This document shows positions 1 to 64,000 of a stretch of DNA of 64,000 nucleotides, one piece after another. Numbering within the stretch: position 1 is the first letter of the stretch; every line of letters starts with the position of its first letter. The position numbers and the translations under genes were made by a program. The stretch comes from Patescibacteria group bacterium (GTDB taxonomy: Bacteria; Patescibacteriota; Minisyncoccia; Phycocordibacterales; JBBTRF01). The notes under the pieces were generated by a model. The model saw only the letters and a list, made by a program, of their open reading frames with translations, was not told where the DNA came from and did no database searches. The DNA lies in assembly GCA_038065315.1 (NCBI GenBank), contig JBBTRF010000001.1, positions 33,642 to 97,641 of the forward strand. The letters run 5' to 3'.

Positions 1-7
1 AAATGAT

Positions 8-2308
8 ATGATGTTGGGTATGCTGAAAGGTCTGGAGATTGCGGGGTTCAAGTCGTTCGCGAAGAAGAGCGACTTGCATTTTAATACGCCGATCACGGCG
101 ATCGTAGGGCCGAATGGGTCGGGCAAGTCCAACGTGGCCGAGGCGTTTCGTTTTGTGCTGGGCGAGCAGTCGATAAAGTCGCTACGCGGGAAGCGCGGCG
201 AGGACCTCATTTTCAATGGTTCCAACAAGGCGTCAAAGCTGAATCGCGGCTCAGTGAAGGTAGTGTTCGACAATACTCGCCGCGCGATGAATCTCGACTT
301 CGACGAGGTGACCATTGAGCGCGTGGTGCACCGCGACTCTTCGAACGAATATTTCATCAACGGTTCGCTCGTGCGTCTCCGCGACGTCATCGAGCTTCTC
401 GCCACTGCACATGTAGGCGCCACCGGGCATCACATCATTTCTCAAGGCGAGGCGGATCGCGTGCTCAACACCAACATGTTTGAGCGACGCGAGATGATCG
501 AGGATGCGCTTGGTCTCAAAATATATCAATACAAGAAGCAGGAGTCGCTCCGCAAGTTGGAGAAGACCGAAGAGAATATCAAATCGGTGGAGTCTTTGCG
601 CCGAGAGATCGCGCCGCATCTGAAATTTTTGCGCAAGCAGGTGGAGAAGCTCGAGAAAGCGCGTGAGATGAAGTTGTCATTGGTGCAATTGTACAAGGAA
701 TATTTCAAGCGCGAGGAATCGTATGTGAAGCACCAGAAGGAGTTGTTGGAGAAGGAGCGGCACGCGCCGTTGGCGGAGATGAAGACGCTTGAAGCTGAAT
801 TGGCGCATGCCAAGAAGACCCTCGAAGCTTCACAGAAAGAAAGTGGCCGCAGTGGCGAACTGTTGGATGTGGAGGCGAAGCTGAAAGGCGAACGCGCACA
901 GCGTGAGGTGTTGAATCGCGAGCTCGGCCGATTGGAAGGCGAGATCGCCGGCGTCGAGCGCGCTATCCGCCGCATTGACCAGGCTTCGGCCGTGGAGGAA
1001 AACAAGACGGTATATCTGCGCGATGTGCGCACGCTCGTGCAGAGTATCGAGACCGAAATTGCTCAGGTGAATGAGGGAAATTTCCGTGCGGTGTTGGCGA
1101 AGATCCGCGAAGTGTTTGCAGGCTTCATTTCCAGCAATCGTGGCGATGTGGGTGAATCACAGAAGGAGGAATTGCAGAAAGAGCTTGCACGATTGCGTAT
1201 GGAAAAGTCCGATGTCGAGAAGCGCGCCGCGGCGGCGCGCGATGCCGAGCATGCCCTGAACGATGAATATCTCCGCCTGAAGAGCGAGATCGAAAAAGAA
1301 AAAGAAGGTGGCCTTGAGGCTGAGAAGACCATCTTGAAGATCATGGCTCGACAGAGTGAGCTCAATGGCAAATTGTCGAGTCTCCGTGCAGTGGAGGAGC
1401 GTGTACTCATCGAGGCTGAAGACTTGAAGCGGGAAATGGGCGAGGCTGGTATGTTGGTGGGCCGCGCTGCAATCGATTACGCCGCGCTGCTCTCGACTAC
1501 GGAAGAGATCGCGGCCGCGCTTGGCGAGGTTCGTACCATGCAGGTGGAGCGCCGCCGGGCCATCGAAAAGATCAAGATTCGCCTGGAGGAATCCGGCGGT
1601 GCGGGTGGCGACGAAGTGATGAAAGAATTTCGCGAGTCCGAGGAGCGCGACGCTTTCCTAGCTCGCGAGATCGAAGACCTGCACAAGTCTGCGGCTTCGC
1701 TCACGACACTCATCAAAGAGCTGGATGAAAAACTCAACAGCGAATTCCGCACTGGTATCGACAAGATCAATACGCAATTCCAAAATTTCTTTGCGCTCAT
1801 GTTTGGCGGCGGCACTGCTTCGCTTGCACTCGTGAAAGAGGAGAAGAAAAAGCGCCGCTCCGCGCTCAGCTTGCTCACAGGCGACGATGGCGGGGACGAA
1901 ATGTCTGAATCTGAAATGGGTGCGACCGAAGATGGCGAACCGGAAAAGCTGAAAGAGGGAATTGAGATCCAGGTGAGCCTACCGCACAAAAAGACCAAAG
2001 GCCTCATGATGCTCTCCGGCGGGGAACGAGCGCTCACTTCGATCGCGCTCCTCTTCGCGATGTCTCAGGTCAACCCGCCGCCATTTATCATCCTCGACGA
2101 AACCGACGCCGCACTCGACGAAGCCAACTCCCGCAAGTACGGAGACATGATCGAAAATCTTTCAAAATATTCTCAGCTCATCCTCATCACTCACAATCGT
2201 GAGACCATGTCCCGCGCCGGCGTCGTGTACGGCGTCACTATGGGCAGCGACGGTATTTCTAAGCTCCTCTCTATTGCCTTTGAAGAAGCGGTGAAGGTGG
2301 CGAAGTAA
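8..2308 (+). CDS. smc: SMC-family chromosome segregation ATPase (short form, 766 aa)
   Basis: N-terminal Walker A (GPNGSGKSN) after FKSF start; C-terminal ABC signature LSGGERALTSIALLFA and Walker B ILDETDAALD; long K/E-rich coiled coil in between; no clear hinge recognised. Confidence 0.8.
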   Translation: MMLGMLKGLEIAGFKSFAKKSDLHFNTPITAIVGPNGSGKSNVAEAFRFVLGEQSIKSLRGKRGEDLIFNGSNKASKLNRGSVKVVFDNTRRAMNLDFDEVTIERVVHRDSSNEYFINGSLVRLRDVIELLATAHVGATGHHIISQGEADRVLNTNMFERREMIEDALGLKIYQYKKQESLRKLEKTEENIKSVESLRREIAPHLKFLRKQVEKLEKAREMKLSLVQLYKEYFKREESYVKHQKELLEKERHAPLAEMKTLEAELAHAKKTLEASQKESGRSGELLDVEAKLKGERAQREVLNRELGRLEGEIAGVERAIRRIDQASAVEENKTVYLRDVRTLVQSIETEIAQVNEGNFRAVLAKIREVFAGFISSNRGDVGESQKEELQKELARLRMEKSDVEKRAAAARDAEHALNDEYLRLKSEIEKEKEGGLEAEKTILKIMARQSELNGKLSSLRAVEERVLIEAEDLKREMGEAGMLVGRAAIDYAALLSTTEEIAAALGEVRTMQVERRRAIEKIKIRLEESGGAGGDEVMKEFRESEERDAFLAREIEDLHKSAASLTTLIKELDEKLNSEFRTGIDKINTQFQNFFALMFGGGTASLALVKEEKKKRRSALSLLTGDDGGDEMSESEMGATEDGEPEKLKEGIEIQVSLPHKKTKGLMMLSGGERALTSIALLFAMSQVNPPPFIILDETDAALDEANSRKYGDMIENLSKYSQLILITHNRETMSRAGVVYGVTMGSDGISKLLSIAFEEAVKVAK

Positions 2309-2324
2309 TTGAGATTAGAAAAGG

Positions 2325-4322
2325 CTACTTCACAATCACGTAGTCAAGCGCCTTCCGCTCCATATCAGCAGCAATGATCTTGAACTTCACGATATCGCCG
2401 AGAGTGTACATCTTCTTGGTCTTGTCGCCAACGAGCCGGTAGTTTTTCTTGTCCAACGAATAGAAGTCGTCGCCGAGGTCGCGGATTTTGGCCATGCCTT
2501 CGCATTTGGTCGTATTTTCCTCGATATAGATACCCCATTCAGTGACACCGGTGATTGTGCCATCAAACGTCTGGCCAACCTTGTCTTGCATGTATTCCAC
2601 CTGCTTGTATTTGATCGAAGAACGCTCAGCTTCTGCTGCGATCACTTCGCGTTCACTAGACTTTGCTGCGGCACGCTCGTAGGTGGCGATCTCGTGTTCA
2701 GGGATCATGTGTCCATCGAGATAATGCTGAAGCACGCGATGCACCAACACGTCCGGGTATCGACGGATCGGCGAGGTGAAATGCGCATAGTGTTTAAAGG
2801 CGAGACCGAAATGTCCAATATTCTGGGTCGAGTAGATTGCCTTCGCCATTGAGCGGATGGTGGCGGTACGAATGAGTGACTCGTGCGGCGTACCGGTCAC
2901 GGAATTGAGCATTTTCTTGATCGCCTTGGAAGTGATCCGGCCATCATGCGACTCGAGCTCGTAGCCGAGTGCCTTGATAAATTCCGCAAGATCGGCAAGC
3001 TTTTCCGGATCTGGCAGGTCGTGGATGCGGTACAAAAGAGTAGGGCGCTTGGTTTCTTTTTTGCTGTCGATAGTGTGTACAAAAAGCGCGACCTCGCGAT
3101 TGGCAAGCAACATGAATTCCTCGACGAGCTTGTGTGCATCAAAACGCTTTTTTAGAATGACGCGGAGTGGTTTGCCGGTGCCCGGCTCGAGCTCGAATTT
3201 CACTTCGTCTTTTTCAAAATCAATTGAGCCGTCCGCAAAGCGCTGGGCGTTGAGCTTCTTCGCGATGCCGTTGAGGGTCGTGAGTTCTTTTGCGTACTGA
3301 TCGCCTGGACCCTTCTCTCCCACTATCACCGTCTGAGCACTCTCGTAGGTGTATCGATGATTTGAATTGATCACAGTGCGGCCGAACCAGCGCTCCTGCA
3401 CTTTGCCGGTGGCGTTCATCACAAATATCGATGAAAAGGCTGCCTTGTCTTCGTGTGCATTCAAACTACAGAGATCGTTCGACAGCACTTCGGGGAGCAT
3501 TGGAATAGTGCGGTCCACCATGTATACAGAACAAGCACGCTTCGTGGCCTCTTTGTCGAGTGCGCTACCAGGTCGGACATAGTGCGAGACGTCGGCGATG
3601 TGTACACCGATCTCAAAGAGTTCTTCGCCGTTTTGCGCAGCAACTTTTTTGAAAGAGATGGCGTCGTCGAAGTCCTTCGCATCGTGCGGGTCGATGGTGA
3701 AGGTGAGGGTATCACACATGTCGCGGCGCTTGGCAATTTCGGCCGGCGGGATCGGCTTCTGCGTGCGCTCAATCTCGTCTGCCTCGGCCTCGACTTCTTT
3801 CGGAAACACAGTGTCAAAACCTTTTTCCAGCACGATCGAATACATTTCGGCGTCGTTGTTGCCTTTCTTGCCGATGACGCTCAACGCCACGGCCTGCGGA
3901 TTTTTACCCTCAGTCCATTCAGTCATTTCCACCATCACTTTCATGTCTGCTGCGAGGTCTTTCAAGGCGACGTTTTTTGTGCCGGATTTTCCTTCCACAA
4001 TTTCAAAATCTCGATACATGCGCCGATCGTCTGGGATCAAAAAATGTTTGCCCTTTTCGATTTCCACCACGCCAACAAAACGAGTCTTCGCTCGCTGAAC
4101 AATCTTTGTGACTTCACCTTGTGGGCGAGGGGAGCGCGGGTCTTTCGCTGCAGACTTCACTTCCACCTCATCGCCGTGCATGGCGGTGTGGAGGCGGTCT
4201 GGCTGGATTTCGATATCGTCGGCGTCTTCGGGTGCACCCTCGACCGAGAGATATCCGACGCCCTTCGAGCTGACAGAGACGGTGCCGCGATAGAGGTCGG
4301 CAGGAGTTGTTGAAGATTTCAT
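2325..4322 (-). CDS. rnr: Ribonuclease R / RNase II family exoribonuclease (RNB domain plus C-terminal S1 domain)
   Basis: RNB motifs (HIADVSHYV, DRTIPMLPE) and C-terminal S1-like domain; likely start MKSSTTPADLY at 4322 rather than ORF-track start 4460. Confidence 0.85.
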   Translation of the reverse strand: MKSSTTPADLYRGTVSVSSKGVGYLSVEGAPEDADDIEIQPDRLHTAMHGDEVEVKSAAKDPRSPRPQGEVTKIVQRAKTRFVGVVEIEKGKHFLIPDDRRMYRDFEIVEGKSGTKNVALKDLAADMKVMVEMTEWTEGKNPQAVALSVIGKKGNNDAEMYSIVLEKGFDTVFPKEVEAEADEIERTQKPIPPAEIAKRRDMCDTLTFTIDPHDAKDFDDAISFKKVAAQNGEELFEIGVHIADVSHYVRPGSALDKEATKRACSVYMVDRTIPMLPEVLSNDLCSLNAHEDKAAFSSIFVMNATGKVQERWFGRTVINSNHRYTYESAQTVIVGEKGPGDQYAKELTTLNGIAKKLNAQRFADGSIDFEKDEVKFELEPGTGKPLRVILKKRFDAHKLVEEFMLLANREVALFVHTIDSKKETKRPTLLYRIHDLPDPEKLADLAEFIKALGYELESHDGRITSKAIKKMLNSVTGTPHESLIRTATIRSMAKAIYSTQNIGHFGLAFKHYAHFTSPIRRYPDVLVHRVLQHYLDGHMIPEHEIATYERAAAKSSEREVIAAEAERSSIKYKQVEYMQDKVGQTFDGTITGVTEWGIYIEENTTKCEGMAKIRDLGDDFYSLDKKNYRLVGDKTKKMYTLGDIVKFKIIAADMERKALDYVIVK

Positions 4323-4408
4323 AGAGGAATGTTCAATGAATATAGCAGAAAAAATAGAGATTGGCCACTTTGCGCTGGTCTCCAGGAGTTTGACATTCCG
4401 CCTCGAAA

Positions 4409-6040
4409 GTGGCATTTTTAGGTCAGCACAGTTCTCCACAACCCACGTTTTGGAGACCAACCCTCAACCCCCATACGAAGAATATGCTACTCACAGCTGA
4501 AAGCCTCTCGTCGGCCAAACGGCCGACGCCGGTGGGAAGCATGATTTGCCTCCCGCCACCGCACCAGTTTCTGATGCGTGGTATGCGTGCATTGCCGGAC
4601 GCCTGCAGTTCAGAATGGTTTGCTGAAGTCACTGCCCACGCCCAACTGAAAGGCGACCGTTCACCCGATGTTTTGTTCGGTGGACTCCTCAGTCATTATG
4701 GCCACATCCACGGCCAACATCACCGCGAACCGGCTTGGGTGAGAAAGATTCCGCCAACGGTGGTCCAAGAGATCCGCCGTCGGCACGCCATTAACGGTTC
4801 GGAAGAGACCGTCATCGAGCACTCTGGTGCTGGTGGCGTCCGCTTCTGCGTTCCCCACGGATCTTTGTTCGCCGCATCCGAAGAAGTCTTTGATTTCAGA
4901 CGCCTCGGCGGTATTGCCCAGCTCTCGACTCTGCGTGTCCCGGTCTCGAGCATCCCGTCTCCCAGTGCCCAGGCTCAGCCGATGCGCAAGCGCTTCTCGC
5001 ACACCCGAGTCGCACACTGCCGGCGCGTGGCAGGCTTCATGACGCTCATGGCGTCCAACCTTCTCCATGAGCAGGTTGCTCCGGCGACGGTTTCTGCTGT
5101 CGGCCACGACACTCTGACCGCTGCTGGTGGCGACATGACGCACGCTCTGGATCGTGAAGCATTCGACGAGGATCTGCACTTCGCGAGACTTCTCCAAAGG
5201 CCCGATTTCCAGATATTCCTCAAATGTTGGAATCTTCCCGGCGAGCTCATTGTCTCGACGGTGGCCGGACAGGGTGTGCTTGGCGACATGAACGATGCTG
5301 CCGACAAGCTCGGTTACGTCGGGCTCGATGCCGATCACTACCTAGCTGCGGTGAGAGAAAACTTGCCGCTCTGGTATCCGGATGGCTTCCTGGCTATCGA
5401 GGGGATGATCATTAAACATCCTGAGGTCTGCCGGATTTGGGAGTCTGCCCGGATTCGCGAGGGTCAGTTGGTCTTCGAAGATTCGGCTGGTCTCGCGGCC
5501 TTCCTCCGCCTCCGCATGCTCTTGTTCCGCTGGTTGTATTGCAACCCGATCTGCCTGGCCTGGGAACACGCTCTCGCTGAGTCGTTTCTTCGCCCGATGT
5601 ATGTTTCGGGTTTCGTCACCAGGGAACAACTGTGGTCGCACGACGACCGCTGGCTGTCACTCCAGTTTGATGAATTCCTCGAACGTCGTCCGCGCTTCCG
5701 TCCGGGCCTGCTCGAGGATCTCGAGCCGTTTCCGTTCGGCATCACCTTCGAACAGTATTCGACGCTGGAGGCTGCCCTCATCAGAGCGAGGGCCTTCAAC
5801 GACGATTCGTCCAAGACAGTGGTGGTGGACAAAATGACTCCGGTCACCAAGACCGGTGCGAACCGTTTCCGGGTCGTCGAGGGTGGCAAAGTGAAGAAAT
5901 TCTCCGAAGCCTTCACTCGGCAGACTGCAGAGCTCGAAGCTTTACTCCGTGGGGACCAAGTGGTCTCCGTCGCGATCCTCGACCTGCCAGAGCTTGGCAT
6001 CCCCCCGCGCGTGTGGCCGAAGGTGAAGCTCCGCCATTGA
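4409..6040 (+). CDS. Large hypothetical protein with no recognisable domain (alternative start about 4484)
   Basis: 543-codon open frame in GC-rich DNA with GC3 bias consistent with coding; antisense ORFs look like R/S-rich artefacts; no motif recognised by eye. Confidence 0.5.
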   Translation: MAFLGQHSSPQPTFWRPTLNPHTKNMLLTAESLSSAKRPTPVGSMICLPPPHQFLMRGMRALPDACSSEWFAEVTAHAQLKGDRSPDVLFGGLLSHYGHIHGQHHREPAWVRKIPPTVVQEIRRRHAINGSEETVIEHSGAGGVRFCVPHGSLFAASEEVFDFRRLGGIAQLSTLRVPVSSIPSPSAQAQPMRKRFSHTRVAHCRRVAGFMTLMASNLLHEQVAPATVSAVGHDTLTAAGGDMTHALDREAFDEDLHFARLLQRPDFQIFLKCWNLPGELIVSTVAGQGVLGDMNDAADKLGYVGLDADHYLAAVRENLPLWYPDGFLAIEGMIIKHPEVCRIWESARIREGQLVFEDSAGLAAFLRLRMLLFRWLYCNPICLAWEHALAESFLRPMYVSGFVTREQLWSHDDRWLSLQFDEFLERRPRFRPGLLEDLEPFPFGITFEQYSTLEAALIRARAFNDDSSKTVVVDKMTPVTKTGANRFRVVEGGKVKKFSEAFTRQTAELEALLRGDQVVSVAILDLPELGIPPRVWPKVKLRH

Positions 6041-6144
6041 GTCAATTACACAAGGCGCTGGGAAATCCCCGGCGCCTTTTTCTTTTCACTGTGCCGCCGC
6101 GGCCGTATTTGACCATTCTGTGGACTTCTGTTAGAATGGCCGAC

Positions 6145-6543
6145 ATGCTAAAAATACGAATGCAGCGCGTGGGACGAGTCAACAATCCATCATTCCGATT
6201 CGTCGTCACCGATTCTCAGAATGCCACCCGCAGCGGCAAGTTTTTGGAAGTGCTTGGTTCTTTCGACTACCGAAAGGGCGGCGCCGACACCATTGATGCA
6301 GAGCGCGTAAAGCACTGGATCTCAAAGGGCGCGCAGGTCACTGACAATGTGCACAACTACCTCATCGGCAAAAAGATCCTCACCGGCAAGAAGAAGAACG
6401 TCAACCCGGTCAAAGTCGTGAAGAAGGAAGAGCCGAAGGCAGAGGCGAAGGCTGCCCCGGCAGCCGCAGTAAAGGAGGCGCCAGCAGCAGCCGCGGCTCC
6501 AGTTGAGACAGCTGCTCCTGTAGCAGAAGCTCCAAAGGCGTAA
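6145..6543 (+). CDS. rpsP: 30S ribosomal protein S16 with K/A/P-rich C-terminal extension
   Basis: MLKIRMQRVGRVNNPSFRFVVTDS matches the S16 N-terminus; C-terminal tail KKEEPKAEAKAAPAAAVKEAPAAAAAPVE. Confidence 0.9.
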   Translation: MLKIRMQRVGRVNNPSFRFVVTDSQNATRSGKFLEVLGSFDYRKGGADTIDAERVKHWISKGAQVTDNVHNYLIGKKILTGKKKNVNPVKVVKKEEPKAEAKAAPAAAVKEAPAAAAAPVETAAPVAEAPKA

Positions 6544-6630
6544 TAGAGCCGTTTTCTCGTACACAGGTGCGTTTGACGCATCTTTTTGTGCATACTACAA
6601 TAGAAGTCGTTACTCCTAACATTCCGAACT

Positions 6631-6945
6631 ATGCAAGTAGAACATGATGCGCAATTTCTCGAGTATTCGATCAAGGCGCTGGTAGACAATCCGAACGATG
6701 TAAAGATAGTGCGAACCGTAGACGAAATGGGTGTTCTCCTGACTCTCACCGTAAACCCAGCGGATATGGGCAAGATTATCGGCCGCATGGGCAACACCGC
6801 AAAGGCGATTCGTACTTTGTTGCGAGTCGTCGGTATGAAGAATAACGCCCGCGTAAATTTGAAGATCAACGAACCGGAAGGTGGCATGCGCTCCGAGCGA
6901 CCATCGAAGACCGTCGATGAGGCAATGGCGGATTTGAAGATTTAA
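6631..6945 (+). CDS. KH-domain RNA-binding protein (YlqC/UPF0109 family)
   Basis: DMGKIIGRMGNTAKAIRTLL KH core; conserved position between rpsP and trmD. Confidence 0.8.
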   Translation: MQVEHDAQFLEYSIKALVDNPNDVKIVRTVDEMGVLLTLTVNPADMGKIIGRMGNTAKAIRTLLRVVGMKNNARVNLKINEPEGGMRSERPSKTVDEAMADLKI

Positions 6946-6982
6946 GTTGCGAACGCGCGAAAAAGACAGGAAATGAGAAAAC

Positions 6983-7014
6983 AAAAACCGCCGAAGGGGT
7001 GGTTTTTGTTTTTG
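6983..7014 (+). terminator. Rho-independent terminator-like hairpin after the KH gene
   Basis: aaaaaccgcc-gaag-gggtggttttt stem-loop followed by a T-tract. Confidence 0.5.
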
Positions 7015-7062
7015 TCCAAAGAATGTCCGAGGGAGAGGGGCGCCGCGACGTTTTTGAGTACC

Positions 7063-7110
7063 TGCGGATTTCTCATACTTTCCTCATACTTTCGTATGAC
7101 AAATCCGCAC
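7063..7110. repeat. Palindromic intergenic repeat element, copy A (gcggattt-tcatac ... gtatga-aaatccgc)
   Basis: Imperfect palindrome tgcggatttctcatactttcctcatactttcgtatgacaaatccgcac; near-identical copies at 37468-37534 and 62721-62775 (copy C is its reverse complement with 2-3 mismatches). Confidence 0.8.
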
Positions 7111-7217
7111 CTACCCGAAATCATTAGCAAGCCCACCTCGAGTCCTTGCCATACTTGTTTTCTGCAGAAAAATGTGTTTTAATCAATCCTCACTGAGGAA
7201 CATCCTCAAGAAACGTC

Positions 7218-7925
7218 ATGACCACGAAAACCTCTGTCACATTCCACATCGTTACTCTCTTCCCGCAGGCTTTCGACTCGTATCTCGCCGAGTCGATTTT
7301 GAAGCGTGCGATTGAAGACAAAAAGATCGTGGTGAAATTCTACAATCCGCGTGATTTCGCCGTGCAACCAAAGAATCGCAAGCAGACCTACGCCGAACGC
7401 CGCGTGGACGACAAGCCATATGGCGGCGGACCGGGTATGGTGATCGAGGCGTTGCCGGTGATCAAGGCGATCGATAAAGCTATTGGACGAAAGATGAAGG
7501 GGGCGACAAAGCCTGCCTTCATTTGGCTCACTCCGTCTGGTGCTCAATTCACTACGGAGGTCGCTCATGATATTTCAGTCACTGCTAGAGACATCGTCAT
7601 CGTCTGTGGCCGTTACGAAGGCATCGATGCTCGCGTGCAGGAAGTATTTCCGTTTCAGGAAATCTCTGTCGGACCATTTGTACTCACCGGTGGGGAATTG
7701 CCAGCAATGATTCTCATTGACTGTATCGCACGCCAGGTGCCCGGCGTGCTCGGCAACTTTGACTCGCGCGAAGAAGCCCGCAACGCTAGCCCAGACGTGT
7801 ACACCCGACCGGAAGTTTTTACTTACAAAAAGAAAAAGTATCAAGTGCCGCCGGTATTGCTTTCGGGCCATCAGGCGAAGATCGAGGAGTGGAAGAAAGC
7901 GCAGCTTGCCAAGCGCCGGGCTTAG
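7218..7925 (+). CDS. trmD: tRNA (guanine37-N1)-methyltransferase
   Basis: FHIVTLFPQAF...YGGGPGMV... typical TrmD; follows rpsP-KH as in many bacteria. Confidence 0.9.
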   Translation: MTTKTSVTFHIVTLFPQAFDSYLAESILKRAIEDKKIVVKFYNPRDFAVQPKNRKQTYAERRVDDKPYGGGPGMVIEALPVIKAIDKAIGRKMKGATKPAFIWLTPSGAQFTTEVAHDISVTARDIVIVCGRYEGIDARVQEVFPFQEISVGPFVLTGGELPAMILIDCIARQVPGVLGNFDSREEARNASPDVYTRPEVFTYKKKKYQVPPVLLSGHQAKIEEWKKAQLAKRRA

Positions 7926-7943
7926 TATGATATACTTTTCGGC

Positions 7944-8597
7944 ATGGAAAACCGAAATACAAACACCAATGTTGCGATTGCGGTCGCTCTCGTGGCAGTC
8001 CTCATCGCTTATTTGACTCTTGCGCCAAACAAGGCACCGACCGTGCCGACGCCTATTACTCAAAACACTCAAGCCACTTCAACCGTAACCACCAACACTA
8101 TGCCAACTTCAGCGACCACTCCGACTTCAGCAAAAACCGTCACTATCGAAACCAACAAGGGCACCATTGTCTTTGAGATGTTTCCTTCGGACGCGCCAAA
8201 GACTGTCGAGAATTTTGCGACACTCGCACAGAAGGGCTTTTATGATGGCGTCATCTTCCACCGAGTCATCGACGGTTTCATGATCCAGGGCGGCGATCCG
8301 ACTGGCACTGGTATGGGTGGTCCGGGTTACCAATTTGCAGACGAGCTCAATCCAAGCACCCCTTCATACAAACTCGGCTATCAGAAGGGTATGGTGGCGA
8401 TGGCAAACGCCGGTCCAAACACGAACGGCAGTCAGTTCTTCATCATGCTCAAGGACACTCAGCTCCCTCACAGCTACACTATCTTCGGCCGCGTGATCTC
8501 CGGACAGGATGTTGTCGATGCTATTGGCAAGGTTCAAGTAGGCGCCAATGACAAGCCTGTCGACGCGGTGGTGATGAGGAAGGTGACGGTTAAATAA
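7944..8597 (+). CDS. Cyclophilin-type peptidyl-prolyl cis-trans isomerase with N-terminal TM helix and T/P-rich linker
   Basis: FHRVIDGFMIQGGDPTGTGMGGPGYQFADE and SQFFIM cyclophilin motifs; hydrophobic N-terminus then Thr/Pro-rich spacer. Confidence 0.85.
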   Translation: MENRNTNTNVAIAVALVAVLIAYLTLAPNKAPTVPTPITQNTQATSTVTTNTMPTSATTPTSAKTVTIETNKGTIVFEMFPSDAPKTVENFATLAQKGFYDGVIFHRVIDGFMIQGGDPTGTGMGGPGYQFADELNPSTPSYKLGYQKGMVAMANAGPNTNGSQFFIMLKDTQLPHSYTIFGRVISGQDVVDAIGKVQVGANDKPVDAVVMRKVTVK

Positions 8598-8602
8598 CCG
8601 CC

Positions 8603-9550
8603 ATGGAAACTGCTCCTCAGCAGCCGGCGGTTCTCGATGAGGAGAAAAGCGCTTTTGAGCGAGTCGATTTGAAACAGGTTGCCGTATCAATCAATGAATA
8701 TTTTCCGAATATTAAAACGGAAAATATTGTACCGCTCGGCGAGGGTACCCACAGCTGGACGTTTTTGGTGAACGATGAATACGTATTTCGCTTTGCTCAG
8801 ACACCGGTGGCAGCAGAAAATTTAAAGAGGGAAATGGTAATGCTCCCTATTCTGAAGGAATATGTCACGTTGCCAATACCCGATTTTGAATATGTAGCAC
8901 TCGATATGAAAGGTCTCGGATTCTCCGGATATAAATGTATTCAAGGAGGAGGTTTTTCGCGTCGAGTCATTGCGTCGCTGACTTCAGAAGAGCTGGCCGG
9001 TGTCCAGGCGGATTTGAAAGAATTTTTTGACGAGGTTCATTCCATCCCAATCGAACTTGCGTTGGAAGCCGGGGTGCGAGATGTTGATAGCCGAAAAAGG
9101 GTAGAGAGAGTGAGGAAAAAGGCTCTGCCTGCAATAGCTGATTTATTTACTCAGGACGAAGTTCGTTATTTTGAGAAAGTAGTAGACGATTTTCTTGCTG
9201 ATGAAAGAAACTTCATCTACGAGAAGACCTTTCTTCATGGGGACGTGAATCGTTCCAATCTGCGTTTTGATGAAACAAAAAGAAGGGTATCGGGTGTTAT
9301 CGATTGGGGAGAAATGCAAATCGGTGATCCGCTTTTCGATTTGGTGAGGCCCTATTTTTGGCTCGGTAAGGAATTTGTTGAGCCGATGCTGGCACATCTA
9401 CCCGATGAGGAGTACCATTTTTCCGTAGCAAAGATACATAAAATGGCGGTTTTTCTCAGTCTAGGCGCGATTCACTACATGAAAGATACGTATGGCAAGG
9501 AAGCGGCCATTAAGAGAGTTGAGATTTTGAGAAAGATGAGTAATCTGTAA
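8603..9550 (+). CDS. Phosphotransferase-enzyme-family kinase (APH-like)
   Basis: HGDVNRSNLRF (Brenner motif) and VIDWGEMQIGDPLFD (DxG-like) typical of the APH/choline-kinase fold; AT-richer than flanks. Confidence 0.7.
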   Translation: METAPQQPAVLDEEKSAFERVDLKQVAVSINEYFPNIKTENIVPLGEGTHSWTFLVNDEYVFRFAQTPVAAENLKREMVMLPILKEYVTLPIPDFEYVALDMKGLGFSGYKCIQGGGFSRRVIASLTSEELAGVQADLKEFFDEVHSIPIELALEAGVRDVDSRKRVERVRKKALPAIADLFTQDEVRYFEKVVDDFLADERNFIYEKTFLHGDVNRSNLRFDETKRRVSGVIDWGEMQIGDPLFDLVRPYFWLGKEFVEPMLAHLPDEEYHFSVAKIHKMAVFLSLGAIHYMKDTYGKEAAIKRVEILRKMSNL

Positions 9551-9732
9551 GAGTTAAATACCAAAGAGAGAGGGTTTATTCATGAAATTGCAATCTTTTC
9601 GTAAAGTGCTATAATACTGATGTAACTATGAAAAAGACCCTTGTGCAGGTACGCCTGCATCGGGGGCTTTTTCTTTTAGGCATAAAATATTTTATAAATA
9701 CCCCAACAAATTGATTGTGCTAAAATAGGCAT

Positions 9733-11304
9733 GTGAACCTGAATATTCCGGAATCCGAGACAGTTGAATACAAGGAAACACTTGGAGATATCGAAGATAT
9801 CGCGAAGACTATTGTCGCATTCGCCAATACTAAGGGCGGTTGCATATGTATAGGCGTTGGAGATGACGGCTCTTTGCGTAAAATAGACATAGCAGACTCT
9901 TCTTTTAGAAAGATAAGTGATCTCAATCAGGCTTTTGATCCGCGTCTCCACGACTGCTTCTCCGTCCAAAAAGAAGATGTCGGTGGCTTTTCTATAATAA
10001 AGATAGTCGTCAGAAAAAGCAGTTATCACTGTCACACCTACAAAGGTGTTTGTTATGTGCGTCAGGGCAGTTCTAATCAGAAGCTATCTTCAAAAGAAAT
10101 AGCCGAGAGATACAACTACTCAGCCCGATACGACTGGAGTGCCCAGGTACCAGAAGACTCTTCGCTTGATTGGATTGATAAGAAAGCGCTAGGCTTTTTA
10201 AAAGAAAAGTATTTCGACTTGAAAGGGAATGCTCACAAAACATTAGATGACATACGTTTTTTAAACAGTCTGTCTCTTTTAGGAGATGATAGTGTTCCCA
10301 ACCATACATGTCTTTTGTTTATAGGAAAAGAGGACGTTCGTAGAAGAGTCTTTGGTGGCAGAGACAAAATAACGTGGATGTATAAAGATGATCTTAATGG
10401 TATTGAACAGAGGTTGCCTATTGAAGACGAAAATCTGCCGCTCATTTTTGGTATCCAAAATATTTTAAACAAGATAAATATTTTTAATACAACTCTTCAA
10501 GATGTGGATTTGTTCAGAAATGACGTCTCCCAGTACGATCCTAAAGTTATTGAAGAAATCGTTGTGAATGCTGTGGCTCATAGAGATTGGGGTATTGGCC
10601 TATGGGTAGAGGTGTTGCAAACTCCGGTCAGTCTCGAGGTCAGAAATCCTGGGAAATTTAGAGCAGATCTTAATAAGGTTTTATCAGAAAATAGAAGGCC
10701 CGAGTATCTTAATCCGGCTTTGGCTGACTTTCTGAAAAAAATGCATCTAATGGAAAAAGAGGGTGGTGGATTAAGGAAGGCCTTTGGTATACAAATCAAA
10801 AAAGGTCTAAGTATAAAACTGCGTTCCGATAATGCTAGTGCGAATCCACGAGTAGATTTTTTGTTGAGCGGAAAAGTATCGGACGCGGCTTTTGCCCGCT
10901 TTATGTTTACTGCAAAGGATTTGACACAAGAGCAGGTCGTTATTCTAGATAAAATAAACTCAGGAAAAAACATCTTATTAAGAGATGTTTCCAACGAGGA
11001 ATATTTCTTGGTGCAAAATTTGATCACTAAAACTGGTCGCGGCGGAATTTTCTTAAAAATAAAAGAACACTTACTTCGAAAATCAAATAAATATATAAGT
11101 AATTTCTCAAGCACCCACGCAAGCGTAGACACCTCAAAGGACATCATATTAGACTATGCGAAAAAGAATCTGGAATTCACTACCCAAGAAATTTACGGGA
11201 TTTTGAGCGGAAAATCAAAAGTGTGGGTCAGGGTTGCATTAATGGAAATGATTACGGCGGGGTTTTTAAGAAGGGTCAAAAGGGGCGTCTATACGGTCGC
11301 TTAG
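9733..11304 (+). CDS. Schlafen/AlbA_2 domain plus HATPase_c_4 plus wHTH protein (COG2865-like putative DNA-binding regulator)
   Basis: N-terminus ESETVEYKETL...VAFANTKGGCICIGVGDDGS (AlbA_2); middle EEIVVNAVAHRDW...LEVRNPG (HATPase_c_4); C-terminal winged-helix-like region; AT-rich. Confidence 0.7.
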   Translation: MNLNIPESETVEYKETLGDIEDIAKTIVAFANTKGGCICIGVGDDGSLRKIDIADSSFRKISDLNQAFDPRLHDCFSVQKEDVGGFSIIKIVVRKSSYHCHTYKGVCYVRQGSSNQKLSSKEIAERYNYSARYDWSAQVPEDSSLDWIDKKALGFLKEKYFDLKGNAHKTLDDIRFLNSLSLLGDDSVPNHTCLLFIGKEDVRRRVFGGRDKITWMYKDDLNGIEQRLPIEDENLPLIFGIQNILNKINIFNTTLQDVDLFRNDVSQYDPKVIEEIVVNAVAHRDWGIGLWVEVLQTPVSLEVRNPGKFRADLNKVLSENRRPEYLNPALADFLKKMHLMEKEGGGLRKAFGIQIKKGLSIKLRSDNASANPRVDFLLSGKVSDAAFARFMFTAKDLTQEQVVILDKINSGKNILLRDVSNEEYFLVQNLITKTGRGGIFLKIKEHLLRKSNKYISNFSSTHASVDTSKDIILDYAKKNLEFTTQEIYGILSGKSKVWVRVALMEMITAGFLRRVKRGVYTVA

Positions 11305-11756
11305 TTGGGACGATACAAGGTAATAACTTTTTATCAGGCTATGTATTGTGGCGAATTTTAAAAACAGCTAACAATAACGGTATTTTGAATATAGTTGAAG
11401 TTATCCACAATACAATCTAATTTTAGGTTGAACATGCCCGTATGACAGGTCACTGGTCCAGCCTTGACTTCTTTTCCGAGGTACTGTAAGGTACCCTTTA
11501 CCTAACGCAAGAGTGAGTTACGGCTCGTTTAGGGGGTTTAGAGAGGTTAATCATTGAATCCCAGCTTGCATACATTCTATCGATAAAGAAAACAGAGAGA
11601 AGCCTCATCCGAGGTCTTTTTGCGTTTTGTTTTTGTCGAGAGGGGCGTGCGCATCGTGGTATTCGATGATTGATGAACCATTATTAACGCGACTAGCATT
11701 TTCATACGATGTCAGTACACACAGAGGCACCACGCATTGAAGACCCGGCGGCAAAG

Positions 11757-14700
11757 ATGTCGGTGGGCAAGCGCGAGAAGAAGCACTTCTCAAAATATCG
11801 CGAATCGCTCATCGCGGTTCCGAGTCTCGTAGAGGCGCAGACCAAGTCCTTTCAGTGGCTTGTGGAGAACGGCCTCAAGGAAGTTTTCGGCGAGTTTTCA
11901 TCGATCAAGGATTACGCGAACAAAAAGTTTGAGCTCGACTTCACCGGTTTCAGCCTCGCTGAGCCAAAGTACGACGAGCACTACGCAAAGCACAACAAGC
12001 TGTCGTACGAAGCGACCTTGAAGGCGACCGTTCGTCTCAAGAACAAAATGCTCGGCTCTGTAAAGGAGCAGGAGATCTTCATGGCGGATTTTCCGATCAT
12101 GACCAATCACGGTACCTTCATCATTGGAGGTATCGAGCGAGTCATCGTGCCACAGCTGGCGCGTTCGTTCGGCGTGTTCTTCACTGATCAGGAAGTGAAG
12201 GGGAAGACACTCTTCGGCGCAAAGATTATCCCTGCACGAGGTGCGTGGATTGAAATCGAAACTGATGCAGACGGTTCTCTCTATGTCCGCATCGATCGAA
12301 AGCGCAAGTTCGGCGTCGCATCTCTCTTGCGAGTGCTCGGCGCGCAGACCGACGGCGATATCCAGGCGCTCTTTGCGGGTACCGCTTTCTCAAAGCAGCA
12401 TATTGACGTGTCTTTGGCGAAGGATCATGCGAAGACTATGGATGAAGCGTACGTGGAGATCCACAAGAAGCTCCGAGATGGCGACATGGGTACTGTCGAC
12501 AACGCGAAGGAATTCATCAAGTCTATTTTTAGCGCAGAGCGATACGACCTCCACAAGGTGGGCCGTTTCCGATTCAACAAGCGCTTCGAGAAGAGCATGG
12601 AAGACAAGGCTCTCGAGCGACGCACTATCAACTTGGACGATGTCGTGACAATCATCAAGCATGTCATCTATTTGAACAACACCCCGAACGCAACCGCCGA
12701 TGACATCGATCACCTCGGTTCACGACGAGTGCGCTATGTTGGCGAGCTCATTCAGCAGAAGATCCGAGTTGGTATGTCCCAGATCAAGCGCAACATTCAG
12801 GACCGAATGTCGACTGTTGAGCCAGACATCACTCAGCCTTTGAACTTCATTTCTCCGAAGCCGCTTCAGGCTCGAATCAAGGAATTTTTCACGACCAACC
12901 AGCTGTCACAGTTTATGCAGCAGGAAAACGTGCTCCAGGAGCTCGAACACTTGCGCACCTTGTCTGCGCTCGGACCCGGCGGTCTCACCCGAGAGCGAGC
13001 CGGCTTCGAAGTGCGAGACGTGCATCCTTCTCACTATGGCCGACTCTGTCCGATCCACACTCCTGAAGGTCCCAACATCGGTCTTATCTTGCGCCTCTCA
13101 ACCTACGCGCGCATCAACGACTTCGGTATGATCGAAGCACCGTATGCAGTGGTGAAGAACGGCAAGATCACCAAAGAAGTGCGATACCTCAACGCGCTCG
13201 AAGAAGAGAACTACAACATTTCTCACGCCGCGATCAACTATGACGCGCAGGGTAGCATCACCGACGACGTGGTGGAGGTTCGCAACAACGGTATCCCAAG
13301 CTTCGTGCCAAAGAACAACGTGCACTTCGTGGACGTCGGCACTGGACAGCCGTTCTCGATCGCGACCTCGATGATTCCGTTCGTCAACCATGACGACGCG
13401 AACCGTGCACTCATGGGTTCGAACATGCAGAAGCAGGCCGTGCCTTGTTTGGTACCAGATGCGCCGCTCGTAGCGACGGGTATTGAAGAGGTGGCAGCGC
13501 GAGACTCTGGCCGACTCATCATTGCTGATGAAGACGGTACTATCACCGCAGTTGATTCAACTAAAATCTCTCTCAAGAATGCAAAGGGCAAGGAGAAGAC
13601 CTGGAACCTCGTGGCCTTTTCACGAACCAACGGCTTCACTGCTTTCCACCAGCGACCAATCGTGAACCTCGGACAGAAAGTGAAGAAGGGCGATGTCCTC
13701 GCGGATACGTCTTCTTCCGATAATGGCCAGGTGGCGCTCGGACAGAACATCCTCGTCGGCTTCCTCTCTTGGTCTGGTTCAAACTACGAAGACGCGATCA
13801 TTCTCTCTGAGCGATTGGTGAAGGACAGCAAGTTTACCTCGATCCATATCGAAGAGTTTGTCATCAACGTACGCGACACCAAGCTCGGACCCGAAGTGAC
13901 CACTCCGGATATTCCAAACGTCGGCGAGGCGAAGCTCAAAAACCTCGATGAAGACGGTATTGTCCGCATCGGTGCGGAAGTGCGATCTGGCGACATTCTC
14001 GTCGGCAAGATCACCCCAAAGGGTGAAACCCAGCTTACTCCAGAAGAGCGACTCCTCAAGAGCCTCTTCGGCGAGAAGGCACGAGATGTGAAGGATACAT
14101 CGAAGCGAATGGAAGGCGGCAAGCGAGGTCGTATTATTTCCGTAAAGATCTTCTCACGAGAGAAGGGCGACAAGCTCGAGTCTGGCATCATCAAGCGAAT
14201 CCATGTAGAGATCGCACAGCTCCGAGCCGTATCAGTGGGCGACAAGCTCGCGGGACGACACGGTAACAAGGGTGTTATCTCAAAGGTGCTCCCAGTAGAG
14301 GATATGCCATACATGGCAGACGGTACCCCAATCGATATTATTTTGACACCGCTCGGTGTGCCTTCTCGTATGAACCTCGGACAGATTCTCGAGTTGCACT
14401 TGGGTCTCGCAGCAAACACTTTGAACTACCAGGCGATCGTGCCTCCTTTTGCAGGCGCGACCGACGCGGAGATCAAGAATGAGCTCGTGAAGGCAGGCTT
14501 CGCGGCAGACGGCAAGATGAAGCTGTTTGATGGCCGCACCGGCGAAGCGTTCCAGCAGAATGTCGCAGTCGGCTACATGTACATCTTGAAGTTGCACCAC
14601 ATGGTGGAAGACAAGATCCACATGCGATCTATCGGACCCTACTCGCTCATCACTCAGCAGCCATTGGGTGGAAAGGCTCAGGCCGGCGGACAGCGATTTG

Positions 14701-14942
14701 GAGAAATGGAAGTCTGGGCGCTCCTTGGTCATGGTGCCGCTCACACATTGCGAGAAGTATTGACGATCAAGTCCGACGACATTGTCGGCCGATCCGCAGC
14801 CTTCGACGCTATTGTGAAGGGTCAGCGTATTCAGCAGACCAACGTACCGGCTTCATTTAACGTGCTCTTGAACAACCTTCGAGGTTTGGCACTGGATGTC
14901 GACATGAAACGGGGCGATGGCCTTAATGGGGATACTAAATAA
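11757..14942 (+). CDS. rpoB: DNA-directed RNA polymerase subunit beta
   Basis: Full-length RpoB homology (e.g. GDKLAGRHGNKGVISK, NMQRQAVP-like regions); start chosen at second Met (ORF-track start 11709). Confidence 0.95.
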   Translation: MSVGKREKKHFSKYRESLIAVPSLVEAQTKSFQWLVENGLKEVFGEFSSIKDYANKKFELDFTGFSLAEPKYDEHYAKHNKLSYEATLKATVRLKNKMLGSVKEQEIFMADFPIMTNHGTFIIGGIERVIVPQLARSFGVFFTDQEVKGKTLFGAKIIPARGAWIEIETDADGSLYVRIDRKRKFGVASLLRVLGAQTDGDIQALFAGTAFSKQHIDVSLAKDHAKTMDEAYVEIHKKLRDGDMGTVDNAKEFIKSIFSAERYDLHKVGRFRFNKRFEKSMEDKALERRTINLDDVVTIIKHVIYLNNTPNATADDIDHLGSRRVRYVGELIQQKIRVGMSQIKRNIQDRMSTVEPDITQPLNFISPKPLQARIKEFFTTNQLSQFMQQENVLQELEHLRTLSALGPGGLTRERAGFEVRDVHPSHYGRLCPIHTPEGPNIGLILRLSTYARINDFGMIEAPYAVVKNGKITKEVRYLNALEEENYNISHAAINYDAQGSITDDVVEVRNNGIPSFVPKNNVHFVDVGTGQPFSIATSMIPFVNHDDANRALMGSNMQKQAVPCLVPDAPLVATGIEEVAARDSGRLIIADEDGTITAVDSTKISLKNAKGKEKTWNLVAFSRTNGFTAFHQRPIVNLGQKVKKGDVLADTSSSDNGQVALGQNILVGFLSWSGSNYEDAIILSERLVKDSKFTSIHIEEFVINVRDTKLGPEVTTPDIPNVGEAKLKNLDEDGIVRIGAEVRSGDILVGKITPKGETQLTPEERLLKSLFGEKARDVKDTSKRMEGGKRGRIISVKIFSREKGDKLESGIIKRIHVEIAQLRAVSVGDKLAGRHGNKGVISKVLPVEDMPYMADGTPIDIILTPLGVPSRMNLGQILELHLGLAANTLNYQAIVPPFAGATDAEIKNELVKAGFAADGKMKLFDGRTGEAFQQNVAVGYMYILKLHHMVEDKIHMRSIGPYSLITQQPLGGKAQAGGQRFGEMEVWALLGHGAAHTLREVLTIKSDDIVGRSAAFDAIVKGQRIQQTNVPASFNVLLNNLRGLALDVDMKRGDGLNGDTK

Positions 14943-14953
14943 CTCACATCACC

Positions 14954-17900
14954 ATGAAAGAATTTACACCAACAAACAACAAGGCAAAGGCAGCGTTCAA
15001 CGACTTCAGCTCGATCGTCTTGAAGGTTGCATCCCCAGACCGCATCCGCGAGTGGTCATACGGTGAAGTCACCAAGCCAGAGACCATCAACTACCGAACT
15101 CAGCGTTCAGAAAAGAGTGGACTCTTTGATGAAAAAATCTTCGGACCAGACAAGGACTACGAGTGTTACTGTGGAAAGTATCGAGGTATTCGCTACAAGG
15201 GCATTGTCTGTGAGAAGTGCGGAGTGGAAATCACCCGCAGCATCGTACGACGAGAGCGCATGGGCCACATTGAGCTTGCGTCGCCAGTATCACACATTTG
15301 GTTCCTTCGCAGCATGCCGTCTCGCATTGGCTTGCTCATGGGTATGCCGACAGCAGATCTCGAAAAGGTCATCTACTTCGCTGGCTACATTATTACTTCG
15401 GTGAACGAAGATGAGCGATCAAACCTGCTCAAAGATCTCGACTCAGAATACAAGTCGAAGGTGAAGAATCTTCAGGATGAGAAGTCAAAGGAGGCGATAA
15501 AGGAACTGTTGACCAACGCGAAGAAGGAGATCGAAAACGTGCAGGCTGGTGTCGTGCTCGACGAAGTGTCATACCACAACTATTCAGTGAAGTACGGCAC
15601 GCTCTTCGAGGCGAAGATTGGCGCCGAAGCGATCTACGAAATCCTCAAGACTCTCGACCTTCAAAAGCTCCAGGTCAAGCTCGAAACCGCGCTCGAGAAG
15701 GCAAGCTCTCTCGACAAGGAGAAGATCAGCAAGCGACTCAGCACCGTGAAGGCGATGATCTCTTCGGGTATTCGACCTGAGTGGATGTTCCTTACTACCA
15801 TCCCGGTGATCCCTCCAGCACTTCGACCGATGGTCCCATTGGACGGCGGACGATACGCGACTTCTGATGTGAACGACCTCTATCGACGCGTCATCAACCG
15901 AAACAATCGTCTCAAGAAGCTCATCGAGATCAATGCTCCGGATGTGATCTTGCGAAACGAAAAGCGTATTTTGCAGGAGGCTGTGGACGCTCTGATCGAT
16001 AGCTCGATCCGACACGGTAGTGCGAGTGCTGGTGCGCTCACACAGGCACAGCGACGACCGCTCAAGTCTCTCGCCGACAATTTGAAGGGTAAGCGAGGTC
16101 TCTTCCGTGCAAACCTCCTCGGAAAGCGCGTGGACTATTCAGGACGATCGGTGATCGTTGTCGGTCCAGACCTCAAGCTTAGTCAGTGCGGACTCCCAAA
16201 GCACATGGCATTGGAACTCTTCCGACCATTTGTGATTTCGAAGCTCCTCGAACGCGAGTTGGCATACAACATCCGCGGTGCGGGACGACTCATCGACGAA
16301 GATATTCCAGAAGTCTGGGCGATCCTCGAAGAGGTGATCAAGGGTAAGTACGTTCTTTTGAATCGTGCTCCAACCTTGCACCGACTCGGTATTCAGGCCT
16401 TTATGCCAATCCTCATCGAGGGCAATGCGATCCAGGTGCATCCACTCGTGTGTACCGCTTTCAACGCGGACTTCGACGGAGACCAGATGGCGGTCCACGT
16501 ACCGCTCGGTGAAGAAGCGCAGGCAGAAGCACGAGAGATCATGGCTTCTGATAAAAATATTCTCAAGCCAGGTTCTGGTGAGCCGACCGTGACTGCAAAG
16601 CTCCTCGATATTATTCTCGGCTGTTTCTGGATCACCAAAGAGATCAAGGGGGCCAAGGGTGAGGGTAGCTACTTCGGCACTCCTGCAGAAGCGATCACTG
16701 CTCACGACTTCGGCGAGCTCGACTTGCGAGCGAAGATCAAGCTTATCGCGCCAGAAAACGCAAAGTACGCGAAGCTCGAGGGCAAAATGTTTGAGACGAC
16801 TGTCGGCCGAGTGCTTTTCAACGAAGTGCTCCCAGCGGATTACGCATTCATCAACAAGGAGATCACTCGAAAGTTCATGGCCACTATCGGCGATGATTTG
16901 ATCAACAAGTACGGCATGAAGAATGTCGCACCGATCCTCGACGCAGTGAAGACGTTCGGATTCAAGTACGCGACCTATTCAGGTGTTACTTGGGGTATCG
17001 ACGATGTGCAGGAACCAGAAGGCAAGCATGCGATCATTGACGCTTCAAAGCTGCTCGCCGATGAAGTGCAGAAGAATTACGATATGGGCTTCTTGTCGAA
17101 AGAAGAGAAGACCGAAAAGATCATCGAGGTGTGGCTTGGTGCGAAGATCGAAGTGGAAAAGCTCATCCCAGCGAGCTTGCCAAAGGACGGTTCTGTTCAC
17201 GACATGGTGAACTCCGGTGCCCGAGGTTCTCTTGGTCAGATCACGCAGATGGCAGGTATGAAGGGTCTCATTCAGAGTGCATCCGGTGCGACCATTGAGT
17301 TCCCGATTTTGAGCTCGAACAAGCAGGGTCTCTCTCCAGTAGAATACTTCATCACCACTCACGGTTCTCGAAAGGGTCTCACTGACACCGCATTGAACAC
17401 TGCGAAGGCCGGATACCTCACTCGAAAGCTCTTCGATGTATCTCAGGATGTCATTGTGGCAGAAGCAGATTGCGGATCAAAGGAAGGCATGGTGATCAGG
17501 AAAGAGACTGCGTCTGGTATGGAAGTCGCTCTCGCGAAGAGCACCAAGGGCCGAGTGTTGGCAGAAGATGTATTGAATGCTACTGGGAAAGTACTCTTCA
17601 AGCGCGGTCATCTTTTGAACAAAGAAGATGCCGACAAGATGGAAGCTTCTGGTATCACTGAAGTGAAGGTTCGTTCACCTTTGGCTTGCAAGGCGCTCTA
17701 CGGTGTCTGTGCGCAGTGTTATGGTAACGACGTCGGCCGAGGCGAGCTCGTACAGCTCGGTGAAGCTGTCGGTACTGTGGCAGCGCAGGCGATCGGTGAG
17801 CCTGGTACTCAGCTCACGATGCGTACCTTCCACGCCGGAGGAGCCGCATCAGCAGGCGGAGACATCACTGCCGGTTTGCCTCGAGTCGAGGAAATCTTCG

Positions 17901-18706
17901 AGAAGCGTTCTCCAAAGAATCCTGCGGTGGTGAACCGTGTAGACGGCATGGTCACTGAGATCAAGGATTTGGGCAAGGAAAAGGTTTTCACGGTCATTCC
18001 TGAAATACACGACAAATCGAAGACCAAGAAGAAGGCGGAAAACGAATATGTCGCAAGCTTCCGACGAACCCCGTTGGTGAAGGTGGGCGACAAGGTGGTG
18101 AAGGGTCAGCTCCTCACCGACGGTTCTGCGGATATTGACGAGCTCTTCAAGTATGCCGGCCACGAGAAGACCGAGCAGTACATCATCAATGAAGTTTCAA
18201 AGTTGTACGAATTGCAGGGTGAGCCAGTCTCTCGAAAGCACATCGAAGTGATCGTGCGCCAGATGTTCTCTCGCCGAAAGGTGAAGCACGGCGGCGACAC
18301 CAAGCTCTCTTCAGGAGATGTGGTCAGCTCAGCATACTTCGCAGAAGAGAATACTCGCGTGAAGGCGGCGGGCAAGGATGAGGCGAAGGGCGAGGCGGTT
18401 GTCATGGGTATCACTGAGATTTCATTGACCCGACGAAGCTTCCTTTCAGCCGCTTCCTTCCAGCACACTACTCGAGTACTCATCAACTCAGCGATCCGTG
18501 GTACAGAAGACCATCTCGCTGGTTTGAAGGAGAATGTTATCATCGGCCGATTGATCCCTGCGGGTTCTGGCTTTGCAGCCAGCCCAAAGGCGGCGATCAC
18601 TGCCAAGGCGGCAGCCGACGCGACTCCGGTGTACCAGGTGGACACCATCGCCCCAGCCGCTGTCGCGGTGACGGTGAAGAGCGAGGCGGAGGTGGAGGAG
18701 AAATAA
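14954..18706 (+). CDS. rpoC: DNA-directed RNA polymerase subunit beta-prime
   Basis: Zn-finger CYCGKYRGIRYKGIVCEKCG, NADFDGDQMAVHVP catalytic motif, bridge/trigger-loop regions. Confidence 0.95.
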   Translation: MKEFTPTNNKAKAAFNDFSSIVLKVASPDRIREWSYGEVTKPETINYRTQRSEKSGLFDEKIFGPDKDYECYCGKYRGIRYKGIVCEKCGVEITRSIVRRERMGHIELASPVSHIWFLRSMPSRIGLLMGMPTADLEKVIYFAGYIITSVNEDERSNLLKDLDSEYKSKVKNLQDEKSKEAIKELLTNAKKEIENVQAGVVLDEVSYHNYSVKYGTLFEAKIGAEAIYEILKTLDLQKLQVKLETALEKASSLDKEKISKRLSTVKAMISSGIRPEWMFLTTIPVIPPALRPMVPLDGGRYATSDVNDLYRRVINRNNRLKKLIEINAPDVILRNEKRILQEAVDALIDSSIRHGSASAGALTQAQRRPLKSLADNLKGKRGLFRANLLGKRVDYSGRSVIVVGPDLKLSQCGLPKHMALELFRPFVISKLLERELAYNIRGAGRLIDEDIPEVWAILEEVIKGKYVLLNRAPTLHRLGIQAFMPILIEGNAIQVHPLVCTAFNADFDGDQMAVHVPLGEEAQAEAREIMASDKNILKPGSGEPTVTAKLLDIILGCFWITKEIKGAKGEGSYFGTPAEAITAHDFGELDLRAKIKLIAPENAKYAKLEGKMFETTVGRVLFNEVLPADYAFINKEITRKFMATIGDDLINKYGMKNVAPILDAVKTFGFKYATYSGVTWGIDDVQEPEGKHAIIDASKLLADEVQKNYDMGFLSKEEKTEKIIEVWLGAKIEVEKLIPASLPKDGSVHDMVNSGARGSLGQITQMAGMKGLIQSASGATIEFPILSSNKQGLSPVEYFITTHGSRKGLTDTALNTAKAGYLTRKLFDVSQDVIVAEADCGSKEGMVIRKETASGMEVALAKSTKGRVLAEDVLNATGKVLFKRGHLLNKEDADKMEASGITEVKVRSPLACKALYGVCAQCYGNDVGRGELVQLGEAVGTVAAQAIGEPGTQLTMRTFHAGGAASAGGDITAGLPRVEEIFEKRSPKNPAVVNRVDGMVTEIKDLGKEKVFTVIPEIHDKSKTKKKAENEYVASFRRTPLVKVGDKVVKGQLLTDGSADIDELFKYAGHEKTEQYIINEVSKLYELQGEPVSRKHIEVIVRQMFSRRKVKHGGDTKLSSGDVVSSAYFAEENTRVKAAGKDEAKGEAVVMGITEISLTRRSFLSAASFQHTTRVLINSAIRGTEDHLAGLKENVIIGRLIPAGSGFAASPKAAITAKAAADATPVYQVDTIAPAAVAVTVKSEAEVEEK

Positions 18707-18742
18707 AGGGTATTATACTTTCAGCGCATGCGCGCTGACGCA

Positions 18743-18774
18743 AAAGAACACACCTTTTTGGGTGTGTTCTTTTG
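18743..18774 (+). terminator. Rho-independent terminator after rpoC
   Basis: aagaacacacc-ttttt-ggtgtgttctttt hairpin plus T-tract. Confidence 0.6.
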
Positions 18775-18928
18775 CGCACGGCTTTGCCGTGAAGTATCTA
18801 CCCTTTGTTACGACTTCGACTCGGACGCTGTGTATGTTCGGAAACATCCACGCGCTCCTCGCTCGTCGTAATAGTCACGTATAGGTCTCGAAATACCGAC
18901 ACTTTTACTTCATGATAGAATACCCCTA

Positions 18929-20770
18929 ATGTCTTCACAGGTAGAGCAGATCAAGGAGCGCCTCGGCATCGCCGATGTGGTCGGGGCGTATCTCAAATTG
19001 GAGAAGGCTGGCGGCAATTACAAGGCCCGCTGTCCTTTTCATAATGAAAAAACACCGTCGTTTTTCCTCTCGCCGGCGCGCAGCAGCTACTACTGCTTCG
19101 GTTGCGGGGCAAAGGGTGACATCTTCACCTTCGTACAGGAGTTTGAGGGGTTGGATTTTGTCGGTGCGTTGAAAGTGCTCGCGCAGAAGGCAGGTGTGGA
19201 GCTCACGAAGGAGGACCCAAAAATGCGCAGCGAGCGGCAGCGACTCTTTCTGTGTTTGGAGTCGGCGACGATCTTTTTCCAGCGTACGCTGTACGAGAAC
19301 GCACAATACAAGGCTGTGGTGGAGTATCTCACTGGCCGCGGACTCACTAAAGATACGATAAAAGAGTGGCGTATCGGCTACGCTCCGGATGCGTGGCAGA
19401 TTCTATCGGATTATCTAAAGTCGAAGCGCTTCACCGAGCAAGATATGGAGAAGGTTGGATTGACTAAGGCGCGAGAGCCGAAAGATGGATCGGTGGGCGG
19501 CACTGGCCACTATGACCGTTTCCGCGGGCGCATCATGTTTCCGCTGTTTGATAGCTCGGGGCGAGTGATCGGTTTTTCTGGACGTATCTTTGGTCCCGAC
19601 GATGGGAAGAGTGCGAAGTATTTGAACAGTCCAGAAACTGAACTCTTCAAAAAGTCGGAAATGTTGTACGGTTTTCACAAGGCGAAGCAGGGGATTCGCG
19701 AGAAGGGGTATTCGATTTTGGTGGAAGGGCAGATGGATATGTTGATGTCGCAACAGGTGGGATTTACGAATACGGTGGCGGTGTCGGGGACAGCGCTCAC
19801 GTTGCAGCATTTGGAGATGTTGCGGCGATTGTCGGAACGGGTGGTGATGAGTTTCGATCCGGACGGCGCCGGCGTGCGTGCCGCACTGCGCGGCGCCGAG
19901 ATGGCGATTGGCCTTGGCATGGAAGTGCGCGTGGCGGAATTGCCAAAGGGGGAGGATCCGGCCCTTTTCATTTTGAACCATCCAGAGCAGTGGCGCGAGA
20001 CGGTGGAGAAGAAGGCGATCCATGTTGTGGAGTTTGTCACCAATCATCTGCTTTCGCAGCAGCTCGACCCACGTGCCCTTGCCAAAGAAGTCGGCGCCAA
20101 AGTGCTGCCGTTCATCGTCCGCATGCAGAGCTCGATGGAGCGTTCGCATTTCGTGTCGATGATCTACAAAAAAACAGGCATCAAGGAAGAGGCGATCTGG
20201 GAAGACCTGAAGCGATTGGAAAAAGTGTTGCCGGTGTCAGTGTCCGTCTCCGCCACCCAGACTGCGCAAAAAAGTGCAGGCGCTTCGGCTGCTTCATCCG
20301 CAACATCTGGTTCATCGACCACTGGTAGCACCTATGCCGACTTCGTGCAGAATGCGACACGCCGAAAACACATCGAGCGTCGACTCGCGAGTATTGTACT
20401 GTGGCAGAATACTTTGCCGGCGAGAGTGTTTGGAAATGAAGAAATGATCAAGAAACTCTCAAGTGCACTCCAGACGATTCAATCGGCTGTTCCTGATAAT
20501 GGTCTGGATGCGGAAAAGATACTCGCCGCTGTTATGGCGGAATTTCAAAAAGAGACAGAGGAATTGATCGTCGAGGCGGAGCTTTCGTATGACAAATCGG
20601 AGAAATTGGCTGAGGAAGTGAAAGAATTGCTCGAGAATTTTGTAACAGAGTGCAGCAACGAGCTCTGTGCGAAGCTGCTCTCCGAGCTTCATAAGGCCCA
20701 ACGGGATGGTGACGGGCCGAAAGTAGACCAGCTGGTGGGCGTGCTTGCCAAGCTTAAAAAAGTGAGATAA
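18929..20770 (+). CDS. dnaG: DNA primase
   Basis: Zinc ribbon CPFHNEKTPSF...YCFGCGAKGD; TOPRIM region EGQMDMLM...DPDGAG. Confidence 0.9.
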   Translation: MSSQVEQIKERLGIADVVGAYLKLEKAGGNYKARCPFHNEKTPSFFLSPARSSYYCFGCGAKGDIFTFVQEFEGLDFVGALKVLAQKAGVELTKEDPKMRSERQRLFLCLESATIFFQRTLYENAQYKAVVEYLTGRGLTKDTIKEWRIGYAPDAWQILSDYLKSKRFTEQDMEKVGLTKAREPKDGSVGGTGHYDRFRGRIMFPLFDSSGRVIGFSGRIFGPDDGKSAKYLNSPETELFKKSEMLYGFHKAKQGIREKGYSILVEGQMDMLMSQQVGFTNTVAVSGTALTLQHLEMLRRLSERVVMSFDPDGAGVRAALRGAEMAIGLGMEVRVAELPKGEDPALFILNHPEQWRETVEKKAIHVVEFVTNHLLSQQLDPRALAKEVGAKVLPFIVRMQSSMERSHFVSMIYKKTGIKEEAIWEDLKRLEKVLPVSVSVSATQTAQKSAGASAASSATSGSSTTGSTYADFVQNATRRKHIERRLASIVLWQNTLPARVFGNEEMIKKLSSALQTIQSAVPDNGLDAEKILAAVMAEFQKETEELIVEAELSYDKSEKLAEEVKELLENFVTECSNELCAKLLSELHKAQRDGDGPKVDQLVGVLAKLKKVR

Positions 20771-20782
20771 AATCAACACCCT

Positions 20783-22000
20783 ATGAAGAAACAATCAAAA
20801 ACCAATCAAAAGAAGCTCAAAAAGGCATCAAAAACGCCTAAAAAGGCCCCTAAGAAGGTTGTTTCCAAGAAAGCGGTCAAAGTCACGGCCAAGCCCGCTC
20901 CAAAGCTCCGTGGGGCCAAAAAGGCCCAAGATTTCGAGATTCGTACCCTTCGGCTCATGGCCAAGGGCAAGGATCGCGGTTTCGTGACCTATGACGAGAT
21001 TTTGAAGGAGTTTCCACATATCGAAGACGACATCACTTTTCTCGATGAATTGTATGGCAAGCTCAGCACTTCCGGCATCGACGTGCTCGAAGGTGGCGGC
21101 ATGCTCGATATCAAGAACGAAGATTTGATCGTCGAGAAGAAGCATAGCTACGGCGGCAAGTCGGAGTCTTCATACGACTCGATTCAAATGTATTTGAAGG
21201 AGATCGGCCAGTACCCGCTCATTCCGGCGACCGAAGAGAAAGAGCTCGCGCGACGCATCGAGAAGGGCGACATTGAAGCGAAGAATTTGCTCGCACGTGC
21301 GAACCTCCGATTGGTGGTTTCTATTGCGAAGAAGTATGTCGGCCGTTCTCCGGACCTCACTTTGCTCGACCTTATCCAGGAAGGCAACCTCGGTCTCTTC
21401 AAGGCTGTCGACAAGTTTGATTGGACCAAGGGATACAAGTTTTCAACATACGCAACCTGGTGGATCCGTCAGGCGATCACTCGTGCGCTCGCCGACCAGT
21501 CTCGTACTATCCGCGTGCCGGTGCACATGGTGGAGACGATCGCGAAATACAAGCAGGTGGTGCGACGATTGTCTCAGGACCTTGGACGTGATCCATTGCC
21601 AGAGGAGATTGCCGTAGAAATGGGACTCGATGTCGAGAAGGTGTATCAGATCGAGAAGATTGACCAGGACACTGTTTCGCTTGAAAGCCCTGTTGGTGAT
21701 GACGGTGATGAGAAGTCTGTGCTTGGCGACTTTTTGCCGGATGACAAGATCCTCTCGCCAGCCGAAGAGTCTTCACGACGTATTTTGTCCGACCAGGTGA
21801 AAGAGATTTTGAGCGATTTGTCTGAAAAGGAGCGCGAGATTTTGGAAATGCGACACGGCTTGGTGGACGGTATTACTCACACCCTCGAGGAGGTGGGCCA
21901 GAAGTTCGGCGTCACTCGCGAGCGTATCCGACAGATCGAGGCGAAGGCGCATGAGAAGATTCGACAGCACGAGAAGATCAATCAGTTGAAGAATTACTAA
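20783..22000 (+). CDS. rpoD: RNA polymerase sigma-70 factor with lysine-rich basic N-terminal tail
   Basis: Regions 2-4 conserved ([13 protein letters not shown]; [20 protein letters not shown]); the first ~50 aa are K/A/P-rich instead of an acidic region 1.1. Confidence 0.9.
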
Positions 22001-22003
22001 AGA

Positions 22004-22111
22004 GCAAAACAAAAACACTTTTTTGAGAACAGCATAAATCCCTGCTGGGATTTTGCTTCGCGCTCGGCCCGTCGGCCTGCGCGATGTCTCAAAAAAGTGT
22101 TTTTGTTTTGC
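22004..22111. repeat. 25-bp perfect inverted repeat flanking a 58-bp GC-rich spacer
   Basis: gcaaaacaaaaacacttttttgaga (22004-22028) is the exact reverse complement of tctcaaaaaagtgtttttgttttgc (22087-22111); lies between the rpoD stop and the RhuM gene. Confidence 0.85.
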
Positions 22112-22162
22112 TTGCATTTTTCCTTGCAATTGCCCTCTTCCGAAAATGGTATAATGGGAGGG

Positions 22163-23200
22163 ATGAAAAAGAAACTTGGACAACCAAAGGTGACCCAGAA
22201 GTCTGGTCACGCAGAATTCTTATTGTACACGGCGCCAAATGGCAAGGTGAGCGTGGAGATATTCCTGCACAATGAGACTATCTGGCTAACACAGAAGACG
22301 CTGTCGGAGATTTTTGATTGTTCCGTGGACAATGTTTCACTGCATTTAAAAAATATCTTTGATGACGGAGAACTTTTCCCCGAGGCAGTTATCGAGGAAT
22401 TCTCGATAACTGCCAGTGATGGTAAAAAGTACAAGACGAAACACTACAACCTCGACGCCATCATCGCTGTCGGCTATCGGGTGAACAGTAAAAGAGCGAC
22501 CCATTTTCGTATGTGGGCAACGAGTATACTCAAGGAGTATATGATCAAGGGGTTTGTGATGGATGATCATAGGCTCAAAAATCCAGACGCTACTTTCGGT
22601 GGCGATTATTTCGAAGATCAACTTGCTCGCATTCGAGATATTCGTTCTAGTGAACGTAGGTTCTATCAAAAGATTTCTGATATTTATGCGACTGCTATTG
22701 ATTATGATCCGAACGAAGAATGTACGAGGAAATTTTTCGCTACGGTGCAGAACAAGCTCCATTTTGCCATAAACGGAAAGACGGCCGCAGAGATTGTTCA
22801 TGAAAGGGTAGATAGCACAAAACCGCATCTTGGTTTAACCGCATGGAAACATGGTCCGACTGGTCCGATTCGGAAGATGGACGTGATTGTTGCAAAAAAC
22901 TATCTCGACCATACAGAATTGGATGGGCTCAATCGTATTGTGACAATGTATCTTGATTATGCCGAGTCGCAAGCGAAAAGAGGAGTAGCAATGCACATGA
23001 GAGATTGGGTAGAAAAACTCAACGCCTTTCTGCAGTTCAATGAAAGAGAAATATTGCTTGACAATGGCGTCGTGAGCCACAAGATCGCCGCGGCTTTAGC
23101 TGAAGAAGAATTTGAAAAATATAGGATCGTCCAAGATAGGCTGTATGAAAGCGATTTTGATAAGGAGATGAAGAAGATTTTGGATAAAAAGAAGAAATAG
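22163..23200 (+). CDS. RhuM-family protein (virulence protein RhuM family, PF13310-like)
   Basis: ETIWLTQKTLSEIF...LHLKNIF..GEL....YNLDAIIAVGYRVNS conserved RhuM N-terminal block; AT-rich; TATAAT sits immediately upstream of ATG 22163 (ORF-track start 22097 is probably an over-extension). Confidence 0.7.
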   Translation: MKKKLGQPKVTQKSGHAEFLLYTAPNGKVSVEIFLHNETIWLTQKTLSEIFDCSVDNVSLHLKNIFDDGELFPEAVIEEFSITASDGKKYKTKHYNLDAIIAVGYRVNSKRATHFRMWATSILKEYMIKGFVMDDHRLKNPDATFGGDYFEDQLARIRDIRSSERRFYQKISDIYATAIDYDPNEECTRKFFATVQNKLHFAINGKTAAEIVHERVDSTKPHLGLTAWKHGPTGPIRKMDVIVAKNYLDHTELDGLNRIVTMYLDYAESQAKRGVAMHMRDWVEKLNAFLQFNEREILLDNGVVSHKIAAALAEEEFEKYRIVQDRLYESDFDKEMKKILDKKKK

Positions 23201-23219
23201 ACGTAAATAAACACATTGC

Positions 23220-26200
23220 ATGTCAGAAGAATTATTTCATACAAAATACAAGAACCTGAACCCGGCGCAGAAGAAGGCGGTGGATACGATCGATGGGCCA
23301 GTAATGGTGATTGCGGGGCCGGGTACCGGCAAGACCACTATTTTGACGCTGCGTATCGCGAATATTTTGCGGCTCACAGATACGCCGGCGTCGGGGATTT
23401 TGGCTATTACCTTCACCGACGCCGGCGTGAAGGCGATGCGGCTCAAATTGCGCGAAGTGATCGGCACGCGCGCCGACGAGGTGCGCATCTACACCTTTCA
23501 CGGGTTTGCCGCGGCAGTCATCGCAGAGTTCCAGGAGCATTTCGTACACATCGCCCGCGCGCAGCAGATGACCGATATCGAAGCACAAGAACTCGTGCGC
23601 GGTATTTTGAAAGATAAAAAATACAAGTTGATTCGTCCACTTGGCGAGCCGGACCACTACGTGGGTGGCATTTTGAAGGCGATCAGCGATGCGAAGCGTG
23701 AGGCACTGACACCGGAGATGGTGCGGGATTTTGCGCGAAGTGAAGCGGAGCGAATCGCGGCTGACCCCGACTCGCTTTCGACTCGTGGTGCAACCAAGGG
23801 CCAACTCAAAGCCGATGCTCGAAAGCAGATCGAGAAGGCGGAAAAAACCCTATTGCTCGCCGATGTGTACGAAGCGTACGAGGCGAAAAAGCGGGCTGCC
23901 GGAAATAGTGGTGCGGCAGCGGCGCGAAAGATCGACTTCGATGACCTCATCTTTGAGTTGCTCCAGGCGATCCGCACCGACGAACTGCTCCGATCGCTGA
24001 TCCAGGAAAAATACTTGTATCTGTTGGTGGACGAGCATCAAGACACCAACGACTCGCAGAACGCGATCATCCGCGCCATTGCCGACTTTTTCGATTCGCC
24101 GAATCTCTTTGTGGTGGGCGATGAGAAGCAGGCGATCTATCGTTTCCAGGGCGCGTCGGTGCAAAATTTCCTGCAATTTCAAAATGCGTGGAAAAACATG
24201 CAGGTGATTTCGCTCGAGGAAAACTATCGTTCACACCAGCATATTTTGGACGCGAGCTTTTCCCTCATCGAAAACAACTATGCCGACGGGGAGCATCCGT
24301 TGCTGCGAGTGAAGTTGCGCGCCGGCGGTGAAGAAGCTGCGCGGCCGATCGAAGTAGTGACGGCAGGGAATTCGACGGCGGCCGACATGGCACTGGTGGA
24401 GAGGCTCAAGGAATTTGTCGCGATAAGCGCGAAAGACTGTGACGAAAAAACCGCAGCCATCATCGTGCGACGCAATCGTGATGTGGAGCGGTTGGCGACA
24501 TTGTGCGAAGCGCATGGTGTGCATGCGGCATCGGAGCGCGGGATCAATATTTTCTTGCACCCGATCGGTGCGCTCTTTTTTGATCTGATTCATTTTTTGC
24601 ATGACCCGTCGCAGACGGAGGCCTTGGCCGTGACTCTGGCTTCAGGCTTGTGGGGCATGGAATTTGCACGTGCATCTGAGATGATTCGCTTGGTGAAAAG
24701 CGGCAAGACGGCCGAAGTGCTTAGTGCGCTACCGCTCGTGGCGACCGTGCGGGAAGAAATGACCCAACGTGGCGGACTGGCGTTTTTGGTGTACGCGACA
24801 GGACAAAGCGGTCTGCTGCCGGTGATAGCAAAGAGTCCGGCCAATACAGAAGTGTGGCGGGGAATTGTTGCTTTGGCGACTGAGCTGGCAGCTCGCGATC
24901 GTGCCTATGCCGATGACCCACGCAGGCTCATCGAGGCGTTGCTTTCATATCGCGCCACTGCGGAGACGCGCAGCGTGAAGATCCTTTCCGGCACGCCCGA
25001 TGCGCCGGTGCGCATCATGACCGCGCATGGTTCGAAGGGTTTGGAATATGATGAAGTATTTTTGCCGTATGCGGTGAATGAATCGTGGCTCACGCGTCTG
25101 CGCTCGGCGTCTTTCTTACTGCCAGGCCAAGTGAAAAACGAGGGCGACGAACTCCGCGATGCCCGCCGCCTTTTCTATGTGGCACTCACGCGCGCTCGCA
25201 AGCGTGTCACTATTATTACGCCGCTCGAAGATGGCTCCGGCAAGGCTTTCACGCCATTGGGTTTTGTAGAGGAGTTGGTGGATGGGCCAGAAAGCACAAA
25301 CGTTTCTCGCACTGAGATCCCTGCGATTTCGGACGACGCTTTTGTGCTCGCAAAAACTCGCGGCAAAGAACGACGCAATGAAGAGCTTGCCGCATACGCA
25401 AAGACGATTTTGTTCGAAAAGGGTTTATCAGTGACCGCCCTCAACCACTTTTTGGAGTGTCCTCAGCAATTTTTGTACAAGAGCATCATCAAGGTGCCGG
25501 AGCCACCGTCGGCAAAGTCTGAAGGGGGGAGTGCGATGCATTTGGCGATGGATCGCGTGTGGCATTTGGTGCGGGCGAAAAATCGAGAAGAGGGCGATGG
25601 CGCGAGTGCCGTGTCCGGAGGAGTTTCGACCAAAAAAATCGAGGCTGAAATTCTCTTGGCGACCGGCGAGTATTTGGACCAGTCGCTCTTGCCGTCATTT
25701 GAAAAAGAGGCGATTCGTGAGGAGTTGAAAGAAACCGCGCCGGAAGTGGCGGTCGCACTGGCGCCACATTTTGCCTTGCGTGGCGAAGTGTTCACTGAGA
25801 CGTGGTTTGAGGCGCAAGAGGCAGGTATCCGACTGCACGGAAAAATGGATGCTGTCATCGATATGAGTGGTTCTGCTGAGGGCGATGTCGTGCGCGTCTT
25901 CGACTACAAAACGAGCCAAGCGAAAAGTGAGGCGGCGATTAAGGGCGAGACGAAATCCGACAGTAGCGGCAACTATTTCCGCCAACTTGTCTTCTATTAC
26001 ATTCTCTTGTCGGCCCAGAGCAAGTACCATGGCAAACGGATCGAGCCAGCACTCGTGTTTATCAAACCCGACGATAAGGGTCGATGTCAGACGGTGACTT
26101 TGCCAATTGGTGTGGGCGATGTCGCGCGAGTGAAAGGAGAAATTGCGAAGCTTGTGGAATCGGTTCAATCCGGCGCTCTCGTGAATGCTCGATGTGAAAG

Positions 26201-26243
26201 TGAGGACTGCGAGTGGTGCCGATTGGCGAGGATGGTTAGATAA
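23220..26243 (+). CDS. UvrD/PcrA-like SF1 helicase fused to C-terminal PD-(D/E)xK Cas4/AddB-like Fe-S nuclease
   Basis: Walker A AGPGTGKTT, DEHQDTN, helicase motifs; C-terminal VFDYKTS (D-YK) and Cys cluster C..CESEDCEWC. Confidence 0.8.
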   Translation: MSEELFHTKYKNLNPAQKKAVDTIDGPVMVIAGPGTGKTTILTLRIANILRLTDTPASGILAITFTDAGVKAMRLKLREVIGTRADEVRIYTFHGFAAAVIAEFQEHFVHIARAQQMTDIEAQELVRGILKDKKYKLIRPLGEPDHYVGGILKAISDAKREALTPEMVRDFARSEAERIAADPDSLSTRGATKGQLKADARKQIEKAEKTLLLADVYEAYEAKKRAAGNSGAAAARKIDFDDLIFELLQAIRTDELLRSLIQEKYLYLLVDEHQDTNDSQNAIIRAIADFFDSPNLFVVGDEKQAIYRFQGASVQNFLQFQNAWKNMQVISLEENYRSHQHILDASFSLIENNYADGEHPLLRVKLRAGGEEAARPIEVVTAGNSTAADMALVERLKEFVAISAKDCDEKTAAIIVRRNRDVERLATLCEAHGVHAASERGINIFLHPIGALFFDLIHFLHDPSQTEALAVTLASGLWGMEFARASEMIRLVKSGKTAEVLSALPLVATVREEMTQRGGLAFLVYATGQSGLLPVIAKSPANTEVWRGIVALATELAARDRAYADDPRRLIEALLSYRATAETRSVKILSGTPDAPVRIMTAHGSKGLEYDEVFLPYAVNESWLTRLRSASFLLPGQVKNEGDELRDARRLFYVALTRARKRVTIITPLEDGSGKAFTPLGFVEELVDGPESTNVSRTEIPAISDDAFVLAKTRGKERRNEELAAYAKTILFEKGLSVTALNHFLECPQQFLYKSIIKVPEPPSAKSEGGSAMHLAMDRVWHLVRAKNREEGDGASAVSGGVSTKKIEAEILLATGEYLDQSLLPSFEKEAIREELKETAPEVAVALAPHFALRGEVFTETWFEAQEAGIRLHGKMDAVIDMSGSAEGDVVRVFDYKTSQAKSEAAIKGETKSDSSGNYFRQLVFYYILLSAQSKYHGKRIEPALVFIKPDDKGRCQTVTLPIGVGDVARVKGEIAKLVESVQSGALVNARCESEDCEWCRLARMVR

Positions 26244-27063
26244 TTGCTTCGATTAGCACCCGCATCATTTCTAGAGGTAGCGCGCCGCTGAAAGTAATTT
26301 TTGTGCCGTCGTCTGAAAAGCCCACGAGGTCAGCAGGGATGGTGCTGCCTGGAGACTGCTTCGCCACCGTTTTCACGATGTCGTTGAGCACCTGCTGTCG
26401 AGCCTTCTCGCTGAGTGGTTTTTTCAAGATGAGGATGTTGTACGGGGTGCCTTGGGCGCCGGCGATGAAGGCTTCGTCGTAGCTTTTGGAGATCGCCTCA
26501 GTATATTTACCAGAAGAGAGGCAGGAATTGAACTCTGCAACATTCAAGCCGACGCTTTTTGCCATGACAGGGAGCTGTGCCAGGTCGAGGGTATTGTTGG
26601 ATTTTGTCTTTTGGTACAACACATCGATAAATTTCCAGAAGGCGTCGTTGCCACCTTGGTCAAAAGCACATTCGGTCGCCTCTGATTCTTTGCCGGCTTT
26701 CGAGTGGAGGGCGCGACCTTGCGCATCTGGTCTGTACAAAGGCAGATGTCGATACACCCAAGCGAGCTGATTTTTCGGTCCATATTCGCTGATCAAAGTG
26801 TGCATGGTGCCGTGGAAGACCTTGCAGAATGGACACTCGGTGTCGGAATATTCGACAAGGACAATGTCGGCATTGGTCTGGCCGATGATGTGGTCTGCGG
26901 CAGAGACGGCTGGCAGGGTGACGGTCGTCGTCTGGGCTTGGGTGCCGGCGGCAGGCGCGATGGCTGGCGAAACATATCGTGAGGCAATGATGCCGCCAGC
27001 GATGATGGCTCCAGCAATAATGATGGCTAATGGGACAGTGAGTGGGGTGTTGTTTGATTGCAT
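26236..27063 (-). CDS. DsbA-family thiol:disulfide oxidoreductase with N-terminal membrane anchor
   Basis: Thioredoxin-fold CPFC active site (ECPFCKVFH); N-terminal hydrophobic segment. Confidence 0.75.
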   Translation of the reverse strand: MQSNNTPLTVPLAIIIAGAIIAGGIIASRYVSPAIAPAAGTQAQTTTVTLPAVSAADHIIGQTNADIVLVEYSDTECPFCKVFHGTMHTLISEYGPKNQLAWVYRHLPLYRPDAQGRALHSKAGKESEATECAFDQGGNDAFWKFIDVLYQKTKSNNTLDLAQLPVMAKSVGLNVAEFNSCLSSGKYTEAISKSYDEAFIAGAQGTPYNILILKKPLSEKARQQVLNDIVKTVAKQSPGSTIPADLVGFSDDGTKITFSGALPLEMMRVLIEAII

Positions 27064-27101
27064 GGCTGGGATTATACCATATGCCATGCTACGATATTCC
27101 C

Positions 27102-27845
27102 ATGATACTTATTTTCATTGCAATCGGCGCTTTCGCCGCGACGTTTCTTGGCGGCTTGTTTGCCCTGCGCTTTCGGGACACGCTGCATTTGGTGCTCGGC
27201 TTCAGCGCGGGCGCGGTGATTGGTGTGGCTTTCTTCGATCTTCTGCCGGAGGCGCTGGAACTGGCAGCACCTTTTTCCGCATCGACCGTCACCACTGCAG
27301 TTGCCATAGGCTTCGTGCTGTATATGCTCCTCGACCGATTGATCGTGCCACATGTGCATGTTGAAGATGATCATTGTGCCAATGAAGAGCACGCGCCGGC
27401 AGCGAAAGTCGCCCGCGGCTGGCTGGGGGCAGGGAGTTTGTCTTTCCACAGCTTTCTTGACGGCATCGCGATCGGCCTCGCTTTCCAAGTGTCCGCAGCC
27501 GCGGGCTTGGTGGTCGCCATCGCCGTTCTCGTCCACGATTTCTCCGATGGTATCAACACTGTAGGTCTTATTTTGAAAAACGGCGGTACCAAAGCGCAAG
27601 CGTTCAAATGGTTGGCGCTCGACGCGTCCGCGCCGGTGCTCGGTATTATTGCTGCGAGCTTTTTCACCCTCGAAAGCTCGACACTCGGCCTCGTTCTCGC
27701 GCTCTTCTGCGGCTTCTTTTTGTATATCGGCGCCAGCGACCTTCTACCGGAAAGTCACCATGCACATCCGACCAAGTGGACAACCTTCATGAGCGTCCTC
27801 GGTATTGCTGTGTTGTATGGAGCCGTGACTCTTGCAGGGATCTAG
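27102..27845 (+). CDS. ZIP-family metal (zinc) transporter
   Basis: Multi-TM protein with HSFLDGIAIG and HDFSDGINTVG ZIP signatures. Confidence 0.8.
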   Translation: MILIFIAIGAFAATFLGGLFALRFRDTLHLVLGFSAGAVIGVAFFDLLPEALELAAPFSASTVTTAVAIGFVLYMLLDRLIVPHVHVEDDHCANEEHAPAAKVARGWLGAGSLSFHSFLDGIAIGLAFQVSAAAGLVVAIAVLVHDFSDGINTVGLILKNGGTKAQAFKWLALDASAPVLGIIAASFFTLESSTLGLVLALFCGFFLYIGASDLLPESHHAHPTKWTTFMSVLGIAVLYGAVTLAGI

Positions 27846-28417
27846 AACGGCAACGTATGGGTCATACCACTCGCTTCGAGCGAGTTCCATTTTGAGGTGT
27901 CGATTTTGATGCCTTTCACCTCTTTGCCCTCGAGATATTTTACGCCACCGTTTTTGAGCATGTATTCGTAGAGCTCCTTGGTGATCTTCACGTCTTCGAG
28001 ACAGTATTTGATCACCTTGTCCTTCTCCCCCTTGCGCCACCATTCTATAGCCTCGAGACCGTGGCCGATCTTCTTTTTGCCGAGCGATGCTTCCGCCAAT
28101 GTGTCGAGCTTGATGCGGCGGCCGAGCGCGATCTTAACCTCGGCCATGAGGTCGAGGCTTTTTATTTTTCCGAGATCGCCGGAATAATATTTGTTGAGCA
28201 GGGGAATGTCGAAATGGTCGGAATTGAAGCCGATGAGCATGTCGGCTTTTTCGATGACCGGCCAGAGTTTTTTCAAATCCTCTTCGAGATATGCGGTGTA
28301 GGTATCAGTCTCGGAATCGTACACGCCGACGACGGAAATGTGGAGCGCGGTGGGGTCATTGCTGCCGACTTCCAGGAACGTATCTTTCGTTTCAATATCA
28401 AAAATAATTTTGCGCAT
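27842..28417 (-). CDS. DEDD-type 3'-5' exonuclease (RNase H-like fold, YprB/PolB-exo-like)
   Basis: FDIET, FNSDHFDIPLL and YCLEDV motifs in DEDD exonuclease order. Confidence 0.6.
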   Translation of the reverse strand: MRKIIFDIETKDTFLEVGSNDPTALHISVVGVYDSETDTYTAYLEEDLKKLWPVIEKADMLIGFNSDHFDIPLLNKYYSGDLGKIKSLDLMAEVKIALGRRIKLDTLAEASLGKKKIGHGLEAIEWWRKGEKDKVIKYCLEDVKITKELYEYMLKNGGVKYLEGKEVKGIKIDTSKWNSLEASGMTHTLPF

Positions 28418-28564
28418 GAGGGTAATTCTAACAGGGGAGTGAGGCGAGCGATAGAATTGACATAAGGCATCATATCGTGATATGATACTTTTTGATGAAA
28501 TCGTTCTTTGACGATTGTCCTTGCTGCATTCGGTGGTTCAACAATTTCAAGCGGAAAATTCATT

Positions 28565-29179
28565 ATGACGACTGAGTTCACGACGGAGGTAATGACCCCT
28601 GATCAAGAGAAGCTACTGGTCGATGTTTTGTTGGGCATCCACGGTGGCCGCGAATTGGAAACTTTCTTTTTTGGAGATGCCGCAAAGGTGGGCAGTAGTG
28701 AACCAAAAAAACTTCCACTGCTAGAGGCCTTCTTTGAAATGTTACAGGCGCAAGAAACCAGATTTGGTTGGAATGCGTCATCGCCTGTGCCTCTTGCGAG
28801 TCGTATCCTGTTCCATTCTGTCGCCAAACACTTTGACCGCATGCGGGATAAGAAGCGGTTGAGACTCTACGTTGCTACGGGCATTAGTCTCGATTGGCAT
28901 CATCACATGGACGCAGTGTTTGCTTGCGGGCGTCGTTTCGTGGGGTTAGACATCACCACTGAGTGGCGAGTAGACAAGCTCGATCTGAAGGATGCAATAA
29001 TCGCTCGGTGCCAATTGCCGATCGTATTGATCCCGAGAAATGAGATTGCCGTTGTCGGAGGCTTCAACGCATTTAGCGAAAGGATCGCTGAAAGGATGAA
29101 GCACGAACTCTCGTTGTCGCCACCATCACCGCCCCAGAAGTGCTGGTATACGGCAAGAAGCTTGGCTGGGGCTTCCTAG
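28565..29179 (+). CDS. Hypothetical protein, paralog 1 of a tandem pair (unknown family)
   Basis: Shares ordered motifs with the downstream paralog: FFGD, RFGW/RFDW, LYVA.G...D..HH.D.AF, VG.DLT. Confidence 0.55.
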   Translation: MTTEFTTEVMTPDQEKLLVDVLLGIHGGRELETFFFGDAAKVGSSEPKKLPLLEAFFEMLQAQETRFGWNASSPVPLASRILFHSVAKHFDRMRDKKRLRLYVATGISLDWHHHMDAVFACGRRFVGLDITTEWRVDKLDLKDAIIARCQLPIVLIPRNEIAVVGGFNAFSERIAERMKHELSLSPPSPPQKCWYTARSLAGAS

Positions 29180-29210
29180 GAACCCAATCTTTCACCATGT
29201 ACCCCCCCCT

Positions 29211-29245
29211 GCAGCCGGACCTAGCGTCCGGCTGCTTTTCATTTT
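29211..29245 (+). terminator. Rho-independent terminator between the tandem paralogs
   Basis: gcagccggac-ctagc-gtccggctgc 10-bp stem followed by ttttcatttt. Confidence 0.6.
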
Positions 29246-29317
29246 GGCGCCTTGCTTTTCGGACATAAGAGAGTACGCTTATTCCCAGCGGTAAACCAAC
29301 AAACGAAAGGGCATCAA

Positions 29318-29932
29318 ATGGCGTGTCTGGATAGTTGTTTGACAAAAGAGGTCGTGGCTGAAATGGCAAGGATTCGGAGCGGGAGGAAATTCGAACAATT
29401 CCTCCTTGGAGACAAGGCGGTTGATTTGGGCGGTCCAATCCCGGACATTCCTTTTGAGCCGGCATGGCAAGAGGTGCTACGTGTGCAAGTGTCGCGCTTT
29501 GATTGGGATACCAAAAAACCGAAGACACTTGCTGGACAGGCGCTGTTTCAGGCGGTGGCTGCGGAGCTGCCAAACGAGGCTTGGCGCAACGCGTTGGAGC
29601 TGTATGTCGCCGTCGGCCTCGCTTTTGATCGCCGACATCACGCGGACTGTGCCTTCTTGGTGAATGGCATGAAACGTGTCGGTGTTGATCTCACCGTCGA
29701 GGAGTATCCATACAAACTCGCTAAAAAACGGCGCGCTGCGGAATCTTCGCCGATCCCAATGGTGATCCTCACTCGGGCGAAGATCACCAGAGAGACGGGT
29801 TTTGCCGAATACGGCAGGGAAATCGCCGCAAAGCTTCTCCACGGAACTTTCGCACATGAGCGCCTGCTTCGGCAGATTCGCGATCATGATTTCGAAACGG
29901 TTCGCCGATCCATGGCACGCCGCCGGCGGTGA
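29318..29932 (+). CDS. Hypothetical protein, paralog 2 of the tandem pair
   Basis: Collinear similarity to 28565-29179 (LELYVAVGLAFDRRHHADCAFLVNGMKRVGVDLTVEEY vs LRLYVATGISLDWHHHMDAVFACGRRFVGLDITTEW). Confidence 0.55.
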   Translation: MACLDSCLTKEVVAEMARIRSGRKFEQFLLGDKAVDLGGPIPDIPFEPAWQEVLRVQVSRFDWDTKKPKTLAGQALFQAVAAELPNEAWRNALELYVAVGLAFDRRHHADCAFLVNGMKRVGVDLTVEEYPYKLAKKRRAAESSPIPMVILTRAKITRETGFAEYGREIAAKLLHGTFAHERLLRQIRDHDFETVRRSMARRRR

Positions 29933-30367
29933 GCTCAGCCCGTTTCGGTGCATAGGTGCAACAGCACCTTCAATTCAAGACTGGTCTCGCAAGGGGCTGG
30001 TTTTTTGTTGCCTCAAATTGCAAAACAAGATAGAAAAGAAAAAAGCGCGCCTCCGGTGAAGGTGGCGCGCTGTTTGGATACCCGGGGATATCCGACGGGT
30101 TTTCTCTCCCGTTCGCTGCCTGTTTTTTGGAACAGACAGCTTAGCCGGTGCTGTTGGTGTACTAGCTCCAGACGCTTTCATCTACTAGCGGGAACGCTTT
30201 CGATGAGCTCTTCTGGACGTTCATAAGTCCTTTCTGTCATCCCGAAAGTGGGGTGACGGGGGATTGCTTTGTTGGGAAGAACTGCACTGACCTGTATACT
30301 ATAGCACCTATTACATAAAATGTCAATACCCTCAGCGGGTACTGACAAAATACGTTGAAAAACAAGG

Positions 30368-31711
30368 CTATTTTACCAACTTCGAAATCTCTTCGATCTT
30401 CACCGTCTTCTCCTCACCACTCTTCAGATTTTTGAGCTTGAACACGCCGGTCTTTATTTCCTCCTCGCCAATCACGATCACAAAAGGAATGTTTTGCTTG
30501 TCGGCATACTTGATCTGGTCACCAATTTTGCGGCCGGAATAGTCGACGGCCACGCTCACACCCGCCGCGCGGAGCTCCTGGGCGATCTCTTGCGCGCTGT
30601 CGTCGAGCGAGGCGGTGCCGGTGACGCCCATCACCGCCAAATACAAATCTGCACTTTTTGCGGCACCCGGGAGCAAGTTGCGAGATTCGAGAAGGTCGCG
30701 GAGCACGACATCGCCGGCACCAAAGCCGAAAGCAGCCACTTTTTCGGCGCCAAAAATATCAAGGAGGTCGTCGTAGCGACCGCCGCCGAAGACGGATCGG
30801 CGATTCTCTGGGCTGGTATCGAATACTTCAAATACGATGCCGGTGTAATAGTCGAAGCCGCGCATCAACGTCTGGCTGAAGCGGGCATTGGTGATACCGA
30901 GCAACTCGAGCTTTCCGAGCAGTGTTTGTATTTCGATGAAAGCCTCGTGTCCCTTGGCCGCGGCCCGCGCGCTTTCCGGCAGGTGCGAGATAAATTCGTC
31001 AAAATTCTGCGAATTGAGCAAGGCCAAAAACTTTTGAGTCTTCTCGTGATCGTGTTTGATTCCGATCAAAGCTTCAATCTTCGCAGCAAAATCGCTGGCC
31101 GGCATTTTCTCCTTGCGGTCGATGAGTTTGGAGACGGCGCGAGCGGTCTCCGCGTCGAGACCAAAGACGTCGCTGAGAATGTAGTTCATCACTTTGCGGC
31201 TGTTGATCAAAATTTCAAAATCAACATCCTTCAAGCCGAATTCGCGGAGCAGGGCAGAGGCGATCGAGATTACCTCGACTTCGGCTTGCACGGTTTTTAC
31301 GCCAAAAATATCGACGTTGAGCTGCCAGTGTTCGCGGAGACGGCCCTTCTGTGGCTGTTCGTATCGAAAAAGATTGGGGATCGAATACCAACGGAGCGGG
31401 AAGCTGAGCACTTTGCGCTCGGCGGCGATCATGCGGGCCACGGTCGGAGTCATTTCAGGGCGGAGAGTGACCTCGCGTTCGCCGCGGTCGATGAAAGTGT
31501 AGGTCTGCTCGTTGACGATCTCCTCGCCGGACTTGGCTTTGTAGAGCTCGGCCGGTTCGAGGACAGATGCGCCGTATTCAGTGTAGCCGAAACGCTCCAC
31601 TACGCGGCGCATGGTGCCGAAGATATGATTCTGCACCGCCATCTCGGCCGGATAGAAGTCGCGGACGCCCTTGTATGGGTCGGTGGACAGAGGTTTTTTC
31701 GGTGTAGACAT
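30368..31711 (-). CDS. hisS: Histidine--tRNA ligase
   Basis: Class II aaRS motifs; start MSTPKKPL at 31711 (the ORF-track extension to 31825 is unlikely). Confidence 0.9.
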   Translation of the reverse strand: MSTPKKPLSTDPYKGVRDFYPAEMAVQNHIFGTMRRVVERFGYTEYGASVLEPAELYKAKSGEEIVNEQTYTFIDRGEREVTLRPEMTPTVARMIAAERKVLSFPLRWYSIPNLFRYEQPQKGRLREHWQLNVDIFGVKTVQAEVEVISIASALLREFGLKDVDFEILINSRKVMNYILSDVFGLDAETARAVSKLIDRKEKMPASDFAAKIEALIGIKHDHEKTQKFLALLNSQNFDEFISHLPESARAAAKGHEAFIEIQTLLGKLELLGITNARFSQTLMRGFDYYTGIVFEVFDTSPENRRSVFGGGRYDDLLDIFGAEKVAAFGFGAGDVVLRDLLESRNLLPGAAKSADLYLAVMGVTGTASLDDSAQEIAQELRAAGVSVAVDYSGRKIGDQIKYADKQNIPFVIVIGEEEIKTGVFKLKNLKSGEEKTVKIEEISKLVK

Positions 31712-31868
31712 AGTGAGGATATTGTAGCAAATCAGCCTTATTTTACGAAGTTTTCTGGAGCATTGACACATAGTACTATAAGGTGATATAATACATCTCG
31801 AACAGGGATTGCGGCATGTCGCCAAAATCTAGACTGTTCTTTGGAAATCAGAACAAAAAGGAAACACC

Positions 31869-32696
31869 GTGAAAGGTACACCCTTGTCGGATGCAAATGA
31901 TGTCGCGCTCACAGTGCGCGCCATCGCTCTCGGTATGAAATTGGCACTCAATCTGCCGAAAGTGTTCACGCTCAGAGAGCTTGAGCATTACGAAGCCAAT
32001 CTTGATGAGCTTCCCGGGATTCTCCGGAACGGCTCTCGCTTTACCGCGACAGCCACCCAAGAAGGTGCGACTCAGACAGAACCTCCCCCGCGTCCCTCCT
32101 TCGCCTTTGCTGACACGAACGCCCTCAAGGCGATCGAGGAAGCCGAGGACTTTGCCGAGAAACACTTCGGCCATCGCCCCGACTTGCGCAAGCAGTTCAC
32201 GATGCCGAAGGTTTTGCCCTGGAAAATTGTGATCGCGGTCTATGATCCCGGCACTTTGACCCATCGCCAAGCAGTGGAGCAGGCCCTCAAGGCCCAGCCC
32301 AAGCTTAAGAGTGTGTATGAGGAGCGGGACCTGATGGACTACAAGGACGCGAAAGCTTCCGGCAAGCCCACTCTTCGCTTCGTTGAACGCTCGACGCAGC
32401 CGACACCGGACACGATGAATCTCACCGCAGACGAGATGGTGGCCACAGGGCGCGTCTTCCTCGATCTGCGCGGTTACATCATCGCCTTCGGCATGTATCA
32501 CAAGGTGACCGGCCACTTCCTCGACCCGAAGACGTGGACCCGGTTCCCAACATCGAGGCTCCCCGACGGCGGGGTGGCGAGTGGCTACTGGTTTCCGGGC
32601 TACTCGAAGGTCCGCTTCGACTGGGACTACGCCGGCTATCGCGGCTCCGACATCGGTGGTCGCGAGGCAGTCAATTGTGCCCTTGCAACTCCTTGA
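31869..32696 (+). CDS. DGR target (variable) protein; the C-terminal ~38 aa are encoded by the variable region
   Basis: GTG start with upstream AAAAAGGA; the C-terminal coding 116 nt matches the template repeat downstream except at TR adenines. Confidence 0.8.
   Translation: MKGTPLSDANDVALTVRAIALGMKLALNLPKVFTLRELEHYEANLDELPGILRNGSRFTATATQEGATQTEPPPRPSFAFADTNALKAIEEAEDFAEKHFGHRPDLRKQFTMPKVLPWKIVIAVYDPGTLTHRQAVEQALKAQPKLKSVYEERDLMDYKDAKASGKPTLRFVERSTQPTPDTMNLTADEMVATGRVFLDLRGYIIAFGMYHKVTGHFLDPKTWTRFPTSRLPDGGVASGYWFPGYSKVRFDWDYAGYRGSDIGGREAVNCALATP
32557..32672 (+). repeat. DGR variable region (VR)
   Basis: 116-nt match to 32982-33097; all 19 mismatches are at positions where the TR has A. Confidence 0.9.
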
Positions 32697-32981
32697 GCCC
32701 CTTGTTTCCTTCGACTTCTCCTCTTCACCCCTCGGCTTGCTATGGCAGGTCGGGGGTTTTTCTATGCGACAATGTGACAAAAGCAGCTCGTTTACGCTAT
32801 ACTTTTTGCAGGCTGTTAAATTGGTCCGATATTTTCAATCTGTGAAAAATGTCTGACAACAATTTGCCTAACAATAGAAACTGCTTGCTCACGTTTATAT
32901 TACGCATGCTCTGCCGCACGCATTCTCAACTCAGGAGTTTTTGCAAAAGGACTCCGGTGATACGGACGAATGTGGGCAATA

Positions 32982-33097
32982 AGGCTCCCCGACGGCAAGG
33001 TGGCGAATGGCAACTGGAATCCGGACAACTCGAAGGTCAACTTCAACTGGAACAACGCCGACAATCGCAACTCCAACATCGGTGGTCGCGAGGAAGT
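32982..33097 (+). repeat. DGR template repeat (TR)
   Basis: AAC-codon-rich (encodes NGNWNPDNSKVNFNWNNADNRNSN); 97/116 identity to VR, differing only at TR adenines. Confidence 0.9.
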
Positions 33098-33100
33098 TTC

Positions 33101-33484
33101 TCACAACAAAGAGCCACTAGGCTCTTTTTGTGTCTGGCTCGGCAGTGCGCCTGTTTGGATCGCATATGTCAGCCAGCCGTTGGTCATTTTCGAAATCTCG
33201 ATGAGTTGCTCGTAGAATCGAAAATACGTTTTCTCGGGGATGATTTGCAGTTCATGTTCAGTTCGGACAAGGTGTTTCAATATCTCGACTTGCAATCGCA
33301 GCTCCTCCAGCGCGCTTTGTTTTTCTTGCCGCGGCCGGAAAGCCGCTTCTACAGCGAGCGCAAGGCAGGCGAGAGACTGCTTTTCTATCTGTGCATGGAT
33401 ACCGAGTTTGTCTCGCTTCGATAATTTTTCTGCGCTACAATACAAGTCCTTATGCAACAGGCGAATAGCACGGATGATGGGCAA
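33101..33484 (-). CDS. avd: Avd-like accessory variability determinant (four-helix-bundle protein), probable TTG start
   Basis: LSKRDKLGIHAQIEKQSLACLALAVEAAFR and EISKMTNGWL align with the TIGR02436/Avd consensus (kyglTsQirRAavSIpsNIAEG ... mLngLi); the ORF-track start 33628 would overlap the RT N-terminus. Confidence 0.55.
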   Translation of the reverse strand: MPIIRAIRLLHKDLYCSAEKLSKRDKLGIHAQIEKQSLACLALAVEAAFRPRQEKQSALEELRLQVEILKHLVRTEHELQIIPEKTYFRFYEQLIEISKMTNGWLTYAIQTGALPSQTQKEPSGSLL

Positions 33485-33552
33485 AGTGGTATCACTGGGA
33501 GCGGTTTTGGTAGTAGCGGGGGGGGGGTATTCATGGTTTTGATTTTCGTGAT

Positions 33553-34590
33553 GTAATATTTGACGACATCGTATCGCTAAGAAGTCTTTTTTCGGCTTGG
33601 CGCCGGTTTTCAAAAGGGAAGCGGTCAAAGAAGGATGTTACCCTATTTGAGCTCCATTTGGAAGACAATCTCTTTTCTCTGCATCGTCGGCTGGTCTCGG
33701 GAGAGTGGCGTCCTGACCCGTATCAGGCTTTTTTGGTGCAGGATCCGAAGCTCCGACGAATCCATAAGGCGAGCGTCGGCGACAGGGTGCTGTATCAAGC
33801 TGTGTATCAGACGCTGTATCCGCTGTTCGACAAGCATTTTATCCATGATTCATACGCCTCTCGCGATCTGAAAGGTACGCATCGGGGTGTCGAGCGGTTT
33901 GGGGTGTTTGCGAAAAAAGTAAGTGCCAATCATTGCCATGCAGCTTTTGTGTTGAAGTGTGACGTGCGGAAATTTTTCGACTCCATTGATCACGACATTT
34001 TGTTGGAACTGCTGGGGCGGAAGCTTGGCGGCCGCGCGTCGGGCACTCCACACCTGCTCAGACTTCTCGAAAAGATCATCCGCTCTTTTGAGGCTTCACC
34101 TGGCAAAGGGCTGCCGCTCGGAAATGTCACGAGCCAGATTTTTGCGAATATCTACCTCAACAAACTCGATCAATTTGTGAAGCATTTCCTGCGCGCGCAA
34201 TACTATATACGATACTGCGACGATTTTGTATTGCTATCGTCGTCGCGCGAGGAGCTCGAGGGTTGGACTCGGGAAATCGGCCAATTTTTGCAGGAGCATC
34301 TGAAACTTTCATTGCATCCGAACAAGGTCACGATACGCAAGCTGCTCCAGGGAACGGATTTTCTCGGGTATGTGAGCTTGCCGCGCTATCGCGTGTTGCG
34401 GACGAAAACCAGAAACAGGATGTTCAAAAAGATCGTTGGACTCGCGGCTGAGGTGAAGAGTGGAAAGATTTCTGAGGATCGTTTTTGCAATTCACTCGCT
34501 TCCTATCTCGGCATGTTGAGACATTGCAAAAGTAAGAAGGTGTTGGCGGAACTCGGCACGCTACTTGGTACCGCTGACCAACCCCGATGA
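33553..34590 (+). CDS. DGR-type reverse transcriptase (probable GTG start upstream of ORF-track start 33658)
   Basis: LPLGNVTSQIFANIYLNKLD (DGR-specific SQ motif), YCDDFVL (YxDD); an upstream in-frame AWRRFSKGKRSKKDV matches the usual DGR RT N-terminus. Confidence 0.85.
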   Translation, partial: VIFDDIVSLRSLFSAWRRFSKGKRSKKDVTLFELHLEDNLFSLHRRLVSGEWRPDPYQAFLVQDPKLRRIHKASVGDRVLYQAVYQTLYPLFDKHFIHDSYASRDLKGTHRGVERFGVFAKKVSANHCHAAFVLKCDVRKFFDSIDHDILLELLGRKLGGRASGTPHLLRLLEKIIRSFEASPGKGLPLGNVTSQIFANIYLNKLDQFVKHFLRAQYYIRYCDDFVLLSSSREELEGWTREIGQFLQEHLKLSLHPNKVTIRKLLQGTDFLGYVSLPRYRVLRTKTRNRMFKKIVGLAAEVKSGKISEDRFCNSLASYLGMLRHCKSKKVLAELGTLLGTADQPR

Positions 34591-34857
34591 ACTAAAAAAG
34601 CTGGAACACAAGTTTCCAACTGTTTTTAGTTCTGGCGAGACTCCCGGTCCTCGCATGCGTGCCTCTCAGTGAAGAGAGCGCTGGGGAGAGATTTTCCAGT
34701 CTTCAGATGACCCTTCTTTACCCCTAAAGTATAAATAATCGGGGAGATTTTTGCAAGCTTAGAAAAGAAGATTGGCAAAAGAGAAATGCCGCGTCCTTTC
34801 AGGCGCGGCATTTGAATTTGTCGGGAGGTTTTTGAGTGACTCAGTTTGTGGCAATGA

Positions 34858-35310
34858 TCAGCTCGCCGAGACCTTCTTGCAGGTAGTGATGAGGTAGAGC
34901 CCCGCAGCGATGAGGCCGCCACCAGCGCAGAATTTCCACAGCACCACCTTGTCCCATTCCTTGAAGATCGTGGCGCTGATGAGCACGGCGATGAAAGGGT
35001 TGGTGCCGACGATGAGGAAGATCGTGGAAGCCGTAGACTGCATGTCGGGGGCAAGTGCGCGGGTCCAGAGCAGCATCGCGATAGTCCAGATCGCGCCGAC
35101 CATGACTCCAACGGAGCAGGCTTGCAGAGACGGCAGGGGCACGTCGCGGTGGTTCCACCAGTAGACGATGCCGATGATTAGGCCACCGAGCGAGCTACTG
35201 AAAATGGTGCTACTGGTGGTGAGGCCGAGGCGCTGGCCGATACCCATGAGGGGATTGGCGATGCCGTAGAGGACAGAGGCGATGAGGGAGAGCCAGAGGT
35301 AGGTTTTCAT
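34858..35310 (-). CDS. EamA/DMT-family small membrane transporter (4-5 TM)
   Basis: Hydrophobic multi-TM profile with EamA-like pattern. Confidence 0.6.
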   Translation of the reverse strand: MKTYLWLSLIASVLYGIANPLMGIGQRLGLTTSSTIFSSSLGGLIIGIVYWWNHRDVPLPSLQACSVGVMVGAIWTIAMLLWTRALAPDMQSTASTIFLIVGTNPFIAVLISATIFKEWDKVVLWKFCAGGGLIAAGLYLITTCKKVSAS

Positions 35311-35413
35311 GTGCTATATTGGGTTGACGAACCGTTGTAGTCCGAGCAATTTTCTGAGCCAGCATCAACACTAAACATTTTTGGAGTTTTGTCAACAAAG
35401 TCGCAGAACGCAC

Positions 35414-36205
35414 ATGCCTTTCCTCATCAACAAAAAGCTCGGCGAAACGCCGCTCAAATGTCTCGAGCGTTTTTGCGCTGAAAGAGCTGCTGTGGGCAAG
35501 GTTGCTTTTGCCGATGCTCGCTCTATGCCATTTACCTACGCTGGCCGACTTGATCCAATGGCTGAAGGCCTGCTCGTGGTGCTCGCGGGCGAAGAGTGTA
35601 AACAGAAGGAAAAATATCTTGGTTTGGACAAAGTGTATGAGACAGAATTTTTGCTCGGAGTGGAGACGGATACGCATGATGTGTTGGGAATGGTGCAGGA
35701 TTCCGCGCTGGCCGCAACCTCTCAACAGTCCTCGAACACTTCTTTAGAACAATTTGAGACGGTCTTGAGAACATTTTTAGGTAAACGCATACAGGTGTAC
35801 CCGGCGTATTCTTCGAAGCCGCACAAGGGTCGGCCGTTGTTCGAGCTGGCGCGTGCTGGCGAGTTGCCAACTGAAGGTGAGATGCCGAGCAGGGAGGTCG
35901 AGATCTATCAGATCGAGGTGCTGGGTGAACGCATCGTGACAGCCGACGAGCTAGAGCAGCAGATCCTCGAAAGGATCGCGCTCGTGAAGGGCGATTTTCG
36001 GCAGCCGGAGATCGCAGTAAGGTGGCGGCAGTTTTTCCAGACGAATCATGATCGAAATTTTCAGGTGTTATCGCTCCGTATCCACTGTTCAAGCGGCACC
36101 TATATCCGCTCACTGGCGCAGGAAATAGGGAAACGTCTTGGCACTGGCGCCATCGCTTTTTCGATCAAACGCACGCAGGTGGGTGATTTTTTGCTATCGG
36201 CGTAG
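35414..36205 (+). CDS. truB: tRNA pseudouridine synthase TruB-family protein (paralog 1)
   Basis: GRLDPMAEGLLVVLAGEECK catalytic Asp motif; C-terminal SGTYIRSLAQEIG. Confidence 0.75.
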   Translation: MPFLINKKLGETPLKCLERFCAERAAVGKVAFADARSMPFTYAGRLDPMAEGLLVVLAGEECKQKEKYLGLDKVYETEFLLGVETDTHDVLGMVQDSALAATSQQSSNTSLEQFETVLRTFLGKRIQVYPAYSSKPHKGRPLFELARAGELPTEGEMPSREVEIYQIEVLGERIVTADELEQQILERIALVKGDFRQPEIAVRWRQFFQTNHDRNFQVLSLRIHCSSGTYIRSLAQEIGKRLGTGAIAFSIKRTQVGDFLLSA

Positions 36206-36391
36206 CCAGACCCGTTTCACCTCTCCAAAACCCTTGACGCCGCATCGTTTTTATCGTAAAACTTGACTTTCCGACTCGCCTGTGCTATACTTCTTTTGTT
36301 GTAGATTTCTCAGTGTTTTCAAGCGCAACGCGCATTTTGGAGCTTTTGGGAAGGTCGTCTACACGTATTAGATTTCATTCAAAAGTACCCA

Positions 36392-36697
36392 ATGGCAAAG
36401 AAGTTGTACATCGGTGGTCTTTCGTACGGAACTACCCAGGACGGTCTCAAAGAGGCATTCTCTAAGGCTGGCATGGTGAGCTCTACTACGATCATCATCG
36501 ACAAAATGACCGGAAAGAGCCGAGGTTTTGGATTCGTTGAAATGCCAAATGACGCGGAAGCGGATGCGGCGATCAACATGTTCCACGGCCAGCAGCTCGA
36601 CGGTCGAACTCTCACCGTCAATGAGGCACGTCCGATGGCTCCTCGAACTGATCGCCCAATGCGATCATTCGGCGGCGGCGATCGACGAAGCTTCTAA
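36392..36697 (+). CDS. RRM-domain RNA-binding protein
   Basis: RNP2 KLYIGGL and RNP1 RGFGFVEM motifs. Confidence 0.85.
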   Translation: MAKKLYIGGLSYGTTQDGLKEAFSKAGMVSSTTIIIDKMTGKSRGFGFVEMPNDAEADAAINMFHGQQLDGRTLTVNEARPMAPRTDRPMRSFGGGDRRSF

Positions 36698-36795
36698 CAA
36701 GAGACAAAAAAGCTCCCGCAAGGGGGCTTTTTTGTTTGGCGCAAGTGTGGGATACTACTCCTGTTATCAGCGAATATCAGCAAAATAAAATCGAT

Positions 36796-37269
36796 ATGAA
36801 TTTTATCTCAAAAGTCGCAGTGTGGTTTCGAAATGAGGACGCGGGCCTCCTCGTGCTCCGAGTGGCGGTGGCGATTCCGTTTATTGTTCACGGATATGCC
36901 AAGCTTGCCGATCATGGTATGTATGTGCAGGCATTTGCGAGCATGGGCATCTTTGCTCCAGCTTTCATGGCCTGGTTTGTTGGCTTGGTTGAGTTTGTTG
37001 GCGGCATTGTGGTCTTGCTCGGCATTTTCGTGCGAACAGCGGGGGTCCTCCTAACTGTGGTGATGGTGGTAGCAATTGCGACTGTCCACGCAAAGAGCGG
37101 ATATTCAGCAATGACCGGTGGCTACGAGTACCAGCTCACTCTTTTGTTGACAGCGTTGGCGGTGGCTTTCACTGGCGCTGGCAAGTATGTTCCAGCTCCG
37201 TTGGCGAAGCTTGAAGCGAAGTGTTGTGCTGGTTGTGCTAGCACCTGCGGTTGTGACGAGACGAAGTAG
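36796..37269 (+). CDS. DoxX-family membrane protein with Cys-rich C-terminal tail
   Basis: 4-TM DoxX-like profile; C-terminus AKCCAGCASTCGCDETK. Confidence 0.65.
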   Translation: MNFISKVAVWFRNEDAGLLVLRVAVAIPFIVHGYAKLADHGMYVQAFASMGIFAPAFMAWFVGLVEFVGGIVVLLGIFVRTAGVLLTVVMVVAIATVHAKSGYSAMTGGYEYQLTLLLTALAVAFTGAGKYVPAPLAKLEAKCCAGCASTCGCDETK

Positions 37270-37467
37270 CATACTTTTTTCTTGAGAAACAAAAAACCGC
37301 CCAGACAAGACGGGCGGTTTTTTGTTTGGGCACATCTTCATACAAAATTGAACAAAAATTGAGTATCTCTTTAACAAAAATTAGGCATTTCTTGAACCTT
37401 TCTTAGCAGTTTCTCTACCGATGCTTTGCTAGAGTATGGGTTCAGCGGGGGTGGTGAGGCAAAAAAC

Positions 37468-37534
37468 AGTAGATGCGGATTTCTCATACTTTGTATGAAT
37501 TTGTATGAGAAAGTATGAGAAATCCGCATCTACT
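37468..37534. repeat. Palindromic intergenic repeat element, copy B (25-nt perfect arms)
   Basis: agtagatgcggatttctcatacttt ... aaagtatgagaaatccgcatctact with a 17-nt loop; same core as 7063-7110 and 62721-62775. Confidence 0.85.
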
Positions 37535-37614
37535 AAAAAACATCGGCAGACACCCTCTCGGATGTTTTATTACTAATCTCAACCGCTACTTTTCGGCTGT
37601 CTAGTTCAAATACT

Positions 37615-37941
37615 ATGAGAAAAAGAATCACACTATCCCTGTCGAATAATTTGCTAGAAAAGGTTCGTGTTGCCAAAGACGAGCGAGAAATTTCAACTAC
37701 AATGAGCGCAATGTTCGAAAACATTATCGTTGTGTGGGACCACGCGCGGAAACTCAAAACTGTTGAAAAGAAAAAGACGAACAGAGCTTTTTCTGAGTCA
37801 TTTGCTCGAGAAATGAAAGAACACCCCGAGTGGTATATCGGCGACGGGCCGGATGATCCAGGTCACGATGAAGACGAAGGAGTTGGATTTTGGCGTAACT
37901 ATTATGCGAAACAAAAACCGCCGCCTCCTCGCGGTTTTTGA
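37615..37941 (+). CDS. Ribbon-helix-helix (CopG/antitoxin-like) DNA-binding protein with acidic C-terminal tail
   Basis: KRITLSLSNNLLEKVRVAKDEREISTTMSAMFENII fits a beta-alpha-alpha RHH pattern. Confidence 0.5.
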   Translation: MRKRITLSLSNNLLEKVRVAKDEREISTTMSAMFENIIVVWDHARKLKTVEKKKTNRAFSESFAREMKEHPEWYIGDGPDDPGHDEDEGVGFWRNYYAKQKPPPPRGF

Positions 37942-37947
37942 CCGACA

Positions 37948-39756
37948 CTACCCCTGCTTCTGCGACTTCAACCGATCGCCTTCTTTCAAGAAGCGCTTGC
38001 GGAGGCGGGTTTTGGTAGGGGTGATCTCGAGATAGTCGTCCTCGGCCATGATTTCCATGCCGCGTTCAATATTGAGTTTCAGGGGCGGCGTGAGCAACAC
38101 CAAGCCGTCGGAACTCTTCTGTCGCATGTTGGTGAGCTGCTTGGCTTTCACAGGATTCACCGCCATGTCCTCACCCTTGGTGACATTACCCACGACCATA
38201 CCCTCGTACAGCTCGTCGCCCGGTTCGATGTATAGCGAACCACGTTCCTGCAATTTTTCGAGAGAATAGGCGATCGCCTTGCCGTTTTCCATAGACACCA
38301 TTGAGCCAAAAGAAGTGCGCTGCACTTCGCCGGCCCATGGTCGGAACTCCAAGAATCGGGAAGACATAATACCTTCGCCTCGAGTGTCCACCACAAACTG
38401 TCCGCGATAGCCAAGCAGACCTCGAGTCGGCATTTCGAAGACGATACGAGTCGTGCCATCGCCTTCCTTCATCTGTGTCATCATGCCACGTCGCTCCGAA
38501 AGTGTCTTAATGATCGCACCCGTCACTTCCGGCTTCACATCGATGATCACTTCCTCAAACGGCTCGAGCTTCTTGCCACCCTCTTCCTTCACAATGACCT
38601 GCGGCTGAGAGATCTGCACTTCGTAGCCTTCGCGTCGCATATTTTCAAGCAAAATAGAAATGTGAAGCTCGCCTCGGCCGTACACCTTGAAAAAGTCGTT
38701 GGCGGCGAAATCCACCTTGAGACCGACGTTCACTTCGAGCTCTTTTTCGAGTCGCTCACGGATCTGTCGGCTGGTGACAAATTTGCCTTCGCGGCCGGCG
38801 AAAGGTGAGTCGTTGACCAAAAAATTGAGGGAAATAGTCGGTTCGTCGATCTTGATGGTCGGCAACGGGGTGGCATCAGCCGCACCGCAGATGGTCTCGC
38901 CGATGTAGATCGAAGGAAGACCGGCGATCATCGCGATGTCGCCTGCGAATGCCTCTTGCACCTCCTTTCGAGCGGTACCTTCGAAGGTGAAAATCTTGGT
39001 GATCTTTCCAGTGACGGTTTCCGCCCCGTCCTTCTTAATGAACACCTGCTGCGCCATCTTCACGCTACCTTCCTGGATGCGGCCGATCGCCATACGTCCG
39101 AGAAAGTTGTCGTATGCGAGGTTAAACGCCTGCATGCGGAGTGGCTTGGCTTCGAGCGCGTCGTGAGTGGCCTGGTCGGTGCCGTTGGCTGAAGGGACAA
39201 GCTTCAAAATAGTATCCAAAAGCGGGGTGAGGTCGGCACTTTCGTCGGTGAGCTTCATTTTCGCGATACCCTGGCGGCCGATCGCGTAGACGGTGGTGAA
39301 ATCGAGCTGCTGGTCGTTGGCGCCGAGCTCCATGAAGAGCTCGAGGATTTCTTCGTGCGCTTCTGCGGGTCGAGCGGCCGGCTTGTCGATCTTGTTGAGC
39401 ACGACGATCGGCTTGAGTCCCAATTCGAGAGACTTCTTGAGTACGAAACGAGTCTGCGGCATTGGACCTTCCTGCGCGTCTACCACGAGCAGCACCGTGT
39501 CGATGGATCGCAACACACGCTCCACTTCGGAACCGAAGTCGGCGTGACCCGGGGTGTCCACGATGTTGATCTTGGTGTCCTTGTAGTAGAGGGAAGTGTT
39601 TTTCGCGTAAATAGTAATGCCGCGCTCTAGTTCGAGAGCGTTGGAGTCCATGCTGGCACCTTCTTCAGCCGCTCCATTTTGTTTCAATAGAGCGTCGGTG
39701 AGGGTGGTCTTACCATGGTCCACGTGGGCGATGATGGCGATGTTGCGAATTTCCAT
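37948..39756 (-). CDS. typA: Translational GTPase TypA/BipA
   Basis: AIIAHVDHGKTTL, DTPGHADF, NKID G-motifs plus BipA C-terminal domain. Confidence 0.9.
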   Translation of the reverse strand: MEIRNIAIIAHVDHGKTTLTDALLKQNGAAEEGASMDSNALELERGITIYAKNTSLYYKDTKINIVDTPGHADFGSEVERVLRSIDTVLLVVDAQEGPMPQTRFVLKKSLELGLKPIVVLNKIDKPAARPAEAHEEILELFMELGANDQQLDFTTVYAIGRQGIAKMKLTDESADLTPLLDTILKLVPSANGTDQATHDALEAKPLRMQAFNLAYDNFLGRMAIGRIQEGSVKMAQQVFIKKDGAETVTGKITKIFTFEGTARKEVQEAFAGDIAMIAGLPSIYIGETICGAADATPLPTIKIDEPTISLNFLVNDSPFAGREGKFVTSRQIRERLEKELEVNVGLKVDFAANDFFKVYGRGELHISILLENMRREGYEVQISQPQVIVKEEGGKKLEPFEEVIIDVKPEVTGAIIKTLSERRGMMTQMKEGDGTTRIVFEMPTRGLLGYRGQFVVDTRGEGIMSSRFLEFRPWAGEVQRTSFGSMVSMENGKAIAYSLEKLQERGSLYIEPGDELYEGMVVGNVTKGEDMAVNPVKAKQLTNMRQKSSDGLVLLTPPLKLNIERGMEIMAEDDYLEITPTKTRLRKRFLKEGDRLKSQKQG

Positions 39757-39877
39757 TTGATTAAAAAGGGCCCCAATAGGCTAGGCGGGGCCGGATGAGG
39801 CTTATTTTTAACAAAAAAGCTCGCTTTTGTCAAACTGGGCTGTGGAAGCCGTGGTCGGACGAGGCGAGCTGTCCCAA

Positions 39878-40204
39878 TTATCCATTGGGGTATTTGGCGG
39901 AGGCGTGTGCTTTGGCGAGCCTGATCAGATCTCGCAGGCCCATCTGTGCGCCGTTGCTGGCGACTTTATGGATGGTTTCTGCCTTGTAGTGGCCATCCAT
40001 GATGAAATCCCAGCCAGTTTTTCGGAAACAGAGGCAGAAGATTGGCGTGGGTGTCTGGGTGGTGCTGGGCTGTGTTGTTTCGTGCGTGGTGGGTGGTGTG
40101 GTCGTCGGTGCCAAAAGCCCAAAGAGAATGACTTCTCCCGGACCTTGGCCACGCGTCCGCTCCATCTCCACCACCTGATACGGGGTGTCGGTCGGAGTGC
40201 TCAT
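39878..40204 (-). CDS. Hypothetical small protein
   Basis: Protein-like C-terminal half; weak support. Confidence 0.25.
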   Translation of the reverse strand: MSTPTDTPYQVVEMERTRGQGPGEVILFGLLAPTTTPPTTHETTQPSTTQTPTPIFCLCFRKTGWDFIMDGHYKAETIHKVASNGAQMGLRDLIRLAKAHASAKYPNG

Positions 40205-40321
40205 GAGGTAAGGTCCTTTCCAAGAAACTCAAATAGACAAAGAGCTGTTGAGTTTCCTTCTATTATTACATAGAATGCCAAGCATATGGGAGAAGCACCG
40301 AAAAATCCTCCGGCGGAGCTA

Positions 40322-40981
40322 ATGTTGGTCGACAAGCCAGCCGGTATCAGCTCTTTTGACGTGATTCGCCGATTGCAGAGAGAATCCGCCTACGCTGGCC
40401 GAAAAATGGGGCATGCCGGTACTCTCGATCCTTTGGCGACAGGGTTGATGATCATTGGTATTGATGGTGGGACGAAGCGTTTGGCGGAACTGCTCGGGCT
40501 GTCGAAAGTGTACGAAGCAGAATTCGTGGTCGGTATGCGGACCGATAGCGGAGATACGGACGGGCGGGTATTGGAGCAGTGGTCGACCGAGCAGGTGGCG
40601 ACATTTGGTGCTGGCATTACGGCAGAGCATATCGAGGCGGTGTTGGTTGGGATGAAGGGCGCGCTGCACTTGCCGGTACCGATCTACTCGGCGATTAAGC
40701 GCGGTGGGAAAAAGTTGTACGAATTGGCTCGCGCGGGGCAGACGGCAGAAGAGATCAAGCCACCGATGAAAGAAATGACGGTCGAGTCCGTACGATTTTT
40801 GGGATGGGAAAATACCGCCAATGGTCCGCGAGTGCGAGTGGAGCTCGGTGTGTCTAGTGGTACCTATATCCGCTCACTAGGAGAGGAGTTTGGCCGGCGC
40901 ATTGGCGCGCTGGTGACGATGAGTGCACTGCGGCGCACGAGTATTGGCGAATTTTCAGTGAGAGACGCGCGGAAAATCTAG
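40322..40981 (+). CDS. truB: tRNA pseudouridine synthase TruB-family protein (paralog 2)
   Basis: LVDKPAGISSFDV ... GHAGTLDPLATGLMII; C-terminal SGTYIRSLGEEFG. Confidence 0.8.
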   Translation: MLVDKPAGISSFDVIRRLQRESAYAGRKMGHAGTLDPLATGLMIIGIDGGTKRLAELLGLSKVYEAEFVVGMRTDSGDTDGRVLEQWSTEQVATFGAGITAEHIEAVLVGMKGALHLPVPIYSAIKRGGKKLYELARAGQTAEEIKPPMKEMTVESVRFLGWENTANGPRVRVELGVSSGTYIRSLGEEFGRRIGALVTMSALRRTSIGEFSVRDARKI

Positions 40982-41415
40982 TCGCGGAGTCCTTTTAGTT
41001 TGTGGGTCGGTCCGTATTCATTGGCCGAGTAGACAAAGAGAGCGAGAGCAACAAGAACAACATTTTTGATGATGTATTGGCCTTCGAGTGTTGGCGTGAG
41101 AAAGCCCTGCCAGGTCATCGCTGGAATAAAGAAGAGTGGCATCACGGTGGTGGCCATATGAATTACAAAAAGCCAGAAGGCGATTTTTTCGCAACGCGGA
41201 ATCAAAAAGAGGAGGCCGATGAGCATTTCAAAGAGGGCAAACCAAATAATAAAATTATCAAAAGACCAGAACGGCATTGTGGCGTGGAGCAGACCGGCGA
41301 CCAGCGGATTGGCGGGACTGAGGTCAAACAGCTTGAGGGCACCGAACCAGAAGTAGACGATAAAAAGTGCGAGTCGTCCGATAAGTGATGAGAGATGGAT
41401 GTGTTTTGGATTCAT
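40978..41415 (-). CDS. Small integral membrane protein (DoxX/YkgB-like)
   Basis: 4 predicted TM helices; start at MNPKHIHL. Confidence 0.5.
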   Translation of the reverse strand: MNPKHIHLSSLIGRLALFIVYFWFGALKLFDLSPANPLVAGLLHATMPFWSFDNFIIWFALFEMLIGLLFLIPRCEKIAFWLFVIHMATTVMPLFFIPAMTWQGFLTPTLEGQYIIKNVVLVALALFVYSANEYGPTHKLKGLRD

Positions 41416-41657
41416 TAAGCTAGTATAGCGCGCTCGCCGCTCGCGCGCTGTGGATTGCGAGAAGGTTTTGAGAATATTACGACCACAGACCGCCCCACCA
41501 CTCAAAGGTGTGGTGCATCAAAAGTGCCATAGGGATATAGATCGGCGCGAGAAGGATGAAGATGACTTTATTCACAGAAAAGAATCATAGGGTAAAATCA
41601 CCGCTTTGCCAAGGGAAATGTGGCCTAGACTGTGGACAAAATGCTATACTACCGAAC

Positions 41658-42815
41658 ATGGAAGCAAAGGATGGGGGACTTCATGTGGTGATCGCGACCG
41701 GCATTTTTCCGCCACAATCCGGCGGCCCGGCGACGTATTCGAAGTTGTTGGCCGATCGTCTGCCCGATTTCGGTCACACGGTAAAGGTAGTCAATTTTGG
41801 TTCGGTCTTGCATTGGCCGAAGGGTGTTCGACATGCGTTGTATTTCGCGAAGCTATTCACGGCCGCACTGCAGGCCGATGTTATCTATGCTCAGGACCCG
41901 GTTTCGGTTGGGTTGCCGGCTAAATGGGTGGCACACCTGCTTCGAAAACCGTTTTTACTCAAAATCGTCGGCGACTACGCGTGGGAGCAAGGCAGCCAGC
42001 GGTATGGTGTAACTGATACGCTCGATCATTTCTCGCTCGGTTCGGATTATCCGCTTGCTGTCCGCAAGCTCAAGCAGATTCAATTGGGAGTTGCGCTTGC
42101 CGCCGACAAAATCATCGTGCCAAGCGAATATTTGAAACGCATCGTCTCTGCGTGGGGTGTGCCGGCAGAAAAAATCACCGTGATTTACAATGGTTTCGAA
42201 TTGTCGAGTGTGGCAAAGGTTCCGGCGAAGCAACTAAATCTCGGCGCTCACTCTGTAGTGAGTGTTGGCCGCCTCGTGCCATGGAAAGGGTTTGATACGC
42301 TGATCGAGGCTGTCGCCAATCTCGCAGGACACATTACGACATCCGGGCAGAAGTCGTATTCGGACCTGCGTCTCTACATTCTCGGCGATGGTCCGGACCG
42401 TGCGACATTGGCACAAAGGGCGTCGGAGCTGAAAGCACCCGTCACGTTTTTGGGCAAGGTGGATCACGGGACGGTTTTGCAATATCTCGCTTCAGCAAAC
42501 GTCTTCGCTCTCAACACGGCCTATGAAGGTTTCTCGCATTTGTTACTTGAGGCGATGGCGATGGGTGTACCGATCATTACGACTCCAGTCGGGGGTAATG
42601 TTGAGCTTATCGCCGATGGCAAGAATGGATTGTTTGTGCCACAAGGCGATGTGCGCTCACTCGCGGATACGATTGAGAGAGTTTTGAAGGATGACCATCT
42701 CGCTCGACAGCTTTCAACGGCCGGGAAGTCGCGGGTAGCGGAATTTAGTGACGAGAAGATGCTGAGGGAGTTGCAGATCGTGCTCAGTTCACTCAAGGCT
42801 TCGAACTCGAAGTAG
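41658..42815 (+). CDS. GT4-family glycosyltransferase
   Basis: GT-B fold; EGFSHLLLEAMAMGVPIITT...GGNVELI motif. Confidence 0.8.
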   Translation: MEAKDGGLHVVIATGIFPPQSGGPATYSKLLADRLPDFGHTVKVVNFGSVLHWPKGVRHALYFAKLFTAALQADVIYAQDPVSVGLPAKWVAHLLRKPFLLKIVGDYAWEQGSQRYGVTDTLDHFSLGSDYPLAVRKLKQIQLGVALAADKIIVPSEYLKRIVSAWGVPAEKITVIYNGFELSSVAKVPAKQLNLGAHSVVSVGRLVPWKGFDTLIEAVANLAGHITTSGQKSYSDLRLYILGDGPDRATLAQRASELKAPVTFLGKVDHGTVLQYLASANVFALNTAYEGFSHLLLEAMAMGVPIITTPVGGNVELIADGKNGLFVPQGDVRSLADTIERVLKDDHLARQLSTAGKSRVAEFSDEKMLRELQIVLSSLKASNSK

Positions 42816-42893
42816 CTGAATTGTTGGAAAAAAAGAACCGACTCATCCCCTCACTTGTATGCAAGTGTTGTCGTGGGGTTGAGTCGGTTTTGC

Positions 42894-43151
42894 CTACCAC
42901 TCGGTTTCCGAAAAGTAGGCCCGGCCAGCTTTGTAAGTAAGGATGAACTTCCTTCGAACGGCAGGGAACTTGATCGTGAATACTTCGGCCGTCAGTTTCT
43001 TGAAGACATCTTCCGGCATGGAGATGCCATTTTTCCCGCCGGTGTGAATCAGCTCAGTCAGCTGAGCTTGGGCGAAGGCCGAAATCTTTCCTTGCCGTTT
43101 CAATTCTGCCAACTCCACGGCCCAGTTTCCTTCCGTCAGTTCGGGGGTCAT
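42894..43151 (-). CDS. Small hypothetical protein
   Basis: Strong SD (AAAGGAG) 4 nt upstream of the ATG; 85 aa. Confidence 0.5.
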   Translation of the reverse strand: MTPELTEGNWAVELAELKRQGKISAFAQAQLTELIHTGGKNGISMPEDVFKKLTAEVFTIKFPAVRRKFILTYKAGRAYFSETEW

Positions 43152-43265
43152 GAGACTCCTTTAGGTTGAGGGTTGTCTGCCGCAGGTAAGAGTATTCCTA
43201 TGATGACAAAGTGTCAATAAAGAGAGGTTTTCTCGACGAGAAATGGAGTTATCCACAGCGAGGGC

Positions 43266-43296
43266 TTTGACAGGTGAACGGATGTTCACCTATACT
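43266..43296 (+). promoter_or_regulatory. Promoter (TTGACA ... TATACT) overlapped by a Cheo-type LexA box GAAC-N4-GTTC
   Basis: ttgaca at 43266-43271; palindrome ggtGAACggatGTTCacc at 43273-43290; tatact at 43291-43296; upstream of the small ORF and lexA. Confidence 0.6.
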
Positions 43297-43352
43297 ATAT
43301 CCATACCAACGAAGAGACTTTATCAAACATATCAATATCCAAACACACCCCC

Positions 43353-43577
43353 ATGACCACCAACAAACAAGCGCAAAAGATGATCCGCTCAGAGATCGGC
43401 CTCCTCAACGCTATTATCGACCAGAAGATTGTCTACGGTCGATCCTACCGCCGAGAATCGCTCCGTCACCGCCAGCTGCTCGCTCAGCTCACTCGCCTTG
43501 AACGTACGCAGCTCGCGGGGTCTCAATGGGGCTGGCTCTCCCGATCGATGCGAACGGTTACCAGTTTTGTACTATAA
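43353..43577 (+). CDS. Small ORF upstream of lexA (possible SOS-regulated peptide)
   Basis: 74-aa ORF between the LexA box and lexA; no clear SD. Confidence 0.25.
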   Translation: MTTNKQAQKMIRSEIGLLNAIIDQKIVYGRSYRRESLRHRQLLAQLTRLERTQLAGSQWGWLSRSMRTVTSFVL

Positions 43578-44165
43578 TTGGGTATTGCAATTGCGACTAC
43601 CATGTATCCGCAGTACAAACAAAAGATCATCGCCTTCTACGAACGCCACAAGCGCATGCCGGCCTATGCCGAGATCATGGCACTTGTCGGTTTCAAATCG
43701 AAGAACGCGGTGTATAAATTGGTGAATCGTCTGGTGGAGGAGGGGATCGTGCAGAAGGATGCTACCGGCCGCCTCGTGCCGAACAGTCTCTTCAGTGAGG
43801 TGCCGTTTCTTGGATTGGTGGAGGCTGGTATTCCAACCAACGCAGACACGCTTTCAGATACCATGAGTCTCGATGATTATCTGGTCGGTGAACGCAGCAA
43901 GACCTTTGTTTTGGAAGTGAAAGGCGATTCAATGATCGAAGAGGGGATTAAAGAGGGCGATCTAGTAATCGTCGAGCGACGTGGTGAGCCGAAGGATGGT
44001 GATATTGTGATCGCCGAGATCGATGGTGGTTGGACGATGAAATATTTTCGCAAGCGCGGTGGTAAAACATATCTTGAGCCAGCCAATCGCACCATGAAGG
44101 CGATGTATCCAGAATACGACCTCAAGGTGGCTGCTATTGTGCGCGGAGTGGTGCGAAAGTACTAA
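43578..44165 (+). CDS. lexA: LexA repressor (S24 peptidase)
   Basis: N-terminal wHTH; VKGDSMIEEGI (Ser) ... WTMKYF (Lys) catalytic dyad region. Confidence 0.9.
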   Translation: MGIAIATTMYPQYKQKIIAFYERHKRMPAYAEIMALVGFKSKNAVYKLVNRLVEEGIVQKDATGRLVPNSLFSEVPFLGLVEAGIPTNADTLSDTMSLDDYLVGERSKTFVLEVKGDSMIEEGIKEGDLVIVERRGEPKDGDIVIAEIDGGWTMKYFRKRGGKTYLEPANRTMKAMYPEYDLKVAAIVRGVVRKY

Positions 44166-44236
44166 AATACTACAGAACGAAACCAGGCAGGCGTGAACTA
44201 TACGGGATGCTTTTTGAGGCGTATAATCATCCCATT

Positions 44237-44485
44237 ATGCAAGACACAAACAAAAACGCTATCTGGATTTTCGTCGTTATTATCGTTGTTCTTGGCCTTA
44301 TCTGGGCAACCAGCTCAAAGTCAAAGAGCGACACTTCAATGGAGACCGCGTCTACCACCCCTATAGTGAGTGATGAAAATGTCATTGATATGACAGATTC
44401 AGACGTAGTCACGACTCCTGGTGCTGTGGACTCAACAGTGAACACCCCAACCCTTCCTGCGGCAGGCGTGGGTCCAAAGAACTAG
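44237..44485 (+). CDS. Small membrane-anchored protein with T/S-rich ectodomain
   Basis: Single N-terminal TM (IWIFVVIIVVLGLIW). Confidence 0.4.
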   Translation: MQDTNKNAIWIFVVIIVVLGLIWATSSKSKSDTSMETASTTPIVSDENVIDMTDSDVVTTPGAVDSTVNTPTLPAAGVGPKN

Positions 44486-44528
44486 TTTCGAACTGTAATA
44501 GAGGAGTACGGCATTCGGCTTCAGTGGT

Positions 44529-45128
44529 GTGCAAGATACGAACACCATTTCTGTCTCCTCTGTGCAACTGATCCCATACACATTGTTTGGTTTGTTTCTC
44601 GTATCTAGCATTCTTTGGACACCTTTCTTCATGAGTTTTTTCGAGACAGCCCCTCGAGCTGCCGCTTATTCTGATGTGTCTATCGGAATTCCCGTTCAAA
44701 TCAAAATACCAAGTATACATGTTGATGCTCCCATCGAAGCTGTCGGCCTCACTTCTGGAAGTGCACTGGGCATTCCAAAAGATTCAGCGAATGTCGCTTG
44801 GCACAAACTCGGTCCTCGCCCAGGAGAAAAGGGAAGTGCAGTCATCACCGGACATTTTGGCTGGAATAATAATCTGCCGGCAGTGTTTGATAACCTGTCT
44901 CTCATGCAAAAAGGTGACCTCATTTCTACCGAAGACGGAAATGGTCGAATGACGGAGTTTGTTGTGCGCTCAATTCGAATCTATGGCTCGGACGAGACTA
45001 TCCCCGAGGTGTTTGTCTCAGATGACGGAAAAGCGCACCTCAATCTCATCACTTGTACAGGAGTTTGGGATGTCTTGAAGCAGACATATTCTCAGCGACT
45101 TGTTGTGTTTGCCGAACGAAAAATCTAG
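44529..45128 (+). CDS. Sortase-family transpeptidase
   Basis: N-terminal TM; ITGH ... LNLITCTG (TLxTC active-site Cys). Confidence 0.75.
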   Translation: MQDTNTISVSSVQLIPYTLFGLFLVSSILWTPFFMSFFETAPRAAAYSDVSIGIPVQIKIPSIHVDAPIEAVGLTSGSALGIPKDSANVAWHKLGPRPGEKGSAVITGHFGWNNNLPAVFDNLSLMQKGDLISTEDGNGRMTEFVVRSIRIYGSDETIPEVFVSDDGKAHLNLITCTGVWDVLKQTYSQRLVVFAERKI

Positions 45129-45673
45129 GCGCCGCTATGGAGGATTTTCATCTTTTCGATTCCGCGATGCACCTGCACGGCCATGGCATTTCTCGATTGT
45201 CCGGTGAGAGTCGCCATTTCTTCGAGTGACAAATCTTGCACAAAGCGCATGCGCATGATTTTCTGGTATTTCACCGGCAAAAGCTGGATCAAGGCGATCG
45301 CTCGCTTGCCGTCCAATGTGTTGATGAGACGCTCAGAGTCGGGTGCTGCGGGCTCAAAACCTTTTTCGAGAAGATCGTCGAGTGACGAGGCTTTATTTTT
45401 TCGATACTGGTCGATAATGAGGTGGTTGAGAACGTGATAGAGGAAAGACTTCATGACATCGATCTTGCCCCCCTTGGCGAGATACTTCCATGTTTTCAAA
45501 AATGTGTCCTGTACTAGGTCTGCTCCGATCTCACGGTCGTGGACTTTAAAGTATGCATGCGAATTAAGGCCTTTCTCAAAGTCGTGGTGGTGCCAGATGC
45601 ACTTCGTAACGCGCCAGGTGTTCAGCAAAACGCGAGTGAGCCTGTCACCGTCAGTTACACACTCGATACTCAA
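45125..45673 (-). CDS. ECF-type sigma-70 family factor
   Basis: Region 2 (DLVQDTFLKTWKYL) and region 4 HTH (LSLEEMATLTGQSRNAMAVQVHRG). Confidence 0.7.
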   Translation of the reverse strand: MSIECVTDGDRLTRVLLNTWRVTKCIWHHHDFEKGLNSHAYFKVHDREIGADLVQDTFLKTWKYLAKGGKIDVMKSFLYHVLNHLIIDQYRKNKASSLDDLLEKGFEPAAPDSERLINTLDGKRAIALIQLLPVKYQKIMRMRFVQDLSLEEMATLTGQSRNAMAVQVHRGIEKMKILHSGA

Positions 45674-46660
45674 GGGAAATTGATCGCGACTCCAATATTG
45701 CCAAGCACAACCGCAGATTGGAAAACGTACAGAAATGAGAAGTATGGCTTTGAGCTAAAGATCCCTTCTTTTTTCGGAGAATTTGCAGATCGGACCGCAC
45801 AAGGTGCACTGTACAGTGCACGAGTCTCGGGAGTCATGTTGCCTGAAGAAAGTGGCCACGCTCTAAGTGTAACTATCGGTGTCTATAATCTCGATAAATA
45901 CTCTTTTGCATCGGGTGATAAAAAAGTGTATGCGTATGATATCAGTTCAAATAAATGCGTTACTTATACCAAAGGGACTGAGGCAAACCTGGTGAATAAG
46001 GATTCGATCAAAATAAATGGTACGGAATGGTGTTATGTTGAAAATAAAACATATCCAGATGTTGGTTCCTATGGTTACTTCTTTGTAAATGAAACTGCGG
46101 ACTTGGTCATCGAAGTTCTGTACACATATGAAATGAATCCAGTATCAGATCCGAGACCAGCGAAGCCAAAGGTTGATTTAAAGGACATTGTTTCTACCTT
46201 TAAATTGAGCCATCCTTCCACTAAAACGACGACTGAAATGAGTGTGAATATTATGGTTCCCAGGGATATGGATGCGTATGAAAAGGCGATGAATGAGTAT
46301 ATCTTCGACGGCAAGCCCAATCCCTCAGGTTCGTGGCCCTTTGTTAAAAAGCAGGTCACTGTCACTGTTCCAAAGGATACAGATATAATGAAGGCGAGTG
46401 TACAGGCTGTTGCCGAGGTAATAGATACACAGGGAGGTTTTCAAGGGTCGCGAGTTGTTTACTTTAAATTGGTGAATGGTACAGCATACATATTACTTGG
46501 AATGGACCTCGATGGATGGGCCGGCGTATCTGTGAGTCTTGCGAAAATTAAACCGTTGGTAGAAAAGACCTTGCTCCAGTTTCCAGGAATCACTTCTGTA
46601 ACATTCAGCCCAGCGCCAGGTGATACCATGGATTCGATTTCACATTCACTCCTCGATTGA
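45539..46660 (+). CDS. Secreted hypothetical protein (start uncertain; overlaps the sigma gene on the opposite strand)
   Basis: ADWKTYRNEKYGFELKIP motif common in small-genome bacterial secreted proteins; C-terminal GerMN-like region. Confidence 0.5.
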   Translation: MDFKVCMRIKAFLKVVVVPDALRNAPGVQQNASEPVTVSYTLDTQGKLIATPILPSTTADWKTYRNEKYGFELKIPSFFGEFADRTAQGALYSARVSGVMLPEESGHALSVTIGVYNLDKYSFASGDKKVYAYDISSNKCVTYTKGTEANLVNKDSIKINGTEWCYVENKTYPDVGSYGYFFVNETADLVIEVLYTYEMNPVSDPRPAKPKVDLKDIVSTFKLSHPSTKTTTEMSVNIMVPRDMDAYEKAMNEYIFDGKPNPSGSWPFVKKQVTVTVPKDTDIMKASVQAVAEVIDTQGGFQGSRVVYFKLVNGTAYILLGMDLDGWAGVSVSLAKIKPLVEKTLLQFPGITSVTFSPAPGDTMDSISHSLLD

Positions 46661-46780
46661 TCAACGGTGAACATGTGTTCAGATAGTTGAATAAAAAACC
46701 GCCGTGGTCCAGCAGTGTGCCAGACTCGTGCGGTGATGGGAGGGATTGCCGTGCAGTGCAGCGCAATGCACCGACTTCGG

Positions 46781-47605
46781 CTATCGGCCAGTTTGCGCCT
46801 TCAGCCAAGGGTCGAAGGTGAAGGGTTTGACCAGTCGTTCATGCAGACAGAGGTGAATGATCTCCGTCGTATCCATGACGACATCTCGTTCGAGCCCGTC
46901 GATTTTTTCGAAAGCCTCGCGAGAAAGCCGCCGTGTCAATTTCTTTCTCCGGTCTTCGACCCTGCCGATGGGGATGTTCAGCGCCTCCGCAATTTCCTTG
47001 TTGTCGGAACCTCGGCCGACGAGCAAGAGGAGTTGGAATTCCCCGTCACTCAATTGGACAACGGGGGTCAGTCGTGCACCCCCGCGAGCGGTGATCGTGC
47101 GGACCCTTGTCACACCGAGTGCGAGACCAATGCGGATCAGCCTACCTGTCGTGCCAGGAAAGTTTGGCACGAGCTTCCGGATCTTCCGGTTGAGGCTCGC
47201 GCATTGCGTTTCCACGATCGGAGGACTTTTCCGGTCGGTATTCCTGATCGCCGGGTGGACCTCTCCTCTGCAGATGTCAAACAGAACAGCACGTTCTTCT
47301 TGGTCGAGGCTCTCGAGCAGTTTCTTCAAAGGATCTTTTTCCTGAGGCCGGCCATTTTTCAGGCCATGACCGTTTGTCTGGCCGTTCCCGTCTTCCACCC
47401 CGACATACCTCAGGGATCTCCAGGGGGCCTGGTCTCTCGATTGCCAGCGACCGTTCAGTTTTCGTTGCAGACCACTTTCTATGATCTCACCAAGTGTTCC
47501 GAGTGCCATAGGGGGAGGTTCCTTTCTCAAGGTCGCGTTTCTTGGCTGCCGTTGTGGCAAAAAGCAAAGCATCAACAGGATGCTGCCGACTTTCATACTA
47601 CTCAA
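46781..47605 (-). CDS. LuxR-family HTH regulator with N-terminal signal/TM segment
   Basis: LSDGEFQLLLLVGRGSDNKEIAEALNIPIGRVEDRRKKLTRRL LuxR/GerE HTH. Confidence 0.6.
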   Translation of the reverse strand: MSSMKVGSILLMLCFLPQRQPRNATLRKEPPPMALGTLGEIIESGLQRKLNGRWQSRDQAPWRSLRYVGVEDGNGQTNGHGLKNGRPQEKDPLKKLLESLDQEERAVLFDICRGEVHPAIRNTDRKSPPIVETQCASLNRKIRKLVPNFPGTTGRLIRIGLALGVTRVRTITARGGARLTPVVQLSDGEFQLLLLVGRGSDNKEIAEALNIPIGRVEDRRKKLTRRLSREAFEKIDGLERDVVMDTTEIIHLCLHERLVKPFTFDPWLKAQTGR

Positions 47606-47785
47606 AAACAGAGGTTTTGCAAGGTTTTTATTGCACAGGTTTCGGGCCTCGTCGTCAGTGCCCGCCCACTCAATTTTGATGAAATTTCTATCGAAAAATA
47701 CGGCGCATATCGCTTTGAGATAAAATCCGTATGAGTTTTTTGCTTGCGTTTTAACAATTGGCTCTTGTATACTATTGCAACAAAG

Positions 47786-48049
47786 ATGATATCAAAAAAT
47801 ACAAAAGAAAATCAGAAAGCACTCATCTACCAGGCGAAAGACGGGGCCATCGAGCTGCGTGGCGATTTTCCCCATGAGACGGTCTGGGCGACGCAGGCGC
47901 AAATCGTCAGGCTATTTAACATTGATCAGTCTGTAGTATCTAGGCATATCAATAACCTTTTCAAGGATGGTGAGATTGAAGAAAAAAGCAATATGCAAAA
48001 AATGCATAATGCAAATTCCGATAAACCAGTGAGTCTTTACTCACTGTAA
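47786..48049 (+). pseudogene. Truncated RhuM-family N-terminal fragment
   Basis: ALIYQAKDGAIELRGDFPHETVWATQAQIVRLF...HINNLFKDGEI aligns with the N-terminus of the full RhuM protein at 22163-23200 but stops after ~88 aa. Confidence 0.6.
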
Positions 48050-48073
48050 TATTCTCCTCGCCCCAGCGTCTGT

Positions 48074-48598
48074 ATGGGTATGAAACCCCAGAGCGAAATA
48101 CATTCATTGTTGAATGCTCGACCGTACCTCAAAACCCTCTTGAGCGTCTCTTTTTCGGTCTTTGCGATCGGTATTCTCTCGCTTTCTTTCAGCCTGGTGC
48201 CACCACGCGTCGAAATCGCGCAGGCTCAGGGATTGGAGACAGATCAGGTCACTGTACAGCCGGCACGGGTATCTCAGGTCAAGAAAGCTCCAATTTTGGA
48301 AATCCACGTTGCCAACAACGGCATGGTGTATATTCAGGGCGCCCACGTCGAATCTGTCTCCGGCACAAACATCAAAATAAGCACCTCCTGGAATACCGTG
48401 AAAATGTCGTGGACGATCCGCACAAATGAAACCTATTACGGCCCTCGCCACTTCGGCACTAGCTTTTTGGATCAAAAGGGTAGCCGGCTCGCGATCGGAG
48501 ATATTCAGGTGGGCGATGTGGTGGCGGTGAATGGCATGTTTGAAGCAGGGCAGAGCGAATTGGTGGTGAAGGCGGATACTGTTCGGGTCACGCAGTAG
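48074..48598 (+). CDS. Secreted hypothetical protein
   Basis: N-terminal signal/TM then beta-rich region. Confidence 0.45.
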   Translation: MGMKPQSEIHSLLNARPYLKTLLSVSFSVFAIGILSLSFSLVPPRVEIAQAQGLETDQVTVQPARVSQVKKAPILEIHVANNGMVYIQGAHVESVSGTNIKISTSWNTVKMSWTIRTNETYYGPRHFGTSFLDQKGSRLAIGDIQVGDVVAVNGMFEAGQSELVVKADTVRVTQ

Positions 48599-48621
48599 GG
48601 AACAGGAGAAATAAAAGATGC

Positions 48622-49248
48622 GTGCTATCCTTATTACATATGTCACTTAGCCTTGGCCTAGTCATCGTCCTCATTGTCGTACTCGGCTACGCGAGTAATT
48701 GGCTGAATTGGCAGTTTTTGAATTATCGCCTCACCCACGCTTTGTACTATATTGGTGCGTTTGTGCACGAGTCGTCACATGCGCTCCTGTGCCTGGCGAC
48801 GGGGGCGAAGATCGAGGAGTTCAAGGTGTTTTCGTATCAGCCGCATGTCATCCATCGGCCGTCAAGACTGCCGATACTGGGAGCGTTGCTCATCTCGGCC
48901 GCGCCGATCGCTGGCGGGCTTGCTTTCCTCTATGCGATAAATCACTTTTTGCTCGACGGATATTTTATAGCAACGGGAGACGTCTTCGCCCAACTGACGC
49001 AACTCAATCCATTCCATTGGCAGAGCTGGGTGATGATCCTGCTGTGCCTCAATGCGGGAGCAATGCTTGGGCCGTCGCCGCAAGATATCAAAAATATATG
49101 GCCACTGCTCATACTGCTTTTCTTTGTGCAATCCAACTTTCTGATGAACATTGGCCTGGCCGCACTCAGCTTGATCGTGGCGAATATTGCGATTCAACTC
49201 GTATTGATCCTGCTGGTGAAGATGTGGCGAATCGTCCGGCAGAAATAG
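48622..49248 (+). CDS. Multi-TM membrane protein with HExxH motif (putative membrane metallopeptidase)
   Basis: FVHESSHALLC (HExxH) inside a polytopic membrane protein. Confidence 0.45.
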   Translation: MLSLLHMSLSLGLVIVLIVVLGYASNWLNWQFLNYRLTHALYYIGAFVHESSHALLCLATGAKIEEFKVFSYQPHVIHRPSRLPILGALLISAAPIAGGLAFLYAINHFLLDGYFIATGDVFAQLTQLNPFHWQSWVMILLCLNAGAMLGPSPQDIKNIWPLLILLFFVQSNFLMNIGLAALSLIVANIAIQLVLILLVKMWRIVRQK

Positions 49249-49281
49249 CCGCTCCGGCTCCCAGGTTCCTAGTGTTTCTGG

Positions 49282-50145
49282 TTATTTACGAATCTTTCCC
49301 AAGATGACACCGACTACGAGGCCAATGATGACAGCACCTACGAGGAGTATGCCAAAATTGAGTGCGCTTCCGGCGTTTTGAGAAGCGGTATTTGTCGTTG
49401 TGGACGCAACGACTTTGTTGTCAGCCGCAAACACCTCAATGGTACCATTGGCCGCGATCAGTGGTGAGTTGTCTTTGGCGAAATCCACGACCGATGCTCT
49501 GTCGAGTACTGTGACTCCGCCGACAACATGGAGGTTTTCGTTAATATAGCCGCCTTCCCAACAATCGCCCTTCGCAGAAAGGAGGAGGACGATCTTTTTC
49601 TCAAAACCAGGGATTGCGTAGCCAGCGAGAGTGAATGGCTGTGTTTCCTTGCAACCGACGATGGGGAATTCGACAAGCTTCTTGCCGGCCTGAGAGACCG
49701 AAGCGATAAAATTGGCCTTCAGAATCTCGCTCACCTCCGGACTGATGTTTTCGTAATTCACAAAACGGACGTCGACAGAAAGATCATTTTTCTTCAGGTG
49801 TATCGGTGTGAGTGGCTTGAAGCCGTTGGTGAGCGAGGCGATCTTGGCGTTGACGGGGGAGATGCTGTAGCCGTTTGCAGGCACAATGAGCCTCTCGCCT
49901 TCGTCGCAGGAATAGGCGACTTGCGAATTGCCTGTAGCCAAAGATATTTTCAATAACTCCGGTGGGCAGCCTCGGCCACTTTCGGAATTTTTTACGTAGT
50001 ACACCGATTCGTTTGCCGGGTTGTAGGTGAAGTCGTAGACGAAAGTTGGTCCGCCGACGGTGGCATGTGCGGCGTTGGTGCCGGCGAGGAGGATGAAGAG
50101 GCAGGTCACACTAAATAGCAGTCCAGCAGATTGAGGTGTTTTCAT
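49282..50145 (-). CDS. Secreted hypothetical protein with C-terminal membrane anchor
   Basis: Signal peptide MKTPQSAGLLFSVTCLFILLAGTNAAHA; C-terminal TM plus KIRK. Confidence 0.5.
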   Translation of the reverse strand: MKTPQSAGLLFSVTCLFILLAGTNAAHATVGGPTFVYDFTYNPANESVYYVKNSESGRGCPPELLKISLATGNSQVAYSCDEGERLIVPANGYSISPVNAKIASLTNGFKPLTPIHLKKNDLSVDVRFVNYENISPEVSEILKANFIASVSQAGKKLVEFPIVGCKETQPFTLAGYAIPGFEKKIVLLLSAKGDCWEGGYINENLHVVGGVTVLDRASVVDFAKDNSPLIAANGTIEVFAADNKVVASTTTNTASQNAGSALNFGILLVGAVIIGLVVGVILGKIRK

Positions 50146-50231
50146 AAGGGAAGTATAGCAAACATCAGGGATATAAAAACCGCCGCAGGAGCCTCTCCTG
50201 CGGCGGTGAACTGTTGTTGCAAGTCATTGGG

Positions 50232-51077
50232 TCAAGTGAGCACTTCAGCGCTTTGGCCGACATTGACCATGCCAGGCTTTGTCACAATGAAGTTGCGGCC
50301 GAATTCCACCCCTCCGTCAGTGCCCTTGCGGTAGGTGGCGAGAGTTCGAAGTGGTTCGTGGCCGCGCTTGCCGGTGAGCTGGTCTGCTGTGGTCACAACA
50401 CAGCGCACGCACTTGTTTGCCGCTGTGAGCACAACATCGCCGATCCTCAGCCTGGGCCAAAGATCTTCGTCGTAGGCATCACAACCATCCAAAACAATAT
50501 TGGGACGGAAGCGGTCCATCGGCACTGGCTCGGCACCTCTCTCATGAATGCGGCGATTGAGGTCTGCGAGCGAGGCGACTGTGGTGACGAGGAGCGGATA
50601 GCCGTCGGCGAAGCTGACCTGAATCTCGTGTCCGACCGAACTCGGCGTGCGAAGACGTGGTTGCTTGGAATTTTGTCTCACTAGGCGGCATGATCGACCG
50701 AGGAAGGTCGAGAACCATCGTGCGTGGGTGTCTCCCAGGTCCACTGCCTCGCATTGATCCTTGTGGATCGTGACGGTGCGCCTTTTGAATTCGGGAAGCA
50801 AGACGGATTCTCCATGCGAAACAGGGATGAAGTAGCGACACATGTTAGGCGCCGAGACTTGAAGAGCGAAACCGCTTTCCGGACTGCGGCCGACAGATGC
50901 ACGAATCATGGCCATTTCCGGCACTGTTCGCTGGGAGAGGAATAGCCCGTTCTCATCCGTTAGGACATAGCTTCGGTCCATGAAAGGGCCAGAAAGTCCA
51001 AGGTTGAGAAAGTCGGTCAATACGCCCTGACAGGACTTGATTGGGTAGAGGCGGAGACTTGCAACTGTGAGGTTCAT
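50232..51077 (-). CDS. MOSC-domain protein (MOSC_N beta-barrel plus MOSC)
   Basis: LRLYPIKSC N-terminal motif; conserved Cys in the C-terminal MOSC region. Confidence 0.75.
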   Translation of the reverse strand: MNLTVASLRLYPIKSCQGVLTDFLNLGLSGPFMDRSYVLTDENGLFLSQRTVPEMAMIRASVGRSPESGFALQVSAPNMCRYFIPVSHGESVLLPEFKRRTVTIHKDQCEAVDLGDTHARWFSTFLGRSCRLVRQNSKQPRLRTPSSVGHEIQVSFADGYPLLVTTVASLADLNRRIHERGAEPVPMDRFRPNIVLDGCDAYDEDLWPRLRIGDVVLTAANKCVRCVVTTADQLTGKRGHEPLRTLATYRKGTDGGVEFGRNFIVTKPGMVNVGQSAEVLT

Positions 51078-51282
51078 CGGTGGGCCTTTCGTTTGGTGGT
51101 TTGGCTGACTACGCTTGGTTCAGACTAGCGTTTTTGCTTGGCGAGGTCAAGTTGTGTAAAGGTGAATTCGCCACGTGACTATTGACAGCAACCCACGTTA
51201 TAGTGTAGTTTGACGCCGGAACCTTGAAACAAGCTTCTCCGGCCCAGACGGCATTCTGGCACCAATTCGGAAAGAACACCCC

Positions 51283-51810
51283 ATGAACCAAAACCCTTGC
51301 GGACACCCCGTGTCTGCCACCTGCGAACGCTGCACCTACGACTTGGCGACCGCCTTGGCCGCCGGCCAAAACCGTCAGCTGACCTACGAAGAACTCAACT
51401 TCGTCTTGGTGGCCTCACTCCTCCGCACCGACTATGTGGATGCTCGGAAGGTGCTCGACGTCTTCCAGCGTGATTTTACGGCCAGCGAGCTTGAACAGAT
51501 GCTCGCGACTCGCGTCGAAAGCGGGTCGTATGACTTGGCGCTTCACGCTTCGCATATGGCAGGGCGGCCCTTGGCCCAGTTCGAGATTGACCAGGTAGCC
51601 ATCATTGGTCTCCGGGTGCACAACAACACTCATCAGGTCGTCCAGATGGCCATGCAGGGACTGCTGTCGGTGGCGGCCTTGAAAATCTTGGTGGACATCG
51701 CTGTCACCAAACAGCTTCGCCAGACTGCCGGCTTCCTTCGCAAGAAGCTCGATGAGCTGGAGAAGTTGCTTGCACCCGCCACAGAGGCGCGTGAAGGCGT
51801 CACAGCCTGA
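51283..51810 (+). CDS. Hypothetical protein
   Basis: 175-aa ORF with coding-like composition; no motif recognised. Confidence 0.4.
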   Translation: MNQNPCGHPVSATCERCTYDLATALAAGQNRQLTYEELNFVLVASLLRTDYVDARKVLDVFQRDFTASELEQMLATRVESGSYDLALHASHMAGRPLAQFEIDQVAIIGLRVHNNTHQVVQMAMQGLLSVAALKILVDIAVTKQLRQTAGFLRKKLDELEKLLAPATEAREGVTA

Positions 51811-51886
51811 GTCGCACTCGTTGTGTCTGCAAAATTGCAGGCGCAACACCGTCCGACGTCATTGTCGGCCGGTTTTTTCTATAAAA

Positions 51887-52477
51887 TTATTTCTGCGCGT
51901 AATACATCTGGATATCGTAACCTTGAAGGACGACTTGGATGCGCTTGAGCCCAAACATTTTTTCAGCAAAGGCCGTCATTTCCTCTTGAATTTTCTCGGC
52001 GCCCTGCTGCGCGGCTTCCTGGTCGGTGATGACTCGCTCTATCTCAATGAAGTTTCCGAGCTTTTCGACGGCGTCGAGAGTAAAAGCGTAGTCTTGGAGT
52101 GAGGTGGTACGACGAACCTTCTTTACGGTGACACCCTCTTTGTAACCAAACATATCCATCATTCCACGTACTTCCTCAGGGTCATCCACGTGAAGCTCGT
52201 GTTCACGGCAGTCGCTCTCGTTCCTGAGAGGTTTTTTGATCGTGAATATGAGCGTCTCGGTTTCCTTGTTTCCATTTGTGTCTGTTTGGCTTTGGATACG
52301 GAGACGTGGATACACCCATTCGCTGTCTAATGGCTCGAACCACCTCACATCATCCCGATGAATAAAATTGATGTCGGTCTGGGTGAGTGGGGCAGAGATG
52401 GCACAGCCAAGTGCCCTCAGCTTAGCCTCTATGGGCTCGAGGTCAGGCACTCGCAGCTTAATCTCAATCTCGCGCAT
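51887..52477 (-). CDS. CYTH-domain protein (CyaB/class IV adenylate cyclase-like triphosphate tunnel enzyme)
   Basis: EIEIKLRV N-terminal motif, EHELHVDD, FIEIE acidic motifs typical of CYTH. Confidence 0.7.
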   Translation of the reverse strand: MREIEIKLRVPDLEPIEAKLRALGCAISAPLTQTDINFIHRDDVRWFEPLDSEWVYPRLRIQSQTDTNGNKETETLIFTIKKPLRNESDCREHELHVDDPEEVRGMMDMFGYKEGVTVKKVRRTTSLQDYAFTLDAVEKLGNFIEIERVITDQEAAQQGAEKIQEEMTAFAEKMFGLKRIQVVLQGYDIQMYYAQK

Positions 52478-52641
52478 GATGAAAGAAGTATAGCGCAATG
52501 AGCTGGCGAGGGGTAGGCGATTTTAAGGCAGGTCATTTTTTGGTGGCGCAGAGGTGGTTCGGGATAGTTGAACCTCTGTGTACCTGCCTATATGTTCACA
52601 GAGTGCACATGTTAACGTCTCGCCAAGGTCTCTGAGTCTAT

Positions 52642-53484
52642 TTATGTGAAAAAGAAAAGTGTCAAGATCATTATCGAGAAGGCCATTCCACTGATGTATT
52701 TTGTCTTCATAATTTTTTTATAAGCACTCTCGTCTGAAGACACCTTCTTTAATACGGTATATACATATAACCCAACGCAGACTTCCACTAAAAGAGAAAT
52801 CACACTAACAGAATTTGAAATTTTTAAAAAAGAGTATGACAAAAGTAATCCGCCTAAATCAAAAAACGCAATAAAAGAAGTCCTAACCCCTTTCAGGCCG
52901 TATTTAACAGCAAATGTGGTATCCCCACGTTTTTTGTCTGCCTCGATCTGATATAGCTGTGATAACGGATACATACTTAGGACAAGACAGGTGGCACCGA
53001 ATGCTGCTATTAGTAGGTTGTAGTTAAAAATCTGACCACCAAAAGAAATATACCCAAAACCAAAAGAACATACTACCGTTGCTATTCCGATGGCTACGAA
53101 ACTCATAGTGGGGCTGCCTTTCCAGCGGGTATGTGGGCTGCTGTATAGCCAGAAAAATAGGACACTGATTACATAAAGAATGCTAAATACCCAGCCACTC
53201 ACCAAAGCAATAAGAAGACCAGCGCCTTGAAGTCCCCAAGATGCATAGAGCATCCACTTTTTCATTATCGGTGGGTGTTCCAATCCTCCGATTGGGCCAG
53301 TATCCTTGTCGTAGTAGGAATTATATGCAGTGACGCCTCCAAATAAGAGTCCGTGGATTGAGATGAACTGGATCAAAAATTGCAAAATGGTTGTTCTAGG
53401 GGAAAATAAGCCGCCCAGCAAAAATGGCCCTGAGAGAATAAAAAACTGATAATTCAATCTGAGGTGCTTAAGAAAATCTAGCAT
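52642..53484 (-). CDS. UbiA-family prenyltransferase
   Basis: Polytopic membrane protein with NSYYDKDTG Asp-rich motif. Confidence 0.65.
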   Translation of the reverse strand: MLDFLKHLRLNYQFFILSGPFLLGGLFSPRTTILQFLIQFISIHGLLFGGVTAYNSYYDKDTGPIGGLEHPPIMKKWMLYASWGLQGAGLLIALVSGWVFSILYVISVLFFWLYSSPHTRWKGSPTMSFVAIGIATVVCSFGFGYISFGGQIFNYNLLIAAFGATCLVLSMYPLSQLYQIEADKKRGDTTFAVKYGLKGVRTSFIAFFDLGGLLLSYSFLKISNSVSVISLLVEVCVGLYVYTVLKKVSSDESAYKKIMKTKYISGMAFSIMILTLFFFT

Positions 53485-53594
53485 GTTAAAAAGTATAGCA
53501 TTTTGGGATAAGGATTCTGTCAAAGTCGTCTCAAAAGTTCGCAACAAGTTCTATGTACGTCAAACACCTCTTGAAATTCATGGCTTTTAAAATG

Positions 53595-53666
53595 CTCCGG
53601 GAGTTGGGATCGAACCAACGACCAATCGCTTAACAGGCGATTGCTCTACCGCTGAGCTATCCCGGA
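53595..53666 (-). tRNA. tRNA-Asn (GTT anticodon)
   Basis: Reverse complement reads TCCGGGATAGCTCAGCGGTAGAGCAATCGCCTGTTAAGCGATTGGTCGTTGGTTCGATCCCAACTCCCGGAG; cloverleaf with anticodon loop CTGTTAA; 7-bp acceptor stem pairs perfectly. Confidence 0.85.
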
Positions 53667-53731
53667 ATATCGCGCTACTGAGTGCATCAAAAAGACCTTC
53701 TGCGAGCTATCTTATCAGAAACCGTGGAAAA

Positions 53732-54295
53732 GTGAAGTGGTCGTTCTGTCGAGGGCGGGATAAAAAAGTTCTAAAGAAAATGCTGGCTTTTTGCCATTCC
53801 ACTTCGATACAATTGTCTCCCATGGTCGATGTGTCCAAATTCGAATCGGTCAAAGAGAAAGGAGAGTTGTTCTATCAAAACATAGGGCAGGTGTACTGTC
53901 CGTACTTCAAGGAGAAGGTCTCTTTCAATGCTCAGGGTATCGGGCACTTGAAATTTAAGCAAAGAGGCAAAGCTCGGAGTCTTGAGGATCAGTACATGCG
54001 CTTTAAACTCATTGCGTTTGTCCCTAAAATACTCGGAGCATCCGGTACGCTCCAGGGTCTTTTGCGCACTAATGTATTTGAGAGGGTGAAAATTCACAGC
54101 AGGACCGACACGGTTCTTAAGTTGGTGAGTTATTACGAATTCATTGCAATCATTGAACAATTCAGGATAAAGATATTGGTGAAGCAGGTGGAAGATGGAG
54201 AAAAGTTTTTCTGGAGCATCATTCCTGTCTGGGGTACCAACTCGAATACGAAAGAGCGCGCGTTGCACGATAAGGATTTGCTAAAAGACCTTTAA
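53732..54295 (+). CDS. Hypothetical protein (AT-rich, tRNA-adjacent)
   Basis: 187-aa ORF with no recognised motif. Confidence 0.45.
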   Translation: MKWSFCRGRDKKVLKKMLAFCHSTSIQLSPMVDVSKFESVKEKGELFYQNIGQVYCPYFKEKVSFNAQGIGHLKFKQRGKARSLEDQYMRFKLIAFVPKILGASGTLQGLLRTNVFERVKIHSRTDTVLKLVSYYEFIAIIEQFRIKILVKQVEDGEKFFWSIIPVWGTNSNTKERALHDKDLLKDL

Positions 54296-54446
54296 GTATG
54301 AAAACAAAAAACACCGCATTTTGGCGGTGTCCTTTGTTCGCGTTTGGTTACAGCTTAGTGCCGTGAGAGGGCGAACCCTCCAAACGCTGGGATAAGTATA
54401 TTTGAAAGCACGCTTTTGGTCAAGAAAATGATAAAATGGGAAGGCG

Positions 54447-54674
54447 ATGTATGTAAAAATCCGGGTAAAAGCCAGCGCCAAAGAGGAGAGGTTTATGCGG
54501 AAGACCCGCGATCATTTTGAGATTTCGGTGCGCGAGGCGGCGGAGCGTAACTTGGCGAATGGCCGAGTGCTCGAGCTAGTCGCCCGACATTTCAAGTTGC
54601 CGGTAGGGAAGGTCAGGATCATCTCTGGACATCATTCGCCCTCAAAAATCTTGAGTGTCGATGTTGGTGATTGA
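54447..54674 (+). CDS. DUF167/YggU-family protein
   Basis: ISVREAAERNLANGRVLELVARHFKLPVGKVRIISG matches UPF0235. Confidence 0.7.
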   Translation: MYVKIRVKASAKEERFMRKTRDHFEISVREAAERNLANGRVLELVARHFKLPVGKVRIISGHHSPSKILSVDVGD

Positions 54675-54766
54675 AAGAGATTGAGTCGCGTTGCCGAATC
54701 TGCTAAAATAGAGAGGTAAGAGCCCTGCAGTACAACGTCGGCCATACTCACTAACCACACACCCAC

Positions 54767-55144
54767 ATGCGTATCACTACCAAAGCGACGAACACCACGC
54801 TCACTCCGGCCATCCTCCAATACGTCGAGAAGAAGATAGGTAATGTGGAAAAGCTTATCGATGAAGCGCACCGAGATGCGGCGCGGGCGGATGTTGAAAT
54901 TGAAGTCACTACCCATCACCACAAGGCGGGTGAGTCGCAGTTTCGCGCTGAAGTAAATCTTCACGCCGGCGACATGCATTTGCGCGCAGAAGAATTACAC
55001 GCGGATCTGTACGCGGCGATTGATGCAGTGAAAGACGAAATCACTCGCAGTATCGTCTCAAAGAAGGGAAAGCAACAGAGCCGATTGCGACGTGGCGGAC
55101 AGAAGATCAAGGATATGCTTAAGGGTTTTCCTTGGCGAGGTTAG
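54767..55144 (+). CDS. hpf: Ribosome hibernation promoting factor (HPF/RaiA/YfiA family)
   Basis: beta-alpha-beta-beta-beta-alpha S30AE fold sequence pattern (TPAILQYVEKK...VEIEV...AEV.L...HL.AEE.H.DLYAAIDAV). Confidence 0.8.
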   Translation: MRITTKATNTTLTPAILQYVEKKIGNVEKLIDEAHRDAARADVEIEVTTHHHKAGESQFRAEVNLHAGDMHLRAEELHADLYAAIDAVKDEITRSIVSKKGKQQSRLRRGGQKIKDMLKGFPWRG

Positions 55145-55147
55145 TCG

Positions 55148-56011
55148 CTAGGCTTTTTGCGTTCGATAGGTCGCGTACGTCATTTCCTTTTTGCCCTCGG
55201 GGATCACTTTGTGGATGGTGAGCTCGTTGTTTTCAAAAGTCGCGTCACTGATAATGACACGCTTGTTTTCGGGTTCCATAAAATACGCACCTGGCCAGCC
55301 GGCATAGGCTTGGATTTTTCGAAAGGCGGCGAAGGGGTCGGCGGCGATAGTTTCGAGGTTGATCAGGCCGTCGATCTTTGAAATCTTTTTGGTATAGGTT
55401 GCAAGATGGTGCTCCTGGGGTACGGCTTCGATGGTGCGGTCGATCCATTGCGGGATGAGGCGCGCGAGCAGGGCTCCGCCCTTTTGCGCGAGCGCGCGTT
55501 CGAGTTCATCCACTTTTGGCCATTCCTTCACAACATGTTCTTCTTGGCCGAGGATTGGCCCATGGTCCATCTCCTCATCGAGCATCATAATAGACACACC
55601 GGTATGCCTTTCGTCCGCGATCACGGCTGATTGGATCGGTGAAGCACCACGGAATTTTGGTAATAGCGACGGATGTACGTTCAACGTGCGATGAAGCGGC
55701 AGGTCGACGTATTCCTTTGGGATGATCTTGCCGTATGCAGCAACGATGAAAAGGTCCCATCGCTCTTTACGTAATTCTTGAAGCAGCTTGCCATCTCGCA
55801 GGGTGTCGGGCTGAGCGACCCTGACGCCACGCTTCTCGGCCCACACTTTCGTAGGCGGGGGAGTGAGGACAAGCTTGCGGCCTTTTGGTTTGTCTGGGTT
55901 GGTGACCACGAGTGCCGGCGAGAGCCCGACTTTTTCTAATTCATTCAAAATATCGACGGCGAATTCTGGCGTACCGAAAAAAGCGATATGCAATTTTGGA
56001 TCAGTGCTCAT
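55148..56011 (-). CDS. fmt: Methionyl-tRNA formyltransferase
   Basis: IAFFGTPEFAV, formyltransferase core (NVHPSLLPKFRGASPIQ); start MSTDPKLH at 56011. Confidence 0.85.
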   Translation of the reverse strand: MSTDPKLHIAFFGTPEFAVDILNELEKVGLSPALVVTNPDKPKGRKLVLTPPPTKVWAEKRGVRVAQPDTLRDGKLLQELRKERWDLFIVAAYGKIIPKEYVDLPLHRTLNVHPSLLPKFRGASPIQSAVIADERHTGVSIMMLDEEMDHGPILGQEEHVVKEWPKVDELERALAQKGGALLARLIPQWIDRTIEAVPQEHHLATYTKKISKIDGLINLETIAADPFAAFRKIQAYAGWPGAYFMEPENKRVIISDATFENNELTIHKVIPEGKKEMTYATYRTQKA

Positions 56012-56558
56012 GTGTCTGGATCTGCTCCGGTACGGGCATTTCTCGGATGTCTTTCGCTTTGTCGATGAAAAGGATGCCATCGAGATGGTCGACTTCGTGT
56101 TGGAAGATCTGGGCCAAAAGTCCGCTGGCGCCGCGCTCAAAGGCGTTGCCGTGCTCGTCGTATGCTCGGATCGTGGCCTTTGACGCGCGGCGCACCTTGC
56201 CAAACAACGGCCGAACGCTCAAGCACCCTTCCTCCATTTGCTTTTTGTCTTTCGAGGTCGCGATAATCTCCGGATTGATATATACAAGCTGTCGAGCGGC
56301 CCCGGTATCTCCTTTTTCATCGGTACCTCCTTTCTCGCGGAGTGAGGAGAACACGAGTTCGGAGATAACGAACATGCGCAGCGGCACTCCGATCTGCGGG
56401 GCGGCGAGACCCACGCCATCGGCTTCTTTGGCGAGAGCCTCGCGCATGTCCTTCAGGATCGCGTTCAGACGAGCACCGCCGATGTCCTTCAGAGGCACCG
56501 GTTTGGCATGTTGGCGGAGGACAGGAGCCTCCTTTTGGAGTATCGGCTTCATTGCCAC
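56001..56558 (-). CDS. def: Peptide deformylase
   Basis: GVGLAAPQIG, EGCLS, HEVDHLDG motifs; 3' end overlaps the fmt start by 11 nt. Confidence 0.9.
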   Translation of the reverse strand: MAMKPILQKEAPVLRQHAKPVPLKDIGGARLNAILKDMREALAKEADGVGLAAPQIGVPLRMFVISELVFSSLREKGGTDEKGDTGAARQLVYINPEIIATSKDKKQMEEGCLSVRPLFGKVRRASKATIRAYDEHGNAFERGASGLLAQIFQHEVDHLDGILFIDKAKDIREMPVPEQIQTHEH

Positions 56559-56921
56559 ATACTAGCCGATTTTGTCAAAAAAAACCAGCGCAACCTCAAG
56601 GGTGTGCGCTGGGGGTGGTATGCGATCAGTCGGGAAGAGTGATCAGCGTACCTGTTGCGGAAAGAGCAGTGACAGCTGGGGCGGGACGGGGAGAGAGCGG
56701 GATGCCCAGCTCCCCGTCCAACCTTGGTCCAAGGCTGGTCAAAGACCTTGGGACGACGGTTTTCTCGTTTGGCACTTTCTCTCGGGGTGGGCGAGAGACG
56801 CTGTGGGAGGAACCGGGGCTGTTTTTGTCGGGGCCAGTGTTAGTATAGCACACCATCCAAGGGTGTCAATAGGTTGTAGATGGCAAAAAACTACCCTAAC
56901 TGAGCCATTCCCTGGTACCTC

Positions 56922-58823
56922 CTAGAGCAAGCTATCCGGATCAACCTTGATCGTCCAACGTGGCGACAGGCTCTGAAGACGCTCGATGAGCTGCGGTTTA
57001 GGCCACTCTTTTTTTGGCACCTTGATGAGTGCATGAAGGATTGATGTGCCATTCTTGCCCTTCACAAAAGATGGAAACACGTCCATTTCTTGATCGGCAA
57101 ACACAGTCTTCGCTCTGCTCATCTCGGCGACAATGTCGTCCTTCTTGCCTTCGATCGACAGCTTGATGAGCGTGCTGAAGGGCGGGTAGTGAAATGTTTT
57201 TCGCAAGGCGATCTCTTCGCGGTAGAAGTCGAGGATGTTGCCTTTCAATGCGTAGCCGAAGAGTGGTTGGTCGGGGTTACGGGTCTGCAGCAGGAGCATC
57301 TTCTGCGTGCAAGAGCGAATGTGAAGCAAAATGCTGAGCACTTTTTCGCTGATCTTGAAATCGGGGATAGAGAAGAGAGAGTCGATGGAAGCGATGGCGC
57401 TATTTTCGACGGGAGCATCCAAATACAAGAGCGCCATCTCCGTGCCGATCAAAATGCTACCAGGGGTGTCGTAAAACGCGGCGACCACCTTCGCGCCTTG
57501 CTTGTGCGTGGTGATGGAATCCCGATTGAGTGAGAAAATGTGCGCGTCAGGGACGATCTTGCGTATCTCCTCCTCGATTTTTTCTGTTCCCGCACCGAGC
57601 GTCACCAGCTTCCAGCTATCGCAATTGGTGCAACGCTCCTCGGCTGAACGTCGCTCGCCGCATTTGTGGCACAAAAAGAACGGGCCATTTTTCGAAGCGT
57701 GCAAGACCACAGGGCTCCGGCACTCACGACACACCACGATAGTGCCGCAGTCGCCGCAGATGGTGGTGGGTGACAGACCTTTGCGGGCGACGAAGACGAA
57801 GAGGTGTTCGTTGTTGCGCTGGTTGGCGCGCACGAGCTCGGCAAATTCATCGCTAATGATCTGATATTTTTTCGCAACACCATTGGCTGGCACTTCGGTT
57901 TTGTATCGGCGGAGGTCGGCGACGAAATATTCGCTGGTAGTGAGGGAGCGAAATTTGATTGGATATAATTCTTGGAATTCGCCGTTTTGGTAGCGGTGGA
58001 CAGTCTCGGTCTGCAAAAAGATATCGCCAAAGATGATTTTCGAACGCAGCTGCTTGGCGACGTATTCCGCAAAGGTACGGATATCGAGGTATGGCCGCTG
58101 TTGGGTTTTATATGAACGTGAACTCTCTTTCTCCACGATGATGGCACCAATATCTTTGCGTGGAAGCGATAAAAATGGCCCGGTGGCGATGATCAGTACC
58201 GGGTGATCGATGGCGAGCAGAGCTTTGCAGCGTTGCACCAACTCTTTTTTGCTGAGAGAGCCGTGGAGAATGAACGTGTATTCCTCGATACCTTTTTCGA
58301 GCTTTTTGGCGACAGCGTGAATGTCGTGGATGGTGGGCAGGCAGAAAAAGACCGAGCCTTTGCGTGCGAAGGTCTCGCGAATCAGGCTCTTGTAATGGCC
58401 GAAACGTTCTTCCTCGTCAGTCTGCAAGATGAAGGCTTCGTGGAGCGGCTGCTGACGACGGTCGGTGTGTGTGACGGGGAAGTCAGAGGGGTTTTCGGTA
58501 AGTGCCTTTGGAATGGTGGCGCTGAGGACGGCGCCGGTAGTAGTGGCGAAATAGGTTCCCGCACGTTTGGCAGCTTCGATGAATTCCGGGAGGAAGAAGG
58601 GTGCACTTTTGGTCGAGGAGAGTTTTTTCAACTCAAAAGAGGCGGATTTGATCTCCGATTTTAAATGTTCGGCGCTCTCGCAGGAGACGACCATACCAGA
58701 GACGGCACGTTTGTTGATCGGCACCGTGACGATCGAGCCGAGGACGATTGGCTCTGCGCTGAAATAGGAAAGCGTCTCTCGGCCAAGGCCTTTGGCGAAG
58801 GGGATAACATGGATGATCTGCAC
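56922..58823 (-). CDS. priA: Primosomal protein N' (PriA) with degenerate helicase ATPase motifs
   Basis: N-terminal 3'BD-like region; Cys4 zinc ribbon CGDCGTIVVCRECRSPVVLH...CHKCG...CTNC; the expected Walker A and DExH positions read QTDEEERF and IIVEKES. Confidence 0.8.
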   Translation of the reverse strand: MQIIHVIPFAKGLGRETLSYFSAEPIVLGSIVTVPINKRAVSGMVVSCESAEHLKSEIKSASFELKKLSSTKSAPFFLPEFIEAAKRAGTYFATTTGAVLSATIPKALTENPSDFPVTHTDRRQQPLHEAFILQTDEEERFGHYKSLIRETFARKGSVFFCLPTIHDIHAVAKKLEKGIEEYTFILHGSLSKKELVQRCKALLAIDHPVLIIATGPFLSLPRKDIGAIIVEKESSRSYKTQQRPYLDIRTFAEYVAKQLRSKIIFGDIFLQTETVHRYQNGEFQELYPIKFRSLTTSEYFVADLRRYKTEVPANGVAKKYQIISDEFAELVRANQRNNEHLFVFVARKGLSPTTICGDCGTIVVCRECRSPVVLHASKNGPFFLCHKCGERRSAEERCTNCDSWKLVTLGAGTEKIEEEIRKIVPDAHIFSLNRDSITTHKQGAKVVAAFYDTPGSILIGTEMALLYLDAPVENSAIASIDSLFSIPDFKISEKVLSILLHIRSCTQKMLLLQTRNPDQPLFGYALKGNILDFYREEIALRKTFHYPPFSTLIKLSIEGKKDDIVAEMSRAKTVFADQEMDVFPSFVKGKNGTSILHALIKVPKKEWPKPQLIERLQSLSPRWTIKVDPDSLL

Positions 58824-58876
58824 ATACCTATAGTAGCTGTTGCATCGACAAAAAGGAAGTTCCGCCTTACAATCGT

Positions 58877-60232
58877 GTGATGCATAGAGATTGCTTGATT
58901 ATCGAGGGATTGGCAGGAAAAAAGTCGCTGAAAGGGAAGGTGCAGATTAATGGCGCCAAAAATGCCGTACTCAAGGCCATGGCGGCGAGTGTGCTGTTTG
59001 CCGATGAATTGGTGATTGCGAACGCGCCGGATACCGAGGATGTGAAAAAACTCGCACATTTGTTGCACTTGGCCGGTGCAGAGGTGTCGATGGACGCGGC
59101 AAAAAAAGAAATTCGCATCAATGCTTCGACGATTGTTTCCACCGATCTTGACCACGAGACTACCAAAGCAATGCGAGGCTCGGTGATGCTCACTGGCCCG
59201 CTGCTCGCACGTTTCGGCAAGGTATCTTTCAATGTTCCTGGCGGTTGCGTGATCGGTGCGCGGCCGATCGACCTGTATATTGATGCCTACAAAAAGCTCG
59301 GCGCGAAGGTGGTGGTGAGCGGTGATCATTACACAATCGATGTCGGTCAAGAGAAAAATCTTGTCGGCGCGGAGATCTTCTTTGCGTTGCAGACCGTGGG
59401 TGGCACTGAAACTTTGATGATGGCCTCGGTATTGGCGAAAGGTACGACCGTTTTGAAAAATTGTGCGATGGAGCCGGAGATCGTGAGTCTCGCTGAATTT
59501 TTGGTGCAGTGCGGTGCGAAGATTTCGGGAATTGGTTCGCCGACCATGACCATTGTTGGCGTAGGTCTTTTGAATGCCGATGGCAAAAAGTATCACACGA
59601 TCCCTGATCGCATTGAGGCGGGAAGTTTCTTGTTGCTTGGTGCGCTGTGTGCAGATGATTTGCTCATCGAGCGTTGCAACCCGCTTCATCTTGAGTCGGT
59701 CACTTCGGCTTTGCAGAATGCCGGCGTGCTTCTGGTGATCGGCAAAGACTCAATTTATATTACAGCTAATGCGAAGACGAAATGGGCCAATGTTTCCAGC
59801 TTCAGTGTGCGGACTCATGAGTATCCAGGGTTTCCGACCGACCTACAGCCGCAGATGGTGGCGTTTCTTGCGCACACGGCAGGCGAGGGGATTATGTTTG
59901 AGACGATCTATGAAGGACGATTTAAATATGTGCAGGACCTCATCCGTATGGGCGCCGATATCACCGAAATGAATCCGCGAGAGGTGTTGGTGCGAGGGTT
60001 TGGTGGCGAAGATGCGACTCAAAAAAATGGCGAAACAAAAATGCTGCTTGCGCTCGGCAAAGATGAACCGTTACAGGCACACGACATTCGCGCCGGCTTT
60101 GCGGTGGTGATGGCGGCTTTGGTGGCGAAAGGCACTTCGGTAATCCAGAATGCTTACTACATCGATCGCGGGTACGAGAAGCTCGAAGAGCGCCTCGCTG
60201 CGCTCGGCGCCACTATTCGACGGGAGAAATAG
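58877..60232 (+). CDS. murA: UDP-N-acetylglucosamine 1-carboxyvinyltransferase
   Basis: Full-length EPSP-synthase-fold MurA homology (INGAKNAVL..., active-site Cys loop region). Confidence 0.9.
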   Translation: MMHRDCLIIEGLAGKKSLKGKVQINGAKNAVLKAMAASVLFADELVIANAPDTEDVKKLAHLLHLAGAEVSMDAAKKEIRINASTIVSTDLDHETTKAMRGSVMLTGPLLARFGKVSFNVPGGCVIGARPIDLYIDAYKKLGAKVVVSGDHYTIDVGQEKNLVGAEIFFALQTVGGTETLMMASVLAKGTTVLKNCAMEPEIVSLAEFLVQCGAKISGIGSPTMTIVGVGLLNADGKKYHTIPDRIEAGSFLLLGALCADDLLIERCNPLHLESVTSALQNAGVLLVIGKDSIYITANAKTKWANVSSFSVRTHEYPGFPTDLQPQMVAFLAHTAGEGIMFETIYEGRFKYVQDLIRMGADITEMNPREVLVRGFGGEDATQKNGETKMLLALGKDEPLQAHDIRAGFAVVMAALVAKGTSVIQNAYYIDRGYEKLEERLAALGATIRREK

Positions 60233-60324
60233 TCCCACGTCTTCATTTTTTCTTGATTCTTTTTTGATTGTTCCTTTAGCACTTTTTAGCAGTTTCTCTA
60301 TCACCCTTTTGCTAGGCTTATTGG

Positions 60325-60744
60325 GTGGAAAACGATCGGAAACATACTGAAATAGGATACAAGAAAGATTTCGACGCATGGAATGCGCTGCAGATACGAA
60401 TTCACTCTGATTTCAAGGGGAATGCGTTTGTTCAGGGTGAGGTGTGGTTGGCCTATCTCGGTGTGAACATCGGCCGTGAGCAAGATGGACCACCCCCAGC
60501 TTTTCTACGTCCAGTTCTGATTATCAAAAGATGCAATCAAAGGTTGTGTTGGATACTGCCACTTACACGCCAACGTCCAAAATATCTAACGCATCACGAA
60601 ATTACACGTGTCGGTGAGCCGCCTAGTTTTGTCGTATTTGAACACCTCCGTTCGGTCGACTCCCGTCGTCTCAAAAAGAAGTTGTTCCAATTGGCTGCGG
60701 AAGAGGTCGAGGCGATACGAAAACGCCTCAGAGATTTGCTCTGA
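60325..60744 (+). CDS. PemK/MazF-family toxin-like protein with ~45-aa N-terminal extension (no adjacent antitoxin)
   Basis: GEVWLAYLGVNIGREQDG...RPVLII resembles Kid/PemK GEIWLVSLDPTAGHEQQGTRPVLIV; downstream ILPLT and SFVVFEHLRSVDSRRL blocks. Confidence 0.6.
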   Translation: MENDRKHTEIGYKKDFDAWNALQIRIHSDFKGNAFVQGEVWLAYLGVNIGREQDGPPPAFLRPVLIIKRCNQRLCWILPLTRQRPKYLTHHEITRVGEPPSFVVFEHLRSVDSRRLKKKLFQLAAEEVEAIRKRLRDLL

Positions 60745-60937
60745 GGCGTTTTCGGATTTGGCTCCGCACAGTTATTTCAGCGGAGGGGGCACACCCTCAC
60801 TTGAAGGTGGCCAAGGCATATTTGAAATGACAGCGAAACGCTCCTTCGAGCAGGTTCTGTCACTTGCAATCATATCCTACGACAAAAAAGCGTCAAGTTG
60901 CCGAATACGGCTGCTCGGCGTATGATAACGGCACATT

Positions 60938-61951
60938 ATGGCGCTTTTCACGAAGAAAATCGGTATTGACCTTGGCACGGCGAACACGCTCGTTTTTTTG
61001 CCTGGGAAGGGAATTGTGTTGAATGAGCCCTCGGTGGTGGCCGTGTCCGAGCAGGACAATCGCATTCTCGCGGTGGGTCTCGAAGCGAAGGCGATGATCG
61101 GTCGCACACCCGACAATATCATCGCGTATCGTCCGATGAAGGACGGCGTGATCGCGGACTATCGCGTGACCGAGGCGATGCTGCGCTACTACATGAACAA
61201 AGCGTTGGGGAAGTGGAATCTGCTCAAACCGGAAGTGATGATCTCCGTGCCGGCGGGCGTGACCTCGACTGAACGGCGAGCGGTGATCGAAGCGGCGATC
61301 AAGGCCGGCGCCAAAAATGCGTACGTCGTGAAGGAGCCGATCCTCGCGGCGATTGGCGCCGGCATTCCTATTTATGAAGCTCGCGGGCATATGGTGGTGG
61401 ATATTGGAGGTGGTACCACCGACGTGGCAGTGATCTCGCTTGGCGGCATCGTGTCTTCGACTTCAGTGAAGTGTGCAGGTAATCGTATCGACGCCGCTAT
61501 CGCCGACTATGTGAAGAAGACCTTCAACCTTTCGATCGGCGACAAAATGTCCGAAGATATCAAAATCAATATTGGTTCAGCGGTGCCTCTCGATGAAGAG
61601 CTGGTGATGGTGGTGAAGGGCCGTGATTTTATTACTGGTCTGCCGCGCACTGCCGAGGTGAAGACGAACGAGATCGTGAAAGCGATTGGCAAGGAACTCC
61701 GCGACATGATCAAGGCGATCAAAGATGTATTGCAGGAGACCCCGCCGGAGCTTTCGGCCGACATCATCGACAACGGCATCACGATGACCGGCGGCTCGAG
61801 CATGCTCCGCAATTTCCCCGAGCTCGTGTATCGCCGCACCGGTGTGAAAGCTGTGCTTGCGAAAGATGCTTTGTACTGTGTGGCGAAAGGCACCGGCATC
61901 GCCCTCGAACACCTCGACACCTACAAGAAATCGATTATTACAAAGCGGTAA
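60938..61951 (+). CDS. mreB: Rod shape-determining protein MreB
   Basis: Actin-fold motifs IGIDLGTANT, DIGGGTTD. Confidence 0.95.
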   Translation: MALFTKKIGIDLGTANTLVFLPGKGIVLNEPSVVAVSEQDNRILAVGLEAKAMIGRTPDNIIAYRPMKDGVIADYRVTEAMLRYYMNKALGKWNLLKPEVMISVPAGVTSTERRAVIEAAIKAGAKNAYVVKEPILAAIGAGIPIYEARGHMVVDIGGGTTDVAVISLGGIVSSTSVKCAGNRIDAAIADYVKKTFNLSIGDKMSEDIKINIGSAVPLDEELVMVVKGRDFITGLPRTAEVKTNEIVKAIGKELRDMIKAIKDVLQETPPELSADIIDNGITMTGGSSMLRNFPELVYRRTGVKAVLAKDALYCVAKGTGIALEHLDTYKKSIITKR

Positions 61952-61974
61952 TCTGCGCTAATTTTTATACATAC

Positions 61975-62673
61975 ATGAGCCAGTATCTCCTCGCTCACAT
62001 CCACCTCGAGACGCTTCATCACGCCTACTGCCTTCATGGCTCGAATGATCTTGCACGTTTTTTTATTTTCCTTGAAGAGCATCTGAATATTCCGACCCAC
62101 GGCAACCCAGATTTTTGGCATGGACAATTTGAGTCGCTAGGAATTGATGAAGCTCGCACGATCAAAGAGATGCAACAGCGCTCCGCAGCTAATGTTGGTG
62201 CGAAGAAAGTGTTCGTAATCTACACTGACACGATCACACATGAAGCGCAGAATGCGTTGCTCAAAGTGCTTGAGGAGCCGACACCCGATACACACTTTTT
62301 TCTGCTGATGCCATCTGTTGAGGTGTTGTTGCCGACGTTGCGTTCGCGACTCGTGATCATGCCTGCCGGTTCGCACAGGGTTGATGCCGACGGGTCGACC
62401 GAAGAGAAAGACGCAGTAAAAATTGCGGAACAATTCCTTGCCTCATCAAAAGGGAAGCGGATGGCACTAGTGAAGACGATTGCCGAAGAAAAAGACAAAC
62501 GCGGTGCGCGGGCCCTCGTTGACGCACTTCTAAAGAACCTCTCAAAAAGTACTCAAGAGACGCAGGTGCACCGCAAGGATCTTGAGGCTTTGCTCGAGAT
62601 GCGTGGGTACCTCAATGATCGTTCGGCGAGCGTGAAGATGATTCTCGAATATCTCGCTCTGACCTTGAAGTGA
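61975..62673 (+). CDS. holB: DNA polymerase III delta-prime-like clamp-loader subunit
   Basis: AAA+ fold with degenerate Walker A (HAYCLHGSND), sensor region KVLEEPT, SRL arginine finger (TLRSRL). Confidence 0.7.
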   Translation: MSQYLLAHIHLETLHHAYCLHGSNDLARFFIFLEEHLNIPTHGNPDFWHGQFESLGIDEARTIKEMQQRSAANVGAKKVFVIYTDTITHEAQNALLKVLEEPTPDTHFFLLMPSVEVLLPTLRSRLVIMPAGSHRVDADGSTEEKDAVKIAEQFLASSKGKRMALVKTIAEEKDKRGARALVDALLKNLSKSTQETQVHRKDLEALLEMRGYLNDRSASVKMILEYLALTLK

Positions 62674-62720
62674 TCAAGGTGGCCAGTCGAATTGGCAGGG
62701 TGTCTGACAGTGAAGTTTCA

Positions 62721-62775
62721 TACGTGCGGATTTGTCATACGAAAGTATGAGAAAAGTATGAAAAATCCGCACGTA
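62721..62775. repeat. Palindromic intergenic repeat element, copy C
   Basis: tacgtgcggatttgtcatacgaaagtatgagaaaagtatgaaaaatccgcacgta is the reverse complement of copy A with a few substitutions. Confidence 0.85.
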
Positions 62776-62990
62776 CTCAAAAGAGCCTCAACAGAGGGCT
62801 TTTTTGTTGTTCATCTGCCCACATCCGGCGGCATGGCCAAGCTATTGACAAATAGCTTCATTTGTGCGAGAATAAAGCAAGTTCGCCAAACCTTGAAATC
62901 TTGGCGGCTCAGCCTAAAACAGGGGGTTTCACCTAATCGGCCGTTGTTCGGTCGGCTCTCTGTGGCGGTTGTGTGTGGCACTTTGTAATT

Positions 62991-63539
62991 ATGAAATTGA
63001 ACCTTGTCGGTATCGGCCGCGGCCTCTTTCGCCGCGGGTTCCTCGCTCTCATCCTCCTCGCCTTCGTCGTCGCACCCTTCACCGGCTGCGTCACGATGTC
63101 CGAGGGCGGCAGCGAAACTCTCTATGTGTCGGTGGACGAAAAGAACGCGAGGATCTACCTCAACGACGTTCTTCTCTCGCCGAATTCATACGCCGCGATC
63201 AGGCTCTCGAAGCGCGGCGGGCCCTACCGGCTCACGGCGCGGAAGATTGGCTTCCACGACAAGAACGCCACGGTCACCTCGCGCGTCAATTGGCGCCGCA
63301 CAGGTGTTCAGTTCCTGGACAATTTGTTTGGGGTGGTCAAGATGGCGTCGTTTGTCGTCGAGGCCAGCACGGGCGGGCTCAAGCAGCTCGACGAGCATAG
63401 CGTGCGACTCGAACTCACTCCACTGAATCAGCCTCCCACCCCGCAGTCATCGACGACAGATAATCGTCGAGATCCCGTCGGTGACCTTCAGCGATGGCGC
63501 TCCGCGGGCAACCCCGGCTACCCACCTGACTGGAAGTAA
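62991..63539 (+). CDS. Putative lipoprotein
   Basis: Signal peptide with lipobox-like FTGC; P/T-rich C-terminus. Confidence 0.5.
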   Translation: MKLNLVGIGRGLFRRGFLALILLAFVVAPFTGCVTMSEGGSETLYVSVDEKNARIYLNDVLLSPNSYAAIRLSKRGGPYRLTARKIGFHDKNATVTSRVNWRRTGVQFLDNLFGVVKMASFVVEASTGGLKQLDEHSVRLELTPLNQPPTPQSSTTDNRRDPVGDLQRWRSAGNPGYPPDWK

Positions 63540-63647
63540 CTCTCCATCCTCCGTGAGAAGGAAGTCTCACTCAAGCCCCAGCGACCACGTGTTGCTCGGG
63601 CTTTTCTTTTTGCGCGACCGTTTAAATTTTGTTATGATTGCTCCACT

Positions 63648-64000
63648 ATGGCATACAATTTCGCTCCGTTTAAAGACAAGATCAAGCACACCGAAGATTG
63701 GCTTCGCAAGGAATACACTGCTATCCGTACTGGTCAGGCGAGCCCTGCTGTGCTCGACAATGTGATGGTGGAATCATATGGCTCAATGATGCCGGTTTCG
63801 CAAGTGGCGAGCATTGCGATCGAGGATTCGAAGTCGCTGCGAGTCGCGCCGTGGGACGCATCGCTCATTAAAGAGATCGAGAAGGCATTGGTCGCTTCCG
63901 GCTTGGGCTTGTCGATCCGTACCGATGAGAAGGGTGTGCGAGCATCGTTCCCGGCTCTCACCGAAGAGCGTCGTACTGCCCTTATTAAATTGGCGAAAGA
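63648..64000 (+). CDS. frr: Ribosome recycling factor (3' end truncated by the window)
   Basis: MAYNFAPFKDKIKHTEDWLRKEYTAIRTGQASPAVLDNVMVESYGSMMPVSQVASI... matches the Frr N-terminus; runs off the window end. Confidence 0.85.
   Translation, partial: MAYNFAPFKDKIKHTEDWLRKEYTAIRTGQASPAVLDNVMVESYGSMMPVSQVASIAIEDSKSLRVAPWDASLIKEIEKALVASGLGLSIRTDEKGVRASFPALTEERRTALIKLAK

Follow-up and report, generated by a model that had tools for sequence, protein, structure and literature searches.

An apparently undescribed, clade-specific family of REP-like intergenic palindromes in freshwater and groundwater Candidatus Saccharibacteria

Among bacterial repeats, the REP and BIME elements of Enterobacteria and the REPINs of Pseudomonas exemplify short, extragenic sequences that form hairpins, are dispersed through a genome and are confined to one clade. 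They lie mostly at the 3′ ends of genes or between the cistrons of operons, and RAYT, a Y1 HUH transposase (Pfam PF01797), is usually flanked by its repeats. The Correia (NEMIS) elements of Neisseria and the ERIC sequences, both MITE-type repeats, are intergenic, co-transcribed units of ~100-150 bp that form long hairpins, and the RNA hairpins of Correia and ERIC elements are processed by RNase III or RNase E. Saccharibacteria and other members of the Candidate Phyla Radiation (CPR) have genomes of <1 Mb, which are regarded as poor in non-coding sequence. The sequence described here occurs in no paper in the literature, where we also found no report of REP-type repeats in Saccharibacteria, Patescibacteria or the CPR.

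The window analyzed here, a stretch of 64,000 nt, contains three copies of an element that resembles REP, BIME and REPIN sequences in each of the properties listed above: it is short, extragenic, hairpin-forming, dispersed and clade-specific, and it is found mostly at gene 3′ ends or between cistrons. It is also a mosaic of interchangeable modules (arms, A/T runs and two types of outer box), and its copies are grouped around a master sequence, persist at orthologous sites and show no target-site duplications. Near the 5′ foot of the stem it carries GTA[G/C], a possible counterpart of the GTAG of REPs. The differences are that (i) each genome has an estimated ten to a few tens of copies, compared with tens to hundreds, (ii) the loop is 13-25 nt long, conserved in sequence and composed of phased 7-bp boxes homologous to the arm and (iii) no RAYT is seen among the genes flanking the copies, in a host with an ultra-small CPR genome. 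With the Correia and ERIC elements it shares size, intergenic location, co-transcription and long hairpins that are potential RNase III substrates, but the 26-bp terminal inverted repeats, TA duplication and strain presence/absence of Correia elements were not seen in this family.

A sequence-only reading had drawn attention to three near-identical palindromes, and direct reading places their cores at 7064-7108 (copy A), 37475-37527 (copy B) and 62726-62770 (copy C), within the ranges then given. The shared core is GCGGATTTsTCATAC-loop-GTATGAsAAATCCGC. A search of the window for the 15-nt arm GCGGATTTSTCATAC, with up to two mismatches, gives seven matches, and copies A, B and C account for six of these with their arms; dinucleotide shuffles give an expectation of 0.24 ± 0.55 and none of 100 reached seven, which rules out a chance origin of the three palindromes. 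A family profile search of the window matched the same three copies, with no weaker match besides. The original reading placed the cores correctly but underestimated the element: rather than 45-65 bp, the conserved unit is ~115 bp (7029-7144, 37440-37560 and ~62694-62782). The copies lie between KH and trmD (A), DoxX and orf108 (B), and holB and orf188 (C). Their parts, and the neighboring terminators, are:

6977-7013, + strand: bidirectional intrinsic terminator after the KH (khpA-like) gene; A run, hairpin and T run, fold -21.3 kcal/mol
7029-7144, - strand (the strand on which the purine-rich loop reads): copy A, full element; nhmmer 106 bits, E 2e-32
7029-7049: G-rich box of copy A
7051-7055: T run of copy A
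7056-7063 and 7109-7116: outer stem of copy A
7064-7108: core of copy A
7064-7078: arm of copy A, GCGGATTTCTCATAC
7079-7093: 15-nt loop of copy A, TTTCCTCATACTTTC
7094-7108: arm of copy A, GTATGACAAATCCGC
about 7122-7139: degenerate distal box of copy A
37287-37327, + strand: bidirectional intrinsic terminator after the DoxX gene
37440-37560, + strand: copy B, full element; nhmmer 76.9 bits, E 3e-23
37445-37460: G-rich box of copy B
37461-37466: A run of copy B
37467-37474 and 37528-37534: outer stem of copy B
37468-37534: perfect hairpin of copy B, arms 37468-37492 and 37510-37534; fold -40.9 kcal/mol, z -12
37475-37527: core of copy B
37535-37540: A run of copy B
37541-37557: C-rich box of copy B
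62694-62782, + strand: copy C, full element; nhmmer 97.2 bits, E 2e-29
62694-62712: G-rich box of copy C
62718-62725 and 62771-62778: outer stem of copy C
62726-62770: core of copy C, consisting of arm, loop GAAAGTATGAGAAAA and arm
62779-62782: A run of copy C
62778-62806, + strand: intrinsic terminator immediately 3′ of copy C, ending the holB transcript

The perfect 25-nt arms reported for copy B are present at 37468-37492 and 37510-37534, and its predicted fold pairs 25-26 bp. Its core contains four GTATGA-type boxes at 10-bp spacing, which gives a 23-nt loop relative to the 15-nt arms. The description of copy C as the reverse complement of copy A holds for the cores, which differ by two substitutions. 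The position of the distal box of copy C is taken by the holB terminator.

Read with the purine-rich loop on the top strand, the unit consists of a G-rich box (of two types, GGGGTGGCGnnGC or GGGTGTCCGCCGAC), a run of A5-6 or T5, an outer stem GAGTAssT, the arm GCGGATTTnTCATAC and the loop, followed by the arm GTATGAnAAATCCGC, the outer stem AssTACTC, a second run (usually A5) and a C-rich box. The outer boxes are imperfectly inverted (GGGGTGnCGCC... / ...GGCGnCACCCC) and are the least conserved part of the element. The loop, (G/A)AAA-GTATGAG-(G/A)AAA, repeats the 7-bp box of the arm once, or twice in copy B of the window and in three other copies (designated L021, L022 and L032), so that each copy has three to four boxes and the loop lengthens by whole boxes, from 13/15 to 23/25 nt. 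Boxes are spaced by 10 or 11 bp throughout the 26 copies, in whose alignment GGATTT and CATAC are invariant on both arms. A sub-family is distinguished by the arms TGCATAC/GTATGCA, the outer stem TACCC/GGGTA and the loop box GTATGAAG. At the foot of the stem, G43 is present in 23 of 26 copies, T44 in at least 90% and A45 in 22 of 26, followed by C or G; this conserved GTA[C/G] belongs to the outer stem and precedes GCGG by 2-3 nt.

Standard pairs make up 89% of the cells of the 23-bp stem in the alignment, and the covariation was unmatched by any of 500 shuffles. At arm position 9 the pair is G-C in 11 copies, U-A in nine and C-G in one; at position 10 it is U-A 23 times and G-C three times. 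About half of the copies have mismatches at two positions of the outer stem, mostly CC/CC or GG/GG, and among mismatches G·T and A·C are equally frequent (13:13). No promoter is conserved among the aligned copies, and neither the boxes nor GCGGATTT are enriched outside the elements. GCGGATTT resembles the DnaA box, the 7-bp boxes a Pho box and GAGTAC the SlmA site; all three readings were rejected, as the sub-motifs lack enrichment elsewhere and the gene contexts do not fit.

The family extends well beyond the window. Pattern and profile searches found 26 distinct copies, confined to close relatives. With one genome per species for 185,579 species, the exact two-arm pattern matched in only two MAGs: CAZRTH01, an uncultured Candidatus Saccharibacteria MAG with eight exact-pattern copies on five contigs (and at least nine copies in all), and JBAXTI01, with two. 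A relaxed pattern run over a metagenome collection returned 16 stretches, of which 11, from groundwater and lakes, are true members; L024, L026, L028, L030 and L031 are unrelated hairpins and were discarded. Searches of phage genomes, viral contigs and plasmid collections gave no match to the element. Rfam contains no family for it: the sole window match at gathering score is a tRNA, and permissive thresholds yield only generic long-hairpin (miRNA precursor) models far below their cut-offs. The window genome has three copies in 74 kb, and copy number is estimated at roughly ten to a few tens per ~0.8-Mb genome. We conclude that this is a clade-specific and apparently undescribed family, confined to a group of Candidatus Saccharibacteria of about genus rank from freshwater and groundwater.

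Every copy, 26 in all, occupies a gap between ORFs. Their neighbors are housekeeping genes, including dnaE, pyrG with a sigma factor, topA, aspS/scpA, gyrB, pheS, pheT, dnaK/dnaJ, recA, secY/adk, uvrA and rplY, and the orientation of the element relative to neighboring genes is close to evenly divided (12:9). No transposase, RAYT or HUH gene adjoins any of the 26 copies, and 294 kb of clade DNA, a part of any one genome, gave no match in a crude scan for HUH/Y1 motifs. An all-against-all comparison of 77 flanking ORFs recovered the orthologous sites alone and no recurring neighbor gene. No link was found between the element and the DGR in the window.

Each window copy has an orthologous counterpart in at least one other species. 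The site of copy A, upstream of trmD, corresponds to those of L010, L033/L034 and L035, with the KH protein 100% and TrmD 86-94% identical; the copy B site corresponds to L018 and the copy C site to L012. The A site is occupied in four of four genomes at this TrmD distance, and the B and C sites in both genomes compared. In relatives with TrmD 72-75% identical, the KH-trmD spacer lacks the element and contains only ordinary unique terminators. Between the species that have it, the 45-bp core in this spacer is 87-98% identical (inversion allowed), compared with 42-68% both for the remaining spacer and for the outer 48 nt to either side; unrelated window segments aligned in the same way give a random baseline of 47-49 ± 4%. 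For sites B and C, identity is 93-100% in the arms and 29-74% in the flanks. Thus, the core has remained nearly unchanged while the surrounding DNA was randomized, and something presumably still reads or renews it. Retention of the core at fixed gene borders, such as those of dnaK/dnaJ, secY/adk, gyrB, recA and trmD, implies an active process, be it a binding protein, a RAYT-like enzyme or gene conversion.

Copies resemble one another across sites about as much as within them: orthologous copies average 80% identity and non-orthologous pairs 81-83%. Four paralogues in one MAG (L007, L008, L010 and L016b) are 95-98% identical to each other and match copies from other genomes as closely, a sign of a master sequence. 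The sub-family occupies the trmD site in the L035 species and the pheS-proximal site in the L016a species, and the orthologues of both sites carry the main form. Between orthologues the 15-nt loop can be exactly reverse-complemented while the outer frame, GAGTACCT...ACCTAC, is unmoved; read in gene direction, the loop is TTTCCTCATACTTTC-like in the window and L035 and GAAAGTATGAGGAAA-like in L010 and L033. Phase variation by loop inversion was considered and rejected, as each of the three sites is base-identical across four to seven independent assemblies of one population, although consensus sequences could hide minor variants. Loop inversion with the stem retained and the arms changing jointly is also seen in the flip-flop inversions of hairpin loops in chloroplast intergenic spacers and in template switching at quasi-palindromes. 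These are, however, mutational processes rather than element families, and here they explain variation but not conservation.

The three window copies are predicted to fold as RNA with energies of -24 to -41 kcal/mol (z -7 to -12 versus shuffles) into hairpins with 23-26 bp stems, and single-stranded DNA folding is similarly favored (z -4.9 to -11 versus shuffles). A bistable hairpin was discarded, because the alternative fold, in which the left arm pairs with the middle box across a GAAA tetraloop, is less favorable than the full stem by 10 kcal/mol. The spurious peptide shared by the copies is also real but trivial: the ORF at 62692-62988, for example, reads ...CGFVIRKYEKSMKNPHVLK.... The element is noncoding: its loop can be 13, 15, 23 or 25 nt long, which changes the reading frame, and can be inverted from one orthologue to another. 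We therefore ruled out a protein-coding reading.

Each copy had been described as lying just downstream of a terminator, and this is correct for two of the three. Copy A begins ~15 nt downstream of the terminator at 6977-7013 and copy B ~115 nt downstream of that at 37287-37327, both terminators being outside the element. Copy C instead follows the holB stop codon (62673) directly, with its terminator downstream; because the terminator at 62778-62806 ends the holB transcript, copy C lies within the holB 3′ UTR. In gene direction, all three window hairpins are followed by A runs, namely GAAAT (A), A6 (B) and A4 (C), and none by a U tract. Ordinary terminators of this genome are unique GC-rich hairpins with an upstream A run and a downstream T run (A..T). 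The runs flanking the 26 copies are A..A in 15, T..A in six to eight and T..T in three, with no case of A..T. The absence of this bidirectional terminating arrangement suggests that at the RNA level the hairpin acts at least as a constraint.

A T run follows the hairpin in gene direction in six of the 21 orientable copies and in none of the three in the window, and on these counts a simple terminator family is not supported. Many copies start 3-40 nt past a stop codon, and the type of run appears to be linked to transcript ends in a comparison of ~20 copies with gene directions assigned by hand. Copies within the dnaK-dnaJ and secY-adk pairs have A runs, which are non-terminating, and those after dnaE, recA and holB (L012) have T runs with no other terminator nearby, according to a scanner of limited sensitivity that missed the KH terminator. 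The holB site shows both states, as L012 has a hairpin plus T5 and no separate terminator, and its orthologue copy C has a hairpin plus A4 and then a separate terminator. A minority of copies (L007, L012 and L021) resemble intrinsic terminators in having a hairpin plus T5-6 in gene direction with no other terminator. The element otherwise differs from intrinsic terminators in its 23-26 bp stem with an AU-rich base, its 13-25 nt loop and the lack of A..T in all 26 copies.

On balance, these observations lead us to favor a family of nested palindromes of the REP/BIME/REPIN type, constrained at the DNA level by a factor that acts on the core and serving secondarily as a hairpin or terminator in RNA. 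The comparison with REP sequences, already proposed by the sequence-only reading, is well founded for 26 dispersed, hairpin-forming repeats that are all intergenic and located beside housekeeping genes. A constraint at the DNA level is indicated because the loop flips between orthologues, G·T and A·C mismatches are equally frequent and the element has no preferred orientation. Since the loop and two blocks of each arm are invariant, inversion and either orientation are tolerated and the surroundings are randomized, we infer that the core is read or renewed as DNA. A putative trans-acting protein may recognize it as sequence plus hairpin, for which a RAYT-like HUH enzyme would be the best-known precedent. 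Alternatively, hairpin-templated correction of one arm by the other may be combined with conversion from copy to copy. Either process would yield symmetric arm changes and flipped loops, and conversion between copies would also account for exchange of the sub-family between sites.

A generic effect of the element as an RNA hairpin or terminator is likely. Once transcribed, it would fold into a hairpin of -24 to -41 kcal/mol, and a T run following the hairpin would end the transcript, whereas an A run would leave a non-terminating 3′ or intercistronic hairpin that could, as a secondary effect, buffer mRNA decay. The element thus probably doubles as a terminator or as a non-terminating stabilizing hairpin, depending on its flank, functions that are known from REPs. 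Several observations fit less well with the preferred, REP-like interpretation. No trans-acting protein was found, with no RAYT, HUH or transposase gene beside the 26 copies, and copy number is low for a REP family. A loop made of conserved, phased 7-bp boxes is atypical of REPs and would suit an array of protein-binding sites on duplex DNA equally well. Template switching at quasi-palindromes can produce symmetric arm changes without selection, and the proposed link of run type to transcript ends involves ~20 copies and a terminator scanner that missed a clear terminator.

A more specific proposal, which we advance only tentatively and consider open to considerable doubt, is that the core is the recognition site of a putative DNA-binding or DNA-processing system unique to this clade and specific for sequence and structure. 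Such a system might be a domesticated HUH/RAYT-like partner, a 'nested replicator' within an ultra-reduced genome, or a new nucleoid-organizing or roadblock protein, and purifying selection would then keep a few tens of fixed sites beside core housekeeping genes. If true, it would be the first of its sort in the Candidate Phyla Radiation.

Four further explanations were weighed. One is that the core is a protein-binding array on double-stranded DNA, with three to four phased GTATGAS boxes, the outer two extended by AAATCCGC, and the hairpin a mere by-product; the binder could be a clade-specific global regulator, a nucleoid-organizing factor or a roadblock. Phased operators such as the heptads of the RHH protein omega, the met boxes and the 7-bp OmpR/PhoB repeats with 4-bp spacers likewise have 7-bp boxes at a period of 10-11 bp, with direct and inverted boxes in variable number. 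This arrangement accounts well for the constant spacing and for loop length stepping by one box, for an unpaired loop that is as conserved as the arms and survives inversion, for blocks (GGATTT and CATAC) that are invariant on both arms of all copies and do not covary, and for a conserved core between flanks at the random baseline. It also predicts interchangeable A/T runs, if only a narrow minor groove matters, and independence of gene orientation. What it does not predict is that copies from one genome differ symmetrically at arm positions 9-10 (G/C, T/A, C/G and TG/CA), and these differences therefore point to base pairing or arm-to-arm copying rather than protein specificity. In phased operators the arms do not co-vary as base pairs in this way, and the sites here are outside the promoters of any coherent gene set: the neighbors form no regulon, many copies are downstream of genes, and the boxes and GCGGATTT are no more frequent than expected elsewhere. 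The only candidate protein is the product of orf108 (37615-37941), a 108-aa orphan encoded directly after copy B, whose N-terminus resembles a ribbon-helix-helix by eye. Closer comparison gave no Pfam match, CopG at E about 1 and an AF2 model with pLDDT 68 and no fold match; just two homologues exist among 5.8 billion proteins, and no relative or paralogue is encoded near other copies. We therefore regard a purely double-stranded array as unlikely.

Other explanations are confined to RNA. The copies could be cis elements acting only in transcripts, as terminators, barriers to 3′-5′ exonucleases (the window encodes one, RNase R) or RNase III sites, and alike only by common descent. The very stable hairpins, with stems long enough for RNase III, the many copies shortly after stop codons, the distribution of A runs (dnaK-dnaJ, secY-adk) and T runs (after dnaE, recA and, in L012, holB), the absence of the A..T combination and an RNase III gene in the syntenic neighborhood of related genomes (L033, L035) all agree with this. 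It leaves unexplained, however, an invariant loop and GGATTT/CATAC blocks amid decaying flanks, and no excess of G·U over A·C is seen. Copies A and B, and the copy A orthologues L010, L033 and L035, each occupy the interval from an upstream terminator-like hairpin to the next gene, a place where transcription should be scarce, and inversion between orthologues means that the RNA sequence of the loop is not maintained; we judge a purely RNA-level element quite improbable. A multi-copy small-RNA gene family (compare csRNA, LhrC and Qrr), with the loop UUUCCUCAU as an anti-Shine-Dalgarno seed, would fit the conservation of the core far above its flanks at orthologous intergenic sites, the CU-rich loop on one strand and the T..T copies that end in a hairpin plus U6. 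The chances of this seem slight, as no promoter is conserved among copies, the would-be seed is inverted between orthologues at the same site, a T run in gene direction is the exception and Rfam has no match. The structured RNA suggested by the sequence-only reading, taken as a strand-specific gene or motif, is likewise not supported, given the lack of an Rfam family and of a shared promoter, the inverted loop, the 12:9 orientation and the 13:13 ratio of mismatches. Its mobile, MITE-like alternative fares no better. A non-autonomous transposon whose transposase recognizes the outer G-rich and C-rich inverted boxes would match the size of ~115 bp, the imperfectly inverted boxes, the sub-families and the intergenic location. 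Yet these boxes are the least conserved part, no direct repeat is common to the sequences outside the G and C boxes of the 26 copies, and no site with and without the element was found among the orthologous sites examined in up to four genomes, all of which are occupied. No transposase gene adjoins the copies, no IS was seen in the DNA examined, 330 kb contain no solo outer module or empty site, and plasmid, phage and viral collections have no match, so that a MITE is very improbable. ACCT...ACCT recurs around the core, and we considered insertion of the core into a palindrome, GAGTAnnTACTC, with a 4-bp duplication; this was set aside, as the same 330 kb contain no matching empty target.

The family can serve as a clade marker and is a source of spurious ORF calls worth masking, and it offers candidate portable hairpin or terminator modules for the emerging genetics of Saccharibacteria. 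If a partner protein is found, either the within-genome symbiosis of REPINs and RAYTs or a new kind of chromosome-organizing site would be extended to the CPR, and the finding would be of greater interest if the factor that preserves the core proves to be other than a RAYT. The TrmD beside copy A is also encoded, with identical sequence, on metagenome contigs from Hainich groundwater and in the MAG GCA_964355935.1.

Directly 3′ of copy B of the REP-like palindromic element (37440–37560) lies orf108, an orphan ORF that has an orthologue at the copy B orthologue locus L018 and for which a search of 5.8 billion proteins returned only two homologues. Its N-terminus (MRKRITLSLSNNLLEKV...) resembles a ribbon–helix–helix DNA-binding motif, although an AF2 model of the protein (pLDDT 68) yielded no match in a fold search. 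Just 5′ of copy B, at 37425–37440, we noted by eye a TGnTAnAGTAT motif that is kept in L018 (about positions 330–345) and has the look of an extended −10 promoter element. Should this promoter be real, copy B would form the 5′ leader of the orf108 transcript. The surrounding genes are as follows.

Features of the window between 35381 and 41505
35381–36205, TruB-like gene (precomputed Pfam annotation, confirmed)
36736–37269, DoxX-like ORF (Pfam-confirmed)
37615–37941, orf108, orphan ORF of 108 aa
37948–39756, BipA gene
40286–40981, TruB-like gene (precomputed Pfam annotation, confirmed)
40978–41505, DoxX-like ORF (recognized by eye only)

The BipA gene is flanked on each side by one TruB-like gene and one DoxX-like ORF, a layout that looks like an old local duplication. 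In contig CAZRTH010000005.1 of a related MAG (L015, L016), two copies of the element bracket gyrB: one lies between pheT and gyrB and another between gyrB and the neighboring ORF. A third is located 5′ of pheS, at a distance of about 5 kb from the one between pheT and gyrB.

The ordinary terminators of this lineage and its relatives are themselves long, perfect palindromes, each of unique sequence (6977–7013 and 37287–37327 in the window, with others in the related stretches L037, L050 and L052). Because an A run precedes the palindrome and a T run follows it, these terminators are bidirectional. The terminator 3′ of KH, the khpA-like gene upstream of copy A, was not detected by a consensus terminator scanner. 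Partial look-alikes of the right arm, one of the 15-nt stem halves of the element core, occur within ORFs at 52826–52860 and 20587–20601, with sequences AAAAAAGAGTATGACAAAAGTAATCCGCC and TCCGATTTGTCATAC (minus strand), respectively. Neither matches the family profile, the search model of the element, and both are probably due to chance.

The window also carries a diversity-generating retroelement (32556–34590), with the following parts.

Components of the retroelement
32556–32671, variable repeat, 3′-terminal in an ORF on the + strand
32982–33097, template repeat
33658–34590, reverse transcriptase gene (Pfam RVT_1, E 8e-23; motifs LGNVTSQ and YCDD)

The template and variable repeats are 84% identical across 116 nt, and at 30 of 46 mismatched positions the template has an A and the variable repeat any of the other three bases (C, G or T).

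RhuM-family and toxin genes were also noted.

RhuM-family and toxin features
22097–23200, RhuM-family gene (Pfam Virulence_RhuM, E 5e-111)
47744–48049, short fragment, N-terminal-like, that gives a weak HTH match, noted alongside the RhuM-family gene
60325–60744, PemK-family toxin ORF (called in the precomputed annotation available for the identical contig, L046 and L053)

In a related genome, the syntenic region holds a YafQ-type toxin pair (L033, 4327–4866).

Follow-up and report, generated by a model that had tools for sequence, protein, structure and literature searches.

A low-GC stretch between a cyclophilin-type PPIase gene and rpoB in a Patescibacteria (Paceibacteria-type) genome carries two intact open reading frames (ORFs) on the same strand, one encoding an APH-family kinase of 315 residues and the other a protein of 523 residues that joins a Schlafen-type nuclease module to a GHKL ATPase module (hereafter the Schlafen gene and protein). 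A preliminary description read the pair as a single horizontally acquired island in which the kinase could act as the other protein's partner, which raises the question of whether the two genes share a history and a task. Here we analysed the window, that is, the whole 64,000-nucleotide stretch of DNA containing this locus, together with related loci. The account that we favour, and regard as probable, is that the low-GC stretch comprises a pair of unrelated accessory genes that arrived on separate occasions at a variable site between trmD and rpoB, and that the Schlafen gene encodes a stand-alone defence nuclease (Table 1).

Table 1 Features of the PPIase–rpoB interval and its flanks, in window positions
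Feature	Position	Strand	Basis or detail
Cyclophilin-type PPIase, left neighbour	7944-8597	+	PF00160, E 1.6e-48
APH(2'')-like small-molecule kinase, 315 aa	8603-9550	+	PF01636, E 1.6e-22
Inserted segment, 1,891 bp	9571-11461	.	blastn and three-way alignment
Promoter-like site TTGCAA-16-TATAAT, upstream TG	9588-9615	+	Consensus match only
Intrinsic-terminator-like hairpin, then UUUUUCUUUU	9630-9677	+	Inverted repeat I1
Schlatpase-HTH protein (Slfn-HisKinase-HTH, COG2865 type), 523 aa, GTG start	9733-11304	+	
SLFN_AlbA_2 nuclease module, aa 1-133	9733-10131	+	PF04326
Conserved middle region, aa 134-249 (DWSAQ...NTTLQD), nuclease–ATPase link	10132-10479	+	Many invariant columns
GHKL (HATPase_c_4) ATPase module, aa ~250-380	10480-10872	+	PF13749
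Two tandem winged-helix domains, aa ~385-445 and ~465-523	10885-11301	+	Secondary structure of AF2 model
rpoB promoter-like site and leader	11462-11708	+	TTGACT 11464-11469, TAAGGT 11486-11491
rpoB, right neighbour and synteny anchor	11709-14942	+	

The shift towards A/T relative to the PPIase and rpoB genes, from which the preliminary description had started, is confirmed: from about 0.52, sliding GC drops to 0.37–0.44 across positions 8600–11500. The PPIase gene stands at the native level (GC 0.52), and GC and GC3 are 0.443 and 0.44 for the kinase gene, 0.394 and 0.389 for the Schlafen gene, and 0.52–0.55 and 0.60–0.69 for the flanking genes. When the window's 58 non-overlapping ORFs are ranked, the lowest GC3 (z −2.3) belongs to the Schlafen gene, which also shares the lowest GC (z −2.6), and the kinase gene comes seventh from the bottom in GC (z −1.6); the GC minimum over all 1,572-bp segments of the whole stretch falls at position 9851. 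The gene arrangement is no assembly artefact, because at least six contigs, assembled independently from different Hainich groundwater samples, show the identical order PPIase–kinase–Schlafen–rpoB.

The domain identities proposed at the outset also held, with APH, SLFN_AlbA_2, HATPase_c_4 and the PPIase domain PF00160 all above their Pfam gathering scores and the winged-helix (wHTH) region recovered in the structural model. In the Schlafen protein, PF04326 spans residues 7–118, equivalent to profile positions 1–117 of 118 (E 2.1e-20; 73.9 bits against a cut-off of 25.3). The module contains an acidic residue at position 43/44 and the Ex4ExK motif ESETVEYK (residues 7–14, positions 9751–9774), whose E7, E12 and K14 do not vary among 22 homologues, even in the divergent nuclease cassettes of group B described below. 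PF13749 matches residues 301–353 (E 1.1e-7; 32.2 bits against 26) within a GHKL module whose motifs EExxxNAxxHRDW (residues 274–286, with the N-box E275-x3-N279 and HRDW at 283–286), NPG (residues 305–307) and EKEGGG (residues 341–346) are likewise invariant in homologues. No Pfam model covers the middle region, which was modelled with a pLDDT of 81–92. Each of the two C-terminal wHTH domains forms a helix-helix-helix-strand-strand unit in the model; PADLOC reports a weak AbiEi-like match at residues 468–522 (E 0.003), and PF13338 is precomputed on the homologue P0012. The tandem domains are presumed to act as a nucleic-acid sensor or regulator. Otherwise, PADLOC returned only partial matches to pAgo-associated models, and NCBIfam holds no family for the protein.

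The Schlafen protein was modelled with medium quality (pLDDT 74.8 overall, dropping to about 40 in residues 99–132). With Foldseek, the best full-length fold match is 3lmm (E 6e-20, about 570 aligned columns), the Corynebacterium diphtheriae protein DIP2311, which is also the sole PDB sequence match of the family profile (E 1.6e-11, residues 272–387, GHKL), although its identity to the window protein is only about 17%. The nuclease domain matched SLFN5 (7ppj, 7cux), SLFN12 (7lre), SLFN13 (5yd0), SLFN14 (9nyy) and 2kyy, the N-domain of an NE 'RecG-related' protein, with probability 1.0, as expected of a Schlafen C-lobe-like alpha+beta fold, albeit with E values of only 3e-4 to 3e-2 and a domain pLDDT of about 55–80; both 3lmm and 2kyy are structural-genomics COG2865 proteins. 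The GHKL module matched the catalytic domains of PDK2, PhoQ and VanS.

Domain order and motifs assign the protein to Slfn-HisKinase-HTH, or 'Schlatpase'-HTH, the commonest architecture among known prokaryotic Schlafens (pSlfn; PMC13056530, Nat Microbiol 2026). It shares with these proteins the N-terminal SLFN_AlbA_2 domain bearing Ex4(E/D)xK, which is the catalytic motif of pSlfn (PMC13056530), followed by GHKL and HTH domains, the single-gene format, and, at the level of its subfamily, the tie to defence islands and restriction–modification (R-M) genes. It differs in its Patescibacteria host, its two wHTH domains and its well conserved 115-residue middle region, and in being placed among housekeeping genes, not in a defence island. 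Moreover, defence has been demonstrated there for other architectures, namely the DUF262 and Ig-like fusions, two pSlfn fusions that protect E. coli through tRNA cleavage (PMC13056530). In that survey, a defence gene is found no more than 10 kb away from 69.6% of pSlfn genes; about 30%, for which the authors allow non-immune roles, are not defence-linked (PMC13056530). The Schlafen gene of the window is surrounded by housekeeping genes, and no recognised defence gene is closer to it than 10 kb; a RhuM/PDC-S05 gene (22097–23200), 10.8 kb downstream, is the closest candidate. The SMC-like and UvrD-like neighbours matched only generic PADLOC ATPase/helicase models (mad3, GajB) and were rejected as defence genes, the SMC-like one because it is syntenic across Paceibacteria. 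Within the collection of papers searched, none names both Patescibacteria and Schlafen.

The closest relatives of the Schlafen gene form a subfamily of low-GC Patescibacteria genes (GC 0.31–0.37, in hosts of GC 0.33–0.42), often located inside R-M operons or mobile elements. The recurrence of COG2865 proteins in defence or restriction-linked islands, noted in the preliminary description, was thus borne out. R-M genes contain or adjoin the subfamily gene at six distinct loci, with the orders SNF2–DUF4391–Mtase–gene–Res (L187, L189/L097 and L100), Mod–Res–gene–WYL (L102), EcoRI-MTase–GmrSD/HNH–gene (L098) and an Eco57I/ResIII/T5orf172 context (L011); one further member is flanked by an integrase on one side and a serine recombinase on the other (L188), and another is beside a PemK toxin (L010). 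Two members, that of L186 and that of the window, stand alone in housekeeping contexts. A scan of viral contigs detected only distant COG2865 relatives, none of them of this subfamily.

These contexts could also be taken to mean that the Schlatpase-HTH protein works mainly as a regulator that binds DNA, or as an accessory to R-M systems, orphaned here from its R-M partners, as its two C-terminal wHTH domains and the older annotation 'putative transcriptional regulator / RecG-like' would suggest. At four distinct loci the subfamily gene belongs to a type III-like R-M operon, where it separates the Mod and Res genes or immediately follows them (L097, probably a second copy of L189, is not counted among them), and HisKinase-fused Schlafens tested alone gave no protection against a panel of E. 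coli phages (PMC13056530). We nevertheless consider this role unlikely to be the main one. The Ex4ExK and GHKL motifs are invariant over the 22 homologues, the lone members included, pointing to an enzymatic function that is under selection whether or not R-M neighbours are present, and homologous Schlatpase modules are active tRNases in SLFN-pAgo (bioRxiv 10.64898/2026.05.29.728809). There is still less reason to regard the gene as a selfish or toxin-like passenger, or as a recent arrival heading to decay, of no present benefit to the host. Such a status would suit a single gene without partners in a streamlined CPR genome, and a subfamily with gain-and-loss turnover, as follows from the decayed relic in L104; however, the ORF is intact, no catalytic motif has been lost, at least six contigs, drawn from several samples, carry it in identical form, and its promoter-proximal insertion beside essential genes has been tolerated, making this reading improbable.

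Comparison with relatives delimits the insertion. L013 and L015, whose rpoB genes are 98% identical to that of the window, have the order PPIase–kinase–rpoB, and these two and L014 all retain the kinase gene at the same position and lack the Schlafen gene. The 1,891-bp segment stands in place of 125 bp in the closest relative, L015, to which blastn homology of the window is limited to 8415–9570 and 11462–12200. Its left boundary lies downstream of the kinase stop codon, and a three-way alignment of the window, L013 and L015 resumes exactly at the rpoB −35 box, from which the promoter and leader, about 99% identical in all three, are untouched by the insertion. The Schlafen gene was recently and horizontally acquired as a single-gene insertion; the 1.9-kb segment would have brought it to a site immediately upstream of the rpoB promoter, leaving that promoter undisturbed. 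The donor is best explained as a lower-GC Patescibacteria gene pool, and the non-coding ends of the segment have a GC content of 0.35.

No integrase, transposase, flanking repeat or tRNA target explaining the insertion was found at the locus (the sole tRNA of the window is at 53594), and a search for target-site duplications and terminal inverted repeats around the segment gave only short matches of 70–80% (I5 and I7), at chance level. Nor did a blastn comparison of the inserted segment with every related locus retrieved reveal a common mobile-element backbone, homology being confined to the coding region and one hairpin; a 51-nucleotide match to the terminator hairpin of the insertion, at 86%, lies in the TrmD–rpoB gap of L029. 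Neither the rpoB leader nor the intergenic stretches had an Rfam match, whether at the gathering score or at E ≤ 1. A terminator scan placed a terminator-like hairpin at 11602–11615 in the leader, whose folding is not significantly better than that of shuffled sequence (z −1.56), and we therefore make no claim of a structured RNA. The wider synteny, raised earlier as the question of whether rpoB follows the PPIase gene elsewhere, gave a split answer: the PPIase gene lies upstream of rpoB in L013 and L015, whereas the PPIase, kinase and Schlafen genes are all absent there in 80 other Paceibacteria species, which keep the order TrmD–variable gap (66 bp to 7.1 kb)–rpoB.

Could the Schlafen gene instead be ancestral at this site and deleted in the relatives, with its low GC reflecting gene-specific constraint rather than foreign origin? 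The related lineages number only three, and streamlined genomes commonly delete accessory genes, the L104 relic being a case of decay. This history is nonetheless very improbable, as it requires two independent precise losses, in L015 (kinase 90% identical to the window copy) and in L013 (61%). Furthermore, a GC3 of 0.39, against 0.60–0.69, fits the donor-like pool (0.31–0.37) and not the host, the gene is upstream of rpoB in none of the 80 other Paceibacteria, and its homologues are located at unrelated loci.

Horizontal acquisition, proposed originally for both genes, therefore stands for the Schlafen gene and fails for the kinase gene as a co-acquired companion, because the latter is similarly low in GC (0.443 and 0.456) in L013 and L015, which do not have the Schlafen gene. 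The kinase matches PF01636 at 80.9 bits (cut-off 23.2) and resembles APH(2'') phosphotransferases in its fold, its Brenner motif HGDxxxxN (HGDVNRSN, residues 212–219) and the metal-binding aspartate of the D-W-G motif at residue 234; its best PDB match is 3tdw (E 6e-26, aligned residues 30–293), and its active site is intact. It nevertheless falls outside every named resistance family, because its best NCBIfam match, APH(2'')-IIIa, scores 88.6 bits where the curated cut-off is 625, and all 23 NCBIfam matches are far below the curated cut-offs of the named APH(2'')/Mph families. PADLOC gave no match for the kinase. The hairpin between the two genes, followed by a U-run, has a minimum free energy of −29.1 kcal/mol (z −5.6; none of 200 shuffles is as stable), and the genes are probably separate transcription units divided by this terminator. 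The promoter-like site immediately preceding the hairpin belongs to a class no commoner regionally than in shuffled sequence. Co-occurrence of the two families, suggested as a check, was absent: a tblastn search (E ≤ 1e-3) found a kinase homologue in 0 of 93 loci with Schlafen relatives. The kinase gene is an older accessory gene, common to close relatives, and not a partner of the Schlafen gene. The reading of both genes as one acquired island, in which the kinase would be the partner (for example, as sensor or modifier), had adjacency, shared strand and shared low GC in its favour and is now scarcely credible, given the retention of the kinase gene alone in three relatives, an indel boundary beyond its stop codon, the strong terminator, its absence from the 93 loci and from PADLOC, and subfamily neighbours that are R-M or mobile-element genes and never kinases.

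For the favoured reading, a stand-alone defence nuclease, a mechanism can be proposed by analogy with other Schlafen proteins. In the SLFN-pAgo protein RzAgo, the SLFN–PF13749 'Schlatpase' supradomain binds ATP through E314 and N318, and ATP drives tetramerization, rebuilding the SLFN nuclease (bioRxiv 10.64898/2026.05.29.728809). The window protein has the same SLFN–PF13749 core with the E-x3-N, NPG and glycine-rich motifs, and by motif pattern rather than alignment E275 and N279 are probably equivalent to E314 and N318. Most Schlatpases are small and carry a C-terminal HTH (bioRxiv 10.64898/2026.05.29.728809), as does the window protein. Unlike RzAgo, it has no Argonaute sensor, and the guide- and filament-based control of RzAgo therefore cannot apply; ATP-driven tetramerization and tRNA cleavage are extrapolated to it. 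The protein would most likely be an ATP-gated, oligomerization-activated tRNA nuclease in abortive-infection defence. ATP on the GHKL domain would promote assembly of a dimer or tetramer, in which single-lobe Schlafen domains would pair into an active RNA cleft; a cue, either foreign nucleic acid or a phage protein, may be read by the wHTH domains and the middle region and release the nuclease, which would then cut tRNA anticodon arms and turn translation off, in an abortive-infection type of phage defence. Mammalian SLFN11, SLFN12, SLFN13 and SLFN14, which are tRNA/rRNA endoribonucleases, share the nuclease-lobe fold, the E-x4-E-x-K signature and the proposed outcome of translation shut-off through tRNA cleavage, but in them both lobes of the N-domain belong to one chain and the ATPase is an SF1 helicase, whereas the window protein has a single lobe and a GHKL domain.

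The subfamily falls into two groups that are about 21% identical in the nuclease module and 67% over the rest of the protein. DNA homology of the window gene to group-B genes begins at position 10132, and between the homologues P0007 and P0012 the GHKL-HTH chassis is 88% identical and the nuclease cassette 24%. Across the swap the chassis is 61–88% identical, and both cassettes keep Ex4ExK. Tentatively, SLFN_AlbA_2 may be the exchangeable part, joined by recombination to the GHKL-HTH chassis at a constant point (codon ~134). Such swapping would run counter to the usual arrangement, in which the effector is conserved and the sensor varies, and it provides a concrete hypothesis as to which module faces diversifying pressure. 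If it is true, the Schlafen nuclease itself would be the arms-race interface, for example in evading phage-encoded Schlafen inhibitors or in switching tRNA targets, and ultra-small episymbionts might use single-gene, cassette-shuffled effectors, placed in variable gaps beside core operons, as a main means of defence.

Collectively, our findings correct a tempting inference from gene adjacency, as the neighbouring APH-like kinase is no partner of the Schlafen protein. With the most abundant pSlfn class having no demonstrated function and the motifs here intact, the compact 523-residue protein is a reasonable candidate for testing. The locus provides a clean, datable case of a stand-alone Schlatpase-HTH gene entering a streamlined Patescibacteria genome beside rpoBC, with the sequences before and after the event available.

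A single gene encoding a Schlafen-type protein was acquired beside rpoB in this CPR bacterium. The gene order in the window is SMC-like, RNase R, 518-aa unknown, S16, KH, TrmD, PPIase, APH, Schlafen-type, rpoB, rpoC, dnaG and sigma-70, and at least six contigs, assembled independently from several Hainich groundwater samples, encode identical APH and Schlafen proteins in this order, so their arrangement is not an assembly artefact. The shift towards A/T noted in the preliminary description was confirmed by sliding-window analysis, with GC content falling from about 0.52 to 0.37-0.44 over 8600-11500. The GC and GC3 values are 0.443 and 0.44 for APH and 0.394 and 0.389 for the Schlafen gene, against 0.52-0.55 and 0.60-0.69 for the neighbours; GC3 is lower in the Schlafen gene than in any other of the 58 non-overlapping ORFs of the window (z -2.3), and APH ranks seventh from the bottom in GC (z -1.6). 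The domains named there were also recovered by Pfam, all above the gathering score: PF01636 in APH (E 1.6e-22), and SLFN_AlbA_2 (PF04326, residues 7-118, E 2.1e-20) and HATPase_c_4 (PF13749, residues 301-353, E 1.1e-7) in the Schlafen protein. Of the interpretation built on these observations, a horizontally acquired two-gene island with the kinase as a possible partner, the acquisition of the Schlafen gene stood; the co-acquisition of APH and the partnership did not.

Coordinates of the APH-Schlafen region and of other features discussed in the text
Feature	Position	Strand	Description
518-aa ORF	4484-6040	+	GC 0.588; no Pfam or PADLOC match
PPIase	7944-8597		
APH	8603-9550	+	
Promoter-like site	9588-9615		TTGCAA-16-TATAAT, directly 5' of the hairpin
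Terminator hairpin	9627-9677		51 nt, 3' of APH
Schlafen-type gene	9733-11304	+	
Nuclease cassette	9733-10131		
Remainder of Schlafen gene	10132-11304		
rpoB leader	11462-11708		
Terminator-like hairpin	11602-11615		within the rpoB leader
rpoB	11709-14942		
RhuM-family gene	22097-23200	+	PF13310, E 5e-111; GC 0.427
Low-GC ORF	45539-46660		no Pfam match
Low-GC ORF	47744-48049		MarR-like
UbiA-family gene	52642-53547	-	prenyltransferase; GC 0.394, joint lowest in window
tRNA-Asn	53594-53666	-	only tRNA gene in window

A comparison with two close relatives, obtained from exact-protein look-ups of APH homologues, separated the two genes. The locus L013, with 98% protein identity to the window in both rpoB and rpoC, has the order SMC-RNase R-unknown-S16-KH-TrmD-PPIase-160-aa ORF-APH-rpoB-rpoC-DnaG, and in L015 an APH 90% identical to that of the window is followed by rpoB after 448 bp; the Schlafen gene is absent from both. 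The homology between the window and L015 extends over 8415-9570 and resumes from 11462 (blastn), and therefore 1,891 bp of the window (9571-11461) replaces 125 bp of L015. In a three-way alignment, the point where identity returns coincides with the -35-like TTGAC(A/T) of a promoter-like site, which leads into a roughly 99% conserved rpoB leader. Furthermore, the APH genes of the relatives share the low GC content of the window copy (0.443 and 0.456), and thus the recent insertion comprises the Schlafen gene only; APH has been an accessory gene of this small clade for longer.

An rpoB scan of genome contigs placed this insertion in a wider setting, covering at least 80 Paceibacteria-type species with rpoB 55-77% identical, a set that possibly misses genus-level relatives. 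Among the matches listed, gene order is conserved as SMC-RNase R-S16-KH-TrmD-[gap]-rpoB-rpoC-dnaG, and no PPIase, APH or Schlafen homologue was found 5' of rpoB in 80 species. The TrmD-rpoB gap among the matches listed (about 50 Paceibacteria species, L016-L095) is 66 bp at its shortest and 7.1 kb at its longest and holds a 918-aa Peptidase_S74-domain protein (L053), DUF1015 (L088), an IS200-type transposase (L081), a PaaX-like protein (L041), an NYN-domain protein (L020) and many unknowns. With its differing sizes and miscellaneous cargo, the TrmD-rpoB site is therefore a variable spot in Paceibacteria, which the window lineage filled stepwise with PPIase (of native GC), APH and then the Schlafen gene.

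The leader upstream of rpoB is about 99% identical in the three genomes, against 86-91% for the 5' coding DNA of rpoB. It starts at the -35-like box and contains a terminator-like hairpin with substitutions in the loop only; a variable indel is found directly before the rpoB start codon. Rfam gave no match, and the predicted fold of the region was not significantly more stable than that of shuffled sequences (z -1.56). The region may act as an attenuator or leader, or encode a small RNA.

The APH gene is predicted to encode an intact kinase of APH(2'')-like type: HGDVNRSN (residues 212-219) and DWG (residue 234) are preserved, and 3tdw is the closest PDB match (E 6e-26). It scores far under every curated resistance-family cut-off (88.6 versus 625 bits); resistance-like genes are, according to reviews, numerous in CPR genomes. 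The window APH is just 61% identical to its L013 counterpart (8001-8948), whereas rpoB and rpoC of the same genomes reach 98%, and its GC stays at about 0.44 in all three lineages, which suggests that it was replaced by an allele out of a low-GC pool or evolves very fast. The gap between APH and the Schlafen gene contains a hairpin (-29.1 kcal/mol, z -5.6, a stability reached by none of 200 shuffles) and, after it, UUUUUCUUUU, and the two genes are therefore probably transcribed separately. We rejected the kinase as a partner of the Schlafen protein, given this hairpin, the lack of an APH homologue in all 93 Schlafen-relative loci searched (tblastn, E<=1e-3) and the lack of a PADLOC match for APH. 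Another Hainich MAG, with rpoB 72% identical, carries a copy of the 51-nt hairpin between TrmD and rpoB (L029, 2514-2564; 86% identity).

The window holds other genes of unusual composition. The RhuM-family gene is a candidate for a second single-gene insertion. Flanked by the sigma-70 gene and a UvrD/PD-(D/E)XK helicase-nuclease, it lies 10.8 kb 3' of the Schlafen gene and is a match to PDC-S05, a candidate defence system in PADLOC (E 3e-149). The UbiA-family gene directly adjoins the tRNA gene, and two more ORFs are low in GC (table). The GC-rich 518-aa ORF has a positional orthologue in L013 that is just 56% identical, against 85-98% for the flanking genes, and appears to encode a fast-evolving, lineage-specific protein.

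As judged from its sequence and model, the Schlafen gene product is a stand-alone Schlatpase-HTH prokaryotic Schlafen, a class already known. It has about 26 close homologues at 49-72% identity, with all others below 30% (word-indexed search), and of the 3,955 cluster representatives that an exhaustive HMMER search returned at E<=1e-3, only 33 reached E<=1e-30; its subfamily is thus small within a very large family. In an alignment of 22 members, E7, E12 and K14 (Ex4ExK) are invariant, position 43/44 is acidic throughout, and the GHKL motifs EExxxNAxxHRDW (residues 274-286), NPG (305-307) and EKEGGG (341-346) are invariant; Ex4(E/D)xK is the catalytic motif of prokaryotic Schlafens (PMC13056530). 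The AlphaFold2 model (pLDDT 74.8, pTM 0.58) has an alpha+beta N-terminal domain, well-predicted middle and GHKL regions and two C-terminal winged helices. Foldseek matched the uncharacterised COG2865-type structure 3lmm over the full length (E 6e-20), which is also the only PDB match of the family profile by sequence, together with 2kyy, the N-domains of SLFN5/12/13/14 (probability 1.0) and the GHKL kinase domains of PDK2, PhoQ and VanS. The commonest prokaryotic architectures are Slfn-HisKinase (34%) and Slfn-HisKinase-HTH (19.2%) (PMC13056530), and the SLFN+PF13749 'Schlatpase' supradomain occurs in 58.6% of 103,533 prokaryotic SLFN proteins, mostly small and with the HTH at the C terminus (10.64898/2026.05.29.728809). 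The window protein has every sequence and fold feature of this class.

In an Argonaute fusion, ATP binding (E314/N318) causes tetramerization; the Schlafen nuclease is thereby rebuilt, tRNA is cleaved and abortive infection follows (10.64898/2026.05.29.728809). Cleavage of the tRNA anticodon arm is also the defence of two other Schlafen fusions, with DUF262 and Ig-like domains, whereas the HisKinase fusions assayed in that study gave no protection (PMC13056530). [quoted passage not shown] The analysis itself established the domains, motifs and fold of the protein, the insertion of its gene and the contexts of its relatives.

These contexts are relevant to the main rival, a DNA-binding or restriction-modification accessory role. 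Prokaryotic Schlafen genes lie within 10 kb of a defence gene in 69.6% of cases (PMC13056530). In a recurrent operon, the subfamily gene separates the Mod-like gene of a type III-like system from the Res-like one, as SNF2-DUF4391-Mtase (N6/N4)-[Schlafen gene]-ResIII/RE_endonuc in L187 and L189, in L097, apparently a duplicate of the L189 locus, and in L100, judged by ORF sizes. Other members lie 3' of a Mod-Res pair and 5' of a WYL protein and a 1,590-aa helicase (L102), 3' of an EcoRI-type methylase and a GmrSD/HNH enzyme (L098) or 3' of a NucS-like/T5orf172-ResIII/Eco57I cluster (L011). Elsewhere, the gene is found between a tyrosine integrase with an excisionase-like HTH and a serine recombinase (L188), beside a PemK toxin (L010) or, like the window copy, alone among housekeeping genes (L186). 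Set against this placement and the invariant Ex4ExK motif, we consider the accessory role unlikely. That the gene was ancestral at its site and lost in the relatives, which do lack it, is less likely still: subfamily genes have a GC content of 0.31-0.37 in hosts of 0.33-0.42, so that a low-GC donor pool fits the window's 0.39 copy in its 0.52 host. An internally deleted relic between ABC-F ATPase and RNase R genes on another Patescibacteria contig (L104, 8001-8532), which keeps only residues 1-34, 292-383 and 472-522 at 68-82% identity, is evidence of gene turnover in the subfamily; a non-functional passenger is nevertheless a less likely reading of the window copy, with its motifs preserved.

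The N-terminal 133 residues of the subfamily fall into two types, groups A and B, which are 21% identical to each other, whereas the remaining 390 residues (134-523) are about 67% identical across the types. Two members, P0007 and P0012, share 24% identity in the N-terminal part and 88% in the rest, and at the DNA level the window gene is homologous to group-B genes precisely from codon 134 onwards. These sequence comparisons offer direct evidence for a recombinational exchange of the nuclease cassette within the subfamily, with Ex4ExK kept in both types. Speculatively, such exchange might mean escape from an inhibitor or a switch of target.

What the first reader, a model, noticed from the sequence alone, without database searches (positions are those of the whole stretch)
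28565..29932. Tandem pair of divergent paralogs of an unrecognised protein family with a conserved HH-x-D-x-x-F core, next to a DEDD exonuclease
The two ~205-aa ORFs are collinear in motifs (F.FGD; RF.W; LYVA.G...D..HH.D.AF.....VG.DLT..E; I.L.R..I) but only about 30% identical. They are separated by their own terminator, so they are separately transcribed. I cannot assign the family. The invariant His-His-Asp cluster looks like a metal or catalytic site. A 3'-5' exonuclease is encoded convergently immediately upstream, and a 435-bp ORF-free region follows.
Basis: seen in the sequence. Interest (0 to 1): 0.55.

Follow-up and report, generated by a model that had tools for sequence, protein, structure and literature searches.

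The report
Duplicated orphan nuclease-like gene in Patescibacteria
Two neighbouring genes are old duplicates of a small protein family found so far only in the tiny-celled Patescibacteria; no database describes the family, and it most likely folds like a restriction-enzyme-type (PD-(D/E)XK) metal-dependent nuclease, which is a useful annotation but not a new kind of biology.

Summary
Window 28565-29179 (A) and 29318-29932 (B) encode two 204-aa paralogs (34% identity, E 9e-26). A strong terminator separates them, and both are under purifying selection.

They match nothing in Pfam, NCBIfam, PHROGs, PADLOC or PDB sequences. An exhaustive profile search found 129 distant relatives. They are small, basic, usually single-copy proteins. 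Every named source organism is a Patescibacterium, and gene neighbourhoods vary.

Across 127 members the invariant residues are D110, D116 and D129. G28xxxE32, Q63, a W-N/D-P-x-x-P-x-T motif and K142 are also conserved.

AlphaFold with the deep alignment gives pLDDT 94 and an alpha-beta-beta-beta-alpha-beta core. D116 sits at the start of strand 2 and D129-x-T/K131 in strand 3. Foldseek gives no significant hit, but its weak-hit lists are dominated by PD-(D/E)XK nucleases.

Best reading: a new, lineage-restricted PD-(D/E)XK-type nuclease family, duplicated in this lineage. The substrate is unknown. The DEDD exonuclease is a real neighbour, but it is divergent rather than convergent, and the linkage is not conserved. 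Moderate interest.

The parts
28457..28486 (+). Promoter-like site upstream of paralog A (TTGACA-18-TATGAT, TG-extended)
   Evidence: Consensus scan, 11 of 12 matches. The equivalent site is present in L001 at 5151-5180. This is a consensus match only; no transcription data were available.
28565..29179 (+). Paralog A, 204 aa from ATG 28565. The likely true start is ATG 28592 (195 aa), which has GGAGG 5 nt upstream. NCBI name: hypothetical protein AAB391_00225.
   Evidence: AlphaFold model m4b1498f24988 has pLDDT 94.1. dN/dS against the L001 ortholog is 0.13. It carries G28/E32/Q63/D110/H113/D116/D129/K142.
29211..29245 (+). Intrinsic terminator of A (GCAGCCGGAC-loop-GTCCGGCTGC followed by TTTTCATTTT)
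   Evidence: The same stem with a different loop occurs in L001 at 5878-5903.
29318..29932 (+). Paralog B, 204 aa (NCBI calls it from M16 as 189 aa, AAB391_00230)
   Evidence: It is 34% identical to A. Orthologs are 65-74% identical. dN/dS is 0.11-0.17. In the A/B alignment it keeps the counterparts of G28, E32, Q63, D110, H113, H114, D116 and D129.
29981..30006 (+). Terminator-like hairpin of B (CTGGTCTC-GCAA-GGGGCTGG followed by T6)
   Evidence: Read directly; the scan did not list it. L001 has CCGACCTC-GTGA-GGGGTCGG followed by T7 at the aligned position, with changes on both sides of the stem.
27842..28417 (-). Neighbouring DEDD-type 3'-5' exonuclease (191 aa), divergently transcribed. This is context, not part of the system.
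   Evidence: PF13482 E 4e-11, plus PF10108 and PF01612. It is 99% identical in L001. It is absent next to the single-copy homolog in L008.

Best explanation
A and B are lineage-specific tandem duplicates of a Patescibacteria-restricted family that has not been described. The family most likely adopts the PD-(D/E)XK (restriction-endonuclease-like) fold and acts as a divalent-metal-dependent nuclease on DNA or RNA.

Inferred mechanism:
- E32 (first conserved helix, GxxΦE motif), D116 (start of strand 2) and D129 (strand 3) bind Mg2+ and activate water to cleave the phosphodiester bond.
- The usual lysine of the (D/E)xK half-motif is Thr or Ser in most members. It is supplied instead by K142 in the following helix. 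A minority keep the orthodox D-x-K.
- D110 and H113, in the loop between strands 1 and 2, together with Q63, complete or tune the site.
- The helical N-terminal module with W-N/D-P-x-x-P-x-T, and the basic C-terminal tail, bind the substrate.

The gene is a stable, usually single-copy, monocistronic core-genome gene, so a housekeeping role in repair, recombination or RNA processing is more likely than defence. In this lineage both copies keep all the conserved residues and may work as a heterodimer.

Shown here: paralogy, family membership, the conservation pattern, predicted secondary structure and topology, and purifying selection. Inferred: the 3D arrangement of the active site, nuclease activity, the substrate and the oligomeric state.
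For: - **Family size.** 129 representatives (50%-identity clusters) at E<1e-3.
- **Conservation.** D110 127/127, D116 127/127, D129 126/127, E32 118, G28 120, Q63 115, K142 99 Lys + 8 Arg.
- **Structure.** The AlphaFold model has pLDDT 94.1 and pTM 0.89. Its element order is helices, b1 99-103, b2 117-121, b3 124-131, helix 136-149, b4 153-157, helix 166-183. That is the alpha-beta-beta-beta-alpha-beta core, with acidic residues at the canonical positions defined in PMC1189080.
- **Orthodox variants.** 11 members have the orthodox D-x-K at 129-131. They lack K142 more often than the rest (6/11 against 22/116, Fisher p=0.014). Lysine migration has a precedent in the superfamily (PMC1189080).
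- **Weak structural hits.** The top 50 Foldseek hits in PDB are mostly PD-(D/E)XK nucleases: Hjc, Can2, Bax1, N.BspD6I, cap-snatching endonucleases, the R2 endonuclease, FAN1, I-Bth0305I and the ngo0050 putative endonuclease-like protein. The viral library gives VRR-NUC, DUF559, Holliday-junction resolvases and PD-(D/E)XK proteins. The highest-probability hits are Bax1 chains (prob 0.47-0.77, rmsd 1.2-1.6 Å over 41-43 columns). Bax1's nuclease domain superimposes on VRR-NUC and has an E-D-E triad (PMC7293015).
- **Charge.** Median pI of the family is 9.0.
- **Real, constrained genes.** dN/dS is 0.07-0.17.
- **Vertical inheritance.** The syntenic slot is kept in L001, L003 and L008. There is no match in phages, plasmids or viral contigs.
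Against: - No structural match is individually significant. The best Foldseek E is 0.42 in PDB and 0.21 in the viral library, with TM-scores of 0.2-0.5.
- I could not inspect model coordinates, so the clustering of E32, D110, D116, D129 and K142 in space is not verified.
- No profile link to any PD-(D/E)XK family was found. hhalign against the RecB-like domain of the neighbouring helicase gave probability 0.07.
- About 65 residues of helices lie between the E32 helix and strand 1, which is unusual for the minimal fold.
- Most members lack the orthodox lysine.
- No conserved gene neighbour points to a substrate.
Confidence: 0.6

Rival explanations
1. The family is a metal-dependent hydrolase or binding protein of another kind, for example a phosphatase, or an enzyme acting on nucleotides or 5' ends. 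It would use the Asp/His cluster (D110, H113, D116, D129) on a scaffold that only loosely resembles the endonuclease fold. It would not be an endonuclease.
For: No structural hit is significant, and there is no sequence link to nucleases. The large conserved helical module with W-N/D-P-x-x-P-x-T and Q63 has no counterpart in minimal PD-(D/E)XK nucleases. Some neighbours are nucleotide-metabolism genes: NUDIX and HD in L004, a CTP_transf_like gene in L007.
Against: H113 is Tyr, Phe or Trp in 34 of 127 members, so it is not an obligatory metal ligand. The acidic residues sit exactly at the canonical strand-2 and strand-3 positions. The weak-hit lists are almost all nucleases. The neighbourhoods are not conserved.
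Confidence: 0.2
2. The pair is a conflict or defence module, or a selfish element: a restriction-like or toxin nuclease together with a diverged partner. Its fast evolution would reflect an arms race.
For: A (62% identity) and B (74%) are among the most diverged of 10 neighbouring genes compared between the window and L001. The exonuclease is 99% identical and HisRS 95%. The locus is plastic in L003, with an extra 188-aa ORF between A and B and roughly 6 kb inserted after B. A diversity-generating retroelement lies 2 kb away.
Against: There is no PADLOC or PHROGs hit. No methyltransferase, antitoxin or other fixed partner is present, and relatives are single-copy in varied housekeeping contexts. 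The same syntenic slot is kept across relatives. The family is absent from phage, plasmid and viral collections. dN/dS is about 0.1, with no sign of positive selection. Zip (67%) and TruB (74%) are just as diverged.
Confidence: 0.1
3. The family is a catalytically inactive structural or regulatory nucleic-acid-binding protein that retains a PD-(D/E)XK-like scaffold.
For: Most members have lost the orthodox lysine of the (D/E)xK motif. The proteins are basic.
Against: Three aspartates are invariant or nearly so in 127 highly diverged sequences with mean column identity of 12%. This is hard to explain without catalysis or metal binding. K142 is conserved as a likely replacement lysine.
Confidence: 0.1

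Closest known systems
PD-(D/E)XK (restriction-endonuclease-like) nuclease superfamily, minimal members such as archaeal Hjc, VRR-NUC and the Bax1 nuclease domain
   Same: Predicted alpha-beta-beta-beta-alpha-beta core. A Glu in an N-terminal helix, an invariant Asp at the start of strand 2, and an invariant Asp in strand 3 thirteen residues later. These proteins dominate the weak Foldseek hits. The E-D-E/D triad matches the one described for Bax1 and VRR-NUC (PMC7293015).
   Different: No significant sequence or structure score. About 65 residues of conserved helices (Q63, W-N/D-P-x-x-P-x-T) are inserted between the Glu helix and strand 1. There is an extra invariant Asp (D110) and a semi-conserved His/aromatic (H113). 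The lysine of (D/E)xK is Thr or Ser in about 80% of members.
PD-(D/E)XK families with a migrated lysine (Tt1808 / COG4636), as described by Feder and Bujnicki 2005 (PMC1189080)
   Same: The half-motif in strand 3 lacks Lys, and a conserved Lys sits elsewhere in the chain. Here it is K142 in the next helix. A minority of members keep D-x-K and tend to lack K142.
   Different: No detectable homology. The spatial equivalence of K142 to the canonical lysine is not verified.
DXO/Rai1 decapping exonucleases (motif GΦXΦE). Recalled from memory, not tested here.
   Same: The spacing G28-x-x-Φ-E32 in a helix, followed by acidic motifs on strands.
   Different: DXO/Rai1 proteins are much larger eukaryotic proteins. 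No hit appeared in any search. This resemblance is a lead only.

Membership tests
PD-(D/E)XK nuclease superfamily | Common core: a four-stranded mixed beta-sheet flanked by helices, with order alpha-beta-beta-beta-alpha-beta (PMC1189080) | tested here: met
   AlphaFold model with pLDDT 94.1. After the helices come b1 99-103, b2 117-121, b3 124-131, helix 136-149, b4 153-157 and helix 166-183. This rests on the order of secondary-structure elements only; sheet geometry was not inspected.
PD-(D/E)XK nuclease superfamily | Significant 3D similarity to solved members | tested here: inconclusive
PD-(D/E)XK nuclease superfamily | Acidic residue ((P)D) at the N-terminus of strand 2 | tested here: met
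   D116 is present in 127/127 members and lies immediately before strand 117-121.
PD-(D/E)XK nuclease superfamily | (D/E)-x-K half-motif in strand 3 | tested here: inconclusive
   D129 is present in 126/127 members. Position 131 is Thr in 82, Ser in 21, Lys in 11 and Ala in 10. K142 in the next helix is Lys in 99 and Arg in 8. Members with K131 lack K142 more often than the rest (p=0.014). These data are consistent with lysine migration, but the geometry was not checked.
PD-(D/E)XK nuclease superfamily | Conserved Glu in the N-terminal helix that contributes to the metal site | tested here: inconclusive
   E32 is present in 118/127 members, in helix 28-36. Three further helices separate it from strand 1, and its proximity to D116 and D129 could not be checked.
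PD-(D/E)XK nuclease superfamily | Metal-dependent nuclease activity | not testable with these tools
   This needs biochemistry.
Any curated PD-(D/E)XK family (Pfam Hjc, VRR_NUC, PDDEXK_1-12, RecU, UPF0102 and others) | Profile match above the family threshold | tested here: not met
   No such family was hit by A, B or any of the 127 members, even at E<=10. Profile searches of PDB sequences gave nothing or chance nucleoporin hits. hhalign against a RecB-like domain gave probability 0.07.
   H113 is His in 90/127 members and Tyr, Phe or Trp in 34 of the other 37. H114 is Gly in 92/127. HH occurs in only 7 members. There is no HD-domain or other hydrolase Pfam hit.
DEDD 3'-5' exonuclease (the neighbouring gene 27842-28417) | Profile match, plus the Exo I/II/III acidic motifs | tested here: met
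   PF13482 E 4e-11 (cut-off 22 bits, score 43.6), with PF10108 and PF01612 also above their cut-offs. The motifs FDIET, NSDHFD and YCLED are visible in the translation.

The most novel reading that the evidence does not exclude
The family is a Patescibacteria-specific core nuclease that fills a housekeeping role for which these reduced genomes lack the usual enzyme. Candidate roles are resolving branched recombination intermediates or processing the intervening sequences common in their rRNA genes. A new helical substrate-recognition module (W-N/D-P-x-x-P-x-T) would be grafted onto a PD-(D/E)XK core. In this lineage the family would have become an obligate A/B heterodimer.
Probability: 0.12. 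Interest if true: 0.6.

Novelty: new member of a known kind. Interest (0 to 1): 0.38.

Why it matters
Patescibacteria make up a large share of bacterial diversity. They have tiny genomes, and many of their conserved genes have no known function. This work turns two "hypothetical proteins" into a defined family with:

- about 130 sequence clusters;
- a confident structural model;
- a specific, testable active-site proposal (E32, D116, D129, K142).

If the family proves to be a core nuclease, it would fill a gap in how these organisms repair DNA or process RNA. The practical gain today is an annotation and a candidate Pfam-type family, not a new mechanism.

Tried and rejected
- **Family libraries.** Pfam, NCBIfam, PHROGs and PADLOC scans of A and B gave nothing. 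Scanning all 127 members against Pfam at E<=0.01 and E<=10 gave only scattered chance hits.
- **PDB sequence searches.** Searches with A, with the 127-member profile, and with the 11-member D-x-K sub-profile gave nothing, or chance nucleoporin hits at E 1.3.
- **Word-indexed homolog search.** It found only the query itself for A and close orthologs for B. With the profile it was capped by the candidate limit.
- **Profile-profile comparison.** hhalign against the RecB-like nuclease domain of the adjacent UvrD-type helicase gave probability 0.07. A visual resemblance (HGKMDAV / FDYKT against HHMDAVF / LDITT) is therefore not supported.
- **Gene neighbourhoods.** About 12 independent loci share no conserved partner, so guilt by association fails. 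This includes the DEDD exonuclease.
- **Mobile-element collections.** No member turned up in phages, plasmids or viral contigs.
- **Names.** Cluster names from the sources are all "hypothetical protein". One JGI label, "methionine aminopeptidase" (P0139), was not followed up.
- **Literature.** No paper on this family was found.
- **C-terminal (K/R)(K/R)hLGL tails.** About 10 long members carry them, and they resemble the Pol IV clamp-binding peptide QLVLGL, which I recalled from memory. Only the LGL half matches and neither A nor B has it, so it stays a lead.
- **Rfam.** A scan of the ORF-free region gave nothing above noise.

Full report
**1. The observation**

The window carries two same-strand ORFs of 204 codons each: A at 28565-29179 and B at 29318-29932.

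- BLASTP of A against B gives 34% identity over 167 residues, E 9e-26. The paralogy is real.
- A 10-bp hairpin with 8 GC pairs, followed by a T-run, sits 32 nt after A's stop at 29211-29235. The same stem with a different loop is present in a related genome (L001 5878-5903).
- B is followed by its own hairpin and T6 at 29981-30006 (read). The L001 equivalent has changes on both sides of the stem.
- A promoter-like site (TTGACA-18-TATGAT) lies at 28457-28486 and recurs in L001.
- A probably starts at ATG 28592. It has GGAGG 5 nt upstream, and this is the position where most relatives start.
- The neighbour at 27842-28417 on the minus strand is a DEDD-type exonuclease (PF13482, E 4e-11).

**2. 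Real genes, and where they come from**

- The exact proteins are annotated as hypothetical proteins AAB391_00225 and AAB391_00230 of a "Patescibacteria group bacterium" MAG, on contigs up to 781 kb. They also occur on Hainich groundwater contigs.
- Related genomes keep the order UvrD/PDDEXK helicase, DsbA, Zip, exonuclease, A, B, HisRS (L001 and L003).
- dN/dS against orthologs is 0.07-0.13 for A and 0.11-0.17 for B. Both are therefore constrained coding genes.
- They are among the faster-evolving genes of the neighbourhood. Between the window and L001, A is 62% and B 74% identical. The exonuclease is 99%, HisRS 95%, DsbA 93% and the helicase 92%. Zip (67%), the DGR target (72%) and TruB (74%) are similarly diverged, so I do not read this as an arms-race signal.

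**3. The family**

- Pfam, NCBIfam, PHROGs, PADLOC and PDB sequences give nothing for A or B.
- An exhaustive HMMER search of 1.84 billion representatives with the A/B profile found 129 proteins at E<1e-3. Apart from the two orthologs, the best E is 4e-17.
- Members have a median length of 166 aa and a median pI of 9.0.
- None of 127 aligned members hits a Pfam family convincingly, even at E<=10. A profile search of PDB sequences is also empty. Source names are all "hypothetical protein".
- The named organisms are Patescibacteria: a Saccharibacteria MAG, a Taylorbacteria MAG and the window's own genome.
- No member was found in viral contigs, phages or plasmids.
- An HMM scan of every fetched locus shows one copy per locus, except in the window's own lineage, which has two.
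- A more distant relative has a single copy (P0011) in the same slot between Zip/BacA and HisRS, with no exonuclease.
- A and B are each other's best non-orthologous match.
- Together these points indicate an old, lineage-specific tandem duplication of a vertically inherited gene.
- Neighbourhoods elsewhere differ from locus to locus. They include SecA/HD/NUDIX, enolase, YqeY, a SurA-like gene, an Exo_endo_phos gene, SpoU methylase, MurJ, RNR and ABC transporters. No partner gene points to a function.

**4. Conservation pattern (numbering of A)**

| Residue or motif | Count among 127 members |
|---|---|
| G28 / E32 (GxxΦE motif) | 120 / 118 |
| G37 | 107 |
| Q63 | 115 |
| W69-(N/D)-P71-x-x-P74-x-T76 | motif conserved; P74 in 122 |
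| L99 | 120 |
| G106 | 114 |
| D110 | 127 |
| H113 | His 90; Tyr, Phe or Trp in 34 of the other 37 |
| H114 | Gly 92, His 8 |
| D116 | 127 |
| F119 | 119 |
| D129 | 126 |
| Position 131 | Thr 82, Ser 21, Lys 11, Ala 10 |
| K142 | Lys 99, Arg 8 |

The family signature is three aspartates plus a Glu, a Gln and a Lys.

**5. Structure**

- With only A and B as input, AlphaFold gave pLDDT 70.
- With the 127-member alignment it gave pLDDT 94.1 and pTM 0.89.
- The element order is helices 12-23, 28-36, 38-41, 52-65, 77-87 and 93-98; strand 99-103; short helix 108-113; strands 117-121 and 124-131; helix 136-149; strand 153-157; short helix 158-161; helices 166-183 and 189-201.
- From residue 99 onward, preceded by helices, this is the alpha-beta-beta-beta-alpha-beta core of the PD-(D/E)XK superfamily.
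- The invariant D116 lies at the start of strand 2. D129-x-(T/K)131 lies in strand 3, thirteen residues later. These are the canonical (P)D...(D/E)xK positions (definition in PMC1189080).
- Eleven members carry the orthodox D-x-K. They lack K142 more often than the others (6/11 against 22/116, Fisher p=0.014). This is what a migrated catalytic lysine would produce, and that variant is documented in the superfamily.

**6. Fold searches**

- Foldseek against PDB and against viral models returns no significant hit. The best E-values are 0.42 and 0.21, and TM-scores are 0.2-0.5.
- The weak-hit lists are nevertheless dominated by PD-(D/E)XK nucleases:
  - PDB list: Hjc from several archaea, Can2, Bax1, N.BspD6I/R.BspD6I, arenavirus/bunyavirus/influenza cap-snatching endonucleases, the R2 retrotransposon protein (9dou), FAN1, I-Bth0305I, and 3hrl (deposited as a putative endonuclease-like protein).
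  - Viral list: VRR-NUC, DUF559, DUF1064, Holliday-junction resolvases and "PD-(D/E)XK" proteins.
- The highest-probability hits (0.47-0.77, rmsd 1.2-1.6 Å over 41-43 columns) are Bax1 chains. Their nuclease domain superimposes on VRR-NUC and has an E-D-E triad (PMC7293015).

**7. Interpretation**

The best-supported reading (confidence about 0.6) is a new, Patescibacteria-restricted family of the PD-(D/E)XK fold.

- It most likely acts as a Mg2+-dependent nuclease. E32, D116 and D129 would be the metal ligands and K142 the relocated lysine.
- D110, H113 and Q63 would be accessory residues.
- A family-specific helical module and a basic tail would bind the substrate.
- Stable synteny, single-copy status and absence from mobile-element collections favour a housekeeping role over defence. 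The substrate is unknown.
- Both A and B keep every conserved residue, so both are presumably active. A heterodimer is possible but untested.

Rivals are a different metal-dependent hydrolase on a look-alike scaffold (0.2), a conflict or defence nuclease (0.1) and an inactive binding protein (0.1).

**8. Comparison with known families, and novelty**

The family works like a minimal PD-(D/E)XK nuclease of the Hjc, VRR-NUC or Bax1 type. It cannot be filed in any curated family, because every profile test failed. Its distinguishing features are the roughly 65-residue conserved helical insertion, the extra invariant Asp, and Thr or Ser in place of the motif lysine. I rate it a new member of a known kind. 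The interest is moderate: a clean family definition and a testable active site in a poorly understood phylum, but new PD-(D/E)XK families are found regularly.

**9. Side observations**

- **Diversity-generating retroelement.** It lies 2 kb downstream. The target gene is 31869-32696, with the variable repeat at 32556-32671 and the template repeat at 32982-33097. All 19 mismatches fall at template adenines. The reverse transcriptase is at 33658-34590.
- **Candidate small RNA.** The "ORF-free" 435 bp contains, on the minus strand, a conserved promoter (30326..30298) and a hairpin terminator (~30062-30036). Together they bracket a ~260-nt structured, conserved RNA candidate. Its folding z-score is -4.9, 6 pairs show changes on both sides against L001, and there is no Rfam match.

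Noticed in passing
window 31869-34590: A diversity-generating retroelement. The target gene is 31869-32696 (275 aa), with the variable repeat 32556-32671 at its 3' end. The template repeat is 32982-33097 (84% identical), and all 19 mismatches fall at template adenines. A possible accessory ORF lies at 33101-33628 (-). The reverse transcriptase is 33658-34590 (310 aa, YCDDF). L001 has an RVT_1 gene in the same place.
   Followed up: yes
window 30030-30326, minus strand: A candidate structured small RNA of about 260 nt in the 'ORF-free' region. It has a TG-extended promoter, TTGACA-17-TATAGT (30326..30298), which is conserved in L001. It ends in a GC-rich hairpin with a T-run (~30062-30036). MFE is -92 kcal/mol with z = -4.9. 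Six pairs show double-sided changes against L001. A 116-nt stretch is 85% identical in L003, displaced about 6 kb from B. There is no Rfam match.
   Followed up: partly
L003 5248-5814 and 6604-12480: In the relative GCA_964602975.1 an unrelated 188-aa ORF sits between the A and B orthologs. About 6 kb is inserted between B and the small-RNA candidate, replacing HisRS at that position. The insert includes a 610-aa ResIII/DEAD/Helicase_C_2 helicase and unannotated ORFs. The locus is therefore a site of gene gain.
   Followed up: no
family members P0019, P0020, P0022, P0024, P0028, P0033, P0060 and others (not in the window): About 10 of the longer family members end in a C-terminal amphipathic tail, (K/R)(K/R)hLGL, for example NLKKVLGL. 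It partly resembles the Pol IV clamp-binding peptide QLVLGL, which I recalled from memory. Several of these members also carry the orthodox D-x-K motif. A and B lack the tail.
   Followed up: partly
window 28565-28592: The annotated start of A (ATG 28565) is probably 27 nt too early. ATG 28592 has a GGAGG Shine-Dalgarno 5 nt upstream and coincides with the start of most relatives.
   Followed up: yes
window 23220-26243: A 1007-aa UvrD-type helicase fused to a C-terminal PDDEXK_1 (RecB-like) nuclease domain, ending in a conserved Cys cluster (C...CxxC). The gene just upstream on the same contigs hits Virulence_RhuM; from L022 1203-2249 that places it at about window 22154-23200.
   Followed up: no
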